Notes under the pieces: generated by a model
What the model was told of the DNA's origin: nothing
The model's database searches: none
What the model saw: only the letters and a program-made list of their open reading frames with translations
Shown: in pieces, positions 1 through 64,000 of the stretch
Position numbering within the stretch: position 1 is the stretch's first letter
How the letters are laid out: the number at the start of each line of letters is the position of its first letter
Translations under genes and position numbers: made by a program
Assembly: GCF_053078305.1 (NCBI RefSeq)
Contig: NZ_CP166879.1
Length of the DNA stretch: 64,000 nt
Reading direction: 5' to 3' (one strand)

Positions 1-147
1 ATAACACGCACCAAACGCTTACCTCTCAGGTAGGCGTTTTGACGATAAGCCCAACATCATTAAGCCAATACATACTCCATATCCAACTTGAACAACATCG
101 CGCTTATCGTTAAGGTATGCGCGTTTTTTATCCGCCAGGACCCAATT

Positions 148-738
148 ATGATCACCGTTGCCCTTATAGACGATCACCTCATCGTCCGCTCCGGCTTTGC
201 GCAGTTGCTGGGGCTGGAACCTGATTTGCAAGTAGTTGCCGAGTTTGGTTCGGGGCGCGAGGCGCTGGCGGGGTTGCCGGGGCGCGGTGTGCAGGTGTGT
301 ATTTGCGATATCTCCATGCCTGATATTTCCGGTCTGGAACTGCTAAGCCAACTGCCGAAAGGTATGGCGACAATTATGCTCTCCGTTCATGACAGTCCGG
401 CGCTGGTTGAGCAGGCGCTTAACGCGGGGGCGCGCGGCTTTCTCTCCAAACGTTGTAGCCCTGACGAACTGATTGCTGCGGTGCATACGGTTGCCACGGG
501 CGGCTGTTATCTGACGCCGGATATTGCCATTAAACTGGCATCCGGTCGCCAGGACCCGCTAACCAAACGTGAACGCCAGGTGGCGGAAAAACTGGCGCAA
601 GGAATGGCGGTGAAAGAGATTGCCGCCGAACTGGGCTTGTCACCGAAAACGGTACACGTCCATCGCGCCAACCTGATGGAAAAACTGGGTGTCAGTAACG
701 ACGTTGAACTGGCGCGCCGCATGTTTGATGGCTGGTGA
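148..738 (+). CDS. uhpA: Response regulator UhpA (NarL/FixJ family, LuxR-type HTH)
   Basis: ORF 88..738 translation contains [17 protein letters not shown]...; receiver domain plus C-terminal HTH; likely true start is the internal ATG at 148 giving 196 aa; followed by uhpB, uhpC, uhpT. Confidence 0.9.
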
Positions 739-2240
739 TGAAGACGTTGTTCTCCCGCTTAATTACCGTTATTGCCTGCTTTTTTATCTTCTCTGCCGCA
801 TGGTTTTGCTTGTGGAGTATCAGCCTGCACCTGGTTGAGCGCCCTGATATGGCGGTGCTGTTATTTCCGTTTGGTCTGCGTCTGGGGCTAATGCTGCAAT
901 GTCCGCGCGGATACTGGCCGGTGCTGCTGGGCGCGGAATGGCTGCTGATTTACTGGCTAACGCAGGCGATCGGTTTAACCCATTTTTCCTTATTGATGAT
1001 CGGTAGTTTACTGACGTTACTACCCGTTGCGCTGATCTCGCGCTATCGCCATCAACGTGACTGGCGCACCTTGCTGTTACAGGGGGCGGCCCTGACGGCG
1101 GCGGCTTTGTTGCAGTCGCTGCCCTGGCTTTGGCACGGCAAAGAGTCGTGGAATGCGCTACTACTGACTTTAACTGGCGGCCTGACGCTGGCCCCTATAT
1201 GTCTGGTGTTCTGGCACTATCTCGCCAATAACACCTGGCTGCCGCTCGGCCCGTCGTTAGTTTCTCAACCGATCAACTGGCGCGGGCGGCATCTGGTCTG
1301 GTACTTGCTGCTGTTTGTTATTAGTCTCTGGCTCCAGTTGGGATTGCCGGACGAACTGTCGCGCTTTACGCCATTCTGCCTGGCGCTGCCGATTATCGCG
1401 CTGGCCTGGCACTATGGCTGGCAAGGGGCGCTGATTGCGACGTTGATGAACGCCATCGCGCTGATCGCCAGTCAAACCTGGCGCGATCATCCGGTGGACT
1501 TATTGCTCTCGCTGCTGGTGCAAAGTCTGACAGGGTTGTTACTGGGCGCAGGTATCCAGCGGTTGCGTGAACTTAACCAGTCGCTGCAAAAAGAACTGGC
1601 GCGCAATCAGCATCTGGCTGAACGTTTGTTAGAAACTGAAGAGAGCGTGCGCCGCGACGTGGCGCGTGAGCTGCACGATGATATCGGTCAGACCATCACT
1701 GCCATTCGTACTCAGGCGGGCATTGTCCAGCGACTGGCGGCAGATAACGCCAGCGTGAAGCAGAGCGGGCAACTCATCGAACAACTGTCGCTGGGGGTTT
1801 ACGATGCGGTGCGCCGTTTGTTAGGGCGGTTACGTCCGCGCCAGCTGGATGATCTCACCCTGGAGCAGGCCATCCGCTCACTGATGCGGGAAATGGAGCT
1901 GGAAGGGCGCGGCATTGTCAGCCATCTCGAATGGCGTATCGATGAGTCAGCGTTAAGTGAAAACCAGCGCGTGACGCTGTTTCGCGTCTGCCAGGAAGGG
2001 CTGAACAACATTGTGAAACATGCTGATGCCAGCGCGGTCACCCTGCAAGGCTGGCAGCAGGATGAACGGTTGATGCTGGTGATTGAAGACGATGGTAGCG
2101 GTTTGCCACCGGGTTCCGGGCAACAAGGTTTTGGCCTCACCGGAATGCGCGAGCGCGTAACGGCGCTGGGCGGCACATTACACATTTCCTGTCTGCACGG
2201 CACGCGTGTCAGCGTTTCTCTACCTCAACGTTATGTCTAA
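738..2240 (+). CDS. uhpB: Sensor histidine kinase UhpB
   Basis: 500-aa product [14 protein letters not shown]...; N-terminal membrane domain and C-terminal histidine kinase; ATG overlaps uhpA stop (ATGA). Confidence 0.9.
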
Positions 2241-2249
2241 GGTTCGATG

Positions 2250-3569
2250 ATGTTGCCGTTTCTGAAAGCGCCTGCCGATGCGCCATTAATGACTGACAAA
2301 CATGAAATTGATGCACGCTATCGCTACTGGCGTCGGCATATTCTGCTGACCATCTGGCTGGGTTACGCGCTGTTTTACTTCACACGGAAAAGTTTTAACG
2401 CCGCCGTACCAGAAATCCTTGCTAACGGCGTGCTCAGCCGTAGCGATATCGGCCTGTTAGCGACCCTGTTTTACATTACTTACGGCGTGTCGAAGTTTGT
2501 CTCCGGCATTGTCAGCGATCGCTCAAATGCCCGTTATTTTATGGGGATAGGGCTTATCGCCACGGGCATTATCAACATTCTGTTTGGCTTCTCGACGTCG
2601 CTATGGGCGTTTGCCGTACTCTGGGTGCTGAACGCCTTTTTCCAGGGCTGGGGTTCACCGGTGTGTGCGCGTCTGTTAACCGCCTGGTATTCTCGTACCG
2701 AGCGCGGCGGTTGGTGGGCATTATGGAACACGGCGCATAACGTCGGCGGCGCACTCATTCCCATTGTGATGGCAGCGGCTGCACTACATTACGGCTGGCG
2801 TGCCGGGATGATGATTGCTGGTTGTATGGCGATCGTCGTGGGGATTTTTCTCTGCTGGCGGCTGCGCGATCGCCCGCAGGCGTTAGGTTTACCGGCGGTC
2901 GGTGAATGGCGGCACGACGCGCTGGAGATTGCTCAACAACAAGAAGGGGCAGGGCTGACGCGTAAAGAGATCCTCACCAAGTATGTGTTACTGAATCCGT
3001 ATATCTGGCTGCTTTCGTTTTGCTATGTGCTGGTCTATGTGGTCCGGGCGGCAATCAACGACTGGGGCAATTTGTATATGTCCGAGACGCTGGGCGTCGA
3101 TCTGGTCACGGCGAATACGGCAGTGACGATGTTTGAACTGGGCGGATTTATCGGTGCGCTGGTAGCCGGTTGGGGCTCGGACAAATTGTTTAACGGCAAC
3201 CGTGGGCCGATGAATTTGATTTTCGCCGCCGGAATTTTGCTTTCAGTCGGCTCGCTGTGGCTGATGCCATTTGCCAGCTACGTGATGCAGGCAACCTGCT
3301 TCTTCACTATTGGTTTTTTTGTCTTTGGCCCGCAGATGTTAATCGGCATGGCGGCGGCAGAGTGTTCACACAAAGAGGCGGCAGGGGCGGCGACGGGGTT
3401 TGTCGGCTTGTTTGCTTATCTGGGGGCGTCGCTTGCTGGTTGGCCGCTGGCGAAAGTACTCGATACCTGGCACTGGAGCGGTTTTTTTGTGGTTATCTCT
3501 ATTGCCGCCGGGATTTCCGCACTGCTGTTACTGCCCTTTTTGAACGCCCAGACACCGCGCGAAGCGTGA
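2250..3569 (+). CDS. uhpC: MFS glucose-6-phosphate sensor protein UhpC
   Basis: 439-aa MFS protein MLPFLKAPADAPLMTDK..., paralog of UhpT, in conserved uhpABC order. Confidence 0.9.
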   Translation: MLPFLKAPADAPLMTDKHEIDARYRYWRRHILLTIWLGYALFYFTRKSFNAAVPEILANGVLSRSDIGLLATLFYITYGVSKFVSGIVSDRSNARYFMGIGLIATGIINILFGFSTSLWAFAVLWVLNAFFQGWGSPVCARLLTAWYSRTERGGWWALWNTAHNVGGALIPIVMAAAALHYGWRAGMMIAGCMAIVVGIFLCWRLRDRPQALGLPAVGEWRHDALEIAQQQEGAGLTRKEILTKYVLLNPYIWLLSFCYVLVYVVRAAINDWGNLYMSETLGVDLVTANTAVTMFELGGFIGALVAGWGSDKLFNGNRGPMNLIFAAGILLSVGSLWLMPFASYVMQATCFFTIGFFVFGPQMLIGMAAAECSHKEAAGAATGFVGLFAYLGASLAGWPLAKVLDTWHWSGFFVVISIAAGISALLLLPFLNAQTPREA

Positions 3570-3589
3570 TGCATCTCACCTTTTCACTT

Positions 3590-3706
3590 CATATCCGGCA
3601 AAACTAAGAAATTTTCCAGGTTTTGCCTGGACGCTATCTCAGGCCTGATTTGCTGCTGATTTTTACAATGCATGCCTCACGCAGGTATTCATTTCAGGAG
3701 TAACCC
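3590..3706 (+). promoter_or_regulatory. uhpT promoter/UhpA-CAP control region (position inferred from context only)
   Basis: non-coding interval between uhpC stop and uhpT start with RBS aggag before the ATG at 3707; binding sites not individually mapped. Confidence 0.4.
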
Positions 3707-5098
3707 ATGCTGGCTTTCTTAAACCAGGTCCGCAAGCCGACCCTGGACCTTCCGCTCGAAGTGCGGCGCAAAATGTGGTTCAAACCGTTCATGCAATCCT
3801 ACCTGGTGGTCTTTATCGGCTACCTGACGATGTACCTGATTCGCAAGAACTTTAACATCGCGCAGAACGATATGATTTCGACCTACGGGTTGAGCATGAC
3901 GCAGCTGGGGATGATCGGCCTGGGTTTCTCCATCACTTATGGCGTGGGTAAAACGCTGGTTTCCTACTACGCCGACGGCAAAAACACCAAACAATTCCTG
4001 CCGTTCATGCTGATCCTGTCTGCCATTTGTATGCTGGGCTTCAGTGCCAGTATGGGCAGCGGCTCGGTTAGCCTGTTCCTGATGATTGCCTTCTACGCCT
4101 TAAGCGGCTTTTTCCAGAGCACCGGCGGTTCGTGCAGTTACTCCACCATCACCAAATGGACGCCGCGTCGTAAGCGCGGGACCTTCCTCGGTTTCTGGAA
4201 CATTTCTCACAACCTTGGCGGTGCAGGTGCAGCAGGTGTGGCGCTGTTCGGCGCAAATTACCTGTTCGATGGTCATGTTATCGGCATGTTTATCTTCCCG
4301 TCGATTATCGCGCTGATTGTCGGTTTTATCGGCCTGCGTTACGGCAGCGACTCCCCGGAATCTTATGGCCTCGGCAAAGCTGAAGAACTGTTCGGCGAGG
4401 AGATCAGCGAAGAGGACAAAGAGACAGAATCTACCGATATGACCAAGTGGCAGATCTTTGTTGAGTATGTGCTGAAAAACAAAGTGATCTGGCTGCTGTG
4501 CTTCGCCAACATTTTCCTCTATGTGGTACGTATTGGTATCGACCAGTGGTCAACCGTATACGCGTTCCAGGAACTGAAACTCTCTAAAGCGGTGGCGATT
4601 CAGGGCTTTACGCTGTTTGAAGCTGGTGCGCTGGTCGGTACGCTGCTGTGGGGCTGGCTCTCTGACCTGGCGAACGGTCGCCGTGGCCTGGTGGCCTGCA
4701 TCGCGCTGGCGCTGATTATCGCCACGCTCGGTGTGTATCAACATGCCAGCAACGAATATATCTATCTGGCTTCTCTCTTTGCGTTGGGTTTCCTGGTCTT
4801 TGGCCCGCAATTGTTGATTGGTGTGGCTGCTGTTGGTTTTGTACCTAAAAAAGCGATTGGTGCTGCCGATGGTATTAAAGGCACCTTTGCTTACCTGATT
4901 GGTGACAGCTTTGCCAAGTTAGGTCTGGGAATGATTGCCGATGGGACGCCGGTATTCGGCCTTACCGGCTGGGCAGGCACCTTCGCCGCACTTGATATCG
5001 CCGCGATTGGTTGTATCTGCCTGATGGCGATAGTGGCGGTGATGGAAGAACGCAAAATCCGCCGCGAGAAAAAAATTCAGCAGTTGACAGTGGCATAA
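3707..5098 (+). CDS. uhpT: Hexose-phosphate:phosphate antiporter UhpT (MFS)
   Basis: 463-aa MFS protein [32 protein letters not shown]... Confidence 0.95.
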
Positions 5099-5116
5099 AC
5101 GTAACTGGTGACTTTT

Positions 5117-5143
5117 GCCCGGCATGACGCCGGGCTTTTTTTA
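5117..5143. terminator. Bidirectional rho-independent terminator between convergent uhpT and ade
   Basis: stem gcccggc / gccgggc (5117-5135) followed by T7 run (5136-5142); A-rich on the other side. Confidence 0.7.
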
Positions 5144-6907
5144 TTCCGTGACTTCCAGCGTGGTGAAGGCAAACTTCTCGCCATCAAATAGCCCCTGACT
5201 GGTTAGTTTCAGCGCGGGGATCACTGGCAGAGAAAGAAACGCCATCTGAATAAACGGCTCATCGGGTAACGGACCGCATTCACGGGCGGCGGCTTTCAAG
5301 GCGTCAATTTGCTCGGCCAGCGACTGCGCCGTGTCGGTGCTCATCAGCCCGGCAATGGGCAACGGTAGATGACTTTGTACCTGGCCGTTACGTACCACGC
5401 ACAACCCGCCGCCATCCTGAATCACCTGATTGACCGCCAGCGCCATCTCTTCGGCACTGCGACCGATCACCACAATATTATGGCTGTCATGGCTGACCGT
5501 CGCAGCCAGCGCGCCTTCATTCAGGCCAAAGCCGCCGAGCAAACCACAGGCCGGAGCCAGACGTTGCCCGTAACGCTCAAGTACGGCAATAAAGCACACA
5601 TCATCGCGATCAAAACCATTTTCGCTGTAGACGCTGGAGCGGGAGTGCGTAATCAATTCGTTATGGATGACGTCAATGACCCGATAGCGTTTTCCGGGCG
5701 TGAATTGCAGGGCAAAGTCGCTGGCGGAAACTGGCTGGCGGGCAATGGTATTGCCATACGGCGGAGCGGATTGTGCCAGTCTCGCCGACTCTTCCGCCTG
5801 TAAGGTTTGCGCGTCAATCGGTTCGCCTTTCACCAGTACCTGCTGCACCGTGACCTTACGCGCATCGCTCAACAGGACGATATCGGCCTGCTTTCCGGGT
5901 GCCAGTAAGCCGAGGTGATTCAGACCAAAGTGGCGCGCCGTCGACCAGCTGGCGACGCGATATGCCACATGCAGCGGCACATTGTGTTGTTCGATCAGGC
6001 GGCGAATTAAGGCATCGATATGCCCTTCATGAGCGATTTCCCACGGGTTACGGTCATCGGTACAGAGCATGCATTGCGGGCTGTTAAATTCGTTGATCAA
6101 CGGTGCCAGTGCGTTGAGATTGCGGGCAGCGGACCCTTCGCGGATCATCAACGACATGCCGAGTTGTAATTTCCGCCGTCCTTCTTCCAGCTGATAACTT
6201 TCGTGGCAGTTTTCAATACCCGCAGCAATATAGGCGTTAAGTTCTTTACCACCCAAACCCGGGCAGTGACCGTCCAGCGTCAGGTGGCGAAATGCATCCA
6301 GTTTATCGAGCAGCGCATTCTGCCCGCTAATTACGCCAGGGTAGTCCATCATTTCTGCAAGGCCGGTAACCTGCGGATGGTCCCGCCAGGCGAGCATCTG
6401 TTCAAGGGTAAAACTGGCACCGTTAACATCGCAGCCTTCCAGAGCGGGCACGCAAGAGCTGACCTGTAAGTACTGGTTTTGCCTTGCCTGTTCGGCACAG
6501 CGGGCAAACCAGGCGAATCCGGCTTCGCCCATCACGTTGACGATTTCATGAGGGTCGCAAATAACGGTCGTCAGGCCGCGCGGCAGAGTAGCGGTTTCAA
6601 AGGTGACCGGCGTCATCATGCTGGATTCAATATGCAGGTGAGCATCAATAAACCCTGGCACCGCCGTTGCGCCGCGGGCATCAATCCGCTGCAAAGCCGG
6701 AGCATCAGTGTATTCTGCGCCAACACCGGCAATGTAACGTCCTTTAATCACAATTGGGCCGGAAATTTCTCCGCCATTGATCAGGTCGAGAATAGAGACA
6801 TTATCAATAATATAATCGGCAACAGCGTCGCCACGGGAAACGGCTAACAATTCCTGGTATTCAGCCCGGCTAATGTGATGAAATTTATGGTTAATAGAAT
6901 TATTCAT
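5141..6907 (-). CDS. ade: Adenine deaminase
   Basis: 588-aa product [27 protein letters not shown]...; amidohydrolase metal-binding motifs (DAHLHIES). Confidence 0.9.
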
Positions 6908-7081
6908 ATTTTTCTCATTTTGATTTTATCAATTTGATTATTATTTATCATAAAGAAACGTCGCGAGATTATTAAAGAATATCCATTAATGTGCAATTGA
7001 AATGTGATAATTATCACTGAACCGTTGTTGTCATTTGTTTTACAAAAGCAAGGGATTAAATCTCCTCCAATGGACAAAAAA

Positions 7082-8416
7082 ATGAATAATGACAATACCG
7101 ATTACGTGAGTAATGAATCAGGGACGCTTTCGCGATTATTTAAACTACCTCAGCATGGGACCACCGTCCGCACAGAATTGATTGCGGGGATGACCACTTT
7201 TTTAACCATGGTGTACATCGTTTTTGTGAACCCGCAAATCCTCGGCGCGGCACAAATGGACCCGAAAGTGGTGTTTGTTACCACCTGTTTGATTGCCGGT
7301 ATCGGCAGTATTGCGATGGGGATATTTGCTAACTTACCCGTGGCGCTGGCTCCGGCAATGGGGCTGAACGCCTTCTTTGCCTTCGTGGTCGTGGGGGCTA
7401 TGGGGATCTCCTGGCAAACCGGGATGGGCGCGATATTCTGGGGTGCAATTGGGCTATTTTTGCTCACGCTGTTTCGTATCCGGTACTGGATGATCTCCAA
7501 CATTCCATTAAGTTTACGTATTGGTATCACCAGCGGAATTGGATTATTTATCGCCTTAATGGGATTAAAAAATACTGGCGTTATTGTCGCCAATAAAGAC
7601 ACTCTGGTGATGATTGGCGATTTAAGTTCTCACGGCGTGTTGTTAGGTATTTTAGGGTTTTTTATTATAACCGTGTTGTCATCACGTCATTTTCATGCCG
7701 CGGTGCTGGTTTCTATTGTGGTGACGTCTTGCTGTGGATTATTTTTCGGTGATGTTCATTTTAGCGGCGTCTATTCCATTCCGCCTGATATTAGCGGCGT
7801 CATTGGTGAAGTAGATTTGAGCGGCGCGTTAACACTTGAACTCGCCGGTATCATTTTCTCCTTTATGCTGATCAACCTATTTGATTCATCAGGAACATTA
7901 ATTGGTGTAACTGATAAAGCTGGCTTAATAGATAGTAACGGTAAATTCCCCAATATGAATAAGGCGCTGTATGTTGATAGCGTCAGTTCGGTGGCGGGTG
8001 CGTTTATCGGCACCTCGTCTGTTACTGCCTATATTGAAAGTACTTCTGGTGTGGCAGTCGGTGGCCGCACGGGGCTGACTGCGGTTGTGGTTGGCGTTAT
8101 GTTCCTGTTGGTTATGTTCTTCTCACCGCTGGTGGCGATGGTTCCTCCTTACGCAACCGCTGGAGCGTTAATCTTTGTTGGCGTGCTGATGACTTCGAGC
8201 CTGGCGCGCGTTAACTGGGATGATTTTACCGAATCGGTGCCTGCGTTTATTACCACGGTGATGATGCCCTTTACTTTCTCGATCACCGAAGGGATTGCAC
8301 TCGGCTTTATGTCGTACTGCATCATGAAAGTGTGCACCGGGCGCTGGCGCGATCTGAACCTGTGTGTGGTGGTGGTCGCAGCTCTGTTTGCACTGAAGAT
8401 TATTCTGGTGGATTAG
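7082..8416 (+). CDS. adeQ: Adenine permease (NCS2 family), AdeQ/YicO
   Basis: ORF 7004..8416; conserved 444-aa protein begins at MNNDNTDYVSNESGTLSRLFKLP (ATG at 7082); multi-TM permease. Confidence 0.85.
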   Translation: MNNDNTDYVSNESGTLSRLFKLPQHGTTVRTELIAGMTTFLTMVYIVFVNPQILGAAQMDPKVVFVTTCLIAGIGSIAMGIFANLPVALAPAMGLNAFFAFVVVGAMGISWQTGMGAIFWGAIGLFLLTLFRIRYWMISNIPLSLRIGITSGIGLFIALMGLKNTGVIVANKDTLVMIGDLSSHGVLLGILGFFIITVLSSRHFHAAVLVSIVVTSCCGLFFGDVHFSGVYSIPPDISGVIGEVDLSGALTLELAGIIFSFMLINLFDSSGTLIGVTDKAGLIDSNGKFPNMNKALYVDSVSSVAGAFIGTSSVTAYIESTSGVAVGGRTGLTAVVVGVMFLLVMFFSPLVAMVPPYATAGALIFVGVLMTSSLARVNWDDFTESVPAFITTVMMPFTFSITEGIALGFMSYCIMKVCTGRWRDLNLCVVVVAALFALKIILVD

Positions 8417-8441
8417 TAACTGGCGAGGGTTTCCAGATATC

Positions 8442-8921
8442 ATGAGTTCTGATTACGCAGGAGAACTCATGATCTGGATAATGCTCGCCACGCTGGCGGT
8501 AGTGTTTGTGGTTGGTTTTCGGGTGCTGACATCCGGGGCCAGAAAAGCGATTCGCCGTCTCAGCGATCGGCTGAATATCGATGTCGTACCCGTGGAGTCG
8601 ATGGTCGATCAAATGGGAAAGTCAGCTGGTGACGAATTTTTACGTTATTTGCATCGTCCGGATGAGTCGCACCTGCAAAACGCCGCGCAGGTGTTGCTCA
8701 TCTGGCAAATTGTCATTGTCGATGGTAGCGAACAGAACCTGCTGCAATGGCATCGGATTTTACAAAAAGCCCGCCTTGCCGCGCCGATTACCGATGCTCA
8801 GGTCAGGCTGGCGCTGGGTTTTCTGCGCGAAACTGAACCTGAAATGCAGGATATTAATGCTTTTCAGATGCGCTATAACGCATTCTTTCAGCCTGCCGAG
8901 GGCGTTCACTGGCTGCATTAA
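8442..8921 (+). CDS. yicN: Inner-membrane protein YicN (DUF1198)
   Basis: ORF translation ...MIWIMLATLAVVFVVGFRVLTSGARKAIRRL...; start codon choice (8442 vs 8469) uncertain. Confidence 0.7.
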   Translation: MSSDYAGELMIWIMLATLAVVFVVGFRVLTSGARKAIRRLSDRLNIDVVPVESMVDQMGKSAGDEFLRYLHRPDESHLQNAAQVLLIWQIVIVDGSEQNLLQWHRILQKARLAAPITDAQVRLALGFLRETEPEMQDINAFQMRYNAFFQPAEGVHWLH

Positions 8922-8968
8922 AACCGCTTCGTCTTATCAGCCAACAGACCGTGCCTGACCTGTCGAGT

Positions 8969-8994
8969 GGATAAGGCGTTCACGCCGCGTCCGG
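8969..8994. repeat. REP (repetitive extragenic palindromic) element
   Basis: ggataaggcgttcacgccgcgtccgg closely matches the E. coli REP consensus (GGATAAGGCGTTCACGCCGCATCCGG), just downstream of yicN. Confidence 0.45.
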
Positions 8995-9035
8995 TATCGG
9001 AACTGACAGTAGGTGACGCATTATCTACGTTCTAT

Positions 9036-9359
9036 TTACAGCAGCACATCCAGCCCGTGTTTTTGCACAATGCTGAGCAGTTTTAATGAAATGCCATTGG
9101 GGCGTTTAGCGCCACTTTCCCATTTTTGTACAGTTGAAACGCTGGTATTGAGATAGTGAGCGAAGACGGGCTGACTCACTTTTAATTTTTCCCGCAGTGC
9201 TTTTATCTCAACAGGTTGTAAGTCTTGCACGCTGGTCAGGCAGGCTTTGTCAAAAGTACGCATTGTTTCGGCAGAAATAGCATCGACGCTGGACAATCCA
9301 GCCGCTGCGCTGTGAATAGCCTCAAATGCAGGACTTTTAAATTTAGTTTTTGCAGTCAT
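9036..9359 (-). CDS. XRE-family HTH antitoxin (putative)
   Basis: 107-aa ORF with C-terminal helix-turn-helix LKALREKLKVSQPVFAHYLNTSVSTVQKWESG; translationally coupled to the upstream toxin-like ORF. Confidence 0.6.
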   Translation of the reverse strand: MTAKTKFKSPAFEAIHSAAAGLSSVDAISAETMRTFDKACLTSVQDLQPVEIKALREKLKVSQPVFAHYLNTSVSTVQKWESGAKRPNGISLKLLSIVQKHGLDVLL

Positions 9360-9702
9360 AGCAGATCTCTGTCAGTTCTTTAGTGTTAATCATTGCTGTT
9401 AGCTGGGCTTTCGTCAGGAAGGCATAATGCTTTGCAAGTTCACGAAACCCAGCCAGTTCCTGACTATTGATGTTCGACATATCCTGTTTTGCATATAAAA
9501 ACGTGTAAAACCAATTGCTTCCCCCTTTTGCCAGAATAATTGCACGCTCACGATTTTGGTGAAGGCGCTTTTTAAAAACGCCACCACCAAGTGCATCAGC
9601 TTTACCTTGCTCCGTTTCTAAAATGGCCCGGCACAACTCTTCATCTGTTATTGCATGAGACCTGGCTTCCCTTGCAAACCATTTGGTTTTAAACACGCGC
9701 AT
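9343..9702 (-). CDS. RelE/ParE-superfamily toxin (type II TA system, putative)
   Basis: 119-aa ORF MRVFKTKWFAREARSHAITDEELCRAILE...GGGVFKKRL...KGGSNWFYTFLYAKQD, pattern typical of RelE-like toxins; overlaps downstream HTH gene by 17 nt. Confidence 0.6.
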   Translation of the reverse strand: MRVFKTKWFAREARSHAITDEELCRAILETEQGKADALGGGVFKKRLHQNRERAIILAKGGSNWFYTFLYAKQDMSNINSQELAGFRELAKHYAFLTKAQLTAMINTKELTEICYDCKN

Positions 9703-9929
9703 ATCGTTGAGGTCCTGTTATTAAAGTATATCACCAAGTGCAATACTTTATCCCTTATTCCCAACCCAATCGCGAAAATGCATATCAGCTTGCCCTATGA
9801 TTTTTATTTCTTCGAGCAGCCTCGAACTTTTCCCACAACACCGTAAAAGTTGCAAAAACGTTAAATGTGTCACACATTTCAATGTTAAAGTGGTCGGCTT
9901 TTCCCCTGAAACATGCCACGGGTAACACC

Positions 9930-11114
9930 ATGAGTGAATTTATTGCCGAAAACCGCGGCGCGGATGCCATCACCCGACCGAACTGGTCAGCCGTTTTCTC
10001 GGTGGCGTTTTGCGTCGCCTGTCTGATTATCGTTGAGTTTTTGCCCGTCAGTTTGTTGACGCCAATGGCCCAGGATTTAGGCATTTCGGAAGGGGTTGCC
10101 GGGCAATCGGTGACCGTGACCGCCTTTGTGGCAATGTTTGCCAGTTTGTTTATTACCCAGACAATTCAGGCCACTGACCGCCGCTACGTTGTTATTTTGT
10201 TTGCCGTTTTGCTGACGCTCTCCTGTTTGCTGGTTTCCTTTGCTAACTCATTCAGTTTGCTTTTAATCGGTCGTGCCTGTCTGGGGCTGGCGCTGGGCGG
10301 GTTCTGGGCGATGTCGGCGTCGCTGACCATGCGTCTGGTGCCGCCGCGTACGGTGCCGAAGGCGCTGTCGGTGATCTTCGGCGCGGTTTCTATTGCGCTG
10401 GTGATTGCCGCGCCGTTGGGCAGTTTTTTAGGCGAGCTTATCGGTTGGCGCAATGTCTTTAATGCGGCGGCGGTGATGGGCGTGCTGTGTATTTTCTGGA
10501 TTATCAAATCATTGCCTTCACTGCCAGGCGAACCCTCGCATCAGAAACAAAATACTTTCCGCTTATTACAACGTCCGGGTGTGATGGCAGGGATGATCGC
10601 CATCTTCATGTCTTTCGCCGGGCAGTTTGCTTTCTTCACGTATATTCGCCCGGTGTACATGAACCTGGCGGGATTCGGTGTGGATGGCTTAACGCTGGTG
10701 CTGTTAAGTTTTGGTATCGCCAGCTTTATCGGTACGTCGCTTTCGTCGTTCATTCTTAAACGTTCGGTAAAACTGGCCTTAGCAGGCGCGCCGTTAATAC
10801 TGGCTGTGAGTGCGTTGGTGCTGACGTTGTGGGGAAGCGATAAAATCGTTGCTACCGGCGTGGCGATTATCTGGGGGCTAACTTTTGCATTGGTTCCTGT
10901 CGGCTGGTCAACGTGGATCACCCGCTCACTGGCCGATCAGGCAGAAAAAGCCGGGTCTATTCAGGTGGCGGTTATTCAGCTTGCTAATACCTGTGGTGCG
11001 GCAATCGGTGGTTATGCGCTGGATAATATTGGTCTGACTTCGCCGTTGATGTTGTCCGGCACATTGATGTTGCTGACGGCGTTATTGGTCACCGCAAAGG
11101 TGAAAATGAAGTAA
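9930..11114 (+). CDS. nepI: Purine ribonucleoside efflux pump NepI (MFS)
   Basis: ORF 9867..11114; conserved protein begins [27 protein letters not shown] (ATG 9930); 12-TM MFS. Confidence 0.85.
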
Positions 11115-11316
11115 CGTATTTACAGGAGGGGTTACTGCTCTGGCGGGAAAGCTCTCCTGTTCTACCTCCTGATAACCCTTGATCAGGTATTGTTCTTATC
11201 TTGTTGTTATTTCTATTCTTCCACCTGAATTCATCATTTGCTAATCATGAATCATCATTTTCCCTCATGTTAAAGAAAGGTCATTTAATCTGAACGCATA
11301 GCGACAGGGATGACAA

Positions 11317-14300
11317 ATGGCAGGGAAAGCGCATGGGAATGGCGATCGTCGGGGCGATAACACCATATGTGGATTGGGGGATCGTTTACGTCGTCTGACC
11401 GCCGGTATTTGCCTGATAACACAAACTATATTCCCTGTTATGGCCGCTGCCCCTACGCATATTAACCATGCGCATTCGGATACTGCCACGTCCCTGATCC
11501 TGCCGAACGTTAAAACTATTCCATATACCCTGGGGGCATTGGAATCGCCATCAACGGTCGCGGCACGCTTTGGTATCACCGTTGATGAATTACGTCGCCT
11601 GAATCAGTTTCGTACCTTTGCGCGGGGCTTTGACAATGTGCGTCAGGGCGATGAAATAGATGTGCCCCTCATTAACAGTAATAGCCCTGAAGCGCGCAAC
11701 CTGAAAGCAATGCAGATGGAGCGCGACGGCAAAGATCCGCAAATGCAGGTCGCGGAAGTGGCGCAGCAAAGCGGAACACTTTTAGCTCGCGATATGGACA
11801 GCGAACAGGCGGCGAGTATGGCGCGTGGCTGGGTGGCTTCTTCTGCATCTGCGCAGGCAACGGACTGGCTCAGTCGTTGGGGAACTGCCCGGGTATCTCT
11901 TGGTGTGGATGAAGATTTCAGCCTTAAAAGCTCTTCATTCGAATTTCTCCATCCCTGGTACGAAACGCCGGATAACCTGGTCTTCAGCCAGCACACACTT
12001 CACCGTACGGATGATCGCACTCAAACCAACCACGGTATCGGCTGGCGTTATTTCACCCCGAGCTGGATGTCTGGCGTCAATATGTTTATCGATCATGACC
12101 TGACCCGCTATCACACCCGAACCGGGATAGGCGTTGAATACTGGCGCGATTACCTGAAACTGAGCGGCAACGGTTATCTGCGCCTGAGTAACTGGCGTAG
12201 TGCACCGGAACTCGACCATGACTATGAAGCACGTCCAGCGAACGGTTGGGATCTTCGCGCCGAAGGCTGGTTACCGGCCTGGCCGCAGCTGGGCGGCAAG
12301 CTGGTCTATGAACAATATTATGGCGATGAAGTGGCGCTGTTTGGTAAAGACGAGCGACAAAATGATCCTCACGCGATTACCGCAGGTTTGAGTTACACCC
12401 CCGTTCCCTTAATCTCCTTTAGTGCCGAGCAACGGCAGGGCAAACAGGGAGAAAACGACACCCGAATTGGTATGGAGTTGACGTTGCAACCTGGTCATTC
12501 ACTGCAAAAACAGCTCGATCCAGCTGAAGTTGCAGCTCGGCGCAGCCTTGTGGGTAGTCGCTATGACCTGGTCGATCGTAATAACAATATCGTCCTCGAA
12601 TATCGCAAGAAAGAGCTGGTGCGGCTGACGCTGACCGATCCGTTGAAAGGCAAGCCGGGTGAGGTTAAATCGCTGGTTTCTTCCTTACAAACCAAATATG
12701 CGCTGAAAGGTTATGACATTGAAGCCGCCTCCCTGCAATCAGCGGGCGGAAAAGTAGCTGTTTCCGGCAAGGATATTCAGGTCACTATTCCTCCCTACCG
12801 ATTCACGGCAATGCCTGAAACCGACAACACTTACCCGATAGCGGTTACAGCGGAAGATTCGAAAGGAAATTTCTCCCGGCGTGAAGAAAGTATGGTGGTC
12901 GTGGAAAAACCCACATTAAGCCTCGCCGATTCAACGCTTTCTGTCGATCTGCAAATCCTGCTTGCTGATGGAAAATCAACCTCAATGCTGACCTATACCG
13001 CGCGAGATTCCAGCGGCAAGCCAATCCCAGGTATGACGTTAAAAACACAGGTGAAAGGTTTGCAGGATTTCGCCTTAAGCGAATGGAAAGACAACGGTAA
13101 CGGAACCTATACCCAAATAGTTACCGCCGGGAAGACGTCTGGCGCGTTATCGCTGATGCCGCAATTTAACGGCGACGATATCGCTAAGACGCCAGCGCTG
13201 ATTGCTATCGTGGCGAATACGGCATCCCGCGCTGACTCCACGATTGAGACAGACCAGGATAATTACGTCGCGGGTAAGCCGATAGTCGTTAAAGTGACCC
13301 TGAGAGATGATAACGGCAACGGGGTTACCGGACGAAAAGAACTTCTCAAACAAACCGTTAAAGTAGACAACACGAAGGCTGATGCCGTTAGTGCCTGGAC
13401 GGAAGAAAGTGAGGGAATTTACAAAGCAAGCTATACGGCCCATCTCATTGGCGACAAATTAACGGCCCAGCTGACGATGCCCGGCTGGCAAACCAAACAT
13501 TCGGATGCGTTCAGTATTGCGGGTGATAAAGATACCGCCAAAATCGCTGCGATGCAGATCACCGCGAATAACGCAGTTGCCAGACGCGATCACAATACCG
13601 TCGCTGTGACGGTCAGGGATGTGCATCAAAATTTACTGCAGGGACAAAATGTTACCTTCACGGTCGTGAATGGTGCGGCGGTTTTTGCCGATCCGAATGG
13701 CGGTATTGTGACGACAGATAAAGACGGGATAGCCAGCGTTAACCTTGCCAGTGACCAGGCGGTAAACAGTCTTATCAAGGCCGAGATCAATGGCAGTAGT
13801 CAGTCTGTGGAAGTGAGCTTTATCACTGGCGATATCTCGCAGCTGACCTCCACCATCAAGACGGACGATGTGTCATACACTGCGGGTGGCAAGATAAAAG
13901 TGTCCGTCACCCTTATGGATGAGCAGAAAAACCTGGTGAAAGGGATGGCTTCGCTGCTGGCGGGTAGCGGTGTGGTCGAGGTGAGCGGTACAGATAAAAA
14001 TGAAACGGGTAACTGGAGCGAAGAGTCTGACGGCGTTTACACCACCACCCGAACCGCGAAGATTGCTGGCGATCGCCATTACGCCACGCTGAAACTATCG
14101 ACATGGAGTAGCGCGCAGCAATCCGATGCGTATGCCATCCGCGAAAGCGGAGCTGTGCTGGCTTATTCCTCCATCGTTACCGACAAAACGACCTACACCG
14201 CGGGCGGCGTGATAAAAGTTACGGTAACACTCAAGGATAGCTATGAAAACCTGGTCGGGGGGCAACGAGACGCTATCAACCTGGCTATCCAGCTGCCAAA

Positions 14301-17300
14301 TACAAAAGCGGAAAGCATCGCCTGGAATGAAGATCAAAAAGGAATTTATACCGCAACGTATACCGCCTTACTCCCTGGCACCGGTTTAAAAGCACAGCTA
14401 CAGATGTCCGACTGGGCGAGCGCTCTGACTTCAAATGATTACAGTATTAGTGGCGATGCCGCCAGCGCACAAATTGTCGCGATGCAAGTGACAACGGGTA
14501 ACCCGGATGTGCTGGCGAATGGCAGCGATCGACATACGGTGAATGTCCGGGTGGAAGATCAGTTTGGCAATGTGCTGCCGGAGCAGACCGTCACCTTTAC
14601 GGTGACGAAGGGGGCGGCTGTATTTGCCAATGCAGGGCAGAGCGCAGATATCAGGACGGATGCGCATGGTATGGCAGAGGTTGATCTGAGCAGTACCGTA
14701 GCGGATGCCAGCACTGTTGAGGCTAAGGTCAATCAAAGCAGCGATAGTAAAACGGTGAACTTTGTTGCTGATGTCAGCACGGCGCAGATCGCTGATCTGG
14801 TGGTCATTAAGGATGGCTCAGTGGCAGACGGTTCGACGGCGAACACGCTGCGGGTGAGGGTGACGGATGCGTTCGGTAATGCGCTGGACGGGCAGACGGT
14901 CAGCGTGTTGGCGGACAACAGCGCAACGGTCGCTCCGACGGTTATCACCGAGCCGGACGGGACGGTGGAGATCTCTGTTACCAGCCAGACGGCGGGAGTC
15001 AGTGCGGTCACCGCCAGTATCAACAACAGCAGCCTGAGCCGGAACGTGACGTTTGTTGCCGATGTCAGGACGGCGAAGATCGCTGATCTGGTGGTGATGC
15101 AGGACGGCTCAGTGGCAGATGGCACGACGGCGAACACGCTGCGGGCGAGGGTGACCGATGCGTTCGGCAATGCGCTTGCCGGGCAGACGGTCAGCGTGAC
15201 TGCAGGCAACAGCGCAACGGTCGCTTCGACAGTGACCACAAAGCCGGACGGCACGGTGGAGATCAGTGTCACCAGCCAGACGGCGGGAGTCAGTACTGTC
15301 ACCGCCAGCATCAACAGCAGCAGTCAGAGCCGGGATGTGACGTTTGTCGCTGATGTCAGGACGGCGAAGATCGCGGACCTGGTGGTCACCCGGGATAACT
15401 CAGTGGCAGACGCTTCGACGGCGAATACGCTGCAGGTGAAGGTCACCGATGCTAACGGTAATACGCTTGCCGGGCAGACGGTCAGCGTGACTGCAGGCAA
15501 CAGCGCAACGGTCGCTTCGACGGTGACCACAAAGCCGGACGGGACGGTGGAGATCAGTGTCACCAGTCAGACGGCGGGGAGCAGTACTGTCACTGCCAGC
15601 ATCAACAGCAGCAGCCTGAGCCGGAACGTGACGTTTATTGCGGATGTCAGGACGGCGCAGATCGCGGATCTGGTGGTCATTAAGGATGGTTCAGAGGCGG
15701 ACGGTGCGACGGCGAACACGCTGCGGGCGAGGGTGACCGATGCGTTCGGGAATGCGCTTGCCGGGCAGACGGTCAGCGTGTTGGCGGACAACGGCGCAAC
15801 GGTCGCTTCGACGGTCACCACAGGGCCGGACGGCACGGTGGAGATTTCTGTCATCAGCCAGACAGCCGGAATCAGTGCGGTCACTGCCAGCATCAACAGC
15901 AGCAGTCAGAGCCGGGACGTGACATTTATCGCCGATGTCAGGACGGCGCAGATCGCGGAGCTGGTGGTTATTAAGGATGGTTCAGAGGCAGACGGTGCGA
16001 CGGCGAACACGCTGCAGGTGAAGGTCACCGATGCTAACGGCAATGCGCTTGCCGGGCAGACGGTCAGCGTGTTGGCGGACAACGGCGCAACGACTGCCCC
16101 GACGGTTATCACCGAGCCGGACGGTAAGGTGGAGATCTCTGTTACCAGTCAGACGGCGGGAGTCAGTGCAGTCACTGCCAGCATCAACAACAGCACCCTG
16201 AGCCAGAACGTGATGTTTATCGCCGATATCAGGACGGCGCAGATCGCGGAGCTGGTGGTTATTAAGGATGGTTCAGAGGCAGACGGTGCGACGGCGAATA
16301 CGCTGCAGGTGAAGGTCACCGATGCTAACGGCAATGCGCTTGCCGGGCAGACGGTCAGCGTGTTGGCGGATAACGGCGCAACGGTCGCTTCGACGATGAC
16401 CACAAAGCCGGATGGCACGGTGGAAATCAGTGTCACCAGCCAGACGGCGGGCACCAGTTCGGTCACCGCCAGCATCAACAACAGCAGTCAGAGCCGGGAT
16501 GTGACATTTATCGCGGATGTCAGGACGGCGCAGATCGCGGACCTGGAGGTCATTAAGGATGGTTCAGAGGCGGACGGTTCGACGGCGAACGCGCTGCGTG
16601 CGAGGGTGACCGATGCGTTCGGTAATACGCTTGCCGGGCAGACGGTCAGCGTGTTGGCGGACAACGGCGCAACGGTCACTCCGACGGTCATCACAGGGCC
16701 GGACGGCACGGTGGAGATCTCTGTCACCAGTCAGACAGCCGGAATCAGTGCGGTCACTGCCAGCATCAACAGCAGCAGTCAGAGCCGGGACGTGACATTT
16801 ATCGCCGATGTCAGGACGGCGCAGATCGCGGATCTGGTGGTCATTAAGGATGGTTCAGAGGCGGACGGTTCGACGGCGAACACGCTGCGGGCGAGGGTAA
16901 CCGATGCGTTCGGTAATGCGCTTGCCGGGCAGACGGTGAGCGTGTTGGCGGATAACGGCGCAACGGTCGCTCCGACGGTCATCACAGGGCCGGACGGTAC
17001 GGTGGAGATCAGTCTCACCAGCCAGACGGCGGGCACCAGTGTGGTCACTGTCAGCATCAACAACAGTAGCCTGAGCCAGAGCGTGACATTTATTGCCGAT
17101 GTCAGGACGGCGAAGATCGCGGATCTGGTGGTCATTAAGGACGGCTCAGTGGCAGATGGCGCGACGGCGAACACGCTGCGGGTGAGGGTCACCGATGCGT
17201 TCGGTAATACGCTTGCCGGGCAGACGGTCAGCGTGACGGCAGGCAACAGTGCAATGGTCGCTTCGACTGTCATCACAGGGCCGGACGGCACGGTGGAGAT

Positions 17301-20300
17301 CTCAGTCACCAGCCAGACCGCCGGAACCAGTACAGTCACCGCCAGCATCAACAACAGCAGCCAGAGCCGAAACGTGACGTTTACTGCCGATGTCAGGACG
17401 GCGCAGATCGCGGAGCTGGAAGTGACACAGGATAACGCAGTAGCAGACGGCGCAATGGCGAATATGCTGCGGGCGAGGGTGACCGATGCGTTCGGTAATA
17501 CGCTTGCCGGGCAGACGGTCAGCGTGACGGCAGGCAACGGCGCAACGGTCACTCCGACGGTGACCACGCAGCCGGACGGCACGGTGGAGATCTCTGTCAC
17601 CAGTCAGACAGCCGGAATCAGTGCGGTCACTGCCAGCATCAACAGCAGCAGTCAGAGCCAGAGCGTGACGTTTGTCGCCGATATCAGGACGGCGCAGATC
17701 GCGGATCTGGTGGTCATTAAGGATGGTTCAGAGGCGGACGGTTCGACGGCGAACACGCTGCGGGTGAGGGTGACGGATGCGTTCGGTAATGCGCTGGACG
17801 GGCAGACGGTCAGCGTGTTGGCAGGCAACGGCGCAACGGTGTCTCCGACGGTCATCACAGGCCCGGACGGCACGGTGGAGATCTCTGTCACCAGCCAGAC
17901 GGCGGGGATCAGTGCAGTCACTGCAACCATCAACAGCAGCAGCCAGAGCCGGAACGTGACGTTTATCGCCGATGTCAGGACGGCGCAGATCACGGTGCTG
18001 GAAGTGACGCAGGATAACGCAGTAGCAGACGGCGCAATGGCGAATACGTTGCGGGTGAGGGTGACCGATGCGTTCGGCAATGCGCTTGCCGGGCAGACGG
18101 TCAGCGTGTTGACGGACAACGGCGCAACGACTGCCCCGACGGTGATCACAGAGCCGGACGGCACGGTGGAAATCAGTGTCACCAGCCAGACGGCGGGGAT
18201 CAGTACTGTCACTGCTAGCATCAACAACAGCAGCCTGAGCCAGAGCGTGATGTTTATCGCCGATATCAGGACGGCGCAGATCGCGGATCTGGTGGTCATT
18301 AAGGACGGCTCAGAGGCGGACGGGGCGACGGCGAACACGCTGCGGGCGAGGGTGACCGATGCGTTCGGTAATACGCTTGCCGGACAGACGGTCAGCGTGT
18401 TGGCGGACAACGGTGCAACAGTTGCCCCGACGGTGATCACAGAGCCGGACGGCACGGTGGCGATCTCTGTCACCAGCCAGACTGCCGGAATCAGTGCGGT
18501 CACCGCCAGCATCAACAGCAGCAACGCGAGCAGGAACGTGATGTTTATCGCCGATATCAGGACGGCGCAGATCGCGGATCTGGGGGTTATTAAGGACGGC
18601 TCAGTGGCAGACGGTTCGACGGCGAACACGCTGCGGGCGAGGGTCACCGATGCGTTCGGGAATGCGCTTGCCGGGCAGACGGTCAGCGTGTTGGCGGACA
18701 ACAGCGCAACGGTTGCCCCGACGGTGATTACAGAGCCGGACGGTATGGTGGAGATCCCTGTCACCAGCCAGACGGCAGGAATCAGTGTGGTCACCGCCAG
18801 CATCAACAGCAGCAGTCAAAGCCGGGATGTGACGTTTATCGCCGATATCAGGACGGCGCAGATCGCGGACCTGGTGGTCATTAAGGACGGCTCAGTGGCT
18901 GACGGCGCAATGGCGAATATGCTGCGGGCAAGGGTGACCGATGCGTTCGGTAATGCGCTGAATGGACAGACGGTCAGCGTGACGGCAGGCAACGGCGCAA
19001 CGGTCACTCCGACGGTCACCACGCAGCCGGACGGCACGGTGGAGATCCCTGTCACCAGCCAGACGGCAGGCACCACTGCGGTCACTGCCAACATTAACAG
19101 CAGCAGCCAGAGCCGGAACGTCACGTTTATTGCGGATGTCAGGACGGCGAAGATCGCTGATCTGGTAGTCACCCGGGATAACTCAGTGGCAGACGGTGCA
19201 ATGGCGAATACGCTGCAAGTGAAGGTCACCGATGCATTCGGGAATGCGCTGAATGGGCAGACGGTCAGCGTATCGACAGACAACAGCGCAATGGTCACTC
19301 CGACGGTGACCACGCAGCCGGATGGCACGGTGGAGATCAGTGTCACCAGTCAGACGGCGGGGATCAGTACAGTCACTGCCAGCATCAACAGCAGCAGCCA
19401 GAGCCGGGATGTGACGTTTATCGCCGATGTCAGAACGGCGCAGATCGCGAGTCTGGAGGTGACGCAGGATAACGCCGTGGCTGACGGCGCAATGGCGGAT
19501 ATGCTGCGGGCGAGGGTCACCGATGCGTTCGGCAATGCGCTTGGCGGACAGACGGTCAGCGTGACGGCAGGCAACGGCGCAACGGTTGCCCCGACGGTGA
19601 TCACAGAGCCGGACGGCACGGCGGAGATCAGTGTCACCAGCCAGACGGCGGGAGTCAGTGCAGTCACCGCCAGCATCAACAGCAGCAGCCAGAGCCGGGA
19701 TGTGACGTTTATCGCCGATGTCAGGACGGCGAAGATCGCGGATCTGGTGGTCATTAAGGACGGCTCAGTGGCAGACGGCGCAATGGCGAACACGCTGCAG
19801 GTGAAGGTCACCGATGCTAACGGCAATGTGCTTGCCGGGCAGACGGTCAGCGTGTTCGCAGGCAACGGTGCCACGACTGCTCCGACGGTCACCACGCAGC
19901 CGGACGGCACGGTGGAGATCTCTGTCACCAGCCAGACGGCAGGCACCAGTGCGGTCACTGCCAGCATTAACAGCAGCAGCCAGAGCCGGGATGTGACGTT
20001 TATCGCCGATGTCAGAACGGCGAAGATCGCTGATCTGGTGGTCATTAAGGACGGCTCAGTGGCTGACGGCGCAATGGCGAACATGCTGCAGGTAAAGGTT
20101 ACCGATGCTAACGGCAATGTGCTTGCCGGGCAGACGGTCAGCATGATGGCAGGCAACGGTGCAACGGTTGCCCCGACGGTGATTACAGAGCCGGACGGTA
20201 CGGTGGAGATCCCTGTCACCAGCCAGACGGCGGGAGCCAGTGCGGTCACCGCCAGTATCAACAGCAGCAACGCGAGCCGGAACGTGACGTTTGTTGCCGA

Positions 20301-38354: not shown

Positions 38355-38368
38355 TCTATTGAAGAATG

Positions 38369-38399
38369 CCGGATACGAATGGTTTCGTGTCGTATCCGG
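38369..38399 (+). terminator. Stem-loop downstream of yicI (possible terminator)
   Basis: 10-bp perfect inverted repeat ccggatacga / tcgtatccgg with 11-nt loop; no strong T tract. Confidence 0.35.
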
Positions 38400-38648
38400 T
38401 AAATAATCTCACATCTGGTAATAAATATTTCTTCCATCGTATTTGCGAGCATGATCACGATTATTCATCGCGAAAATGTGATCTGTGCTGAAAAATATCC
38501 CTTAACCGCCTTGCTTTGTTTTATCACTGTCCGGATTACGGACAGATTTTAGTATTGTTGTGAAATTATTCTGCTTTATATTTACCCTCAGAGATGGCAA
38601 CTGAAGCTCTTCCTCATGGGGCTTCTTAATCTGTGATAAGGGTAAAAA

Positions 38649-40202
38649 ATGCAAATGATTACCTCGCGACAAAACAGATTATTACGATTCCTTTTACCTC
38701 GAAGGGAATATACGACTATTGTTAAGATTGCCGGCTATTTAAATGTTTCGGAAAAAACCATTCAACGTGATTTACGTTTACTTGAGCAATGGCTGGGGCA
38801 ATGGAGAATAAATGTTGAGAAGCGTGCTGGCGCGGGTGTGATGTTAAGCGCGGAGAATATTGCTGATTTGCTGCATCTTGATCATTTGTTGGGAGCAGAA
38901 TGTGAAGAGATTGATGGTGTAATGAATAATGCCAGGCGCGTTAAAATAGCGTCGCAGTTATTAAGTGAAACACCGAATGAAACGTCGATCAGTAAATTGT
39001 CAGAACGCTACTTTATCAGCGGAGCCTCTATTGTTAATGACCTGAGAGTAATTGAGTCCTGGCTTGCGCCGTTGGGGTTATCGTTGATCCGCAGCCCAAG
39101 TGGTACGCATATTGAAGGTAGTGAAGGGCAAGTCCGACAGGCAATGGCATTACTGATTAACAGCATTATTAACCATAATGAGCCGCAAGGTGTCGTGTAT
39201 TCACGTCTGGATCCCGGAAGTTATAAAGCATTAGTCCATTATTTTGGAGAAGAAGAGGTGTTATTTGTCCAGTCATTGTTACTGGATATGGAAAATGAAT
39301 TAAGTTGGTCTTTGGGAGAACCTTATTACGTTAACATTTTTACTCACATCCTTATTATGATGTATCGCAACACGCACGGGAATGCGTTATCAAGAGAAGA
39401 AGATCAAACCAGGCAATATGATGAAAATATCTTTAATGTTGCCAGTCAGATGATTCATAAGATAGAACAACGAATTGCACATACATTGCCCGATGATGAA
39501 GTCTGGTTTATTTATCAATATATCATTTCATCAGGTGTGGCGATTGATGGACAAAAAGATGTTAGCATTATTTCACATATGCAGGCCAGCAATGAAGCGC
39601 GTCTTATTACCTGGCGTTTAATTACGGTATTCAGTGACATCGTGGACTGCGATTTTAGTGAAGACAGCGCATTATATGATGGCTTATTGGTGCATATTAA
39701 ACCGCTGATTAACCGACTAAATTATCGTATTCATATCCGTAATCCATTGCTGGAAGATATTAAAGCAGAATTAGCGGATGTCTGGCGGTTGACGCAATAT
39801 GTGGTGAATCAGGTATTTAAAACCTGGGGTGAGAATGCAGTGAGCGAGGATGAAGTGGGTTACCTGACCGTTCATTTTCAGGCTGCGATGGAGCGGCAAA
39901 TTGCCCGTAAACGTGTATTACTGGTCTGTTCAACCGGAATCGGAACTTCGCATCTACTGAAAAGCCGTATTCTGCGAGCATTTCCTGAATGGACGATTGT
40001 TGATGTTATTTCAGCAGCGAATTTATCACAGGTTTTGCCTGACAATATCGAACTGATTATTTCGACCATTAATTTGCCTACAGTCACTATGCCGGTCGCT
40101 TATGTTACCGCTTTTTTTAATGATGCCGATATTAAGCGGGTCACTGAAATGGTGATTACGGAAAAATTACATCATGCGACGTCTCGGGTCGTTGAAATTT
40201 AA
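38649..40202 (+). CDS. PRD-domain transcriptional regulator (BglG/MtlR/LicR family) with N-terminal HTH and PTS EIIB-like domain
   Basis: 517-aa ORF; N-terminal HTH (TIVKIAGYLNVSEKTIQRDLRLLEQ); EIIB(Gat)-like Cys motif (VLLVCSTGIGTSHLLKS); lies upstream of the PTS genes. Confidence 0.75.
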   Translation: MQMITSRQNRLLRFLLPRREYTTIVKIAGYLNVSEKTIQRDLRLLEQWLGQWRINVEKRAGAGVMLSAENIADLLHLDHLLGAECEEIDGVMNNARRVKIASQLLSETPNETSISKLSERYFISGASIVNDLRVIESWLAPLGLSLIRSPSGTHIEGSEGQVRQAMALLINSIINHNEPQGVVYSRLDPGSYKALVHYFGEEEVLFVQSLLLDMENELSWSLGEPYYVNIFTHILIMMYRNTHGNALSREEDQTRQYDENIFNVASQMIHKIEQRIAHTLPDDEVWFIYQYIISSGVAIDGQKDVSIISHMQASNEARLITWRLITVFSDIVDCDFSEDSALYDGLLVHIKPLINRLNYRIHIRNPLLEDIKAELADVWRLTQYVVNQVFKTWGENAVSEDEVGYLTVHFQAAMERQIARKRVLLVCSTGIGTSHLLKSRILRAFPEWTIVDVISAANLSQVLPDNIELIISTINLPTVTMPVAYVTAFFNDADIKRVTEMVITEKLHHATSRVVEI

Positions 40203-40228
40203 TGTCAGAATTTTATGAGGTATGACGA

Positions 40229-40699
40229 ATGGACATAACAAAAATCCTGAATACGAATCGCGTTATTTTAGATATGCAAGCGACGAATAAAGCGGAGGCG
40301 ATTGAAGAATTAACTAATCTTCTCAAAAAAGATGGTGCGATCGATTGTCGGGAAACCTTTATTAAAGATGTCTGGCAGCGCGAAGCGGAAGGCTCGACTG
40401 GTTTTGAAAATCATATTGCGATCCCGCATGGTAAATCTTCTGCGGTAATTAATACTACGCTGGCAATTGGCCGTACCCGCCAGGATATTCCCTGGGAAAC
40501 GCTGGATGGTAGTAGCGTGCGCTGTATTATTTTATTTGCGGTACGTCTTGAAGATCAAAATACCACCCATATCCGTTTACTTTCCCAGGTCGCGGGCGCG
40601 CTGGCGGATGATGACATCATAGAACAATTGTTAGTTGAGACGAGTCCGCAAAAAATCATTGATCTCTTTAGTCAGTATGCACAATCCGATGTCTGCTAA
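40229..40699 (+). CDS. PTS EIIA component (fructose/mannitol-type, EIIA-2 family)
   Basis: 156-aa ORF with phosphorylation-site His motif FENHIAIPHGKS. Confidence 0.8.
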   Translation: MDITKILNTNRVILDMQATNKAEAIEELTNLLKKDGAIDCRETFIKDVWQREAEGSTGFENHIAIPHGKSSAVINTTLAIGRTRQDIPWETLDGSSVRCIILFAVRLEDQNTTHIRLLSQVAGALADDDIIEQLLVETSPQKIIDLFSQYAQSDVC

Positions 40700-40716
40700 A
40701 TAACAGGGAGTATGTC

Positions 40717-41031
40717 ATGAATATTGTCTGTGTTGCCGCCTGTACGGCGGGTATTGCTCATACCTATATTGCTCGTGAAAAGTTAATCAAAGGAGCAAAA
40801 GCTCTGGGCCATACCATTAAAGTTGAAACCCAGGGAACCATTGGTACAGAAAATGAATTACAGGCGGCAGATATCTCTGCTGCTGACGTCGTGATTCTTG
40901 CTGTAGATGTGAAAATAAAAGGAGAAGAACGCTTCACCAATAAACGTATTGTGCGAGTAAAGACAGAGATCGTCATTAAATCGCCCGTTCAATTTCTTGA
41001 AAAGGTCGAAAAATCACTGGGAAACAAATGA
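40717..41031 (+). CDS. PTS EIIB component (fructose-like IIB)
   Basis: 104-aa ORF with active-site Cys near N-terminus (MNIVCVAACTAGIAHTYIA). Confidence 0.8.
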   Translation: MNIVCVAACTAGIAHTYIAREKLIKGAKALGHTIKVETQGTIGTENELQAADISAADVVILAVDVKIKGEERFTNKRIVRVKTEIVIKSPVQFLEKVEKSLGNK

Positions 41032-41055
41032 TCCTTATACTGGAGGGATCTTAAT

Positions 41056-42147
41056 ATGAAAGACAATAAAATTCCGGTTTCACAGGAAATTAAAAAACAT
41101 TTATTAACCGGCATCTCGTGGATGATACCCCTTATTGTGGCCGCCGGGATATGTATTGCGTTGGGGCAAGTTCTTGGCGGTACAGATGTTGGTGAAAAAA
41201 CAGGAACAATCCCGTGGATGCTTAATCAGATTGGCGGCTGGGGAATGGGGCTGATTGTGCCGCTGATTAGCGCGGCAATTGCCTATTCTATTGCCGATCG
41301 TCCCGGATTTGCCCCGGGTCTGATTGTCGGCTTTCTCTGTGGGCAAATCCATACCGGATTTATTGGCGGTATGTTGGGTGGTTTCCTGGTGGGCTACACC
41401 ATTTTGCTACTTAAACGCTATATCCGCCTGCCGCAGTCGATGCAAGGACTCATGCCAATCATGGTGTTGCCGGTATTAAGCACCATTATCGGTGGGCTGT
41501 TAATGATGACGCTGATTGGTAAACCCATCGCCTGGTTACAAGAAGCACTGATTCATTTGCTCGAGTCGATGCAGGGCGGATCGCGCTTCCTGATGGGGGC
41601 CATACTTGGCGCGATGGCAACCTTCGATTTCGGTGGTCCGGTCAACAAAACCATGTCGCTGTTTTCCGATGGCTTGCTGGTCAGTGGCGTCTACGGACCA
41701 GAAGCCGTGAAATTTGTCGGCTCAATCATCCCTCCGTTTGGCATCACACTTTCGTTCTTACTGACACGCCATAAATACACCCGTGCGGAGCGCGAGGCGC
41801 TGAAAGCCGCGTTTCCGATGGGGATCTGCATGATCACTGAAGGAGTCATTCCGATCGCCGCGCGTGACCTGCTGCGAGTAGTGGGATCTTGTGTGGTGGC
41901 ATCGGCGGTCGCGGGCGGCTTAATCATGGTGTGGGGCGTGGAGAGTCCGGTTCCGCATGGCGGCATGTTTGTTGTGCCTCTGTTCACCCATCCTCTGCTG
42001 TTTTGCCTGGCGCTGGGTATAGGCACGGTGATTTGTGGCGTGATGCTTTCACTCTGGAAGAAACCGGTAACGGAACGCGACGAAGAGTTTGACGAACTGA
42101 GCGATCAAAAGCTGAAAGATGAAGAGATCACTTTCACCCTCGAATAA
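41056..42147 (+). CDS. PTS EIIC permease (fructose-like IIC)
   Basis: 363-aa polytopic membrane ORF immediately after EIIB. Confidence 0.8.
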   Translation: MKDNKIPVSQEIKKHLLTGISWMIPLIVAAGICIALGQVLGGTDVGEKTGTIPWMLNQIGGWGMGLIVPLISAAIAYSIADRPGFAPGLIVGFLCGQIHTGFIGGMLGGFLVGYTILLLKRYIRLPQSMQGLMPIMVLPVLSTIIGGLLMMTLIGKPIAWLQEALIHLLESMQGGSRFLMGAILGAMATFDFGGPVNKTMSLFSDGLLVSGVYGPEAVKFVGSIIPPFGITLSFLLTRHKYTRAEREALKAAFPMGICMITEGVIPIAARDLLRVVGSCVVASAVAGGLIMVWGVESPVPHGGMFVVPLFTHPLLFCLALGIGTVICGVMLSLWKKPVTERDEEFDELSDQKLKDEEITFTLE

Positions 42148-42158
42148 CCGGAGGCCCT

Positions 42159-43010
42159 ATGTTTGCCGATATGAAAAGTATGGTGATGAAAGCCTGGCAT
42201 GAACATTACGCCTTGCTGGCGATCAACTGTATGAATCTGGAAAGTGCTTACGCAGCTATCCGCGTGGCGGAGAAGAATCGCGCTCCGATCATTCTCAATC
42301 TCTATCAGGGGCATCTGGCACATTTTCCTGCACCCGTCGCGGCGGCAGTGGTTAAAACGCTCGCGGAATCTGCCTCAGTACCGGTCACTCTGGCGCTTGA
42401 TCATGGCAAAAATCCGGACTGTATTCGTCAGGCGTTTCGTGCTGGTTTCAGCGGATTAATGATTGATGCTTCTGCTTTTCCCCTGGAGGAAAACGTGCGC
42501 CAGACCAGGGCGGTGGTGGAACTCGCCGCCAGCGCGCAGCTCTGCGTGGAAGGCGAACTGGGCCATCTGGCAGATGCGCCGCGTTACGACCAGGCCGCCA
42601 ATGCAGACATGATGACGCAACCCACTGATGTGGAACCGTTTATCGCGCAGACAGGCATTGATCTACTGGCTGTCTCTGTGGGTACGGCGCACGGCATGTA
42701 CGCGCCTGGTGTTGTACCTGCTATTGATTTTCAGCGTCTGGCGGAGATTTTCCACTGCTCGAGCGTGCCTCTGGCATTACATGGCGGTAGCGGTACGCCG
42801 TTCGATCAGCTCCAGCTCTGTACGACGCTGGGGGTAGCAAAAATCAACGTGGGGGCGGCCATTTTTGAACGGGGGAAATCCGCGCTCCTGCATACCCTCT
42901 GTCACGATATATCCATTGAACTGGTGGACGCGCTGAAAGCTATGGAACTGGCCTTCGAAGAAGCGATTACACCGTATTTACAGGCGAGCGGCTCTATCGG
43001 CAAAGCCTGA
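42159..43010 (+). CDS. Class II ketose-bisphosphate aldolase family protein (GatY/KbaY/FbaA-like), variant N-terminal motif
   Basis: 283-aa ORF with LALDHG, VSVGTAHG and LALHGGSG motifs (Zn-ligand His positions); canonical GAFNV substrate motif replaced by LAINCMNLE. Confidence 0.7.
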   Translation: MFADMKSMVMKAWHEHYALLAINCMNLESAYAAIRVAEKNRAPIILNLYQGHLAHFPAPVAAAVVKTLAESASVPVTLALDHGKNPDCIRQAFRAGFSGLMIDASAFPLEENVRQTRAVVELAASAQLCVEGELGHLADAPRYDQAANADMMTQPTDVEPFIAQTGIDLLAVSVGTAHGMYAPGVVPAIDFQRLAEIFHCSSVPLALHGGSGTPFDQLQLCTTLGVAKINVGAAIFERGKSALLHTLCHDISIELVDALKAMELAFEEAITPYLQASGSIGKA

Positions 43011-43090
43011 TTCATTTTCTGTCATGGCCTTTATGCCAGTGCAATAACGCACCGGCAGGGCGGACTACACGCTGAAACTGGAGATTTAAC

Positions 43091-43951
43091 ATGTTAGTTT
43101 CGATGAAAGAATTACTGCAACCTACCCGCCAGCACGGCTTTGCCATTGGCGCATTTAATGTGGCGGATAACTGTTTCCTTCGCGCAGTCGTGGATGAAGC
43201 AGAAGCGACAAATACTCCGGCGATTATTGCCATCCATCCCAGCGAACATGATTTTGTGGGCGATGCCTTTTTCGCTCACGTTCGCGAAATTACCCAGCGT
43301 AGTCCAGTCCCGTTTGTACTGCACCTCGATCATGGTGCCTCTGTAGAGCATGTTTTGCGTGCGATTCGCTGCGGATTTACCTCAGTAATGATCGACGGTT
43401 CGCTGCTGCCGTATGAAGAAAACGTGGCGCTGACCGCAGAAGTGGTTCGCCTCGCTCACGCGGTTGGCGTGTCGGTTGAGGGTGAACTGGGAACCATCGG
43501 ACAAACAGGAACGTCGGTAGAAGGTGGTGTTTCACAAGTGACCTACACAGATCCGGCGCAGGCCGCCGATTTTATTGCTCGTACAGGTGCCGACACACTG
43601 GCTGTGGCGATTGGTACAGCGCATGGCATCTATCCAAAAGGGATGCAACCGAAGCTGCAAATGAACATTTTGCGCGACATTGCCGGACGTATTGATATTC
43701 CGCTGGTACTACACGGTGGTTCGGCAAACCCGGACGCGGAGATTGCTGAATCAGTTACGCTCGGCGTCGGCAAAATCAATATCTCCAGCGATATGAAATA
43801 CGCCTATTTCCAGAAAGTGCGTGAAATTCTCGCTAAAGAGAGCTGGTGGGACCCGAACGTCATCTATCCGGATGCGATTAACGCGGCGCGGGAAGTCATT
43901 CGCCACAAAATGAAACTGTTCGGTTCGCTCGGTAAAGCATCACTGTACTAA
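43091..43951 (+). CDS. Class II ketose-bisphosphate aldolase (tagatose/fructose-bisphosphate aldolase family)
   Basis: 286-aa ORF with canonical GAFNV, LHLDHG, VAIGTAHG and LVLHGGS motifs. Confidence 0.75.
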   Translation: MLVSMKELLQPTRQHGFAIGAFNVADNCFLRAVVDEAEATNTPAIIAIHPSEHDFVGDAFFAHVREITQRSPVPFVLHLDHGASVEHVLRAIRCGFTSVMIDGSLLPYEENVALTAEVVRLAHAVGVSVEGELGTIGQTGTSVEGGVSQVTYTDPAQAADFIARTGADTLAVAIGTAHGIYPKGMQPKLQMNILRDIAGRIDIPLVLHGGSANPDAEIAESVTLGVGKINISSDMKYAYFQKVREILAKESWWDPNVIYPDAINAAREVIRHKMKLFGSLGKASLY

Positions 43952-43959
43952 GCCAGAAG

Positions 43960-43980
43960 GGCGGGGTGACCCGCCTTTTA
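43960..43980 (+). terminator. Short GC stem-loop plus T4 between aldolase and kinase genes (possible intra-operon attenuator)
   Basis: ggcggg-gtga-cccgcc followed by tttta. Confidence 0.35.
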
Positions 43981-43998
43981 CGCAACAAGGAACGAGAT

Positions 43999-44931
43999 AT
44001 GCACTATCTGGGGTTGGATATTGGTGGGACCAAAATCGCCGCCGTCGTCATGGATGCGCATGGCTGGGAGATTCGCCGTTACCGCTGCCCGACGCAAAAG
44101 TCGACATATCAACAATTTGTCTCATGCGTTGTGGCACTTATCGAGCAGATTAGGCGGGACGTTCAACGACCGATGCTGACAGGGATCGCCTTACCCGGCA
44201 GTATCTCGCCACTCACTGGCCTGATTAAAAACGCGAATATTCAGGTGATTAACGGTCATGCGTTACAGGCTGATTTGCAGCAATTGCTTGGGCAACCGGT
44301 GGTGATAGCCAATGATGGTAACTGTTTCGCGCTATCAGAAGCTTGCGACGGTGCCGGGCAAGATTATGACGTGGTATTTGGTATTACGCTTGGTACGGGC
44401 TGCGGCGGTGGCATTGCCATCAAGCAACGACCGTTTATAGGGGCCTGGGGAAATGCTGCCGAATGCGGTCATATCACGTTGCCAGGCTATACGGAGCAGG
44501 AAGATGGTCCATCAGTCAGTTGCTATTGCGGCAAACACAACTGCGTGGAGTCGTTTGTTTCCGGCAGCGGTTTTAGTGAACGCTATCAACAGATGACTGG
44601 TAACTTGCTCACTCCTGCGGCGATTGTCACCCTGGCACAACGTGGTGATGCTTGTGCCATGCAGCAGGTGGCACGTTTTCGCCAACAGCTTGCCCGCACG
44701 CTCGCAACCATCGTTAATGTTGTTGACCCTGGCGTGATTGTGATCGGCGGCGGGCTTTCGAATGTGGAACTGCTTATCACCGATCTGAACGCAGAAGTCG
44801 CTCCACTGGTTTTCACCGATCAATTCACCACTCCCATTGTAAAAGCACAGCACGGCGACAGTAGCGGAATGCGTGGCGCTGCCTGGCTTGCTATGCGCAA
44901 CGGAGAAGCCAATGAAACGTTCACAAATTAA
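43999..44931 (+). CDS. ROK-family sugar kinase
   Basis: ORF 43966..44931; likely start MHYLGLDIGGTKIAAV (ATG 43999, RBS aaggaacgag); ROK glycine-rich ATP motif and Cys-rich zinc motif (CYCGKHNC). Confidence 0.75.
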   Translation: MHYLGLDIGGTKIAAVVMDAHGWEIRRYRCPTQKSTYQQFVSCVVALIEQIRRDVQRPMLTGIALPGSISPLTGLIKNANIQVINGHALQADLQQLLGQPVVIANDGNCFALSEACDGAGQDYDVVFGITLGTGCGGGIAIKQRPFIGAWGNAAECGHITLPGYTEQEDGPSVSCYCGKHNCVESFVSGSGFSERYQQMTGNLLTPAAIVTLAQRGDACAMQQVARFRQQLARTLATIVNVVDPGVIVIGGGLSNVELLITDLNAEVAPLVFTDQFTTPIVKAQHGDSSGMRGAAWLAMRNGEANETFTN

Positions 44932-45592
44932 TTATGTTATTGATAAAGCACATGCCATTGCGCAGACCTTCCGCGTTTGTTTGCCAGAGTTCGCCTATTT
45001 TACGGTGGATGACTGGCTGCAGCGGGAACGGGATAACTGGCAAGAAGTGGTCGACTTACAGCTCGGTTGGGATATCACCGATTTTGGTCGTGGTGATTTC
45101 AACCAAACGGGACTAACACTGCTAACGATGCGCAACGGCGCGCTGGGGTCGGCGGCATATCCAAAACCGTATGCTGAGAAAATGTTGCAGATCCAACAAG
45201 ATCAGCAGACTCCCTGGCATTTTCACACCCACAAAATGGAAGATATCCTCAATCGGGGCGGTGGAGACTTATGCATGCAGTTGGCCTGGGCCAACGAAGC
45301 CAGTCTCTGTGATGATCAACGAGTCATTACCGTGAGTGTTGATGGTCAGCGGCGTACCATGAAACCTGGTGAAACGCTGGTGTTAAAGCCGGGGCAGGGC
45401 ATTTGCCTGCCGCCGCGTCTGTATCATCGCTTCTGGGCGGAAAAAGCGTTTGTTCTCGGCTGGGAAATTTCGATGGTAAATGATGACCAACACGATAACT
45501 ATTTTCTTGAGCCGGGAGGACGTTTTCCTGCGATAGAAGAAGATGAACCGGTGAAATGGTTATTGTGCAGTGAGTATGGAATTTTGCGCTAA
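44912..45592 (+). CDS. Cupin-fold sugar isomerase, D-lyxose/D-mannose isomerase-like (YdaE family)
   Basis: ORF 44873..45592; probable start MKRSQINYV (44912) overlapping the kinase 3' end by 20 nt; metal-binding His cluster WHFHTHK. Confidence 0.6.
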   Translation: MKRSQINYVIDKAHAIAQTFRVCLPEFAYFTVDDWLQRERDNWQEVVDLQLGWDITDFGRGDFNQTGLTLLTMRNGALGSAAYPKPYAEKMLQIQQDQQTPWHFHTHKMEDILNRGGGDLCMQLAWANEASLCDDQRVITVSVDGQRRTMKPGETLVLKPGQGICLPPRLYHRFWAEKAFVLGWEISMVNDDQHDNYFLEPGGRFPAIEEDEPVKWLLCSEYGILR

Positions 45593-45601
45593 TAACGGGG
45601 A

Positions 45602-45637
45602 ACGCTAGCGCTGATATCCGCTAGCGTCCTTATTTTT
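45602..45637. terminator. Hairpin terminator at the junction of the sugar island and convergent yicH
   Basis: acgctagcg-ctgatatc-cgctagcgt followed by ccttattttt. Confidence 0.55.
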
Positions 45638-47345
45638 ACTGCGCCGGCTCCGTCGACGTAACTTCACCACTGGAAACTACGCCCGCATTCATGGTTTGAG
45701 TCACTTGCTGCTTTGCGGCGTTCACGGCATGCAATTGCCCGCTAACCGTAGGTTTCAGCGGGACATTGGCCTGAATATCGCCACTGGCGGTAAGCTGAAT
45801 ATTGCCGTCGCCAGTCAACGGTAATTCAGGCCATCCCCAATGTTGCAAAATATTCACCGGCACACCGCGTCCATTCAGGCTGATATGGGTCTGACGTTGT
45901 GGCGTTTGTGAAACACTGGCGGTGGCTTCCAGAATGCCTTTTTCAGTAAATGCACTCAGTTCGCTGATATTCACCGTGCTGCTGTTGGCGGTTAGCGCCA
46001 GCGATGGACGACGGACATCAACACGATTAAACGTCGCGGCGGCGGCATTCAGATTCGCCGAACCACTCCAGACGCCCCATTTATGATCGGTGACCAGCGT
46101 CAGGTTGGCACCGTAACCATCGAGCGCGGTGAGCTGCCACGGGAAGTCAGGGTCGATATCAATGATCAGATTGCGGCTGGCGCTAAATCTCTTCAGTTGC
46201 AGGCTGTTTAACCAACCCGGTGTCGTTTCCATCCACAACTGTTGCCAGTTTTTCGGCAAGGTATATTCCAGCCCGGCAATTGCCGCATCATCAAGGAGTA
46301 ACGTTTTCCCGTCACGCAGCCAGTTCCCTGACGTTCTGACCATACCCCCTTCCCAGCGGCTGGTGAACTGGCGCAGCGCTACGCCCTGCGGGGAAAATTC
46401 CGCGTTTATAATCGGGTCAAATAAATGCAGCGAACCATAAATGAACTCGCTAGCGTTCATCGACAGTTTGCCTTCTTGTGTCTGCCAGTCATCTTTACTG
46501 AAGGTCATGTTGCGCAAGCTGAGATCGAGGTCGGTCACCGCCCAGTCCGGACCTTGCAGACGAGCATCGATCACTTCCAGGCGACCAATCTGCAACGACG
46601 GGACAGAGCGTAATGGTGCAAAGAAGTCGGTTAGCGATTTTTCGCTTTGTAGACGGATATCCGCCATGCGCAGATTTTCCACTTGCCAGCTGCCGTCGGC
46701 GTTACGCTGCGCGTTTCCGGTTAATGTCCCGCGCGCGATGTCGGCACCCAGGTTAGTCAGCGTAACGCGATCGTTATCAATACTGCCTTCAATCAGTACA
46801 TTGGTGGCAGGAACATCATTGAGCGAAAGCGATCCGGCACTAAACTGAATCTGCGCCTTCGTACCCAGCACTTTACCGGCTTCTGGTGACCACGGAACCA
46901 CGCCGCCATTTACCCGCTGCGCGCTCAGTTTCCATTCGCTATTCGGGCTATTAAACGCCATATCACGCAGTTGCAGACGATCGGCTTTGAACGGTAGCGG
47001 CGCGGTCTGGTCGGTGAGATTCAGCGTTCCGTTTTCCAGCAGGATGGTATCGACATGGCGTGGTTCGGTCAGTTGCCGACTACTTAGCGCAATGTCGACA
47101 CTTTTGGCCACCAGGGTCGCGGGCTGGCCATCACGACCAAACGTGACGTTCTCCAGCACAATATGAGATGGCGCGGAAAAACGGTGATCCATCGCCCCGA
47201 AGGCCAGATGATAGTCGCTATTCTCGGAAACCCATGCGCTGATATGTTCTGCTCCCCAGCGGGTTTGCAGAAGAAAATAGAGGCCAGCGATCACCACTAA
47301 CAGAGCGATGAGAATGTAGAGAAGCAGCTTCCCAATAAATTTCAT
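45636..47345 (-). CDS. yicH: AsmA-family protein YicH
   Basis: ORF 45636..47369; conserved form begins MKFIGKLLLYILIALLVVIAGLYF (N-terminal TM anchor). Confidence 0.85.
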   Translation of the reverse strand: MKFIGKLLLYILIALLVVIAGLYFLLQTRWGAEHISAWVSENSDYHLAFGAMDHRFSAPSHIVLENVTFGRDGQPATLVAKSVDIALSSRQLTEPRHVDTILLENGTLNLTDQTAPLPFKADRLQLRDMAFNSPNSEWKLSAQRVNGGVVPWSPEAGKVLGTKAQIQFSAGSLSLNDVPATNVLIEGSIDNDRVTLTNLGADIARGTLTGNAQRNADGSWQVENLRMADIRLQSEKSLTDFFAPLRSVPSLQIGRLEVIDARLQGPDWAVTDLDLSLRNMTFSKDDWQTQEGKLSMNASEFIYGSLHLFDPIINAEFSPQGVALRQFTSRWEGGMVRTSGNWLRDGKTLLLDDAAIAGLEYTLPKNWQQLWMETTPGWLNSLQLKRFSASRNLIIDIDPDFPWQLTALDGYGANLTLVTDHKWGVWSGSANLNAAAATFNRVDVRRPSLALTANSSTVNISELSAFTEKGILEATASVSQTPQRQTHISLNGRGVPVNILQHWGWPELPLTGDGNIQLTASGDIQANVPLKPTVSGQLHAVNAAKQQVTQTMNAGVVSSGEVTSTEPAQ

Positions 47346-47465
47346 GGTCTTCCATCCCGTGAAATGCACATAAGGGAGTTATGCACGATTTACGCGCAAT
47401 CCTCAAGGCGGGAATGGTGAAAGAGGTGAGACTGCGGCGGTAATTATCTTACCGCCGCCAGTGAA

Positions 47466-48857
47466 TTATTGTTTTTCTGGTGGGAAAATCAGATTCAGCA
47501 CGATGGCAGTAATACCGCCCGCGGCGATCCCGGAGGAGAGCAGGTTTTTCAGCCATTCAGGGGCAAACTGCAAAATCAGCGGCTGCTGAGACACGCCCAG
47601 ACCAACCGCCAGCGACAGGGCGATAATCAGAATCGCCCGACGGTTCAGCGGCTCACGAGAGACGATACGCACACCGGAGGCGGCGATGGTGCCAAACATT
47701 ACAAGCGTTGCGCCGCCCAGAACCGGTTCTGGAATGTGTTGTACAAAACCGCTCACTGCCGGGAACAGACCCAGCACGATCAACATCAGCGCGACGACAA
47801 AACCGACATAGCGGCTGGCAACACCGGTCAACTGGATCACTCCGTTGTTCTGCCCGAAGCAGGAGTTCGGGAAGGTGTTAAACACCGCCGAAACAAACGA
47901 GTTCAGGCCGTTTGCCAGCACGCCGCCTTTCAGGCGTTTCATGTACAGCGGACCGGACACTGGCTGTTCGGAAACGTCAGAGGTCGCCGTGATATCGCCA
48001 ATGGTTTCCAGCGAAGTGATCATAAAGACCAGCATCAGCGGCAGCAGCAGACTCCATTCAATGCCAAGACCGTAATAGAGCGGCGTTGGCACCATAATCA
48101 GTTCTTGCGTCATCGGTTCGTTGCTTTCTGGCAACATGCCCATAAACCACGCCAGCGCATATCCGGCCGCCATCGCAATCACCAGTGAGGCCACGCGTAA
48201 GTAAGGGTTACGTTGACGGTTAAGCAGGATAATTAAGGCTAAGACCACGCCTGCCAGCAGCAGATTTTTCGGTGCGCCGAAGGTGTTATCGCTCATGGCT
48301 GCGTAACCGCCGCCAATTGAGGTCAGCCCCACCTGAATTAGCGACAGGCCGATAATCATCACCACAACGCCAGAAACCAGCGGCGTAATAATGCGGCGCG
48401 CCAGATGCAGAACACGGGAGATCACCATCTCGGTGCAACTTGCCAGCATCAACGTGCCGAACAAAGCCGCCATCATGGTAGGAACATCAGCACCACCGGT
48501 TTTCAGCGCGGTACCGCCCATAATCAGCGGGGCAACAAAGTTGAAGCTGGTGCCCTGAATAGACAACAGCCCGGAGCCAACCGGACCCCAGGCCTTAATT
48601 TGAATAATCGATGCCACACCGGAGGCAAACAGCGACATACTAATAATGTGTTGCGTGTCTTGTGCCGGTAAACCCAGCGCCTGGCAGATTAATAGCGCTG
48701 GCGTGATCACCGCAACGAACATCGCCAGCAAATGCTGACAGGCGGCAAACAGGGTTTGAGGAAGCGGCGGACGATCTTCAAGACGGTAAATCAGTTCGCT
48801 GTTTTGAGTCTGCGCAACCGGTTGCGCATTTTCTGACTCGAGGGTGGAAACAGACAT
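47466..48857 (-). CDS. xanP: Xanthine permease XanP (NCS2 family)
   Basis: ORF 47466..48866; conserved protein begins [35 protein letters not shown]. Confidence 0.9.
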
Positions 48858-49136
48858 CGAAAACAATCCCGTGGTAGCAAAGCGGGCATTTTAGCTGACC
48901 GAAAGAGAAAAGCAAACGTTTGCCACATCCTCATCTAAATATTTAAATGAGATAAATGAACTTTTTTATATAACTTTTGGTATTTTTCTGCTTAAAATCC
49001 ATGCCATTTGTTCATTAACAGCTGAGAATTTGACCCAGGAAAGCATAACTCGATACCCGTCATATTTCATGAAGTTGCCACTGCGCGATGAAGTATGACG
49101 AGTATGAAAGAGTGATGCGGATACAAAGGAGTAACT

Positions 49137-50342
49137 ATGTTTCATCTCGATACTTTAGCAACGCTTGTTGCCGCAACGCTGACGTTGCTGCTCGGGCGTA
49201 AGTTGGTCCATTCCGTCTCCTTTTTGAAGAAATACACCATACCGGAACCTGTTGCGGGTGGTTTGTTGGTGGCGCTGGCGCTACTGGTACTGAAAAAAAG
49301 CATGGGCTGGGAAGTCAACTTTGATATGTCCCTGCGCGATCCGTTAATGCTGGCTTTCTTCGCCACCATTGGCCTGAACGCCAACATTGCCAGTTTGCGT
49401 GCCGGTGGGCGTGTGGTTGGCATTTTCCTGATTGTGGTTGTTGGTCTGTTGGTGATGCAAAATGCCATTGGCATTGGTATGGCTAGCCTGTTAGGGCTTG
49501 ATCCGCTGATGGGGCTGTTGGCCGGTTCTATTACGCTTTCCGGCGGTCACGGTACGGGAGCTGCATGGAGTAAATTGTTCATTGAACGTTATGGCTTCAC
49601 CAATGCGACGGAAGTGGCGATGGCCTGTGCAACGTTCGGTCTGGTGCTGGGCGGCTTGATTGGCGGTCCGGTGGCGCGCTATCTGGTGAAACACTCCACC
49701 ACGCCGAACGGTATTCCGGATGACCAGGAAGTCCCGACGGCGTTTGAAAAGCCGGATGTGGGCCGCATGATCACCTCGCTGGTGCTGATTGAAACTATCG
49801 CGCTGATTGCTATCTGCCTGACGGTGGGGAAAATTGTTGCGCAACTTTTGGCTGGCACTGCTTTTGAACTGCCGACCTTCGTCTGTGTACTGTTTGTTGG
49901 AGTGATTCTGAGCAACGGTCTGTCAATGATGGGCTTTTACCGCGTCTTTGAGCGTGCGGTATCCGTGCTGGGTAACGTAAGCCTGTCGTTGTTCCTGGCG
50001 ATGGCGCTGATGGGGCTGAAACTGTGGGAGCTGGCTTCGCTGGCGCTGCCGATGTTGGCGATTCTGGTGGTACAGACCATCTTCATGGCGTTGTATGCCA
50101 TCTTCGTTACCTGGCGCATGATGGGCAAAAACTACGATGCGGCAGTGCTGGCTGCGGGTCACTGTGGTTTTGGCCTCGGTGCAACGCCAACGGCAATCGC
50201 CAACATGCAGGCGATCACTGAACGTTTTGGCCCGTCGCACATGGCCTTCCTGGTAGTGCCGATGGTCGGTGCGTTCTTTATTGATATCGTTAACGCGCTG
50301 GTGATTAAGCTGTATTTGATGTTGCCGATTTTTGCGGGTTAA
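49137..50342 (+). CDS. gltS: Sodium/glutamate symporter GltS
   Basis: 401-aa polytopic ORF MFHLDTLATLVAATLTLLLGRKLVHSVSFLKKYTIPEP... Confidence 0.9.
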   Translation: MFHLDTLATLVAATLTLLLGRKLVHSVSFLKKYTIPEPVAGGLLVALALLVLKKSMGWEVNFDMSLRDPLMLAFFATIGLNANIASLRAGGRVVGIFLIVVVGLLVMQNAIGIGMASLLGLDPLMGLLAGSITLSGGHGTGAAWSKLFIERYGFTNATEVAMACATFGLVLGGLIGGPVARYLVKHSTTPNGIPDDQEVPTAFEKPDVGRMITSLVLIETIALIAICLTVGKIVAQLLAGTAFELPTFVCVLFVGVILSNGLSMMGFYRVFERAVSVLGNVSLSLFLAMALMGLKLWELASLALPMLAILVVQTIFMALYAIFVTWRMMGKNYDAAVLAAGHCGFGLGATPTAIANMQAITERFGPSHMAFLVVPMVGAFFIDIVNALVIKLYLMLPIFAG

Positions 50343-50383
50343 CCGATGAAGCGGCGGTAGAAGTGCCGCCGCAACAAAGACAA

Positions 50384-50482
50384 ATGCCTGATACGCTTCG
50401 CTTATCAAGGCTGCGCATTGATTCACAATTTATTGAATTTATAAGTTTTTGTAGGACGAAGCGCATCCGGCAGGAAGGTAGG
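50384..50482. repeat. REP/BIME-like palindromic units between gltS and recG
   Basis: gcctgatacgcttcgcttatcaaggc and gtaggacgaagcgcatccggca resemble diverged REP units. Confidence 0.3.
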
Positions 50483-50517
50483 GTAACCTGAAATGGCGGT
50501 CTTCTCACTGCCGCCTT

Positions 50518-52599
50518 TTACGCATTCGAGTAACGTTCCGTCTCCGGCATCCAGCGTTCTATCAGGGCTTTTGCCTGTTGTGGGTAACGTTCGTGAATAT
50601 GGCGTGCCAGGCGCTGAACTTCCGGGATCATCGCCTGATCGCGCAGTAAATCCGCCACTTTAAATTCAGCATTACCCGTCTGACGAGTGCCTAACAATTC
50701 GCCAGGGCCGCGAATCTCCAGATCTTTTTGTGCAATCACAAACCCGTCGTTGCTGTCGCGCAGCACTTGCAGGCGAATTTGCGCCGTTTTAGAAAGCGGC
50801 GTTTTGTAGAGCAGCACGCAGTGAGAAGCCACCGCGCCACGACCTACACGCCCACGTAGCTGGTGCAACTGCGCCAGACCCAGACGCTCCGGGTTTTCGA
50901 TAATCATCAGACTGGCGTTAGGCACATCAACACCGACTTCAATAACGGTAGTGGCAACCAGCAGGTGTAGTTCACCTTGTTTAAACGACGCCATCACCGC
51001 CTGTTTCTCGGCTGGTTTCATCCGCCCGTGTACCAGGCCGACGTTCAACTCTGGTAGCGCCAGTTTCAACTCTTCCCAGGTAGCTTCCGCCGCCTGCGCT
51101 TCCAGTAACTCTGACTCTTCAATCAACGTACAAACCCAGTACGCCTGACGACCTTCAGTCATGCAGGCGTGGCGCACACGGTCAATGATGTCGGTACGGC
51201 GAGTATCAGGAATAGCGACCGTAGTCACTGGCGTGCGGCCTGGCGGCAGTTCATCAATGACCGAGGTATCGAGATCGGCATACGCAGTCATTGCCAGCGT
51301 GCGGGGGATCGGCGTGGCGGTCATGATCAACTGATGCGGATGGAAGCCCTGCTGCTGGCCTTTCTCCCACAATGCCAGACGCTGATGCACGCCAAAACGA
51401 TGCTGTTCGTCGATAATCACCAGCGCCAGACCGTTAAACTGCACCTGTTCCTGGAAGATGGCGTGCGTACCAACAATCATCTGCACCTGACCGCTGGCGA
51501 TGGCTTCCTGCTGAGACAGTCGCGCTTTACCTTTCTGCTTACCGGCGAGCCAGCCCACTTCGATACCGAGCGGTGCAAACCAGTTACGGAAGTTATTGGC
51601 GTGCTGTTCGGCGAGTAATTCGGTTGGTGCCATCAATGCCACCTGTTTGCCGTGGGCAATCGCACGCAGCGCGGCGAGGGCAGCGACCAGCGTTTTACCG
51701 GAACCTACATCGCCCTGTACCAGGCGCATCATCGGCACATCCAGCGCCATATCGCGCTCGATCTCCGCCACCACGCGAGCCTGAGCGCCCGTTGGCTTGA
51801 ACGGTAAGGCGGCAAGAAGTTTATTTTTCAGCGTGTCATTGGCGCTCAGCGGCTGGGCATGGAAACGTTGCGCTCCGGCGCGTAAGGCTAACATGCTGAG
51901 GTTATGCGCCAGCAGTTCTTCCAGAATCAGACGACGTTGCGCCGGATGCTGCCCGGTTTCCAGATCGCTAAGTTGCAGCGTCGGCGGCGGGCGGTGCAAA
52001 GTGCGCAACGCTTCCGGTAGCGTCATCATTCCTTGTGACAGTTCCGGCGGCAGGAGTTCTTCAATGGCGCAGGTGTCGAGCAGATCCAGCGCCTGGTCGG
52101 TTAATTTACGCAGCGTGGCCTGCTTTACGCCTTCGGTTGTTGGATAAACCGGCGTGAGCGTTTCCTGCAACTCTGGCGTACTGAGATCGCCCTGCACGCG
52201 GTATTCCGGGTGGATCATCTCCGCACCATATTTACCGCGCTTTGCTTCTCCATAGGCCAGCACACGGCGGCCCGTCGCCAGGCTATTTTTCATTGCCGCG
52301 TTGAAGTTGAAAAAGCGCATGGTGAGAATGCCGGAACCGTCGCTGATCTGGCAGGTCATCATCCGCCGACCGCCGAAGGAGATATTGCAGTTCAGCACTT
52401 CGCCTTCCACCGTGGCATAAACGCCCGGTAGTAGTTCTCCGATGGGGTAGAGATGGGTGCGATCTTCGTAGCGCAGGGGAAGGTGTAAGAGTAGATCCTG
52501 CACAGTCTGCAGGTTGATTTTCGCCAGCTTGTTACTAAGCGCTGCGCCAACGCCCGTTAGGGAACTGAGCGGGACAGCATCTAACAGGCGACCTTTCAT
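50518..52599 (-). CDS. recG: ATP-dependent DNA helicase RecG
   Basis: ORF 50518..52632; conserved 693-aa form begins MKGRLLDAVPLSSLTGVGAALSNKLAKI; helicase motifs GDVGSGKT, DEQHRFG. Confidence 0.9.
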   Translation of the reverse strand: MKGRLLDAVPLSSLTGVGAALSNKLAKINLQTVQDLLLHLPLRYEDRTHLYPIGELLPGVYATVEGEVLNCNISFGGRRMMTCQISDGSGILTMRFFNFNAAMKNSLATGRRVLAYGEAKRGKYGAEMIHPEYRVQGDLSTPELQETLTPVYPTTEGVKQATLRKLTDQALDLLDTCAIEELLPPELSQGMMTLPEALRTLHRPPPTLQLSDLETGQHPAQRRLILEELLAHNLSMLALRAGAQRFHAQPLSANDTLKNKLLAALPFKPTGAQARVVAEIERDMALDVPMMRLVQGDVGSGKTLVAALAALRAIAHGKQVALMAPTELLAEQHANNFRNWFAPLGIEVGWLAGKQKGKARLSQQEAIASGQVQMIVGTHAIFQEQVQFNGLALVIIDEQHRFGVHQRLALWEKGQQQGFHPHQLIMTATPIPRTLAMTAYADLDTSVIDELPPGRTPVTTVAIPDTRRTDIIDRVRHACMTEGRQAYWVCTLIEESELLEAQAAEATWEELKLALPELNVGLVHGRMKPAEKQAVMASFKQGELHLLVATTVIEVGVDVPNASLMIIENPERLGLAQLHQLRGRVGRGAVASHCVLLYKTPLSKTAQIRLQVLRDSNDGFVIAQKDLEIRGPGELLGTRQTGNAEFKVADLLRDQAMIPEVQRLARHIHERYPQQAKALIERWMPETERYSNA

Positions 52600-52604
52600 G
52601 GCAC

Positions 52605-53294
52605 TTACCCTGCAGCCTGCATAGTAGCCCACCAGTCGGCATCAGCTTCGATCTCGCCTTGCTGATTGACGTGGGGGTAAGGCAGGCCTTTGCGTTTTGC
52701 GACTTTCGCCAGCACCGGATAGCCGCCTTCAAACAACAGGCGTTGTTGCTCTGCTTCCGGCAACATGCTGTTTTCACGCAGGTACATGCCCGCATTTTGC
52801 CGCTGGCGCTGGGCTTCGTAAAGAATGAGGGCTGAGGCAACGGAAACATTCAGCGATTGCACCATGCCAATCATCGGAATGATGATGTCCCGATCCGCCA
52901 GGGCCAACGCTTCCTCAGTGATGCCCGTTTTCTCCTGACCCATCAAAATGCAGGTCGGGCGAGTGTAATCAATTTCGCGAAAATCGACAGCGTTATCAGA
53001 AAGATGGGTTGCCAGAATTTGCATGCCCTGGCCTTTCAGATGAGCGACGGCATCGCCAATGGTGCGGTGCGTTTTCACCTGCACCCAACTGTTGCTACCC
53101 GCCGCCGCAGAGGCCATGGTACGCATGCGGCTACCAGGCCAGACGGCGTGAACTTCATGTACGCCAACGGCATCTGCGGTACGAATAATCGCAGAAACGT
53201 TATGAGGTTTGTGGACCTGCTCCATGCAGACGGTCAGATCAGGCTGCCGCCTGGCGAGCATTTCGCAGATGCGTGCATAACGTGTTGGGTTCAT
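52605..53294 (-). CDS. trmH: tRNA (guanosine18-2'-O)-methyltransferase TrmH (SpoU)
   Basis: 229-aa ORF MNPTRYARICEMLARRQPDLTVCMEQVHKPHNVSAIIRTADAVGV... Confidence 0.9.
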   Translation of the reverse strand: MNPTRYARICEMLARRQPDLTVCMEQVHKPHNVSAIIRTADAVGVHEVHAVWPGSRMRTMASAAAGSNSWVQVKTHRTIGDAVAHLKGQGMQILATHLSDNAVDFREIDYTRPTCILMGQEKTGITEEALALADRDIIIPMIGMVQSLNVSVASALILYEAQRQRQNAGMYLRENSMLPEAEQQRLLFEGGYPVLAKVAKRKGLPYPHVNQQGEIEADADWWATMQAAG

Positions 53295-53300
53295 AAAACA

Positions 53301-55409
53301 TTAATTTCGGTTTCGGGTGACTTTAATCACGTCTGGCATCACGCGGATTTTGCGCATGATATTCGCCAGATGCACACGGTCACGAGCGGTCAGACGAATA
53401 AAGGCGCTGTAGACGCGACCATCTTTCTCTTCCGTATTCAAACTTTGAATATTCGAAGTCGTGGTGTTAATTGCCGCCGTCAGGTTTGCCAGCGCGCCCT
53501 GATGATTGAACATCTCCACCTTGATTTCGGTGATGAACTCCTGCGCCGTCTCTTTATCCCATTCCACAGCCATAAACTTCTCTGGCTCTTTCTGGTAGCC
53601 ACGGATGTTACGGCAGGATTCATGGTGGATCACCAGACCTTTACCGGGGCTGACGTGGGCGATAATCGGGTCGCCAGGAATAGGGCGGCAGCATTTCGCA
53701 AAGGTGATCAGCACGCCATCGGCACCTTTAATGGGCAGATGTCCGTGACTTTGGGTTGCCGGTGGAATGGAGGCGTCCCCATGTTGCAGATTTTTCGCGA
53801 CCACCACGCTCATTGCGTTACCAAGTCCGATTTCTGCCAGCAGATCGTCAAGCGTTGCCAGCTTCATACGATCCAGCTCGCGCTGAATATTTTCCTGCGG
53901 GATTTCATTCAGCTTACGGCTACCACCCAAAGCATGGTTGAGCAGACGACGGCCCAGGCTTACAGAATCATCACGCTTGAGGTTTTTCAGCAACTGACGA
54001 ATTTTGGCGCGCGCTTTCGAGCTAACGACAAAGTTCAGCCACGCGGCATTCGGGCGAGCGCCCGGTGCGGTAATGATTTCAACGGTTTGACCGCTAGTAA
54101 GCGGCTGCGACAGCGGGTAAGGCTGGCGGTCGACGCGTGCGCCCACGCAGGCATGACCGATATCGGTATGCACTGCATAAGCGAAGTCGACGGGCGTTGC
54201 ACCGGCAGGCAGTTCGACAATGCGCCCTTCCGGTGTGAAAACGTAAATCTCATCCGGGAAGAGATCGGATTTAACGCTCTCGATAAATTCAAACGAGCTA
54301 CCGGCGCTTTGTTGCAGCTCCAGCAGGCTTTGCATCCAGCGCTGGGCGCGGATTTGTGCAGTCGTGCTGGTTTCGCCGTGCTCTTTATAAGCCCAGTGCG
54401 CGGCAACACCCATCTCCGCCATCTGATCCATATCTTCGGTACGGATTTGGACCTCAACCGGCACGCCGTGCGGGCCAATCATCGAGGTGTGCAACGACTG
54501 ATAGCCGTTCGCTTTTGGAATAGCGATGTAGTCTTTCACGCGACCCGGACGCGGCTTATACAGGCTATGCATCTGGCCGAGCACGCGATAACAGGTGTCG
54601 GAATCATTGACGATCACGCGGAAAGCGTAGATGTCCATGATCGAGTGAAAACGCTGCTCTTTGAGCACCATTTTGCAGTAAATCGAATAAAGATGCTTCT
54701 CGCGACCACTGACGCGGCACGGTATTCCCGCTTCCTGCAAACGCCCTTCGATTTCAGAGAGGATTTTTTGGATCATCTCTTTACGGTTGCCGCGCGCGGC
54801 TTTCACCACTTCTTTAATTACGCGGTAACGATTGGGATACAGCGCCTCAAAACCCAGCTCTTCGAGTTCGGTTTTAATGTGGTGGATACCTAAACGGTGC
54901 GCCAGCGGGCTATAAATTTCGAGAGTTTCACGGGCGATGCGGCGACGTTTGTCCGGGCGAAGTGAGCCCAGCGTGCGCATGTTGTGGGTACGGTCGGCAA
55001 GTTTGATGAGAATGACGCGGATATCCTGCACCATCGCCATAATCATCTTGCGAAAGTTTTCGGCCTGCGCCTCTTTCTTATCGCGGAACTTGAGCTTATC
55101 AAGTTTCGACACCCCCTCTACCAGCTCGGCGACGCTTTTACCAAAAAGCTGTTCCATGTCCTGGTAGGTGGCGGGTGTATCTTCAATCACGTCATGCAGC
55201 AGCGCCGCCATTAGCGTTTCATAGTCGAGTTTCATCTCGGCCAGAATGCAGGCAACCGCTACCGGGTGCGTGATATAGGGTTCACCGCTTGAACGTGTTT
55301 GCCCCTCGTGAGCATCACGTGCAACGAGATACGCCTGCCGCAGACGCTTGATTTGGTCTTCCGGCAGGTAGGTTTGAATCAGTTGATTCAGGCTTTCAAA
55401 CAGATACAA
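53301..55409 (-). CDS. spoT: Bifunctional (p)ppGpp synthetase/hydrolase SpoT
   Basis: 702-aa ORF MYLFESLNQLIQTYLPEDQIKRLRQAYLVARDAHEGQTRSSGEPYITHPVAV... (HD hydrolase, synthetase, TGS and ACT regions). Confidence 0.9.
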   Translation of the reverse strand: MYLFESLNQLIQTYLPEDQIKRLRQAYLVARDAHEGQTRSSGEPYITHPVAVACILAEMKLDYETLMAALLHDVIEDTPATYQDMEQLFGKSVAELVEGVSKLDKLKFRDKKEAQAENFRKMIMAMVQDIRVILIKLADRTHNMRTLGSLRPDKRRRIARETLEIYSPLAHRLGIHHIKTELEELGFEALYPNRYRVIKEVVKAARGNRKEMIQKILSEIEGRLQEAGIPCRVSGREKHLYSIYCKMVLKEQRFHSIMDIYAFRVIVNDSDTCYRVLGQMHSLYKPRPGRVKDYIAIPKANGYQSLHTSMIGPHGVPVEVQIRTEDMDQMAEMGVAAHWAYKEHGETSTTAQIRAQRWMQSLLELQQSAGSSFEFIESVKSDLFPDEIYVFTPEGRIVELPAGATPVDFAYAVHTDIGHACVGARVDRQPYPLSQPLTSGQTVEIITAPGARPNAAWLNFVVSSKARAKIRQLLKNLKRDDSVSLGRRLLNHALGGSRKLNEIPQENIQRELDRMKLATLDDLLAEIGLGNAMSVVVAKNLQHGDASIPPATQSHGHLPIKGADGVLITFAKCCRPIPGDPIIAHVSPGKGLVIHHESCRNIRGYQKEPEKFMAVEWDKETAQEFITEIKVEMFNHQGALANLTAAINTTTSNIQSLNTEEKDGRVYSAFIRLTARDRVHLANIMRKIRVMPDVIKVTRNRN

Positions 55410-55427
55410 GGGCGACCCGCTTTGTGA

Positions 55428-55703
55428 TTAACGACGACCTTCAGCAATAGCGGTAACGGCTTGTAATTCAGCGGCTTCCTGCTCTTGCTGTTCCTGGCGT
55501 TCGCGAACGTCGAGGATCTGGTTGTTGATCAGACCTTCTTCGATTTCGCGCAGCGCGATTACAGTGGTTTTATCGTTTTCTTCCGGTACCAGCGGATCCT
55601 TTCCGCCTACCTGCATCTGACGAGCGCGACGCGCGGCGACCAGTACCAGGTCAAAACGGTTACCAATTTTCTCTACAGCGTCCTGAACAGTTACGCGTGC
55701 CAT
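55428..55703 (-). CDS. rpoZ: RNA polymerase omega subunit
   Basis: 91-aa [37 protein letters not shown]... Confidence 0.95.
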
Positions 55704-55757
55704 ACTTAAAAAGCTCCACAGGTGAAGAAATGACTGGGCATGATACTGAAATCAGGT

Positions 55758-58935
<3,178 letters not shown>

Positions 58936-59225
58936 GGTTCTCTCCCTAAAAATCTGTCTGGCAGGGTAGCGATTTGTGCGCATTGTCACGATTGAGATTT
59001 TTTAAGGTGAGGAGAAATTGATAACTTGTAGTTATGTGAAATCGCTATTTTCTGTAGCAGAGATGCATTCTTCTGACTTCTTGTCTGAGAAAATGCATAA
59101 GAAAAAATAGGTTAAAACTGAGGGGGGAAAAGAAAGGTGCAATATTTAGCCATTGTGTTCACTGCACCTGGACCTTGGCTTACGCATCGGGTGTCTCAAT
59201 CAACAAAAAGAGTTTTTAGTTTCTG

Positions 59226-60048
59226 CTATTTCTTCTCTGTAATTTTTACACTGTTTTCCAACTGCTTGATGCTGACCTGCGGGGTCGGCAACTCCTCAGG
59301 CATGGTTCCGCCAAGTTCCTGAATGGTTTGCCTCACCTTGCTACCCACGTCAAAGTGTGTGGTATTAGCTTGTTGTTTTGAATTCACGCCATCCCGCTTG
59401 AGTTTTTCTTCTGTTTGGGTAGCTCGAAAGAGATTAGCCGCCAGTTCTGTTGAACCCATATGATCCAGGATCTTCTGACCCTTTTTCAGCCCCTTCCGCT
59501 GATAAATAGCTTTCTGATCTAATCCACCATACAGCCCCGGTAACCATGATTCTGAAATATGGCGAAATCGATAGCTGTTGCTACCCCAGCTTGCTGCGCT
59601 GCCTCAACTAATTGTTTGTTATGTTCTTTCAATTCATTTCTCAGAAAAAGACGCTTTTCGTCTTCACGAAGTTGCCTGAAAGCTTCATCGTCAGCCAGCT
59701 CCTGCCGTCGGGTCTGGATAGCAAAATAAGTTTGTCCTGCCGCAATAACCGGTTTCGCAGGGTCGCCGTTTTGTACTACCAGGTAACAGGCATAGCGGGA
59801 GAGATGAACATCTTCAAGTTCTCGTTGAGCCCTGAACCTAATACAACCATTTTGGTGGTTTCAACGAAATGGTCAGATGCAGCTTGATTGCTGGCTTCGC
59901 ACGCTTGAGTCGCGCGGGTCAGTACCTTTTGAAAACTGCGCCAGTCCCGATAATCCAGTAACGGTGCCAATTCTCTCGCTGACCAAAATTCTTGCCCTTC
60001 AGTGCCATAATGCCGTATCTCTTCAAAAGGTTGATGATGTTCGTTCAT
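59226..60048 (-). pseudogene. dinD: DNA-damage-inducible protein D (dinD) disrupted by frameshifts
   Basis: three consecutive minus-strand segments in three different frames: N-terminal ORF (MNEHHQPFEEIRHYGTEGQEFWSARELAPLLDYRDW...), an open middle frame ([27 protein letters not shown]...FQNHGYRG) and C-terminal ORF 59226..59459 (MGSTELAANLFRATQTEEKLKRDG...); sits at the K-12 dinD position between yicG and yicC; LexA box upstream. Confidence 0.6.
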
Positions 60049-60093
60049 TGCCCACTCCATGTGATATCGATTGCAAAGAAAGTAAATCTGCAA

Positions 60094-60109
60094 CTGTATT
60101 TATATACAG
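60094..60109. promoter_or_regulatory. LexA (SOS) box upstream of dinD
   Basis: ctgtatttatatacag fits the CTGT-N8-ACAG SOS-box consensus, ~45 nt upstream of the dinD start on the minus strand. Confidence 0.6.
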
Positions 60110-60200
60110 TTGTGAGTATCTCACGTTCTCAGAGTGCTGGGCAAAAAACATCGCAAAATCTGGAGCAGGCACGCAAAACAGATTTGAATGTTGCGGGGAA

Positions 60201-60232
60201 GAAAAATGCCGCTCTGTTTGAGTGGCGGCATT
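60201..60232 (-). terminator. Rho-independent terminator downstream of yicC
   Basis: minus-strand hairpin atgccgc-cactcaaacaga-gcggcat followed by TTTTTCTT. Confidence 0.6.
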
Positions 60233-60267
60233 TGTGAAGGCGGAAAAGTAAGAATTGGCGTTACGAG

Positions 60268-61131
60268 TTATTCGATGTTCTGAATCTGCTCACGCATTTG
60301 CTCAATCAACACTTTCAGCTCGATGGCAGAGTTTGTCACTTCGGCATTGATAGATTTCGACGCAAGAGTGTTCGACTCGCGGTTGAACTCCTGCATCATA
60401 AAGTCCAGACGACGGCCAACCGCTTCTTTTTTCTTCAGAATGTTGTAGGTCTCTTTAACATGCGCTTCGAGGCGGTCCAGCTCTTCGGCAACGTCAATTC
60501 GTTGTGCCAGCAGAACCAACTCCTGCTCCAGACGGTTGTTTTCCAACTGAACCTGAGCATCTTCCAGTTTCGCGACCAGACGCTCACGCTGCCATTGCAG
60601 GATTTCCGGCATATGGGCGCGCACTTTGACCACTTCGGCGGTGACGCCTTCCAGACGCTGCTCAATCAACGCTTTCAGCGCCTGACCTTCGGTTTCGCGA
60701 GCGATGATAAAGTCATCCAGGGTGCCATCCAACGCTGCGAGAATTTCAGCGGCAATCGCGTCGAGATCTTGCTCCTGGGCCGCCATCACGCCCGGCCAAC
60801 GGAGAATATCAACTGGGTTGATTTCCCCTTCGTCACTCTGCATTTTTACCCAGTTCGCGGCAGTTACCAGCTGTTTAGCCAGTTTTTCGTTGAGGATCAG
60901 CTCACCTTGCGCGCTAACATCTGGCTCATAGCGCAGGGTACATTCCACTTTACCGCGCGTCAGGCGAGAACGAATACGCTCGCGAACGACAGGTTCAAGG
61001 CTACGGAACTGCTCCGGCAGACGAAAGTAAGTTTCCAGATAACGCTGGTTTACCGAGCGCATTTCCCAGGTTGCGCTCCCCCATTCACCCTTGATTTCAC
61101 GCCGGGCGTAGGCGGTCATACTGCGGATCAT
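60268..61131 (-). CDS. yicC: YicC-family protein (UPF0701)
   Basis: 287-aa ORF MIRSMTAYARREIKGEWGSATWEMRSVNQRYLETYFRLPEQFRSLEP... Confidence 0.9.
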   Translation of the reverse strand: MIRSMTAYARREIKGEWGSATWEMRSVNQRYLETYFRLPEQFRSLEPVVRERIRSRLTRGKVECTLRYEPDVSAQGELILNEKLAKQLVTAANWVKMQSDEGEINPVDILRWPGVMAAQEQDLDAIAAEILAALDGTLDDFIIARETEGQALKALIEQRLEGVTAEVVKVRAHMPEILQWQRERLVAKLEDAQVQLENNRLEQELVLLAQRIDVAEELDRLEAHVKETYNILKKKEAVGRRLDFMMQEFNRESNTLASKSINAEVTNSAIELKVLIEQMREQIQNIE

Positions 61132-61257
61132 AGACGTTCCTGTTTATAAAAGGAGAGGTGGAAGGATTATAGCCATCGATGCCTTGTCAGGATAGGAATA
61201 ACCGCCGGAAGTCCGTATAATGCGCAGCCACATTTGTTTCAAGCCGGAGATTTCAAT

Positions 61258-64000: not shown

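Follow-up and report, generated by a model that had tools for sequence, protein, structure and literature searches.

Positions 9036-9702 of the window (the whole stretch of 64,000 nucleotides analysed here) most probably hold a functional type II toxin-antitoxin operon akin to HigBA2 and ToxP-AntitoxP. The pair has most probably long occupied the site between nepI and yicN and been lost from about two thirds of E. coli. The pair is already known in kind. It falls in a well-described class of toxin-antitoxin systems and is so named in about 1,700 RefSeq E. coli genomes, where the two genes are called "type II toxin-antitoxin system RelE/ParE family toxin" and "helix-turn-helix domain-containing protein". 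What we gain here is a precise assignment to the HigB-2/ToxP branch and a concrete prediction of the operator and promoter. A search of the literature turned up no paper on the locus in E. coli.

Layout of the locus

In the ORF list, two small ORFs, both on the minus strand, together span exactly 9036-9702. The 119-aa toxin ORF comes first and the 107-aa antitoxin ORF second, co-oriented and overlapping. The plus-strand genes adeQ and yicN form the flank on one side, and nepI lies on the other side, transcribed divergently from the pair. The genes and boundaries are as follows, with the evidence for each in brackets.

8469-8921, plus strand: yicN (DUF1198) (ORF and Pfam)
8944-8996, plus strand: REP-like palindromic element 3' of yicN, left boundary of the polymorphic segment, in both alleles (K-12 alignment)
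8997-9835, no strand: presence/absence segment, absent from K-12-type genomes (K-12 alignment)
9036-9359, minus strand: antitoxin gene, 107 aa, ATG start (ORF, HTH_3, and HigA-2 / AntitoxP matches)
9343-9359, minus strand: overlap of the toxin 3' end and the antitoxin 5' end, 17 nt (ORF coordinates)
9343-9702, minus strand: toxin gene, HigB-2 / PF06296 protein of RelE fold, 119 aa, ATG start (ORF, Pfam, and AlphaFold2/Foldseek)
9930-11114, plus strand: nepI (flanking gene)

A preliminary description of this DNA had reported two overlapping small genes here, with no mention of strand, the first RelE/ParE-like and the second an XRE-type HTH protein, in an arrangement resembling HigB/HigA modules. 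The overlap is real, and the profile searches below bear out both family assignments. The resemblance also holds, the closest systems being V. cholerae HigBA2 and Coxiella ToxP/AntitoxP.

The 17-nt overlap and the lengths of the two ORFs are identical in all 8 enterobacterial loci that we read, and the homologous loci all have the same toxin-first, two-gene layout; in the Coxiella homologue the genes overlap by only 4 nt. From the 17-nt overlap we predict that translation of the toxin and the antitoxin is probably coupled. The REP-like element is aligned and conserved in K-12 up to position 8996. A search of the region with Rfam finds nothing except a sub-threshold match to the REP-derived naRNA4 at 8965-9029 (33 bits, for a gathering score of 59.5).

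The toxin: family, fold and active site

The toxin matches the Pfam family PF06296 at profile positions 1-120 of 120, with a score of 142.6 bits (cutoff 27) and an E-value of 8.8e-42. This is the sole Pfam family that it matches at E <=0.1, and at that level there is no match to PF05015, PF09907 or PF05016. Amongst reference toxins, Coxiella ToxP scores 164.4 bits against PF06296, and V. cholerae HigB2 (we used the sequence identical to PDB 5JA9 chain C) scores 34.5 bits, which is above threshold and weak, and covers profile positions 8-96 only, of 120. PF06296 carries the Pfam name "RelE", yet within the RelE/ParE superfamily it corresponds to the HigB-2 branch. In a survey published in 2025, HigB2 is the named member of PF06296, the activity is given as ribosome-dependent mRNA degradation and the gene order as toxin then antitoxin. 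By these sequence matches, we assign the toxin to the HigB-2 branch (PF06296), and not to the classical HigB of Rts1 or to the HigB of E. coli K-12.

The AlphaFold2 model of the toxin, built on 31 homologues, has a pLDDT of 87 and a pTM of 0.80. As modelled, the protein has the elements of the RelE/BECR fold: an N-terminal strand, two helices, an antiparallel sheet and a C-terminal helix. When the model is compared with the PDB using Foldseek, ranks 1 to 10 are all V. cholerae HigB2 chains (probability 1.0, TM 0.46-0.61, approximately 20% identity), and the matches that come after HigB2 are M. tuberculosis HigB1, S. pneumoniae HigB and YoeB. Searching the PDB by sequence, either with the toxin itself (phmmer) or with a profile of its 31-sequence clade, gives no real match, and the hhalign alignment of the toxin to HigB2 is weak, with a probability of 4%. 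Because the sequence similarity is so weak, the mapping of residues onto HigB2 rests on the shared Pfam membership, the match in fold, and Coxiella ToxP as a bridge. The toxin of the Coxiella burnetii plasmid QpH1 (ToxP, CBUA0028, taken from its internal Met31) aligns to residues 1-114 of the E. coli toxin with 31% identity and E 1e-18. The start of the toxin, M-R-V-F-K-T, is kept in homologues from eight genera.

Under this mapping, the HigB2 residues K49, R51, R64, Y82 and K84 have as putative equivalents K44, R46, R53, Y70 and K72 in the toxin. The correspondence combines hhalign with the BLASTP alignment to ToxP, which is what fixes R53, and it is alignment-dependent, the identity to HigB2 being low. 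Across 33 homologues, K44, R53 and K72 are invariant, R46 is nearly so (at least 90%), and the position of Y70 is occupied by Y or F. In HigB2, alanine substitutions at R51, R64, Y82 and K84 cut the activity by 170- to 3000-fold, and K49 is likewise counted among the active-site residues.

The antitoxin

The antitoxin consists of a conserved N-terminal region (approximately residues 1-45) and a C-terminal XRE-type HTH (approximately 49-105). Pfam places HTH_3 at residues 52-96 with an E-value of 6.7e-8. This value and that of PF06296, together with the conservation of lengths and overlap and the low dN/dS values given below, put the pair far beyond chance. The top sequence match in the PDB is V. 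cholerae HigA-2, at residues 46-102 with E 9e-10. Residues 1-45 are strongly conserved across genera and can be aligned to the Coxiella antitoxin AntitoxP (CBUA0027) from residue 5 on; overall, residues 5-106 have 55% identity to AntitoxP with E 1e-36. The recognition helix, NTSVSTVQKWESG, is identical in eight enterobacterial antitoxins.

We also modelled the two proteins as a fusion (toxin-GS30-antitoxin, with a partly paired alignment). In the AlphaFold2 model of the fusion both domains are folded, with no confident interface or docking. Residues 1-30 of the antitoxin have pLDDT <50, which is compatible with disorder, and the helical domain 49-105 has pLDDT 73-85.

Several other families match the antitoxin below threshold and in the HTH half only: PF15731 (MqsA) with 26.2 bits for a threshold of 30, TIGR03830 with 41 for 61.8, and the NadS models. 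The protein has one cysteine. We rejected an antitoxin of the MqsA type because the scores are below cutoff and confined to the HTH, and the CxxCG-CxxCG zinc-binding N-terminal domain is missing.

Candidate operator and promoter

Upstream of the toxin we identify three features, all on the minus strand.

9713-9716, minus strand: Shine-Dalgarno-like AGGA, 10 nt before the toxin ATG (read from the sequence)
9722-9750, minus strand: candidate operator, palindrome TAAAGTATTGCAC-TTG-GTGATATACTTTA (inverted-repeat scan and conservation)
9725-9733, minus strand: candidate extended -10, TGaTATACT, in the right arm of the palindrome (putative, read from the sequence)

The palindrome, whose 19-bp core occupies 9727-9745, precedes the toxin ATG by about 25 nt. 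We compared nine loci: E. coli, Citrobacter, Salmonella, Klebsiella, Dickeya, Yersinia, Morganella, an Enterobacteriaceae locus at a different site, and the Coxiella plasmid. In all nine, the core CAC-N3-GTGnTA is invariant and at an equal distance from the start codon, in surroundings that cannot be aligned. The sequence ACAGGA, which includes the Shine-Dalgarno-like element, is conserved among the enterobacterial loci. The motif T[AT]GCAC-N3-GTG[CA]TA has one occurrence in the 64-kb window. In the Coxiella toxP promoter, the core sits between a perfect TTGACA and a TATAGT with 17-nt spacing, in register. The footprinted operator of V. cholerae HigA2 is a single 19-bp inverted repeat over the -10, and the candidate operator shares with it both the 19-bp span and the position over the -10. 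These observations make the conserved palindrome a candidate operator that the antitoxin would bind and that would overlap the promoter.

A generic scan of the region for consensus promoters and terminators gave no matches; for the promoter this is because the -35 is weak, and it is why both promoter and operator are here proposed from conservation. The operator arms are less symmetric in E. coli than in the other genera, with both arms deviating from an otherwise perfect palindrome. An 11-nt exact copy of the core at 9585-9595 was considered as a second operator site and rejected as a chance occurrence, since it is absent from the O157 allele and from the other genera.

Distribution and history of the site

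The adjacency of yicN and nepI in K-12, stated in the preliminary description, is confirmed by pairwise alignment, in which window positions 8997-9835 (839 bp) are replaced by an unrelated 41 bp. That description had also proposed a presence/absence comparison across E. coli genomes. We find the 839-bp segment in 1,716 of 5,426 complete E. coli genomes (about 32%), with carriers that include O157:H7, O145 and ST131, and in the E. coli carriers it is always chromosomal and always at the nepI-yicN site. The alternative 41-bp sequence is present as a single copy in 3,661 of the 5,426 genomes. The two are mutually exclusive alleles of the locus in E. coli. A "divergent allele" at 80% identity in strain HS-02 was rejected as a homopolymer-ridden assembly artefact.

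In Citrobacter koseri and Klebsiella oxytoca the nepI-yicN interval holds the same pair, and in Salmonella the pair adjoins nepI. Protein identities to these genera are 67-72% for the toxin, 80-85% for the antitoxin, 80-88% for NepI and 71-83% for YicN; those of the pair are of the same order as those of the flanking genes. As a side observation, there might be more than inertia behind the retention of the pair next to the divergently transcribed nepI in four genera: the antitoxin and nepI might be linked in their regulation.

We searched for terminal repeats or a target-site duplication at the boundaries of the segment and found neither, and the ORF list has no recombinase or integrase at the locus. 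Insertion of a mobile element is therefore not supported: boundary repeats and recombinase are missing, Citrobacter, Klebsiella and Salmonella have the pair at this site too, and dS is saturated. For the same reasons (the pair at the nepI site in other genera, the saturated dS, and the lack of repeats, integrase and duplication) the K-12 state is better read as a deletion. It is likely, and the most economical reading, that the pair has been at this site for a long time and that lineages of the K-12 type have deleted it. The preliminary description had the pair "inserted between yicN and nepI". The location is right, and the polarity is probably wrong, given the same nepI site in Citrobacter, Klebsiella and Salmonella; "inserted" is probably better replaced by "retained here, deleted in K-12".

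Two observations qualify this reading. One is the 41-bp filler, which leaves the deletion scenario not fully explained because it has no identifiable origin in local alignments to the module and to the other genera (score 13, where shuffled sequences have a mean of 10 and a maximum of 15); it is not a repeat family either. The other, a caveat on an old-resident reading, is that over longer spans of time the family does move. Elsewhere we find it between pabA and fic, a second site on the chromosome, in an integrase island, and on a plasmid-like contig. A tblastn search of plasmids finds homologues on 183 of them, 19 of which are Coxiella plasmids; many of the plasmids are alpha- and gammaproteobacterial.

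The locus indicates that a chromosomal toxin-antitoxin pair can hold one site across genera of the Enterobacteriaceae and then segregate as a two-allele polymorphism in E. coli. It also makes K-12 a natural null background for the pair.

Proposed mechanism and alternative explanations

The mechanism that we propose is as follows. One promoter upstream of 9702 would transcribe the toxin and then the antitoxin from the minus strand. The toxin would most likely enter the ribosomal A site and cleave mRNA under translation by means of K44, R46, R53, Y70 and K72; ribosome-dependent cleavage of translated mRNA has been shown for V. cholerae HigB2. The antitoxin would most likely neutralise the toxin through its conserved N-terminal region, and an antitoxin dimer, by way of the C-terminal HTH, would most likely bind the single 19-bp palindrome over the -10, resulting in repression of the operon. 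For toxicity, RNA cleavage, neutralisation and DNA binding, we argue by analogy with the studied relatives, and the direction of the gain or loss event we infer from the comparison of genera.

The first alternative is an attenuated or decaying module, in which the toxin is weak or barely expressed in E. coli, the pair survives chiefly because the HTH protein is a harmless autorepressor, and the locus is en route to a loss of the K-12 type. The E. coli copy is the most diverged of the nepI-site toxins, with 67-72% identity to those of the other genera, which have 72-83% among themselves. Both operator arms are imperfect in E. coli, and the pair is lost in two thirds of the genomes. In the O157:H7 allele, the toxin start ATG has become ATA and PGAP calls a GTG start, a loss of the ATG that could mean attenuation. 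Against these stand the equivalents of the active site, all five of which are intact, and the copy in the window, which keeps an intact ATG, Shine-Dalgarno sequence and -10. Of 20 genomes sampled, 19 have both genes at the matched position, and the lone exception is an assembly artefact. The substitution rates also argue against decay. Within E. coli dN/dS is approximately 0.16-0.19, and between E. coli and the other genera 0.04-0.12; between genera in general, dN is 0.06-0.31 and dS is saturated, and those dN/dS values that are computable are 0.03-0.13. Such ratios indicate that both genes are under strong purifying selection, and we regard attenuation as unlikely.

Two structural differences from HigB2 bear on what the toxin may act upon. 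The enterobacterial toxins are without 6 residues of the basic beta2-beta3 loop that is found in HigB2 and ToxP, and the toxin has, as ToxP does, a C-terminal helix-strand extension (approximately residues 98-115, with the motif KELxEI) that is missing in HigB2. With the extension and the loss of the loop, the enterobacterial long-form PF06296 toxins might engage the ribosome differently or hit a different partner; separately, the retention of the pair might be explained by the link in regulation to nepI raised above. Both are speculations to which we give little credence.

The second alternative is a toxin with a RelE fold and another target, one that would bind some other factor instead of cleaving mRNA on the ribosome, with the C-terminal extension perhaps involved. 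The precedent is Salmonella SehA, a HigB-like toxin described as 40% identical to E. coli HigB, which has no canonical active site and no RNase activity, is reported to inhibit RNase III, and depends on an extra C-terminal helix; the toxin here has the extra helix and strand of residues 98-115 and lacks the basic loop. However, SehA belongs to a different HigB branch, and its critical residues, among them Y53, D61, H88 and Y91, have no counterparts here, where positions 53, 61 and 88 are R, G and E. Unlike SehA, the toxin keeps the full HigB2 catalytic set, and ToxP, with the same C-terminal extension, inhibits cell-free translation. We find another target very unlikely.

Finally, a ParE-like poison of DNA gyrase, instead of a toxin that acts on mRNA, has in its favour only the generic RefSeq name "RelE/ParE family toxin" and the fold shared by the superfamily, and is highly improbable. 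PF05016 is not matched at E <=0.1, and in the fold search mRNases (HigB2, M. tuberculosis HigB1, YoeB) come out on top, while ParE structures rank much lower at E >0.5. The partner, moreover, is a HigA2-type HTH antitoxin, and the toxin has kept its RNase residues.

Comparison with known systems

Several systems that share a name or a part with the pair can be set aside. The PADLOC defence-system models give no match to the toxin and only generic HTH matches to the antitoxin. The A. baumannii "HigB2" was rejected as a relative, its toxin being of the GP49 domain and not PF06296, and the Waddlia "HigB2" matches in name only. MqsRA is also toxin-first, and the HTH of the antitoxin gives sub-threshold matches to MqsA, but the zinc-binding CxxC N-terminal domain of MqsA is missing here and the toxin is outside the MqsR family.

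E. coli RelBE shares the fold of the toxin and probably its chemistry; by a published description, the active sites of HigB2 and RelE are nearly the same. It differs in having the antitoxin first, in its ribbon-helix-helix antitoxin, and in that RelE belongs to PF05016, to which the toxin has no match. Salmonella SehAB is, like our pair, a chromosomal, toxin-first, Hig-like enterobacterial pair with an autorepressing HTH antitoxin. As the Salmonella orthologue it was rejected, since it belongs to another HigB branch with residues that do not match, and the true orthologue adjoins nepI. The classical HigBA systems (Proteus plasmid Rts1, and E. coli K-12 HigB/YgjN-HigA) share the toxin-first order, a toxin of the RelE superfamily and an HTH antitoxin, but they belong to other Pfam families, PF05015 and PF09907, neither of which is matched here. 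According to the paper on the HigB2 structure, the Rts1 toxin is without helix alpha3, and the Rts1 antitoxin is fully folded and leaves the active site uncovered.

V. cholerae HigB2/HigA2 (VCA0468/VCA0469; PDB 5JA8, 5JAA, 8A0X) is a nearer system. The Pfam family and the toxin-first order are the same, HigB2 is the top fold match of the toxin and HigA2 the top PDB sequence match of the antitoxin HTH, the five active-site residues have putative equivalents, and the HigA2 operator, one 19-bp palindrome spanning the -10, has the geometry of our candidate operator. The differences are that the toxins have only about 20% identity, so that HigB2 is invisible to phmmer, and that HigB2 is without the C-terminal helix and strand. 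The N-terminal regions of HigA2 and the E. coli antitoxin are not detectably similar. The HigA2 operator is TGTACGC-N5-GCGTACA, a different sequence, and the base-contacting residues of HigA2, R68, E71, N72 and R77, correspond to S75, Q78, K79 and A84 in the E. coli antitoxin.

By sequence similarity, the closest experimentally studied homologue is Coxiella ToxP/AntitoxP. ToxP is toxic and is rescued by AntitoxP, and it inhibits cell-free translation. AntitoxP binds ToxP, and both AntitoxP and the complex bind the toxP promoter. The Coxiella pair is plasmid-borne and serves plasmid maintenance, whereas the E. coli pair sits on the chromosome, in synteny that extends across genera; the basic beta2-beta3 loop (GKGKRGG) is retained in ToxP and is 6 residues shorter in E. 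coli, and the Coxiella genes overlap by 4 nt and not 17. The likenesses extend over both proteins and the promoter. The toxin-first order is the same, and ToxP is a full-length PF06296 protein that includes the C-terminal helix-strand extension. The N-terminal region of AntitoxP can be aligned with that of the E. coli antitoxin, as can the recognition helix, NTSVSTVxxWE, and in the toxP promoter the CAC-N3-GTGATATA core recurs, again over the -10.

A second conserved site and allelic variation

A paralogous toxin-antitoxin pair occupies a second conserved chromosomal site, adjoining pabA (L015/L016 3001-3667 and L011 4001-4667, in the coordinates of the compared loci). These pabA-site loci carry a copy of the HigBA2-type pair between yicN and nepI, with 66-72% identity in the toxin. 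The Enterobacteriaceae loci place the paralogous pair between pabA and fic-yhfG, and in Dickeya it is flanked by argD-pabA and an AraC-family gene. At 82.5%, the match between the Dickeya copy and the Citrobacter nepI-site copy is closer than that among the nepI-site copies themselves. Because the Dickeya copy is nearer to that Citrobacter copy than the nepI-site copies are to one another, the comparison hints at exchange of the pair between sites or taxa.

The toxin start codon is ATG in the window (9700-9702) and ATA in O157:H7 strain 9234 (L001 4777-4782), so that PGAP starts the gene at a GTG located two codons further on and reports a toxin of 117 aa. This allele has two further substitutions, G61V and L89I, and may encode an attenuated toxin. 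The only hit at about 80% identity, in E. coli strain HS-02 (L003 3000-3979), does not represent a divergent allele. The HS-02 region has many long homopolymer runs and a frameshifted annotation, as is typical of a low-quality stretch of assembly. Part of the core of the candidate operator (9732-9742) recurs as an exact 11-nt copy, CACCAAGTGCA, at 9585-9595 within the toxin coding region. We reject this copy as a second operator site and regard it as coincidental, since neither the O157 allele nor other genera conserve it, and chance would be expected to yield about 0.1 such 11-nt repeats.

Surroundings of the pair

The left edge of the segment whose presence or absence distinguishes genomes carries one sub-threshold Rfam match:

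8965-9029, plus strand: naRNA4 (nucleoid-associated RNA derived from REP), 33 bits; gathering score 59.5

This match reflects a REP-like palindrome after yicN, and the presence/absence breakpoint lies at the edge of that palindrome, 3' of yicN.

On the other side of the pair are two genes:

9930-11114, plus strand: nepI, 1,185 nt, 394 aa
11317-22740, plus strand: 3,807-aa open reading frame, directly after nepI

The closest genome (99.7% identical to the window over the compared segment) shares the 1,185-nt nepI. The window's frame finishes ...KVKMK, two codons fewer than the 1,191-nt allele of O157:H7.

The sequence upstream of window position 7004 has its counterpart in the uhpT-adeD interval of the closest genome (L012 5793-12710). 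This interval includes a second DUF1198 (yicN-like) gene, a carbohydrate porin, a cellobiose-type PTS with a family-1 glycoside hydrolase, a LacI regulator and a truncated yicS, a gene content that suggests an island here, together with a duplication or rearrangement of local extent.

Tandem repeats, about 28 in number, near-identical and each roughly 100 aa long, make up the 3,807-aa reading frame. The closest genome's annotation names its counterpart as the inverse autotransporter adhesin IatC. After it, that genome has the HilA-family regulator eilA and type III secretion genes, among them one for an IpaD/SipD-like tip protein. In O157:H7, by contrast, yicS and nlpA occupy the place that this reading frame takes after nepI in the window.

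Follow-up and report, generated by a model that had tools for sequence, protein, structure and literature searches.

The eight co-oriented genes situated between yicI and yicH in the 64-kb stretch of DNA that we analyzed (hereafter the window) are the frz operon of extraintestinal pathogenic E. coli (Rouquet et al. 2009, J Bacteriol 191:4427), and the cluster is hence a rediscovery of an already known locus. The reading that we regard as reasonably probable is that a CRP-assisted sigma-70 promoter, activated by the self-encoded regulator FrzR, drives an operon for uptake of a fructose-like sugar and its cleavage by aldolases, and that this locus is an old one, lost in K-12.

Identity, setting and age of the locus

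The eight ORFs occupy positions 38649-45592 of the plus strand in the order regulator, EIIA, EIIB, EIIC, aldolase 1, aldolase 2, ROK kinase and cupin, with a strong family match for every one of them (Table 1), which bears out the gene content and family assignments of an earlier note on this DNA. The primers published for frz PCR align without mismatch at 39054-39073 and 39877-39896, both within frzR, and the amplicon predicted from them equals the published 843 bp. The genome paper of strain BEN2908 lists the frz operon as 'GR 27, yicH..yicI' (3991916..3999198; 7283 bases); the yicI-to-yicH distance in the window is 7281 bases, and with locus, gene set and gene order all equal and the size within 2 bases, we found no material difference between the two. 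In its accessible portions, the frz literature reports a single transcribed operon, in which 'frz orf4' is the PTS fructose IIC subunit, and ascribes to it an aid to late-stationary-phase survival under oxygen restriction and a bias of the fim switch toward the ON state, with effects on type-1 fimbriae and adhesion; fitness effects of its deletion and its use as a virulence marker of APEC are likewise on record there. The description of the cluster as uncharacterised in the earlier note thus does not hold. That note also judged the substrate not to be evident, a view that stands, and named a match to a characterised operon of known substrate as what would speak against it: the operon is indeed characterised, but the literature searched, which comprised papers other than Rouquet et al. 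2009 itself, names no substrate for it, so that family membership is what carries the case for a catabolic role.

In the RefSeq annotation of the river isolate D8, whose genome and cluster are 100% identical to those of the window strain (most other frz-positive genomes match the cluster at 98-99.4%), all eight genes recur, with yicJ-yicI to their left and yicH-xanP-gltS to their right; this annotation starts the kinase gene at 43999 and the cupin gene at 44912, in both cases later than the longest ORF. As previously claimed, yicI and yicH adjoin each other in K-12 MG1655, where they are convergent and separated by only a 52-bp spacer, and when this junction is aligned with the window, the extra DNA falls at about 38395-45630. 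The earlier span of 38355-45640 stands as to content but reaches 5 bases inside yicH at its 3' end, the stop codon of this gene occupying 45636-45638 on the minus strand. Of 5426 complete E. coli genomes, 1601 have the cluster and 3818 an empty junction, leaving frz missing from about 70%.

The order yicJI-frz-yicH-xanP was also recovered in another Escherichia species, at least 13 Citrobacter genomes, Superficieibacter, three Klebsiella species and Phytobacter ursingii. Relative to Citrobacter, the Frz proteins are 76-96% and those of the flanking genes 82-96% identical, synonymous divergence is saturated in both alike, and dN/dS is 0.02-0.08 in seven frz genes (0.06 for frzR), the synonymous sites of the cupin gene being too saturated for its computation. 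These low ratios show purifying selection and mark the genes as functional. As at least five other genera have the cluster at the same yicI-yicH site, with core-like divergence, the K-12 state looks like a deletion; hence, we posit that frz is likely to be an old enterobacterial locus, which K-12-like E. coli have lost, rather than the insertion it had been taken for. In one Salmonella-like contig frz lies on the opposite side of yicJI, next to integrase and transposase fragments, and further genera carry frz-like clusters in unrelated contexts, so that the cluster has moved horizontally as well.

Comparison of these clusters separates a conserved core, namely the regulator, the PTS and both aldolases, which are always kept, from two accessory genes, those for the ROK kinase and the cupin. 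Pantoea clusters comprise the core only, Brenneria adds the ROK kinase and lacks the cupin, many Citrobacter and Superficieibacter clusters have the cupin without the ROK gene, and in Izhakiella the latter is broken. Being absent from otherwise intact clusters, neither enzyme is likely to be an obligatory step, which leaves the earlier proposal that both are integral to one linear route unsupported.

Table 1. Features of the frz locus and their positions in the window.
Feature	Position	Strand	Description
CRP-like site	38441..38462	+	core TGCGA-N6-TCACG at 38444-38459; upstream of the frz promoter
Palindrome CTGTCCGGATTACGGACAG	38527..38545	+	core TGTCC-N7-9-GGACA; candidate FrzR operator
Putative sigma-70 promoter	38555..38582	+	-35 TTGTTG 38555-38560, 16-bp spacer, -10 TATATT 38577-38582
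frzR	38649..40202	+	PRD-containing transcriptional activator, 517 aa
frzA	40229..40699	+	PTS EIIA, fructose family, 156 aa; TIGR00848 127 bits (cut-off 103.5)
frzB	40717..41031	+	PTS EIIB, fructose family, 104 aa; TIGR00829 100 bits (cut-off 76.85)
frzC (frz orf4)	41056..42147	+	PTS EIIC, fructose family, 363 aa; TIGR01427 311.6 bits (cut-off 157.55)
Aldolase 1	42159..43010	+	divergent class II (PF01116) aldolase, 283 aa
Spacer between aldolase genes	43011..43090	+	conserved, 80 nt, imperfect hairpin
Aldolase 2	43091..43951	+	class II ketose-bisphosphate aldolase, 286 aa
ROK-family sugar kinase	43999..44931	+	310 aa; RefSeq start, longest ORF from 43966
Cupin	44912..45592	+	D-lyxose/D-mannose isomerase family, 226 aa
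Intrinsic-terminator-like hairpin and T-run	45602..45637	+	terminator scan: 9-bp stem with 6 GC pairs, then CCTTATTTTT

Control elements and encoded proteins

The leader upstream of frzR contains several blocks that are conserved in an alignment of enterobacterial frz leaders. The CRP-like block, kept in 13-14 of them, departs from the consensus TGTGA-N6-TCACA by one mismatch per half-site, and we infer that it is a CRP target on which expression of frz would depend; an invariant TGTGATCT lies 3' of it (38477-38484). The palindrome adjoins the -35 hexamer, and in 14 leaders its 5-bp arms hardly change, whereas its spacer varies without base pairing being kept, a pattern expected where a protein binds and not of an RNA hairpin. 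No second palindrome of this type was found in the window beyond the copy at the frz promoter, and it is likely to be the FrzR operator. Both hexamers of the putative promoter fall inside blocks that are invariant across the 14 taxa aligned, even though a simple consensus promoter scan did not list it. Neighboring genes of the operon are 11-80 bp apart, except for those of the kinase and cupin, which overlap; the terminator-like hairpin between the cupin and yicH stop codons closes the unit.

FrzC falls below every equivalog cut-off, including that of FruA, the top-scoring equivalog model (297 versus 793 bits). With 94-97% identity between genera and a dN/dS of 0.017, no other Frz protein is as well conserved. 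The two aldolases are only 33% identical to each other. Aldolase 1 is below all NCBIfam cut-offs, and its best matches among solved structures, FBA, AgaY/KbaY and YdjI, are about equidistant (E around 1e-40). Its Asp81-His82, His178, His208 and Asn230 align with the zinc and active-site residues of AgaY, but the Gly-rich loop with Glu142 is replaced by HLADAPRYD, a replacement kept down to 58%-identical homologues in Pantoea and Brenneria. With the usual catalytic-loop glutamate absent, aldolase 1 may not be an ordinary bisphosphate aldolase. Aldolase 2 retains the Gly-rich loop with its Glu and exceeds the cut-off of NF006042, a model for the PRK08185 subfamily that names no function (524.9 versus 405 bits), while remaining under the FBA, GatY and KbaY equivalog cut-offs. 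The spacer between the two genes keeps its length and stem-loop in 7 genera, with weak covariation, and has no match to an Rfam family.

The top NCBIfam model for the kinase is the Mak fructokinase PRK09557, at 318.7 bits against a cut-off of 443; among solved structures, NagK-type kinases come closest to it (E = 1e-54), and it bears the ROK zinc motif CYCGKHNCVE. The cupin matches the E. coli O157 Z5688 sugar isomerase (3KMH/3MPB; E = 3e-64) with its HxH...E...H motifs aligned, and scores 271 bits against the 350 cut-off of the NF051472 equivalog; PF07385 (Lyx_isomer) is recorded for a 99%-identical protein.

Proposed working of frz and competing explanations

We infer that frz is a single transcription unit in which FrzA, FrzB and FrzC would import and phosphorylate a fructose-like sugar, most likely a ketose phosphorylated at C1, with FrzR reading the PTS phosphorylation state such that the operon would be on when substrate flows. 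The two dissimilar class II aldolases would then cleave the phosphosugar to triose phosphates, either directly or after a second phosphorylation; as frz encodes no 1-phosphate kinase of the PfkB type, a 1,6-bisphosphate would have to be made by a host enzyme, presumably a housekeeping kinase of the FruK or PfkA type. The ROK kinase and the lyxose/mannose-isomerase-like cupin might constitute a non-obligatory accessory branch, probably converting a free aldose via the ketose to a ketose phosphate that enters the same aldolase step. The gene families thus support the broad outline already given in the earlier note, a route that starts at a PTS and ends with cleavage by class II aldolases. This catabolic model leaves the presence of two aldolases without an explanation.

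A linear route in a horizontally acquired island, with the PTS product receiving its second phosphate from the operon's own kinase, the cupin turning aldose into ketose along the way and the bisphosphate finally being cleaved by the aldolases, appears unlikely. Every enzyme class that it calls for is present in the E. coli cluster, and the absence of the cluster from K-12 and most complete genomes, its movement in some lineages and the lower G+C content (40-43%) of its first 2.5 kb would all fit such an origin. However, Pantoea, Brenneria, Citrobacter and Superficieibacter dispense with the kinase, the cupin or both, the shared site and core-like divergence speak against a recent insertion in E. 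coli, and ROK kinases, including the closest relative Mak, phosphorylate free sugars and not sugar 1-phosphates. In another reading, the aldolases would split a PTS-made ketose 1-phosphate to DHAP and a free aldose, which the cupin and ROK kinase would then salvage. Such a scheme would suit the kinase-less core of PTS and two aldolases, the non-canonical loop of aldolase 1, and the pairing of a cupin with a Mak-like kinase, as needed for a free manno- or lyxo-configured aldose. YdjI, a PF01116 enzyme that acts on a ketose monophosphate, equals the bisphosphate aldolases in its closeness to both frz enzymes, and the layout of a Salmonella island coding for a 62%-identical cupin, a PF01116 aldolase, a PfkB kinase and an alcohol dehydrogenase suggests a comparable cleavage of a monophosphate to DHAP and an aldehyde. 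Were this so, the substrate would be a higher-carbon or unusual ketose, such as a heptulose or octulose. Nevertheless, the scheme is purely inferential, a housekeeping kinase could equally supply the second phosphate, and no such substrate is reported for E. coli; we consider it the least probable of the readings weighed here.

The frz operon might be mainly a sensory PTS, with FrzABC and FrzR reporting the environmental or metabolic state and adjusting other genes, such as those behind the fim switch and stationary-phase fitness, while the enzymes only shape a signaling metabolite and provide no meaningful carbon. The phenotypes given in the accessible portions of the frz literature are regulatory or fitness-related, in LB, serum and the gut, rather than growth on a defined sugar; the want of a reported substrate and the PRD and EIIB-like modules of FrzR, typical of phosphorylation-controlled regulators, point the same way. 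Against this stand the joint retention in many genera, with strong purifying selection, of everything needed for transport and cleavage, the permease being the most constrained of these proteins, the restriction of the FrzR-type palindrome to the frz promoter within the window, and a conserved CRP-like site of the kind typical for catabolic operons. We therefore doubt the mainly sensory role about as much as the linear route, and favor the catabolic model.

Relation to known systems

Like GatY and KbaY (AgaY, PDB 1GVF), both frz aldolases are PF01116 proteins of about 285 aa with the zinc ligands and the Asp-His pair kept. They are of low identity, as judged by eye from alignments, to these and other solved class II aldolases and miss the GatY and KbaY equivalog cut-offs; the GatZ/KbaZ partner is not encoded in frz, and aldolase 1 is further set apart by its missing Glu142 loop. 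The cupin, while of the same family as the D-lyxose/D-mannose isomerase Z5688 (EcSI) of O157:H7, is its paralogue rather than its orthologue. More distant members of this family adjoin ABC or MFS transporters of free sugars; the frz cupin, in contrast, follows a PTS, an awkward fit given that its known relatives act on free sugars.

FrzR (Pfam domains HTH_11 7-63, Mga 100-169, PRD 209-294, PRD 324-413 and PTS_IIB-like 422-498) resembles the MtlR/LicR/ManR-type PRD activators of Firmicutes in its two HTH/Mga regions, two PRDs and an EIIB-like domain with a conserved cysteine, and, like them, is encoded with the PTS presumably under its control; it differs in missing their C-terminal EIIA-like domain, for which the Pfam domain search gave no match in FrzR. 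The fru2 operon of Streptococcus agalactiae has metabolic enzymes different from those of frz. Patron et al. call it a Frz homologue.

With E. coli fruBKA, frz shares fructose-family EIIA, EIIB and EIIC. The product of the fruBKA fructose PTS is a ketose 1-phosphate. The frz PTS misses all FruA and FruB equivalog cut-offs, consists of three separate proteins, and comes without a FruK-type 1-phosphofructokinase; in place of Cra control it has its own PRD activator, to which two dedicated aldolases are added.

Identity of the cluster with the frz operon

The eight-gene cluster lying between yicI and yicH is the already known frz operon, a carbohydrate operon that citing papers trace to the work of Rouquet et al. 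(2009) on BEN2908, an ExPEC strain of avian origin. The BEN2908 genome paper lists the frz operon as genomic region 27 (GR 27), at 3991916..3999198 between yicH and yicI, and reports it from every ExPEC and AIEC strain of its comparison and not from K-12; in the window the yicI-to-yicH interval measures 7281 bases. Another paper describes 'frz orf4' as the PTS fructose IIC subunit, in agreement with the fourth gene of the window cluster, which codes for EIIC. Moreover, a veterinary PCR study gives the sequences of frz-specific primers with a product of 843 bp; both match the window exactly and in opposite orientations, span exactly 843 bp, and would be expected to have no matches by chance. 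The earlier note had taken the cluster to be uncharacterised, a view displaced by these primer matches, GR 27 and the EIIC identity of orf4, frz having been named in 2009 and now serving as a marker of APEC/ExPEC.

The RefSeq annotation of E. coli D8, a river isolate that is 100% identical, contains the same eight genes with yicJ-yicI to the left and yicH-xanP-gltS to the right. Their products agree with the set that the 2009 abstract is said to list, namely an Mga-type PTS activator, three fructose-family PTS subunits, two class II ketose-bisphosphate aldolases, a ROK kinase and a cupin, of which only the assignment of orf4 as EIIC is confirmed from a paper. In K-12 MG1655, the convergent yicI and yicH are separated by 52 bp; when this junction is aligned to the window the common flanks stop at ~38395 and restart at ~45630, with the yicI-proximal hairpin present in both. 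The ORFs, the D8 annotation and this alignment together bear out the earlier note's claim of an eight-gene cluster at a site empty in K-12. At least 80% of the frz cluster is found in 1601 of the 5426 complete E. coli genomes and the uninterrupted K-12-type junction in 3818 of them, pointing to a clean two-state polymorphism at the yicI-yicH site.

Window coordinates of the frz genes, their leader and associated features
Feature	Position	Strand	Description
Low-G+C patch	33500-33999		35% G+C
rhuM pseudogene fragment	~34017-34178		beside selC; RefSeq annotation, identical strain
tRNA-Sec (selC)	34257-34351	-	upstream of yicJ
CRP-like site	38444-38459		TGCGA-N6-TCACG; leader conservation
Invariant block	38477-38484		TGTGATCT; leader conservation
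Palindrome	38528-38544		TGTCC-N7-9-GGACA; arms nearly invariant, spacer varies without keeping pairing
Putative promoter	38555-38582		TTGTTG, 16-bp spacer, TATATT; directly 3' of the palindrome, conserved ribosome-binding site after
frz cluster	38649-45592	+	eight co-oriented ORFs; gaps 11-80 bp, one overlap
Regulator (FrzR)		+	517 aa
EIIA		+	156 aa
EIIB		+	104 aa
EIIC		+	363 aa
Published frz primer	39054-39073	+	exact match
Published frz primer	39877-39896	-	exact match
Aldolase 1		+	283 aa
Inter-aldolase spacer	43011-43090		80 nt
Aldolase 2		+	286 aa
ROK kinase		+	follows aldolase 2
Cupin		+	follows ROK kinase
Terminator-like hairpin	45602-45637		with T-run; closes operon

Reviews describe frz as transcribed as one operon, as aiding late stationary phase survival under oxygen restriction, serum growth and gut colonisation, and as biasing the type 1 fimbrial switch to the ON orientation; they likewise report that its deletion lowers fitness when oxygen is restricted or late in stationary phase, and turns the fim switch to OFF. 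The literature searchable here names no frz substrate, and the earlier note's remark that the substrate is not evident stands. Searches of the same literature for frzR, Z5688 or a link to yicJI were likewise empty.

A probable old locus with lineage-specific losses

We traced the cupin and aldolase 1 orthologues to their contigs and observed the gene order yicJ-yicI-frz-yicH-xanP-gltS in Escherichia sp. MOD1-EC7003, at least 13 Citrobacter genomes, two Superficieibacter species, Klebsiella grimontii, K. michiganensis, K. aerogenes and Phytobacter ursingii. Between E. coli and Citrobacter the frz proteins show 76-96% identity, compared to 82-96% for YicI, YicH, XanP and GltS. Synonymous divergence is saturated in both frz and its flanks (dS of 1.1-2.4 for the computable frz genes, ~1.6-1.7 for yicI and yicH, and ~0.9-1.0 for xanP and gltS), and dN/dS is 0.02-0.08 in seven of the eight frz genes, the synonymous sites of the cupin being too saturated for computation. 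Had the cluster entered E. coli recently, its divergence would not be expected to match that of the core at one shared site in five genera; a recent insertion is thus unlikely, and the earlier note's description of the cluster as inserted is not supported. The simpler reading of these comparisons is that frz is an old locus that was lost by K-12-like lineages.

The cluster has also moved: it is located elsewhere in the genomes of Izhakiella, Buttiauxella, Kosakonia, Pantoea and Brenneria, and on a Salmonella-like contig it lies on the opposite side of yicJI, adjoining integrase and transposase fragments. On a Brenneria-like contig (L048, 5440-11757) a seven-gene frz-like cluster that has the ROK kinase and lacks the cupin is embedded midway in a nitrogenase (nif) gene cluster. 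In K. aerogenes (L005/L006, 10747-14910) genes for an extra RpiR regulator, a GH4 6-phospho-glycosidase and a PTS EIICB are lodged between frz and yicH; this additional module suggests that the yicI-yicH interval accumulates sugar modules.

Within the window operon there is a sharp step in G+C content, from 40-43% in the regulator, EIIA and EIIB genes (38500-41000) to 51-58% in the rest from ~41500. Just upstream of yicJ, the segment at 33500-34351, with selC, the rhuM fragment and the low-G+C patch, appears to be what is left of an island associated with selC. A search of the region for known RNA families (Rfam) recovered tRNA-Sec alone.

Regulation, core and accessory enzymes

The regulator combines HTH_11, Mga, two PRDs and an EIIB-like domain, and ends just past the latter. 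It hence possesses all the elements of the MtlR/LicR-type PRD activators (HTH, Mga, PRD1, PRD2, EIIB-like and EIIA-like) except for the EIIA-like domain, and this domain set argues for a DNA-binding activator of that kind rather than a BglG antiterminator; the RefSeq name 'BglG family antiterminator' fits its DNA-binding N-terminus poorly. When the 300 nt preceding frzR were aligned for 14 taxa, four conserved blocks emerged, from which we infer that the frz leader is a CRP-assisted, FrzR-activated sigma-70 promoter. The palindrome occurs a single time in the 64-kb window, with no second FrzR-type copy near yicJ to link frz to yicJI. Going by the RefSeq name, a hairpin at 38527-38545 might terminate the leader or be bound by an antiterminator; this reading was rejected, since only its 5-bp arms are conserved, its inner pairing is not kept and FrzR has HTH/Mga domains. 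In Citrobacter youngae (L018) an insertion of ~120 bp separates the promoter blocks from the frzR start codon.

The gene complement varies around a constant portion. In Pantoea the cluster consists only of the genes for the regulator, EIIA, EIIB, EIIC and the two aldolases, and in Brenneria the ROK kinase is added to this core without the cupin. In many Citrobacter, Superficieibacter and Buttiauxella warmboldiae the ROK gene is absent and the cupin directly follows aldolase 2; in Izhakiella the ROK gene is broken, and in two Kosakonia genomes the cupin is lost or truncated, in one of them along with truncation of the kinase. The frz core comprises six genes, for the regulator, the PTS and two aldolases, and the kinase and cupin are optional; being missing or damaged in several genera, they are not obligatory pathway steps.

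The PTS subunits exceed the cut-offs of their families (EIIA, TIGR00848, 127 against 103.5; EIIB, TIGR00829, 100 against 76.85; EIIC, TIGR01427, 311.6 against 157.55). Among NCBIfam equivalogs of transporters with known substrates (FruA/FruB, MngA, Frv, Frw) all remained below cut-off, e.g. FruA with 297 against 793 and MngA with 249.6 against 763.

Both aldolases belong to class II (PF01116) and are about equally distant from the solved FBP aldolases, AgaY/KbaY and YdjI. Neither reaches the cut-offs of the NCBIfam FBA, GatY or KbaY equivalogs, and aldolase 2 passes only NF006042, a subfamily without a named function. Their mutual identity of 33% rules out a recent duplication as their source. 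The zinc-ligand histidines and the Asp-His pair are retained (D81/H82/H178/H208 of aldolase 1 aligning with D82/H83/H180/H208 of AgaY), and these columns are invariant in aldolase 1, aldolase 2 and a Salmonella paralogue. The mobile Gly-rich loop of the family carries a catalytic glutamate (AgaY Glu142, FbaA Glu182), known as a proton shuttle from class II FBP aldolases. Aldolase 2 keeps the Gly-rich loop with this Glu, TIGQTGTSVEGG, as does the Salmonella paralogue. In aldolase 1 the mobile loop instead reads HLADAPRYD, with Pro141 opposite Glu142 of the AgaY Gly-Gly-Val-Glu142; five close orthologues all share this replacement, which persists as GELGH[LI]ADAPxY in proteins of 58-61% identity from Pantoea, Brenneria, Gibbsiella and Sodalis. 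With the proton-shuttling glutamate replaced, aldolase 1 is likely to be mechanistically different or no standard bisphosphate aldolase. Across seven genera the spacer between the two aldolase genes is of conserved length and an imperfect stem-loop is preserved in it; covariation is weak, and no Rfam family matches. The spacer could serve in processing or stability of the mRNA, or as a regulatory site inside the operon.

The kinase belongs to the ROK family, whose zinc motif (consensus CxCGxxGCxE) it displays as CYCGKHNCVE, with PF00480 recorded on its orthologues; among the equivalogs Mak, NagK and AlsK it is closest to the Mak fructokinase model, below whose cut-off it falls (318.7 against 443). 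The cupin matches the structure of the O157 Z5688 D-lyxose/D-mannose isomerase (3KMH) with E = 3e-64, their alignment preserving the metal motifs HFH...ED and LYH..FWAE of the Lyx_isomer fold, and PF07385 is recorded for near-identical proteins. At 271.2 bits it does not reach the cut-off of 350 of the D-lyxose/D-mannose isomerase (EcSI type) equivalog, which rules out membership in the Z5688 orthologue group. More distant homologues of the cupin, from Clostridiales and other metagenome contigs, lie in unrelated surroundings that give no hint of a substrate.

Proposed working and relation to known sugar systems

We posit that the Frz PTS phosphorylates a fructose-like sugar during its entry, and that FrzR would use its PRDs and its EIIB-like cysteine to read the phosphorylation state of HPr and Frz, activating the operon once the substrate is present and catabolite repression has been lifted. 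The phosphosugar might then pass to the two aldolases, directly or after the action of a host kinase, to yield triose phosphates. In clusters that have them, the cupin and Mak-like kinase may supply the same pool from a free aldose of manno or lyxo configuration or, alternatively, recover an aldose freed by cleavage of a monophosphate. Less probable rivals are a mainly sensory role for the locus, and the linear route of the earlier note, from PTS through kinase and isomerase to aldolase, which the optional status of both these enzymes across genera weakens. A further rival is the direct cleavage of the ketose 1-phosphate of an unusual ketose. In its fullest form, which we consider improbable, the invariant core of a fructose-family PTS and two anciently diverged class II aldolases, one lacking the catalytic-glutamate loop, would define an undescribed catabolic route: a ketose 1-phosphate made by the PTS, whose parent sugar may be a rare ketose or a higher-carbon one from plants or the bacterial envelope, would be split into DHAP and a free aldose, which the two optional enzymes, cupin isomerase and Mak-like kinase, would salvage.

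In an integrase-flanked island of Salmonella enterica (ABIXHX010000001.1; L007, 7598-14541), a cupin that shares 62% identity with that of Frz is encoded together with an MFS transporter, an aldose 1-epimerase, a PF01116 aldolase, a PfkB kinase, a zinc alcohol dehydrogenase and a DeoR regulator. Its layout suggests a possible route of isomerase, 1-kinase, aldolase and aldehyde reductase for a rare or deoxy aldose; to our knowledge, this island is uncharacterised.

Our analysis rediscovers an operon that was described in 2009 and serves as an APEC/ExPEC marker, and adds nothing categorical to it; the ancestral locus with losses, the six-gene core, the atypical aldolase 1 and the conserved promoter architecture may be new, if incremental, points. 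As the locus looks ancestral and repeatedly lost, its association with virulence would reflect retention in certain lineages rather than acquisition. The questions thereby sharpened are which sugar is handled and how a sugar operon affects type 1 fimbriae and stress fitness; identification of the sugar would explain the retention of the locus in extraintestinal pathogenic lineages and its loss in K-12-like ones.

Among known systems, fru, gat and aga have components similar to those of frz, which yet fails every equivalog test for them. It likewise differs from the enterobacterial D-tagatose PTS pathway of the TagK and GatYZ type, in that its eight genes include neither a PfkB-type ketose-1-phosphate kinase nor a GatZ/KbaZ-type partner subunit.

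Follow-up and report, generated by a model that had tools for sequence, protein, structure and literature searches.

Related systems described to date

The frz operon reportedly comprises, in the gene list of Rouquet et al. 2009, genes for a Mga-type activator, PTS-Fru IIA, IIB and IIC components, two class II aldolases, a ROK kinase and a cupin. In strain BEN2908 (GR27), the yicH..yicI region measures 7283 bp and contains this operon. The genes lmo2133-2138 of Listeria have explicitly been named a homologue of the E. coli operon (PMC2996996). By its description, the lmo2133-lmo2138 locus of Listeria monocytogenes likewise combines a fructose-like PTS, two class II aldolases and a regulator, and it corresponds to the minimal six-gene core found in Firmicutes in the present analysis; unlike frz, it is described without a ROK kinase and a lyxose isomerase.

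SqiA (acting on sulfofructose-1-phosphate) and YdjI (acting on octuluronate-1-phosphate) are enzymes that convert a ketose 1-phosphate to DHAP and a non-phosphorylated aldehyde. In the GatY/GatZ and KbaY/KbaZ systems, a class II aldolase gene is located beside a second TIM-barrel gene of related fold within a PTS-linked sugar operon. GatZ and KbaZ belong to another family, in which the metal site is changed (His, His, Glu) and Cys replaces Asn24, and they are now reported to act as a C4 epimerase, which is more than the role of a mere chaperone (PMC11907403).

The frz locus and its gene content

In the window (the whole stretch of DNA that was analysed, 64,000 nucleotides), an insert at 38355-45635 (7281 bp, eight genes) was identified between yicI and yicH. 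The two class II aldolases, here termed Ald1 and Ald2, are the products of its fifth and sixth genes. The features of the locus are as follows:

38649..40202, + strand: PRD-containing Mga/BglG-type regulator with a C-terminal PTS-IIB-like domain, the frz activator (Pfam HTH_11, Mga, two PRD and PTS_IIB)
40229..40699, + strand: PTS fructose-family enzyme IIA (PF00359; TIGR00848 fruA IIA, 127 bits, above cutoff)
40717..41031, + strand: PTS fructose-family enzyme IIB (PF02302; TIGR00829, 100 bits, above cutoff)
41056..42147, + strand: PTS fructose-family enzyme IIC, the permease (TIGR01427 PTS_IIC_fructo, 311 bits, above cutoff)
42159..43010, + strand: Ald1, divergent class II (Zn) aldolase-family paralog, 283 aa (PF01116)
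43011..43090, + strand: Ald1-Ald2 spacer of 80 bp, holding the ribosome-binding site of Ald2 (read from the sequence)
43091..43951, + strand: Ald2, class II aldolase, 286 aa (PF01116; NCBIfam subfamily NF006042, PRK08185)
43999..44931, + strand: ROK-family sugar kinase (Mak/NagK-like), accessory gene (PF00480, E=1e-73; start from RefSeq)
44912..45592, + strand: cupin D-lyxose/D-mannose isomerase, accessory gene (PF07385, E=8e-87)
45602..45637, + strand: terminator-like hairpin and T-run at the end of the operon (9-bp stem with six G-C pairs, then CCTTATTTTT)

The regulator is labelled 'BglG family transcription antiterminator' in RefSeq. A terminator scan of the spacer between the aldolase genes found no terminator, while the terminator-like hairpin at the end of the operon begins 10 nt past the isomerase stop codon. 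The best NCBIfam match of the ROK kinase is the fructokinase model NF007108 (319 bits, below cutoff), and its gene is overlapped by 20 bp by the start of the isomerase gene. The cupin isomerase is a paralog of the solved isomerase of E. coli O157 (3KMH/3MPB, 218 bits). No gene of the GatZ/KbaZ type was identified in the operon using Pfam profiles and RefSeq annotation.

The insert occupies the same chromosomal site as the frz operon of strain BEN2908 (between yicH and yicI) and is of the same size (~7.28 kb). Its gene set, by Pfam/NCBIfam assignment, equals the published list, and no locus-level difference was seen. On site, size and gene content, the insert carrying both aldolases is identified as the operon published as frz in extraintestinal pathogenic E. 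coli. The aldolase gene pair is already known as part of frz; what is new here is its comparison at residue level and across phyla.

Identity and annotation of the two aldolases

The sequence-only reading of this DNA described 42159-43951 as encoding tandem class II aldolase paralogs that share the class II fold, and the profile analysis agrees. Both ORFs are intact, lie on the same strand and are preceded by ribosome-binding sites (GGAGG, 8 nt upstream, for Ald1; GGAGA for Ald2). Their products are 33% identical and match PF01116 (F_bP_aldolase, curated cutoff 25.5 bits) from end to end, with 250 bits (E=3e-74) for Ald1 and 304 bits (E=2e-90) for Ald2. Solved class II aldolases were matched at E ~1e-40 (Ald1) and ~1e-58 (Ald2), and GatY and KbaY show 32-34% identity to the two proteins.

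RefSeq names Ald1 a 'class II fructose-bisphosphate aldolase' and Ald2 a 'ketose-bisphosphate aldolase'. Ald1 scores below every NCBIfam cutoff, and the only NCBIfam models passed by Ald2 are TIGR00167 and NF006042 (525 bits, cutoff 405), the latter bearing the title 'hypothetical protein'. The NCBIfam equivalog cutoffs for FBA, GatY and KbaY were reached by neither protein.

The motifs that first drew attention to the pair are located as originally read, with GAFNV at residues 20-24 of Ald2 and LAINCMNLE at residues 20-28 of Ald1, and the Zn-ligand His motifs LDHG, GTAHG and LHGGS are indeed kept in both proteins. The description of the Ald1 motif as altered is correct for two exchanges (F to I and V to C) but overstates the change, as the functional Asn is the same. 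In the active-site alignment this Asn is invariant, and a bona fide aldolase, FbaA of E. coli, itself reads AVNC; the motif of Ald1 is therefore no evidence for the auxiliary subunit that had been proposed from it.

Each protein possesses a signature of its own. That of Ald1 consists of L-A-I-N-C, Y49-Q50-G-H52, H55 and N-V-G-A-A; that of Ald2 consists of G-A-F-N-V-A-D, H-P-S/T-E, loop Glu144, N-I-S-S-D, D-P-N and an [AS]-L-Y tail, its residues being invariant in 71/71 orthologues. Loss of the phosphate-site residues T233/E234 (NVGAA) was considered as a trait of the Ald1 family and rejected: Ald1 of Firmicutes reads NVGSD or NVGAD, and NVGAA is therefore limited to Enterobacterales.

Catalytic residues and selection

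Residues N24, D82, H83, E132, E134, H180, H208, S211, K228 and N230 are invariant in all orthologues aligned (74/74 for Ald1 and 71/71 for Ald2), and orthologues of Ald1 retain all Zn ligands and catalytic residues even at 35-38% overall identity. With the roles of residues at the metal and catalytic site taken from crystal structures of SqiA (PMC10665668; also PMC11907403), both window proteins possess the Zn ligands His83, His180, His208 and Glu134 together with Asp82, Asn24 and Asn230. By this alignment, the metal site, the catalytic Asp/Asn and the phosphate site of the DHAP half are complete in Ald1 as well as in Ald2. Both genes are under purifying selection, with dN/dS values of 0.05-0.13 for Ald1 and 0.006-0.04 for Ald2.

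A glutamate of the mobile beta5-alpha7 loop (Glu182 of Ec FbaA, Glu142 of the Hp enzyme) is the proton shuttle in class II aldolases. The loop Glu is found in 70/71 Ald2 proteins; in the same column, as far as an uncertain loop alignment allows, Ald1 proteins have Asp or Glu in ~82% of cases and otherwise Asn, Ala or Gln. Under the same uncertain alignment, a Glu anywhere in the loop was found in only 26/73 Ald1 proteins. The statement that Ald1 is without a catalytic loop acid was nevertheless softened, as Asp144 of E. coli Ald1 occupies the column of the Ald2 Glu.

Distal substrate pocket

Pocket positions are given in KbaY numbering, with contacts assigned by alignment to solved homologues. 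Ald1 carries Asn at 27, Tyr or Leu at 50, Gln at 51 and Gly at 232, where Ald2 carries Asp, His, Pro and Ser. At position 53, His occurs in 73/74 Ald1 proteins and Glu in 71/71 Ald2 proteins. Position 257 is Ala, Val or Pro in Ald1 and Asn in 71/71 Ald2 proteins. Ald1 and Ald2 thus diverge at family-specific, strongly conserved positions predicted to face the far half of the substrate.

It has been described that the distal (C6) phosphate is held by a Ser/Thr at KbaY position 50 and by Arg257 of the partner subunit (Ser49 and Arg280 in the Hp enzyme) (PMC10665668). GatY and KbaY possess Thr50 and Arg257 for this phosphate. Both residues are missing from Ald1 and Ald2: the Ser/Thr50 and Arg257' pair was absent throughout the ortholog alignment (74 Ald1 and 71 Ald2 proteins). 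Loss of Arg257 also marks the non-bisphosphate SqiA aldolases (Ala257; PMC10665668), and the partner-subunit Arg is likewise lost in YdjI, which shows no DPR motif in the alignment made here. SqiA and YdjI have the fold and the metal/DHAP site in common with Ald1 and Ald2; the latter two differ in forming clades of their own, in other pocket residues and in belonging to a PTS operon rather than a kinase-based one.

No kinase of the 1-phosphofructokinase type was identified in the core module. Given this, the missing second-phosphate residues and the ketose 1-phosphate route proposed below, the 'bisphosphate aldolase' names in the databases are probably over-annotations.

Distribution and evolution of the pair

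Among 5426 complete E. coli genomes, 1604 (~30%) carry the full-length pair, including ST131 and Nissle. Beyond E. coli, the order regulator-IIA-IIB-IIC-Ald1-Ald2 is kept in 70+ species from Escherichia to Enterococcus, Pediococcus, Streptococcus and Sebaldella, and also on metagenome contigs. Ald2 is located directly downstream in 68 of the 70 species-level loci with a true Ald1, the other two loci ending just after Ald1. Where a locus reaches far enough upstream, the module almost always opens with the regulator gene; no regulator ORF was detected in one full-length locus (L051). The genes for the ROK kinase and the isomerase are present in part of the species only, and divergent forms of both recur beside the pair in distant phyla. 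The protein-database search with Ald2 returned close orthologues only, solo Ald2-type enzymes being outside its reach.

One locus of the Erysipelotrichaceae (L075) seemed to encode an Ald1 without Ald2. Its protein does not have the AINC signature and belongs to another operon, alongside genes for an FSA/transaldolase and for a dehydrogenase, and it was left out of the Ald1 counts.

In the tree, the Ald2 clade was recovered in 200/200 bootstraps and the Ald1 clade in 164/200, and the topologies within the two clades are parallel. The duplication that gave rise to Ald1 and Ald2 is ancient. Neofunctionalisation, the other possibility raised by the sequence-only reading, is supported by what was found, namely two ancient, co-inherited clades, each with invariant distal-pocket residues of its own.

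Proposed function and alternatives

With a probability of roughly 0.55, and judged from sequence comparison, Ald1 and Ald2 are co-inherited, catalytically competent and non-redundant class II Zn-dependent enzymes that form the catabolic core of frz. The fructose-family PTS would deliver a ketose 1-phosphate. With its extreme conservation and its mobile-loop Glu, Ald2 would be the main retro-aldolase, yielding DHAP and an unphosphorylated aldose. Ald1, which evolves faster, presents Tyr/Gln/His where Ald2 presents His/Pro/Glu and is not strict in its loop acid, may catalyse a second, distinct reaction of the same pathway. Ald1 could cleave a different stereoisomer or substrate, or it could supply Ald2 through a 4-epimerisation by retro-aldol/aldol chemistry. 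In the species that have them, the D-lyxose/D-mannose isomerase and the ROK kinase would salvage the free aldose. Against a two-enzyme reading, a single aldolase should suffice for one ketose phosphate.

A more specific and speculative form of this proposal, to which only a small likelihood is given, is that the PTS-Ald1-Ald2 core constitutes an undescribed pathway in which the ketose 1-phosphate is never made a bisphosphate. Ald1 would then feed Ald2 either as a C4 epimerase working by retro-aldol/aldol chemistry or as an aldolase that accepts a second stereoisomer, and the products would be DHAP and a free lyxo/manno aldose salvaged by the isomerase and the ROK kinase. The substrate of the pathway could be a higher-carbon ketose from plants. 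In the literature on frz, lmo2133/2134 and related PTS-aldolase systems, neither a characterised substrate nor a characterised tandem pair was found, the mentions being at operon level only.

There is some chance, if a modest one, that the pair is instead, much as the sequence-only reading suggested by analogy with GatY/GatZ, an obligate hetero-oligomer in which Ald2 is catalytic and Ald1 a stabilising or regulatory partner, or possibly a mixed tetramer with both subunits active. Strict adjacency and co-inheritance across phyla are equally expected of an obligate complex, and class II aldolases form dimers or tetramers, the active site of one subunit being entered by residues of its partner (PMC10665668). 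The asymmetric rates of the two genes (Ald1 exceeds Ald2 in dN by a factor of 2-3, and by a factor of 12 in the closest comparison), the loop general base that is not strict in Ald1 and an operon without a GatZ/KbaZ-type gene are consistent with such a complex as well. It would, however, be unusual for a non-catalytic partner to keep all metal ligands and catalytic residues in 74/74 orthologues. Unlike GatZ and KbaZ, Ald1 is a regular member of PF01116 whose His3/Glu site is canonical and whose Asn24 is invariant; it falls outside the GatZ/KbaZ family, whose members are themselves reported to be epimerases (PMC11907403). Furthermore, an Ald2-like aldolase stands alone, with no Ald1 partner, in a sister PTS operon. 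AlphaFold2 modelling of a fused Ald1-(G4S)6-Ald2 with a 12-species paired alignment folded the two barrels well (pLDDT 83.8) but placed them relative to each other with no confidence (pTM 0.51); an Ald2-(G4S)6-Ald2 control reached pLDDT 65.3 and pTM 0.46 and missed even the expected homodimer, so that the modelling weighs neither for nor against a heteromer.

Simple redundancy, in which two independent aldolases of equivalent activity act on the same substrate and are kept by dosage or chance, is improbable. Both proteins have complete class II catalytic sites, and databases call both of them ketose- or fructose-bisphosphate aldolases; a fixed, ordered pair in 68/70 species of three phyla at 33% identity is nevertheless not expected of redundant duplicates, and each family has invariant pocket residues of its own. 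The idea that E. coli can dispense with Ald1, or that the gene is decaying there towards a pseudogene, is largely refuted. No other catalytic gene of the operon evolves as fast, and Ald1 occurs as shortened or frameshifted alleles of 171-258 aa in some E. coli assemblies; but its dN/dS of ~0.08 is far below 1, essentially every one of the 1604 pair-carrying genomes (identity at least 98.5%) has it at full length, and its catalytic residues are invariant across phyla.

Biological significance

In extraintestinal pathogenic E. coli, the frz operon has been linked to fitness, to adhesion and to the invasion of cells. The frz homologue of Listeria monocytogenes is lineage-specific. No new kind of system is revealed by the present comparison. 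It carries a caution, in that the 'bisphosphate aldolase' names of both genes are probably wrong. Distinct distal pockets in two apparently catalytic proteins, together with the lack of a second-phosphate site, would narrow the candidate substrates of the pair to ketose 1-phosphates.

Genomic context of the aldolase pair

The yicI-yicH interval of the E. coli chromosome holds, in the window, a 7281-bp insert of eight genes, all on the same strand. The features are as follows:

36036-38354, + strand, yicI, one border of the insert
38649-40202, same strand as the other seven insert genes, PRD/Mga-type regulator
40229-40699, PTS fructose-family IIA
40717-41031, PTS fructose-family IIB
41056-42147, PTS fructose-family IIC
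42159-43010, Ald1, full-length class II aldolase (PF01116)
43091-43951, Ald2, full-length class II aldolase (PF01116)
43999-44931, ROK kinase (RefSeq start, ATG at 43999)
44912-45592, cupin D-lyxose/D-mannose isomerase
45602-45627, terminator-like hairpin, 3' of the isomerase gene
45636-47369, - strand, yicH, other border of the insert

The tandem class II aldolases proposed in the sequence-only reading were confirmed, its boundaries (42159 and 43951) being the exact start of Ald1 and stop of Ald2. Against solved class II aldolases, Ald1 gave E-values of ~1e-40 and Ald2 of ~1e-58; they are 33% identical to each other. A terminator scan identified none between their genes. The longest ORF of the ROK kinase begins at 43966 (GTG), as opposed to the RefSeq ATG, and its gene overlaps that of the isomerase by 20 bp (44912-44931), which suggests translational coupling. 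The isomerase (226 aa) is not the solved E. coli O157 isomerase (3KMH/3MPB) itself but its paralog, matching it at 218 bits.

The aldolase pair is real but not new, since it belongs to the known frz operon. Annotated E. coli chromosomes carry the insert at 100% identity, and the pair occurs full-length at at least 98.5% identity in 1604 of 5426 complete E. coli genomes, ST131 and Nissle among them. The frz genes of Rouquet et al. reportedly already included "two type II ketose-1,6-bisphosphate aldolases". Literature searches returned no biochemical characterisation of Ald1 or Ald2. In BEN2908, the 7283-bp yicH-yicI region contains the "frz" carbohydrate operon (7227 bp), described in a 2026 genome paper which, citing Rouquet et al. 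2009, gives it a role in fitness, adhesion and internalisation; a 2021 review listed frz under unknown or not clearly known function. Listeria lmo2133-lmo2138 (PTS-Fru and two class II aldolases) has been published as a frz homolog (PMC2996996).

Upstream of yicJ/yicI, window positions 12000-34000 carry the air/eaeX inverse-autotransporter adhesin, the eilA (HilA-like) regulator, setC and SipB/SipD-like type III translocator genes. This stretch is strongly mosaic (GC 0.59-0.62 at 14-20 kb, 0.37-0.39 at 22-30 kb), and at least 80% of it was found in only 399 of the 5426 genomes.

Conservation across species

Ald1-specific peptides were scanned against one genome per species, giving 71 loci in which ORFs were called and compared with the eight proteins of the window. 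One, L075 (1355-6134, an Erysipelotrichaceae MAG), was dropped as a different PTS-linked operon: IIC is followed by a single class II aldolase with the motif A-A-N-C, not A-I-N-C, and after it come an FSA/transaldolase-family protein, an NAD-binding protein resembling 6-phosphogluconate dehydrogenase, and an ORF of 430 aa that matches nothing in Pfam. Ald2 lies directly downstream of Ald1 in 68 of the 70 true loci; the remaining two stop just past Ald1. The order Reg-IIA-IIB-IIC-Ald1-Ald2 is found among Enterobacterales in genera including Escherichia, Citrobacter, Klebsiella, Kosakonia, Pantoea, Erwinia, Pectobacterium and Brenneria, beyond them in Marinilactibacillus, Enterococcus, Pediococcus, Lactobacillus, Streptococcus and Sebaldella, and again in metagenome contigs where Ald1 is 49% identical.

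Neighbour-joining recovered an Ald2 clade (200/200 bootstraps) and an Ald1 clade (164/200), whose parallel internal topologies point to one ancient duplication followed by co-inheritance. Ald2 is always far more conserved than Ald1 (81% versus 59% identity to the window proteins in Pantoea, 60% versus 38% in Enterococcus). Both are under purifying selection, with dN/dS of 0.05-0.13 for Ald1 and 0.006-0.04 for Ald2, dS being unsaturated in the closest comparison only. In some E. coli assemblies Ald1 is damaged (alleles P0004, P0037, P0038, P0039 and P0046), with a frameshift after GTA, a 25-residue internal deletion removing part of beta3, or calls of 171-181 aa truncated at the N-terminus; a minority of strains may retain the operon but no longer have a functional Ald1.

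Accessory genes and a sister operon

The ROK kinase and lyxose isomerase are variable accessories, missing in Pantoea, Erwinia, Pectobacterium and several Firmicutes, and divergent versions reappear beside the pair in distant lineages: a ROK kinase in one Enterococcus and one Lactobacillus, and a short-form isomerase in Marinilactibacillus, Sebaldella and one metagenome contig. The short isomerases (L072 6474-6956, Marinilactibacillus; L081 11874-12410, Sebaldella) have 160-178 aa, with matches restricted to the cupin core of PF07385. In the metagenome contigs L008/L009 (1-3470 and 11356-12300), a type I mannose-6-phosphate isomerase lies near the pair, 3' of the ROK kinase. Immediately upstream of their frz-like module is a sister operon, Reg-Ald2like-IIABC, whose PRD regulator contains a IIA domain and whose PTS IIABC is a single fused protein; its Ald2-like aldolase (53% identical) lacks an Ald1 partner.

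Active sites and proposed function

The sequence-only reading had taken the LAINC of Ald1, where Ald2 has GAFNV, as an altered substrate-binding motif. Alignment with E. coli GatY, KbaY, YdjI and FbaA makes this a weak argument, as only Phe->Ile and Val->Cys have changed. L-A-I-N-C is an Ald1 family signature (Ile in 73/74 orthologs, Cys in 74/74) and not a sign of lost function, because the Asn, which stabilises the catalytic Asp, is retained, the archetypal FbaA itself reads A-V-N-C, and it is GatZ that has Cys in place of Asn (PMC11907403).

With residue roles taken from SqiA crystal structures in KbaY numbering (PMC10665668), active-site mapping showed the catalytic core to be intact: N24, D82, H83, E132, E134, H180, H208, S211, K228 and N230 have no exceptions in either family. 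The two differ in other residues, those of the distal pocket included. Position 50 of Ald1 is Tyr or Leu and position 257 is Ala, Val or Pro, alongside Gln51, His53 and Gly232; Ald2 has, nearly all invariant, Asp27, His50, Pro51, Glu53, Ser232, Ser233, Asp234, Asn257 and an [AS]-L-Y tail. In true bisphosphate aldolases the side chains at 50 and 257 hold the distal phosphate; both families lack them, as SqiA lacks Arg257 (PMC10665668), and Ald2 has acidic residues there. In the mobile loop, where the alignment is uncertain, 70/71 Ald2 have the Glu; ~82% of Ald1 orthologs have Asp/Glu in its column (Asp144 in the E. coli protein), the rest Asn, Ala or Gln. A variant phosphate site, NVGAA, is confined to enterobacterial Ald1. 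The Ald2 C-terminus (43937-43951) ends in K-A-[SGDE]-L-Y (Leu 97%, Tyr 100% of 71 orthologs), prolonged in Firmicute orthologs (L072-L080) by a tail such as QGMDPWRGQLL; Ald1, GatY, KbaY and FbaA have no counterpart of this candidate active-site lid or subunit contact.

An obligate Ald1-Ald2 hetero-oligomer would fit the strict co-occurrence and asymmetric evolutionary rates, but is rather unlikely, since the catalytic site of Ald1 is entirely conserved, the sister operon has its Ald2-like aldolase alone, and GatZ/KbaZ, the precedent for an auxiliary partner, has been reinterpreted as a C4 epimerase (PMC11907403). Fused-chain AlphaFold modelling of the heterodimer argues neither for nor against it, since the homodimer control failed too. 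The reinterpretation of GatZ/KbaZ, with reported C4 epimerisation by class II aldolases, leaves a slim chance that Ald1 is epimerase-like. Plain redundancy of the two enzymes and pseudogenisation of Ald1 are both unlikely.

Neofunctionalisation, also raised in the sequence-only reading, is supported on better evidence than the motif. We favour, at a probability of roughly 0.55, two active metalloenzymes of distinct specificities acting on a PTS-delivered ketose, which would be monophosphorylated because no 1-phosphofructokinase-type kinase is encoded in the core module. The main retro-aldolase would be Ald2, with Ald1 performing a second, non-redundant step, and the isomerase and kinase, in loci that have them, would salvage the free aldose product.

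Follow-up and report, generated by a model that had tools for sequence, protein, structure and literature searches.

What does a GC-rich stem-loop do between the aldolase genes and the kinase gene of a bacterial sugar operon? The question is raised by a 64,000-nucleotide stretch of DNA (NCBI RefSeq assembly GCF_053078305.1, contig NZ_CP166879.1; the whole stretch is called the window here). The original prediction read its stem-loop as terminator-like and as a sign of sub-operon control, with transport and cleavage expressed differently from the kinase and isomerase functions. The window is part of an Escherichia coli chromosome. Strain D8 has the identical sequence (100%) over positions 38400-45800, a segment carried by 1,601 of 5,426 complete E. 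coli genomes.

The operon at 38649-45592 is the known frz operon of extraintestinal pathogenic E. coli (ExPEC), which it matches in gene set and location. It lies between yicI and yicH in the RefSeq annotation of strain D8 and encodes a Mga-type phosphotransferase system (PTS) activator, fructose-type IIA, IIB, and IIC, two class II ketose-bisphosphate aldolases, a ROK kinase, and a cupin protein. Where it treats this locus, PMC12928451 names the gene set between yicI and yicH frz, an ExPEC operon, after Rouquet et al. 2009. A literature search for frz expression returned genome-comparison papers only, and a paper on tagatose evolution (PMC10101011) was unrelated. A distant blastn search found no paralogous aldolase-kinase-isomerase region in E. 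coli. The operon and its genes are as follows (positions in the window).

38649..45592, plus strand: frz operon (open reading frames [ORFs], RefSeq annotation of strain D8, Pfam/NCBIfam domains)
38649-40202, plus strand: PRD/HTH regulator
40229-40699, plus strand: PTS IIA
40717-41031, plus strand: PTS IIB
41056-42147, plus strand: PTS IIC
42159-43010, plus strand: aldolase-1 (class II)
43091..43951, plus strand: aldolase-2 coding sequence (CDS), a ketose-bisphosphate aldolase with the hairpin at its 3' end (ORF, RefSeq, Pfam/NCBIfam; stop TAA 43949-43951)
43999..44931, plus strand: ROK-family sugar kinase CDS (ORF, RefSeq, Pfam/NCBIfam; ATG 43999, stop TAA 44929-44931)
44912..45592, plus strand: D-lyxose/D-mannose-family cupin isomerase CDS (RefSeq, Pfam, NCBIfam)

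The two aldolases differ in their profile matches. Aldolase-2 passes NF006042, and aldolase-1 is under every NCBIfam cutoff (best, 209 bits; cutoff, 343). By analogy with GatZ/KbaZ-type pairs, which provide a precedent for such a subunit, aldolase-1 may be a divergent or non-catalytic partner. For the kinase, the nearest NCBIfam model is fructokinase, with a score under that model's cutoff.

Between the second aldolase gene and the kinase gene, the GC stem-loop and its T4 run were found where they had been placed.

43952..43998, plus strand: aldolase-2/kinase spacer, 47 nt (sequence; geometry conserved)
43956..43979, plus strand: extended 10-bp stem-loop GAAGGGCGGG-GUGA-CCCGCCUUUU (dG, −17.0 kcal/mol; RNAalifold consensus, 9 bp)
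43960..43975, plus strand: GC core GGCGGG/tetraloop/CCCGCC (arms, 43960-43965 and 43970-43975; loop GUGA, 43966-43969)
43976..43979, plus strand: T4 run (U-tract candidate), then ACGC (sequence)
43987..43992, plus strand: kinase Shine-Dalgarno AAGGAA, 6 nt before ATG 43999

As RNA, 43956-43979 reads GAAG GGCGGG GUGA CCCGCC UUUU, in which the four U can pair with GAAG to extend the stem to 10 bp; the core-only fold has a dG of −12.6 kcal/mol and the 10-bp form one of −17.0 kcal/mol. The hairpin starts 4 nt past the aldolase-2 stop and ends 19 nt ahead of the kinase ATG. It is not a product of chance. A scan of both strands of the 64 kb for TTTT preceded by a perfect stem (≥6 bp, ≥5 GC) found 4 sites (expected, 0.45 ± 0.67 from 100 dinucleotide shuffles), and GGCGGG-N4-CCCGCC occurs once in the window (expected, 0.17). 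The hairpin has a z score of −2.67 in a 71-nt context and ranks among the ~7 most stable 26-nt local folds of the window. Rfam covariance models gave 0 matches at E ≤ 1 across 38300-45700. Identity with a REP/BIME repeat was rejected, as the hairpin is single copy in the window and its sequence is unlike the REP-like palindrome at 38369-38400. That palindrome (GCCGGATACGAATGGTTTCGTGTCGTATCCGG) borders the frz island on its left, directly past the stop codon of yicI.

Orthologs were gathered by a kinase scan of species-representative genomes, look-ups of kinase homologs, and a metagenome scan with the aldolase-2 C-terminus. The genome scan with the kinase protein returned 13 loci, four of them (L002-L005) frz-type; the Chimaeribacter and alpha-proteobacterial matches lay in other contexts. 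Eight genomes (Escherichia sp., two Citrobacter, Buttiauxella, Phytobacter, Raoultella terrigena, R. planticola, and Klebsiella aerogenes) and 41 metagenome contigs without taxonomic labels were assembled in this way, amounting to 20 distinct variants with the window included. Most of the orthologous loci with flanks lie between yicI and yicH, and each frz-type locus that was examined has the hairpin in the corresponding place (20/20 distinct variants).

In a loop-anchored, ungapped alignment of the 20 variants, 10 of the 12 stem positions of the core are invariant, and the other two change only from C to U, which keeps a G.U pair. By comparison, 12 lineages share the same base at only 5.6% of the four-fold degenerate sites of aldolase-2, and its third-position identity to E. 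coli is ~50%; the core hardly varies against this background of saturated synonymous sites. The outer pairs covary (AAG/UUU, GA/UC, GCA/UGC, GGAA/UUCC, and GCGA/UCGC). Paired cells reach 89%, against 43-60% when the partners are slid. Double changes occur in 4 of 10 pairs, and there are 19 double-change cells against 4.8 ± 1.7 in shuffles, counts that overstate significance because the ortholog sequences are phylogenetically related. The same 9-bp helix was predicted independently by RNAalifold.

The strand can be read from the exceptions: of the 13 cells in the inner seven pairs that are not Watson-Crick, 11 hold a G.U on the sense strand, which identifies the folding molecule as the sense RNA. 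Loops vary (GUGA, GCGA, GGAA, GAAA, UUCG, UACG, CUUG, UUUG, and AGUA) and are mostly stable tetraloops (GNRA, UNCG, and CUUG); within E. coli, the loop (AUGA and GCAA) is the one part of the spacer that sets two divergent alleles apart. In 22 of 23 variants, 3-9 nt separate the stop codon from the stem and 18-24 nt separate the stem from the next ATG; the exception has 47 nt on the ATG side. In Buttiauxella the stem register is shifted (GGGGCGGG/CUCGCCCC) and the fold is kept. The hairpin is a selected sense-strand RNA stem-loop, stable, beyond chance, and conserved in both position and structure. What is new is a well-conserved intercistronic hairpin; its kind and the frz operon were already known.

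It is very improbable that such a hairpin has no present function, whether as the decaying relic of a terminator that once ended the operon after aldolase-2 or as a chance palindrome. A relic would suit a downstream kinase/isomerase module that evolves faster (65-83% amino acid identity) than the upstream genes (88-97%) and that is dispensable in some lineages, in which the kinase is absent. An invariant core, a covarying outer stem, and a geometry kept across genera with saturated synonymous sites nevertheless argue for continued selection, as does the restriction of polymorphism within E. coli to loop positions.

The invariance of the core can also be read as that of a sequence-specific site for a trans-acting factor (in RNA, or as a DNA palindrome or operator) whose binding, in place of the hairpin itself, would control the downstream genes. 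Ten of the 12 core bases never change though neutral sites are saturated, no G-C to C-G swaps occur in the core, and a 6-N4-6 palindrome with a free centre has the shape of a dimeric operator. However, departures are G.U on the sense strand only and would read as A.C mismatches if the element acted as a DNA palindrome or as antisense RNA, an asymmetry on which the DNA-operator version was rejected. Outer positions are free to change while pairing is kept, the shifted Buttiauxella register still folds, and no Rfam family corresponds to the site; the deep fitness valley in breaking a G-C pair of a short stem would itself explain the invariance. We consider a factor-binding site unlikely.

Is the stem-loop a terminator? 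Its stem is of the kind found in intrinsic terminators (GC rich, 5-14 bp, short loop), with a 6-bp all-GC core, 10 bp in the extended form, and a tetraloop. Its U-tract falls short. Intrinsic terminators typically carry 6 or more U in 8, and the consensus terminator scan, which needs at least 5 T in 8, omits the site (UUUUACGC, 4/8 T); the tail score is 3.1, against 5.2-5.6 for the canonical terminators of the window. On a d'Aubenton-Carafa-type score (formula of d'Aubenton Carafa 1990, with modern energies, valid for relative ranking only), the E. coli hairpin reaches +15.4, the canonical terminators at 5117 and 61982 reach +54 and +47, and the ortholog hairpins range from −45 to +26 (L036, +26; L038, +18).

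Tails rich in U or pyrimidines follow the stem in 13 of the 20 variants: UUUUAC in E. coli, UCUUUCG in Citrobacter, (UC)UUUCG in Phytobacter and R. terrigena, and UUUUUCG or UUUUUGC in two metagenome groups. No U-tract follows it in the K. aerogenes-like (AAUCGG), R. planticola (UGACUGG), L028-group (UAUGAAU), and Buttiauxella (AGGCAAC) loci, and the stems of the U-less lineages are longer (9-11 bp). Altogether, seven of the 20 variants are without a usable U-tract (scores, −7 to −45) and have kept or lengthened the stem. The stem-loop is conserved and the U-tract is not, a pattern no less compatible with an mRNA-decay barrier than with a terminator. The description of the hairpin as terminator-like therefore stands for the GC stem-loop, its UUUU, and its positive score, and fails for the number of U (four), the scan threshold, and the conservation of the U-run.

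The hairpin might still be primarily a leaky intrinsic terminator or attenuator, at which a fixed or conditional fraction of RNA polymerase stops after aldolase-2, with any stabilization secondary; we regard this as possible, if doubtful. UUUU stands directly after the GC stem in E. coli, the scores of E. coli, L036, and L038 are positive, the tails of 13 variants are rich in U or pyrimidines, and the stable tetraloops are typical of terminators. Termination could be the main function in the lineages with such a tail (about two thirds of the variants, E. coli included). On the other side, there are only four U, short of the 5-of-8 threshold, and in free RNA all four are paired with the upstream GAAG; the E. 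coli score is far under the +47 and +54 of the canonical terminators, and the variants without a usable U-tract keep the stem. Moreover, a scan of the 19 nt between hairpin and kinase found no promoter-like site. Read-through must be substantial, given this result and a kinase and isomerase that are intact in most lineages; conservation of downstream genes without a promoter of their own means that termination is not efficient.

We favor a role for the hairpin at the aldolase-2 3' end in setting the ratio of upstream (regulator, PTS IIABC, and aldolases) to downstream (ROK kinase and cupin isomerase) expression, a proposal whose chances seem to us about even. Because the conserved entity is a stem-loop without its U-tract, the hairpin matches protective 3' structures that block PNPase or RNase II after RNase E cleavage. 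Structures of this type let the 5' portion of a polycistronic mRNA outlast the 3' portion, as in malEFG and puf. In the proposed sequence of events, the whole operon would be transcribed from a promoter upstream of the regulator gene. Endonucleolytic cleavage would fall in the kinase/isomerase part, 3'-to-5' exonucleases would then halt at the 8-11-bp GC stem, and the upstream segment of frz mRNA would outlive the downstream one. In E. coli-type alleles (UUUU or UUUUU after the stem), a minority of transcripts would probably also be ended there, as at a weak intrinsic terminator. Given the size of its footprint, a ribosome terminating at the aldolase-2 stop, 4 nt upstream of the hairpin, would sit over the 5' arm, partly occlude it, and favor read-through while transcription and translation are coupled. 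The kinase would be translated from its own AAGGAA site, and the isomerase would be translationally coupled to the kinase through their overlap.

By either route, decay barrier or weak terminator, expression of the transporter and aldolases is predicted to exceed that of the kinase and isomerase, in line with the differential expression suggested by the original prediction. We infer the effect of the hairpin on mRNA level and its nuclease or termination mechanism. Sub-operon control of some form at the aldolase/kinase junction is plausible, given a genuine structural boundary that selection strongly maintains; the route is probably no classical terminator, and on that count the expectation needs amending. 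One feature weighs against a decay barrier, since a pure exonuclease-barrier model calls for pairing and has no need of an invariant core sequence. The RNase E motif RN/WUU was sought by eye in the spacer and is degenerate, hence uninformative.

Known systems offer parallels on both sides. Intra-operon terminators or attenuators include rpsU-dnaG-rpoD T1 and rplL-rpoB. Like these, frz has a GC hairpin and U-run in a spacer between cotranscribed genes, in a stop-codon-proximal position where ribosomes could modulate folding; unlike them, its U-tract is short (4 U in E. coli) and absent in several orthologs, and its predicted strength is far under canonical. That terminators within operons can set stoichiometry, as between mccA and mccB (PMC4231749), speaks for a leaky terminator. 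With protective 3' stem-loops (the malE-malF REP hairpins, the puf "decay terminator," and the structures of Dar and Sorek 2018), frz shares a stable hairpin at a cistron or operon-segment boundary that is conserved in related enterobacteria, needs no U-tract, and lies 3' of the segment expected in larger amount (transporter/aldolases). Many of the E. coli protective structures of Dar and Sorek are conserved in Salmonella and Enterobacter (PMC5927463). They lie on average ~107 nt into the downstream coding sequence (PMC5927463), whereas the frz hairpin lies inside the spacer itself. The frz hairpin also differs from the malE-malF hairpins in being no REP (single copy, different sequence).

The strongly selected stem-loop stands exactly at the border between PTS and aldolase genes, for phosphorylated sugars, and kinase and isomerase genes, for free sugars, in an operon associated with fitness and virulence of ExPEC. 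Under the favored reading, it would add one example of the common bacterial tuning of gene ratios within operons. The stem-loop is an easily mutated handle for asking whether the two halves of frz are unequally expressed and which half drives the reported phenotypes.

The 5' arm lies 3-9 nt past the aldolase-2 stop in every lineage, so a closely following or terminating ribosome would prevent folding. This allows a further reading, which we think improbable, in which the hairpin is a translation-sensing conditional terminator or a factor-binding switch and the frz modules are regulated separately by physiological state. Uncoupled transcription (under stress, in late stationary phase, or under oxygen limitation, where frz is reported to matter) would then let the hairpin fold and shut off the kinase/isomerase part or change its stability, and the sequence-invariant core might also be read by a specific protein.

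A PTS sugar operon with a PRD regulator and an internal terminator-like hairpin also recalls the bgl/sac-type systems, in which a ribonucleic antiterminator (RAT) overlaps a terminator. By analogy with the internal terminator of bgl, the PRD regulator would bind a RAT and allow read-through when sugar is present; RefSeq names the frz regulator "BglG family transcription antiterminator," and it has two PRD domains. Its Pfam domains, however, are HTH_11, an Mga helix-turn-helix, the two PRDs, and an EIIB-like (PTS_IIB-like) domain, and the CAT RNA-binding domain (CAT_RBD) was not found in it with Pfam. GlcT/LicT matches cover the PRD part only and are far under cutoffs. The position that a RAT would take consists of just the 4-9 nt after the stop codon and is not conserved, and no conserved RAT lies 5' of the stem. 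In contrast to the bgl/sac regulators, that of frz is a DNA-binding, Mga/MtlR-type protein. BglG-type antitermination, hardly credible on these grounds, was rejected on the domain content of the regulator.

Upstream of the regulator gene, the scan lists CTGTCCGGATTACGGACAG and ATTTTAGTATTG (38527-38545 and 38546-38560) as terminator-like. Across 38527-38560, six orthologous loci agree fully only in TGTCC-N8/9-GGACA and ATTTAGTATTGT, and the middle pairing is lost. This element, by a −10-like TAGTAT, looks like a DNA operator with inverted half-sites and not like an RNA hairpin. A further conserved motif, ATCACG...ATGTGATCTG, lies upstream of it.

The kinase and isomerase genes overlap by 20 nt, as had been noted together with the suggestion of translational coupling.

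44902..44905, plus strand: isomerase Shine-Dalgarno GGAG, within the kinase 3' end (sequence)
44912..44931, plus strand: kinase/isomerase overlap, 20 nt (sequence, ORFs, RefSeq/PGAP)

The overlap runs from the isomerase ATG (44912) to the kinase stop (44929-44931), and PGAP annotates both CDSs identically. The start at ATG 44912 is supported by the Pfam Lyx_isomer and NCBIfam LyManIsomGneg profiles, whose alignments begin at residue 1 of its product. By its layout, with the downstream start inside the upstream gene and a Shine-Dalgarno sequence in the upstream ORF, the overlap fits ordinary translational coupling. It resembles other overlapping stop/start arrangements (ATGA-type and longer) in having the isomerase start in the kinase 3' end with its Shine-Dalgarno sequence upstream, and in a junction that is tight across genera; the 20 nt of E. 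coli differ from the commonest coupled overlaps, which are 4 or 1 nt. Overlaps of 20 nt were also found in Citrobacter FP75, Buttiauxella, and the L028 group, overlaps of 4 nt (ATGA) in Phytobacter, Raoultella, and K. aerogenes, and none in Citrobacter On2M. As the length varies among lineages, the particular 20 nt has no special meaning.

The hairpin boundary also divides genes of unequal conservation, higher on the aldolase-2 side and lower for the kinase and isomerase. Amino acid identity to E. coli is 93-97% for IIC, 88-93% for aldolase-2, and ~90% for IIA, and it is 63-79% for the regulator, 77-84% for aldolase-1, 65-78% for the kinase, and 69-83% for the isomerase. The kinase leader CAAYAAGGAA is kept in most orthologous variants. 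Six metagenome loci (L025, L036, L038, L045, L058, and L059; Citrobacter-like by flanking identity) have no ROK kinase gene. In these, the isomerase ATG comes immediately after aldolase-2, the hairpin, and the kinase leader with its Shine-Dalgarno sequence (CGCAACAAGGAA), as if the kinase had been cleanly deleted. On this gene arrangement, the hairpin belongs to aldolase-2, to which it is still attached in operons without a kinase gene.

Kinase homologs of ≤65% identity (K. indica, K. oxytoca, Pantoea, and Affinibrenneria) lie in different clusters and were useless for the junction. The closest non-frz homologs of the kinase (~63-65% identity) are those of Klebsiella indica, Affinibrenneria, K. 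oxytoca, and Pantoea (L019-L022), placed after a GH38 alpha-mannosidase, a PRD regulator, and a porin. An intact phosphomannose isomerase (PMI) follows the homolog in L020; L021 has just a 31-aa weak PMI-like fragment. This setting gives a hint that free mannose or fructose may be the substrate of the frz kinase.

Further elements lie in and around the operon. The spacer between aldolase-1 and aldolase-2 (43011-43090, 80 nt) shows nearly coding-level conservation in 17 distinct variants, with the invariant blocks ATGCC...GGCAGGGC and CTACAC-CTGAAACTGGAGA. RNAalifold gave nested helices without compensatory changes, and in E. coli the fold lacks significance (z = −0.85). On the minus strand, folding is equally good or better (43033-43058, −17.1 kcal/mol). 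The operon ends in a hairpin of its own.

45602..45627, plus strand: operon-end hairpin, between the convergent isomerase and yicH genes (scan, fold; poor U-tail CCTTATTTTT)

The orthologous operon ends, taken as a positive control for terminators, were heterogeneous, with REP elements in Citrobacter-like loci, plain hairpins, and one canonical terminator, found only in L028. At the other side of the region, tRNA-Sec (selC) and an adjacent rhuM pseudogene fragment lie just upstream of yicJI (locus L001, 1618-1952), and the selC site by the frz region is a known hotspot of island integration.

Follow-up and report, generated by a model that had tools for sequence, protein, structure and literature searches.

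A dinD pseudogene with two single-G deletions downstream of an intact LexA box in Escherichia coli

The coding sequence of dinD in the DNA analysed here (the window: 64,000 nt of contig NZ_CP166879.1, RefSeq assembly GCF_053078305.1) has lost a single G at each of two sites and lies downstream of an intact LexA box. The locus is almost certainly a genuine dinD pseudogene, shared vertically and horizontally, which arose by two successive G losses and would have lost DinD activity. The double frameshift is already known, since the same allele is annotated in RefSeq, where PGAP flags the same 823-nt sequence as 'frameshifted' in E. coli D8 and in O145:H28 RM9872; a literature search on a dinD pseudogene found nothing relevant.

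Reading frame and lesions of the dinD locus

The gene order ligB, yicG, dinD, yicC, rph and pyrE at 56.6–62.7 kb of the window is that of E. coli K-12. On the minus strand, the dinD ATG begins at 60048 and the TAG stop ends at 59226, and translation of 59226–60050 together with all coding-strand frames bore out the original prediction that the DinD-like coding sequence is spread over three reading frames (Table 1). DinD residues 1–73 are read in the native frame and are followed by 17 out-of-frame codons and a stop at 59776–59778. This 90-codon open reading frame (ORF) is the only one still joined to the native start and ribosome-binding site, and it stops short inside the Bro-N domain, where the native sequence is cut at residue 73. 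The middle segment reaches its first start codon, a TTG at 59632, near the segment end, and the C-terminal segment contains a 77-aa ORF that opens at ATG 59459.

A "repaired" translation, with one G put back at each of the two sites, is 274 aa long and matches the NCBIfam family NF008573 (DNA damage-inducible protein D) over residues 1–274 with 496.7 bits against a cut-off of 242, a full-length score indicating that the likeness to DinD is not due to chance. The Bro-N domain (PF02498) lies at residues 10–105 of the repaired protein (E = 6.4e-11). The NF008573 match rises above its cut-off when G is restored at both sites and not otherwise. As the window carries it, with two 1-nt deletions, dinD has no uninterrupted frame of about 274 aa, and on its sequence it is a pseudogene, a predicted non-functional member of the DinD family.

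Table 1 Features of the dinD locus in the window and of variant dinD loci in other E. coli genomes
Feature	Coordinates	Strand	Details
dinD pseudogene	59226..60048	(-)	823 nt vs 825 nt intact; between yicC and yicG as in K-12
Native-start ORF	59776..60048	(-)	90 codons (73 DinD + 17 out-of-frame) + stop
Middle segment, DinD codons 74–171	59519..59829	(-)	second frame; stop 59519–59521
C-terminal segment, DinD codons 172–274	59226..59534	(-)	third frame, down to TAG
Frameshift site 1	59830..59832	(-)	GGG, GGGG in intact same-type alleles; codon 73/74
Frameshift site 2	59535..59538	(-)	GGGG, GGGGG in intact same-type alleles; codon 171/172
Shine-Dalgarno GGAG	60055..60058	(-)	7 nt upstream of ATG; identical to K-12
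LexA (SOS) box AACTGTATATAAATACAGTT	60092..60111	(-)	core CTGT-N8-ACAG, string CTGTATTTATATACAG, at 60094–60109; 44–63 nt upstream of ATG
603-nt dinD	L008 427–1029 (KBN10P04869); L012 675–1277 (STEC306)		annotated intact protein WP_001356259.1
Two further independent dinD lesions, CDS-458 deletion and phage-like insertion	L014 701–1530; L017 701–1500
Second dinD copy	L013 (E. coli XJ5.2) 3077–6640		likewise in O157:H7 G5295 among other matches

The ancestral state at each lesion was read from the intact same-type alleles of 0H15, INSC1002 and O157:H7 EDL933, from protein P0001 and from FDAARGOS_944. At site 1, TCAGGGGCT has become TCAGGGCT through loss of a single G (alignment column 217; intact in 0H15, INSC1002 and EDL933), and at site 2, TACCGGGGGCTG (encoding Gly-Tyr-Arg-Gly-Leu) has become TACCGGGGCTG, again through loss of a single G (alignment column 512). 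A frame change had been predicted near 59820–59850, and the site 1 G run falls inside that interval; the other had been placed near 59470–59490, whereas the real site is about 50–65 nt away, and the earlier assignment was probably misled by the start of the last ORF, ATG 59459.

Nucleotide alignment with K-12 dinD, the check proposed with the original prediction, does recover two 1-nt gaps but does not place them exactly, for which same-type alleles are needed. K-12 was rejected as the sole reference for the indels: against it, site 2 is wrongly read as the loss of an A (CCAGGGG), and the alignment at site 1 is poor since the N-terminal segments are different alleles.

From these alignments we infer that the ancestral dinD carried the common 'enterobacterial-type' N-terminal allele and that replication slippage in the GGGG run at codon 73/74 was the most likely cause of the first G loss. 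The resulting frameshift would end translation after 90 codons and remove the C-terminal two-thirds of the protein.

Further along the window, just downstream of pyrE, lies a retron-type reverse-transcriptase ORF of 323 aa with the motif YCDD (62967–63938, plus strand), and FDAARGOS_944 has a 'reverse transcriptase family protein' annotated at the same place, between pyrE and slmA. The pyrE–ttk (slmA) intergenic site is the one described for retron Ec107. An Rfam scan of 58900–64000 at gathering thresholds found no RNA family.

Distribution, history and dispensability of the allele

Population counts were taken over 5,426 complete E. coli genomes. The 71-mer with the site 1 deletion occurs exactly in 141 of them and the repaired 71-mer in 2,628, while for site 2 the corresponding counts are 131 and 402, most of the remaining genomes missing both site 2 71-mers owing to nearby SNPs. 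Identity to the window over the whole locus (1,161 nt) reaches at least 99% in 119 complete genomes, and the double-frameshift allele is confined to about 2.3% of complete genomes. Carriers of both deletions include D8, many O145:H28 isolates, ST540, KL53, AR_0061 and CFSAN051542.

Over 24 kb, no genome comes closer to the window than FDAARGOS_944 (98.9% identity), whose dinD is 824 nt long and annotated as 'frameshifted', with site 1 deleted and site 2 still GGGGG. Because it carries the site 1 lesion only, the site 1 deletion appears to have come first and that at site 2 later. The slightly higher frequency of the site 1 lesion (141 against 131 genomes) fits this order. Comparison of the alleles thus suggests that the loss at site 1 probably inactivated the gene, and that the GGGGG run at codon 171/172 would have lost its G later, by neutral decay of a gene already dead. 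This order is the simplest reading and draws mainly on one intermediate, FDAARGOS_944, with 15 further differences in its dinD; the same pattern could also come from recombination or from slippage that recurred at site 1. Five substitutions set the window lineage apart from all the other alleles in the comparison. Two of these are synonymous and three nonsynonymous (Asn38Ser, His183Tyr and part of Asn191Gly), and His183 is otherwise invariant across the aligned homologues. These small numbers fit relaxed constraint as judged from the alignment. The description of the pseudogenisation as recent holds only loosely, as the allele spans many lineages, the first lesion also occurs in a more divergent allele, and the complete genomes offer no intact allele closer than about 98.2%.

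The pseudogene sits in a short block that is nearly identical between backgrounds. Compared with D8, the window shows one SNP from 57600 to 60183 and then about 2.6% divergence through yicC from 60292; compared with O145, it matches only over 58388–60183, with ligB and yicG diverging upstream of 58388. The nearly identical block is thus 1.8–2.6 kb long, with flanks that are 2–3% divergent, a pattern which indicates that either the dead allele or its flanks passed from one background to another by recombination.

On the yicC side the recombination breakpoint falls at 60183–60292, and yicC itself occupies 60268–61131. The window and D8 show 38 differences in the approximately 1.5 kb beyond 60183. 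At most of these, D8, O145 and FDAARGOS_944 agree with one another, so that the yicC of the window is an unusual allele.

Across E. coli, dinD is itself variable. About 13% of complete genomes lack a cassette of about 1.15 kb (window ~59110–60260, LexA box included); 713 of the 5,426 gave no match to the dinD locus query, and the empty yicG–yicC site has an intergenic region of about 250 nt, as in TO217. A 603-nt dinD, produced by a 222-nt in-frame deletion (CDS positions 453–674), appeared in 4 of 60 evenly spaced rows sampled. In 6 complete genomes and very many draft contigs, loss of 1 nt at CDS position 458 leads to a 155-aa product, for which the contig collection has 2,217 indexed blocks. 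Mobile elements have also struck the gene: a phage-like element with pRha and AlpA-type genes is inserted after dinD codon 236, RM9088 carries an IS1 insertion in dinD, in strain H2 and CP027597 the gene is cut short by mobile elements, and ISKox3 lies upstream of it in some strains. Some strains possess a second, 85% identical dinD of the Salmonella/Pectobacterium type. It forms a tandem pair with the resident copy and lies at the edge of an island that has been inserted beside yicC and also contains an SSB gene and a pRiA4b ORF-3 family gene. Phages and phage satellites commonly carry DinD homologues. dinD is therefore a dispensable, variable accessory gene that has been independently broken several times, and one more loss is unremarkable.

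The same variability could be read as a sign of selection. The absence of the cassette in about 13% of genomes and the existence of at least five independent kinds of disruption (the CDS-458 deletion, IS1, truncations and the 222-nt deletion among the losses and damages recorded) could make dinD a hotspot of repeated, possibly selected, loss, an interpretation that we consider unlikely. For the window allele in particular, loss of DinD, or possibly the SOS-inducible 90-residue Bro-N fragment that the pseudogene might still yield, would have been favoured and spread by recombination, and the short recombinant block common to different backgrounds is in keeping with such a history. If so, the pseudogene would mark adaptive SOS tuning rather than neutral decay. 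Recurrent loss is, however, just as much to be expected of a dispensable gene with relatives among mobile-element genes, given that homologues abound in phages and satellites and that some strains have a second copy on an island, and the double-frameshift allele is limited to a small minority of complete genomes. We thus regard adaptive loss as improbable, and neutral decay of a dispensable gene as the preferred reading.

Authenticity of the deletions and predicted expression of the locus

The deletions are tied to one SNP haplotype. When both sites of the query were repaired, the same 119 genomes alone remained above 99% identity, and the best intact allele was 98.2% identical; among complete genomes this haplotype was therefore never seen intact. 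The products of the broken frames recur as well: the public protein collection has the exact 90-aa and 77-aa fragments from at least 1,000 contigs each, under the name DinD in E. coli, O145:H28 among them. Both lesions of the window genome thus appear in other genomes, a confirmation from independent assemblies of what the sequence suggested.

The original prediction offered recent pseudogenisation or sequencing indels, and these observations support the former, the deletions lying on one haplotype in 119–141 genomes. Errors of sequencing or assembly in homopolymer runs, which would leave dinD really intact, are suggested by the fact that both sites are G homopolymers, the classic setting for indel errors, but are so improbable as to be negligible: the runs are short (4–5 nt), the two deletions co-occur in about 120–140 complete genomes from many laboratories and years, they are bound to a haplotype distinct from its nearest intact relative, their fragment proteins are widespread, and GGGG was read correctly at site 1 in 2,628 genomes that share the flanking 71-mer. 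The list of carrier strains argues against an origin of all of the approximately 130 carriers in a single sequencing centre or pipeline. Strains with the exact window sequence were all frameshifted, and those encoding a contiguous protein had one additional G at each site, so that comparison with other strains left the prediction of a broken gene standing.

Upstream of the pseudogene, the regulatory signals remain those of K-12. The 20-mer of the LexA box is base-for-base the K-12 dinD operator, which upholds the original prediction that the box is intact, and the dinD start codon is also identical to that of K-12. The core pattern CTGT-N8-ACAG has 2 matches in the window against 0.58 expected by chance. 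The second of these, CTGTTCTGTAGAACAG at 26913–26928, lies inside a 383-aa ORF (26085–27236, minus strand) and is probably a chance match. A promoter and terminator consensus scan of 59000–60300 found none, and a simple sigma-70 scan was negative in any strain compared; the integrity of the dinD promoter is suggested by its near-identity to K-12.

dinD is listed among the LexA-regulated genes with a known SOS box (PMC6590174), and PMC4849656, with reference to Uranga et al. (2011, J Biol Chem 286:29480), describes DinD as a regulator that helps to clear RecA filaments; its activity is reported as removal or inhibition of post-synaptic RecA filaments. As the operator is identical to that of K-12, LexA should still bind and repress the locus, and SOS induction should still give rise to a transcript. 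The transcript could then yield only a 90-residue peptide, comprising about two-thirds of the Bro-N domain (73 native residues) and 17 unrelated residues, and the activity of DinD on RecA filaments would be lost.

Retention of the operator was considered as a sign of selection and rejected. By our own calculation, from about 5 lineage-specific substitutions in 823 nt (~0.6%), a 20-nt site is expected to stay unchanged by chance with a probability of about 89%, (1-0.006)^20. The lineage divergence is too small for a 20-nt site to have changed, and the intact operator is therefore uninformative about selection.

With operator, ribosome-binding site and start codon all intact, a double-frameshift allele that persists in many lineages, and a last segment that begins with a 77-aa ATG ORF, dinD might be thought to function still through programmed ribosomal frameshifting, transcriptional slippage or separately expressed split pieces, but this is scarcely credible, as two independent -1 recoding events would be required, the incoming frame shows no X XXY YYZ slippery heptamer at either site (TCA GGG CTC and TAC CGG GGC), runs of G3 and G4 are too short to slip efficiently, the middle segment offers no start codon before the late TTG, no Shine-Dalgarno sequence is evident for the 77-aa ORF, the window lineage has replaced the otherwise invariant His183, and the second deletion is most simply explained as decay.

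A decayed dinD has little significance beyond correct annotation. The strain of the window and about 2% of sequenced E. coli, O145:H28 included, would be without DinD, which is SOS-induced and a minor regulator of RecA filaments. In its behaviour dinD is an accessory gene and not a core SOS gene. Such strains keep a LexA operator that is predicted to titrate repressor and to drive a dead transcript. In carrier strains dinD promoter fusions should stay valid as SOS reporters, but phenotypes attributed to the DinD protein do not.

Comparison with known dinD genes

The K-12 gene (b3645, pcsA) occupies the same site between yicC and yicG, with an identical LexA box and ribosome-binding site, and its codons 1–11 and 83–274 are nearly identical in nucleotide sequence to those of the window. 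Between these nearly identical flanks, at codons ~12–82 (window ~59800–60015), the two alleles differ by about 100 substitutions in approximately 215 nt. Of the 5,426 complete genomes, 2,771 carry the Bro-N segment of the window type, and most others carry that of K-12. The window-type segment is closer than that of K-12 to the DinD of Salmonella and Pectobacterium, and since the window type thus resembles other enterobacterial DinD, it is the K-12 N-terminal segment that looks like a recombinational replacement. A search for a phage donor of the K-12-type segment revealed no close one, but did uncover distant DinD homologues in Streptococcus satellites and actinophages. Two phage records of about 174 kb, MG065691.1 and MG065686.1 (Campylobacter phages A11a and A18a), contain the K-12 DinD N-terminus at 100% identity, which looks like E. 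coli contamination or misassembly. In half of E. coli, K-12 does not serve as a suitable reference over the 5′ third of dinD.

Unlike K-12 dinD, the window gene carries two 1-nt deletions and cannot encode the 274-aa protein. Its closest relatives share these lesions: the D8 allele (ACSAYX_RS18895) has the same 823 nt and both deletions, with 0 substitutions across the CDS relative to the window, and that of O145:H28 RM9872 (I3Y_RS22695) has the same length and deletions with 1 substitution. FDAARGOS_944 (I6H01_RS12465) has the site 1 deletion in common with the window and 15 CDS substitutions, and by its sequence is likely an intermediate state. The intact alleles with the same N-terminal type equal the window gene in length apart from the two G's. 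All are uninterrupted over 825 nt, and they differ from the window by 14 substitutions in 0H15 (WP_001411731.1), 15 in INSC1002 (WP_001300958.1) and 28 in O157:H7 EDL933 (WP_001002036.1).
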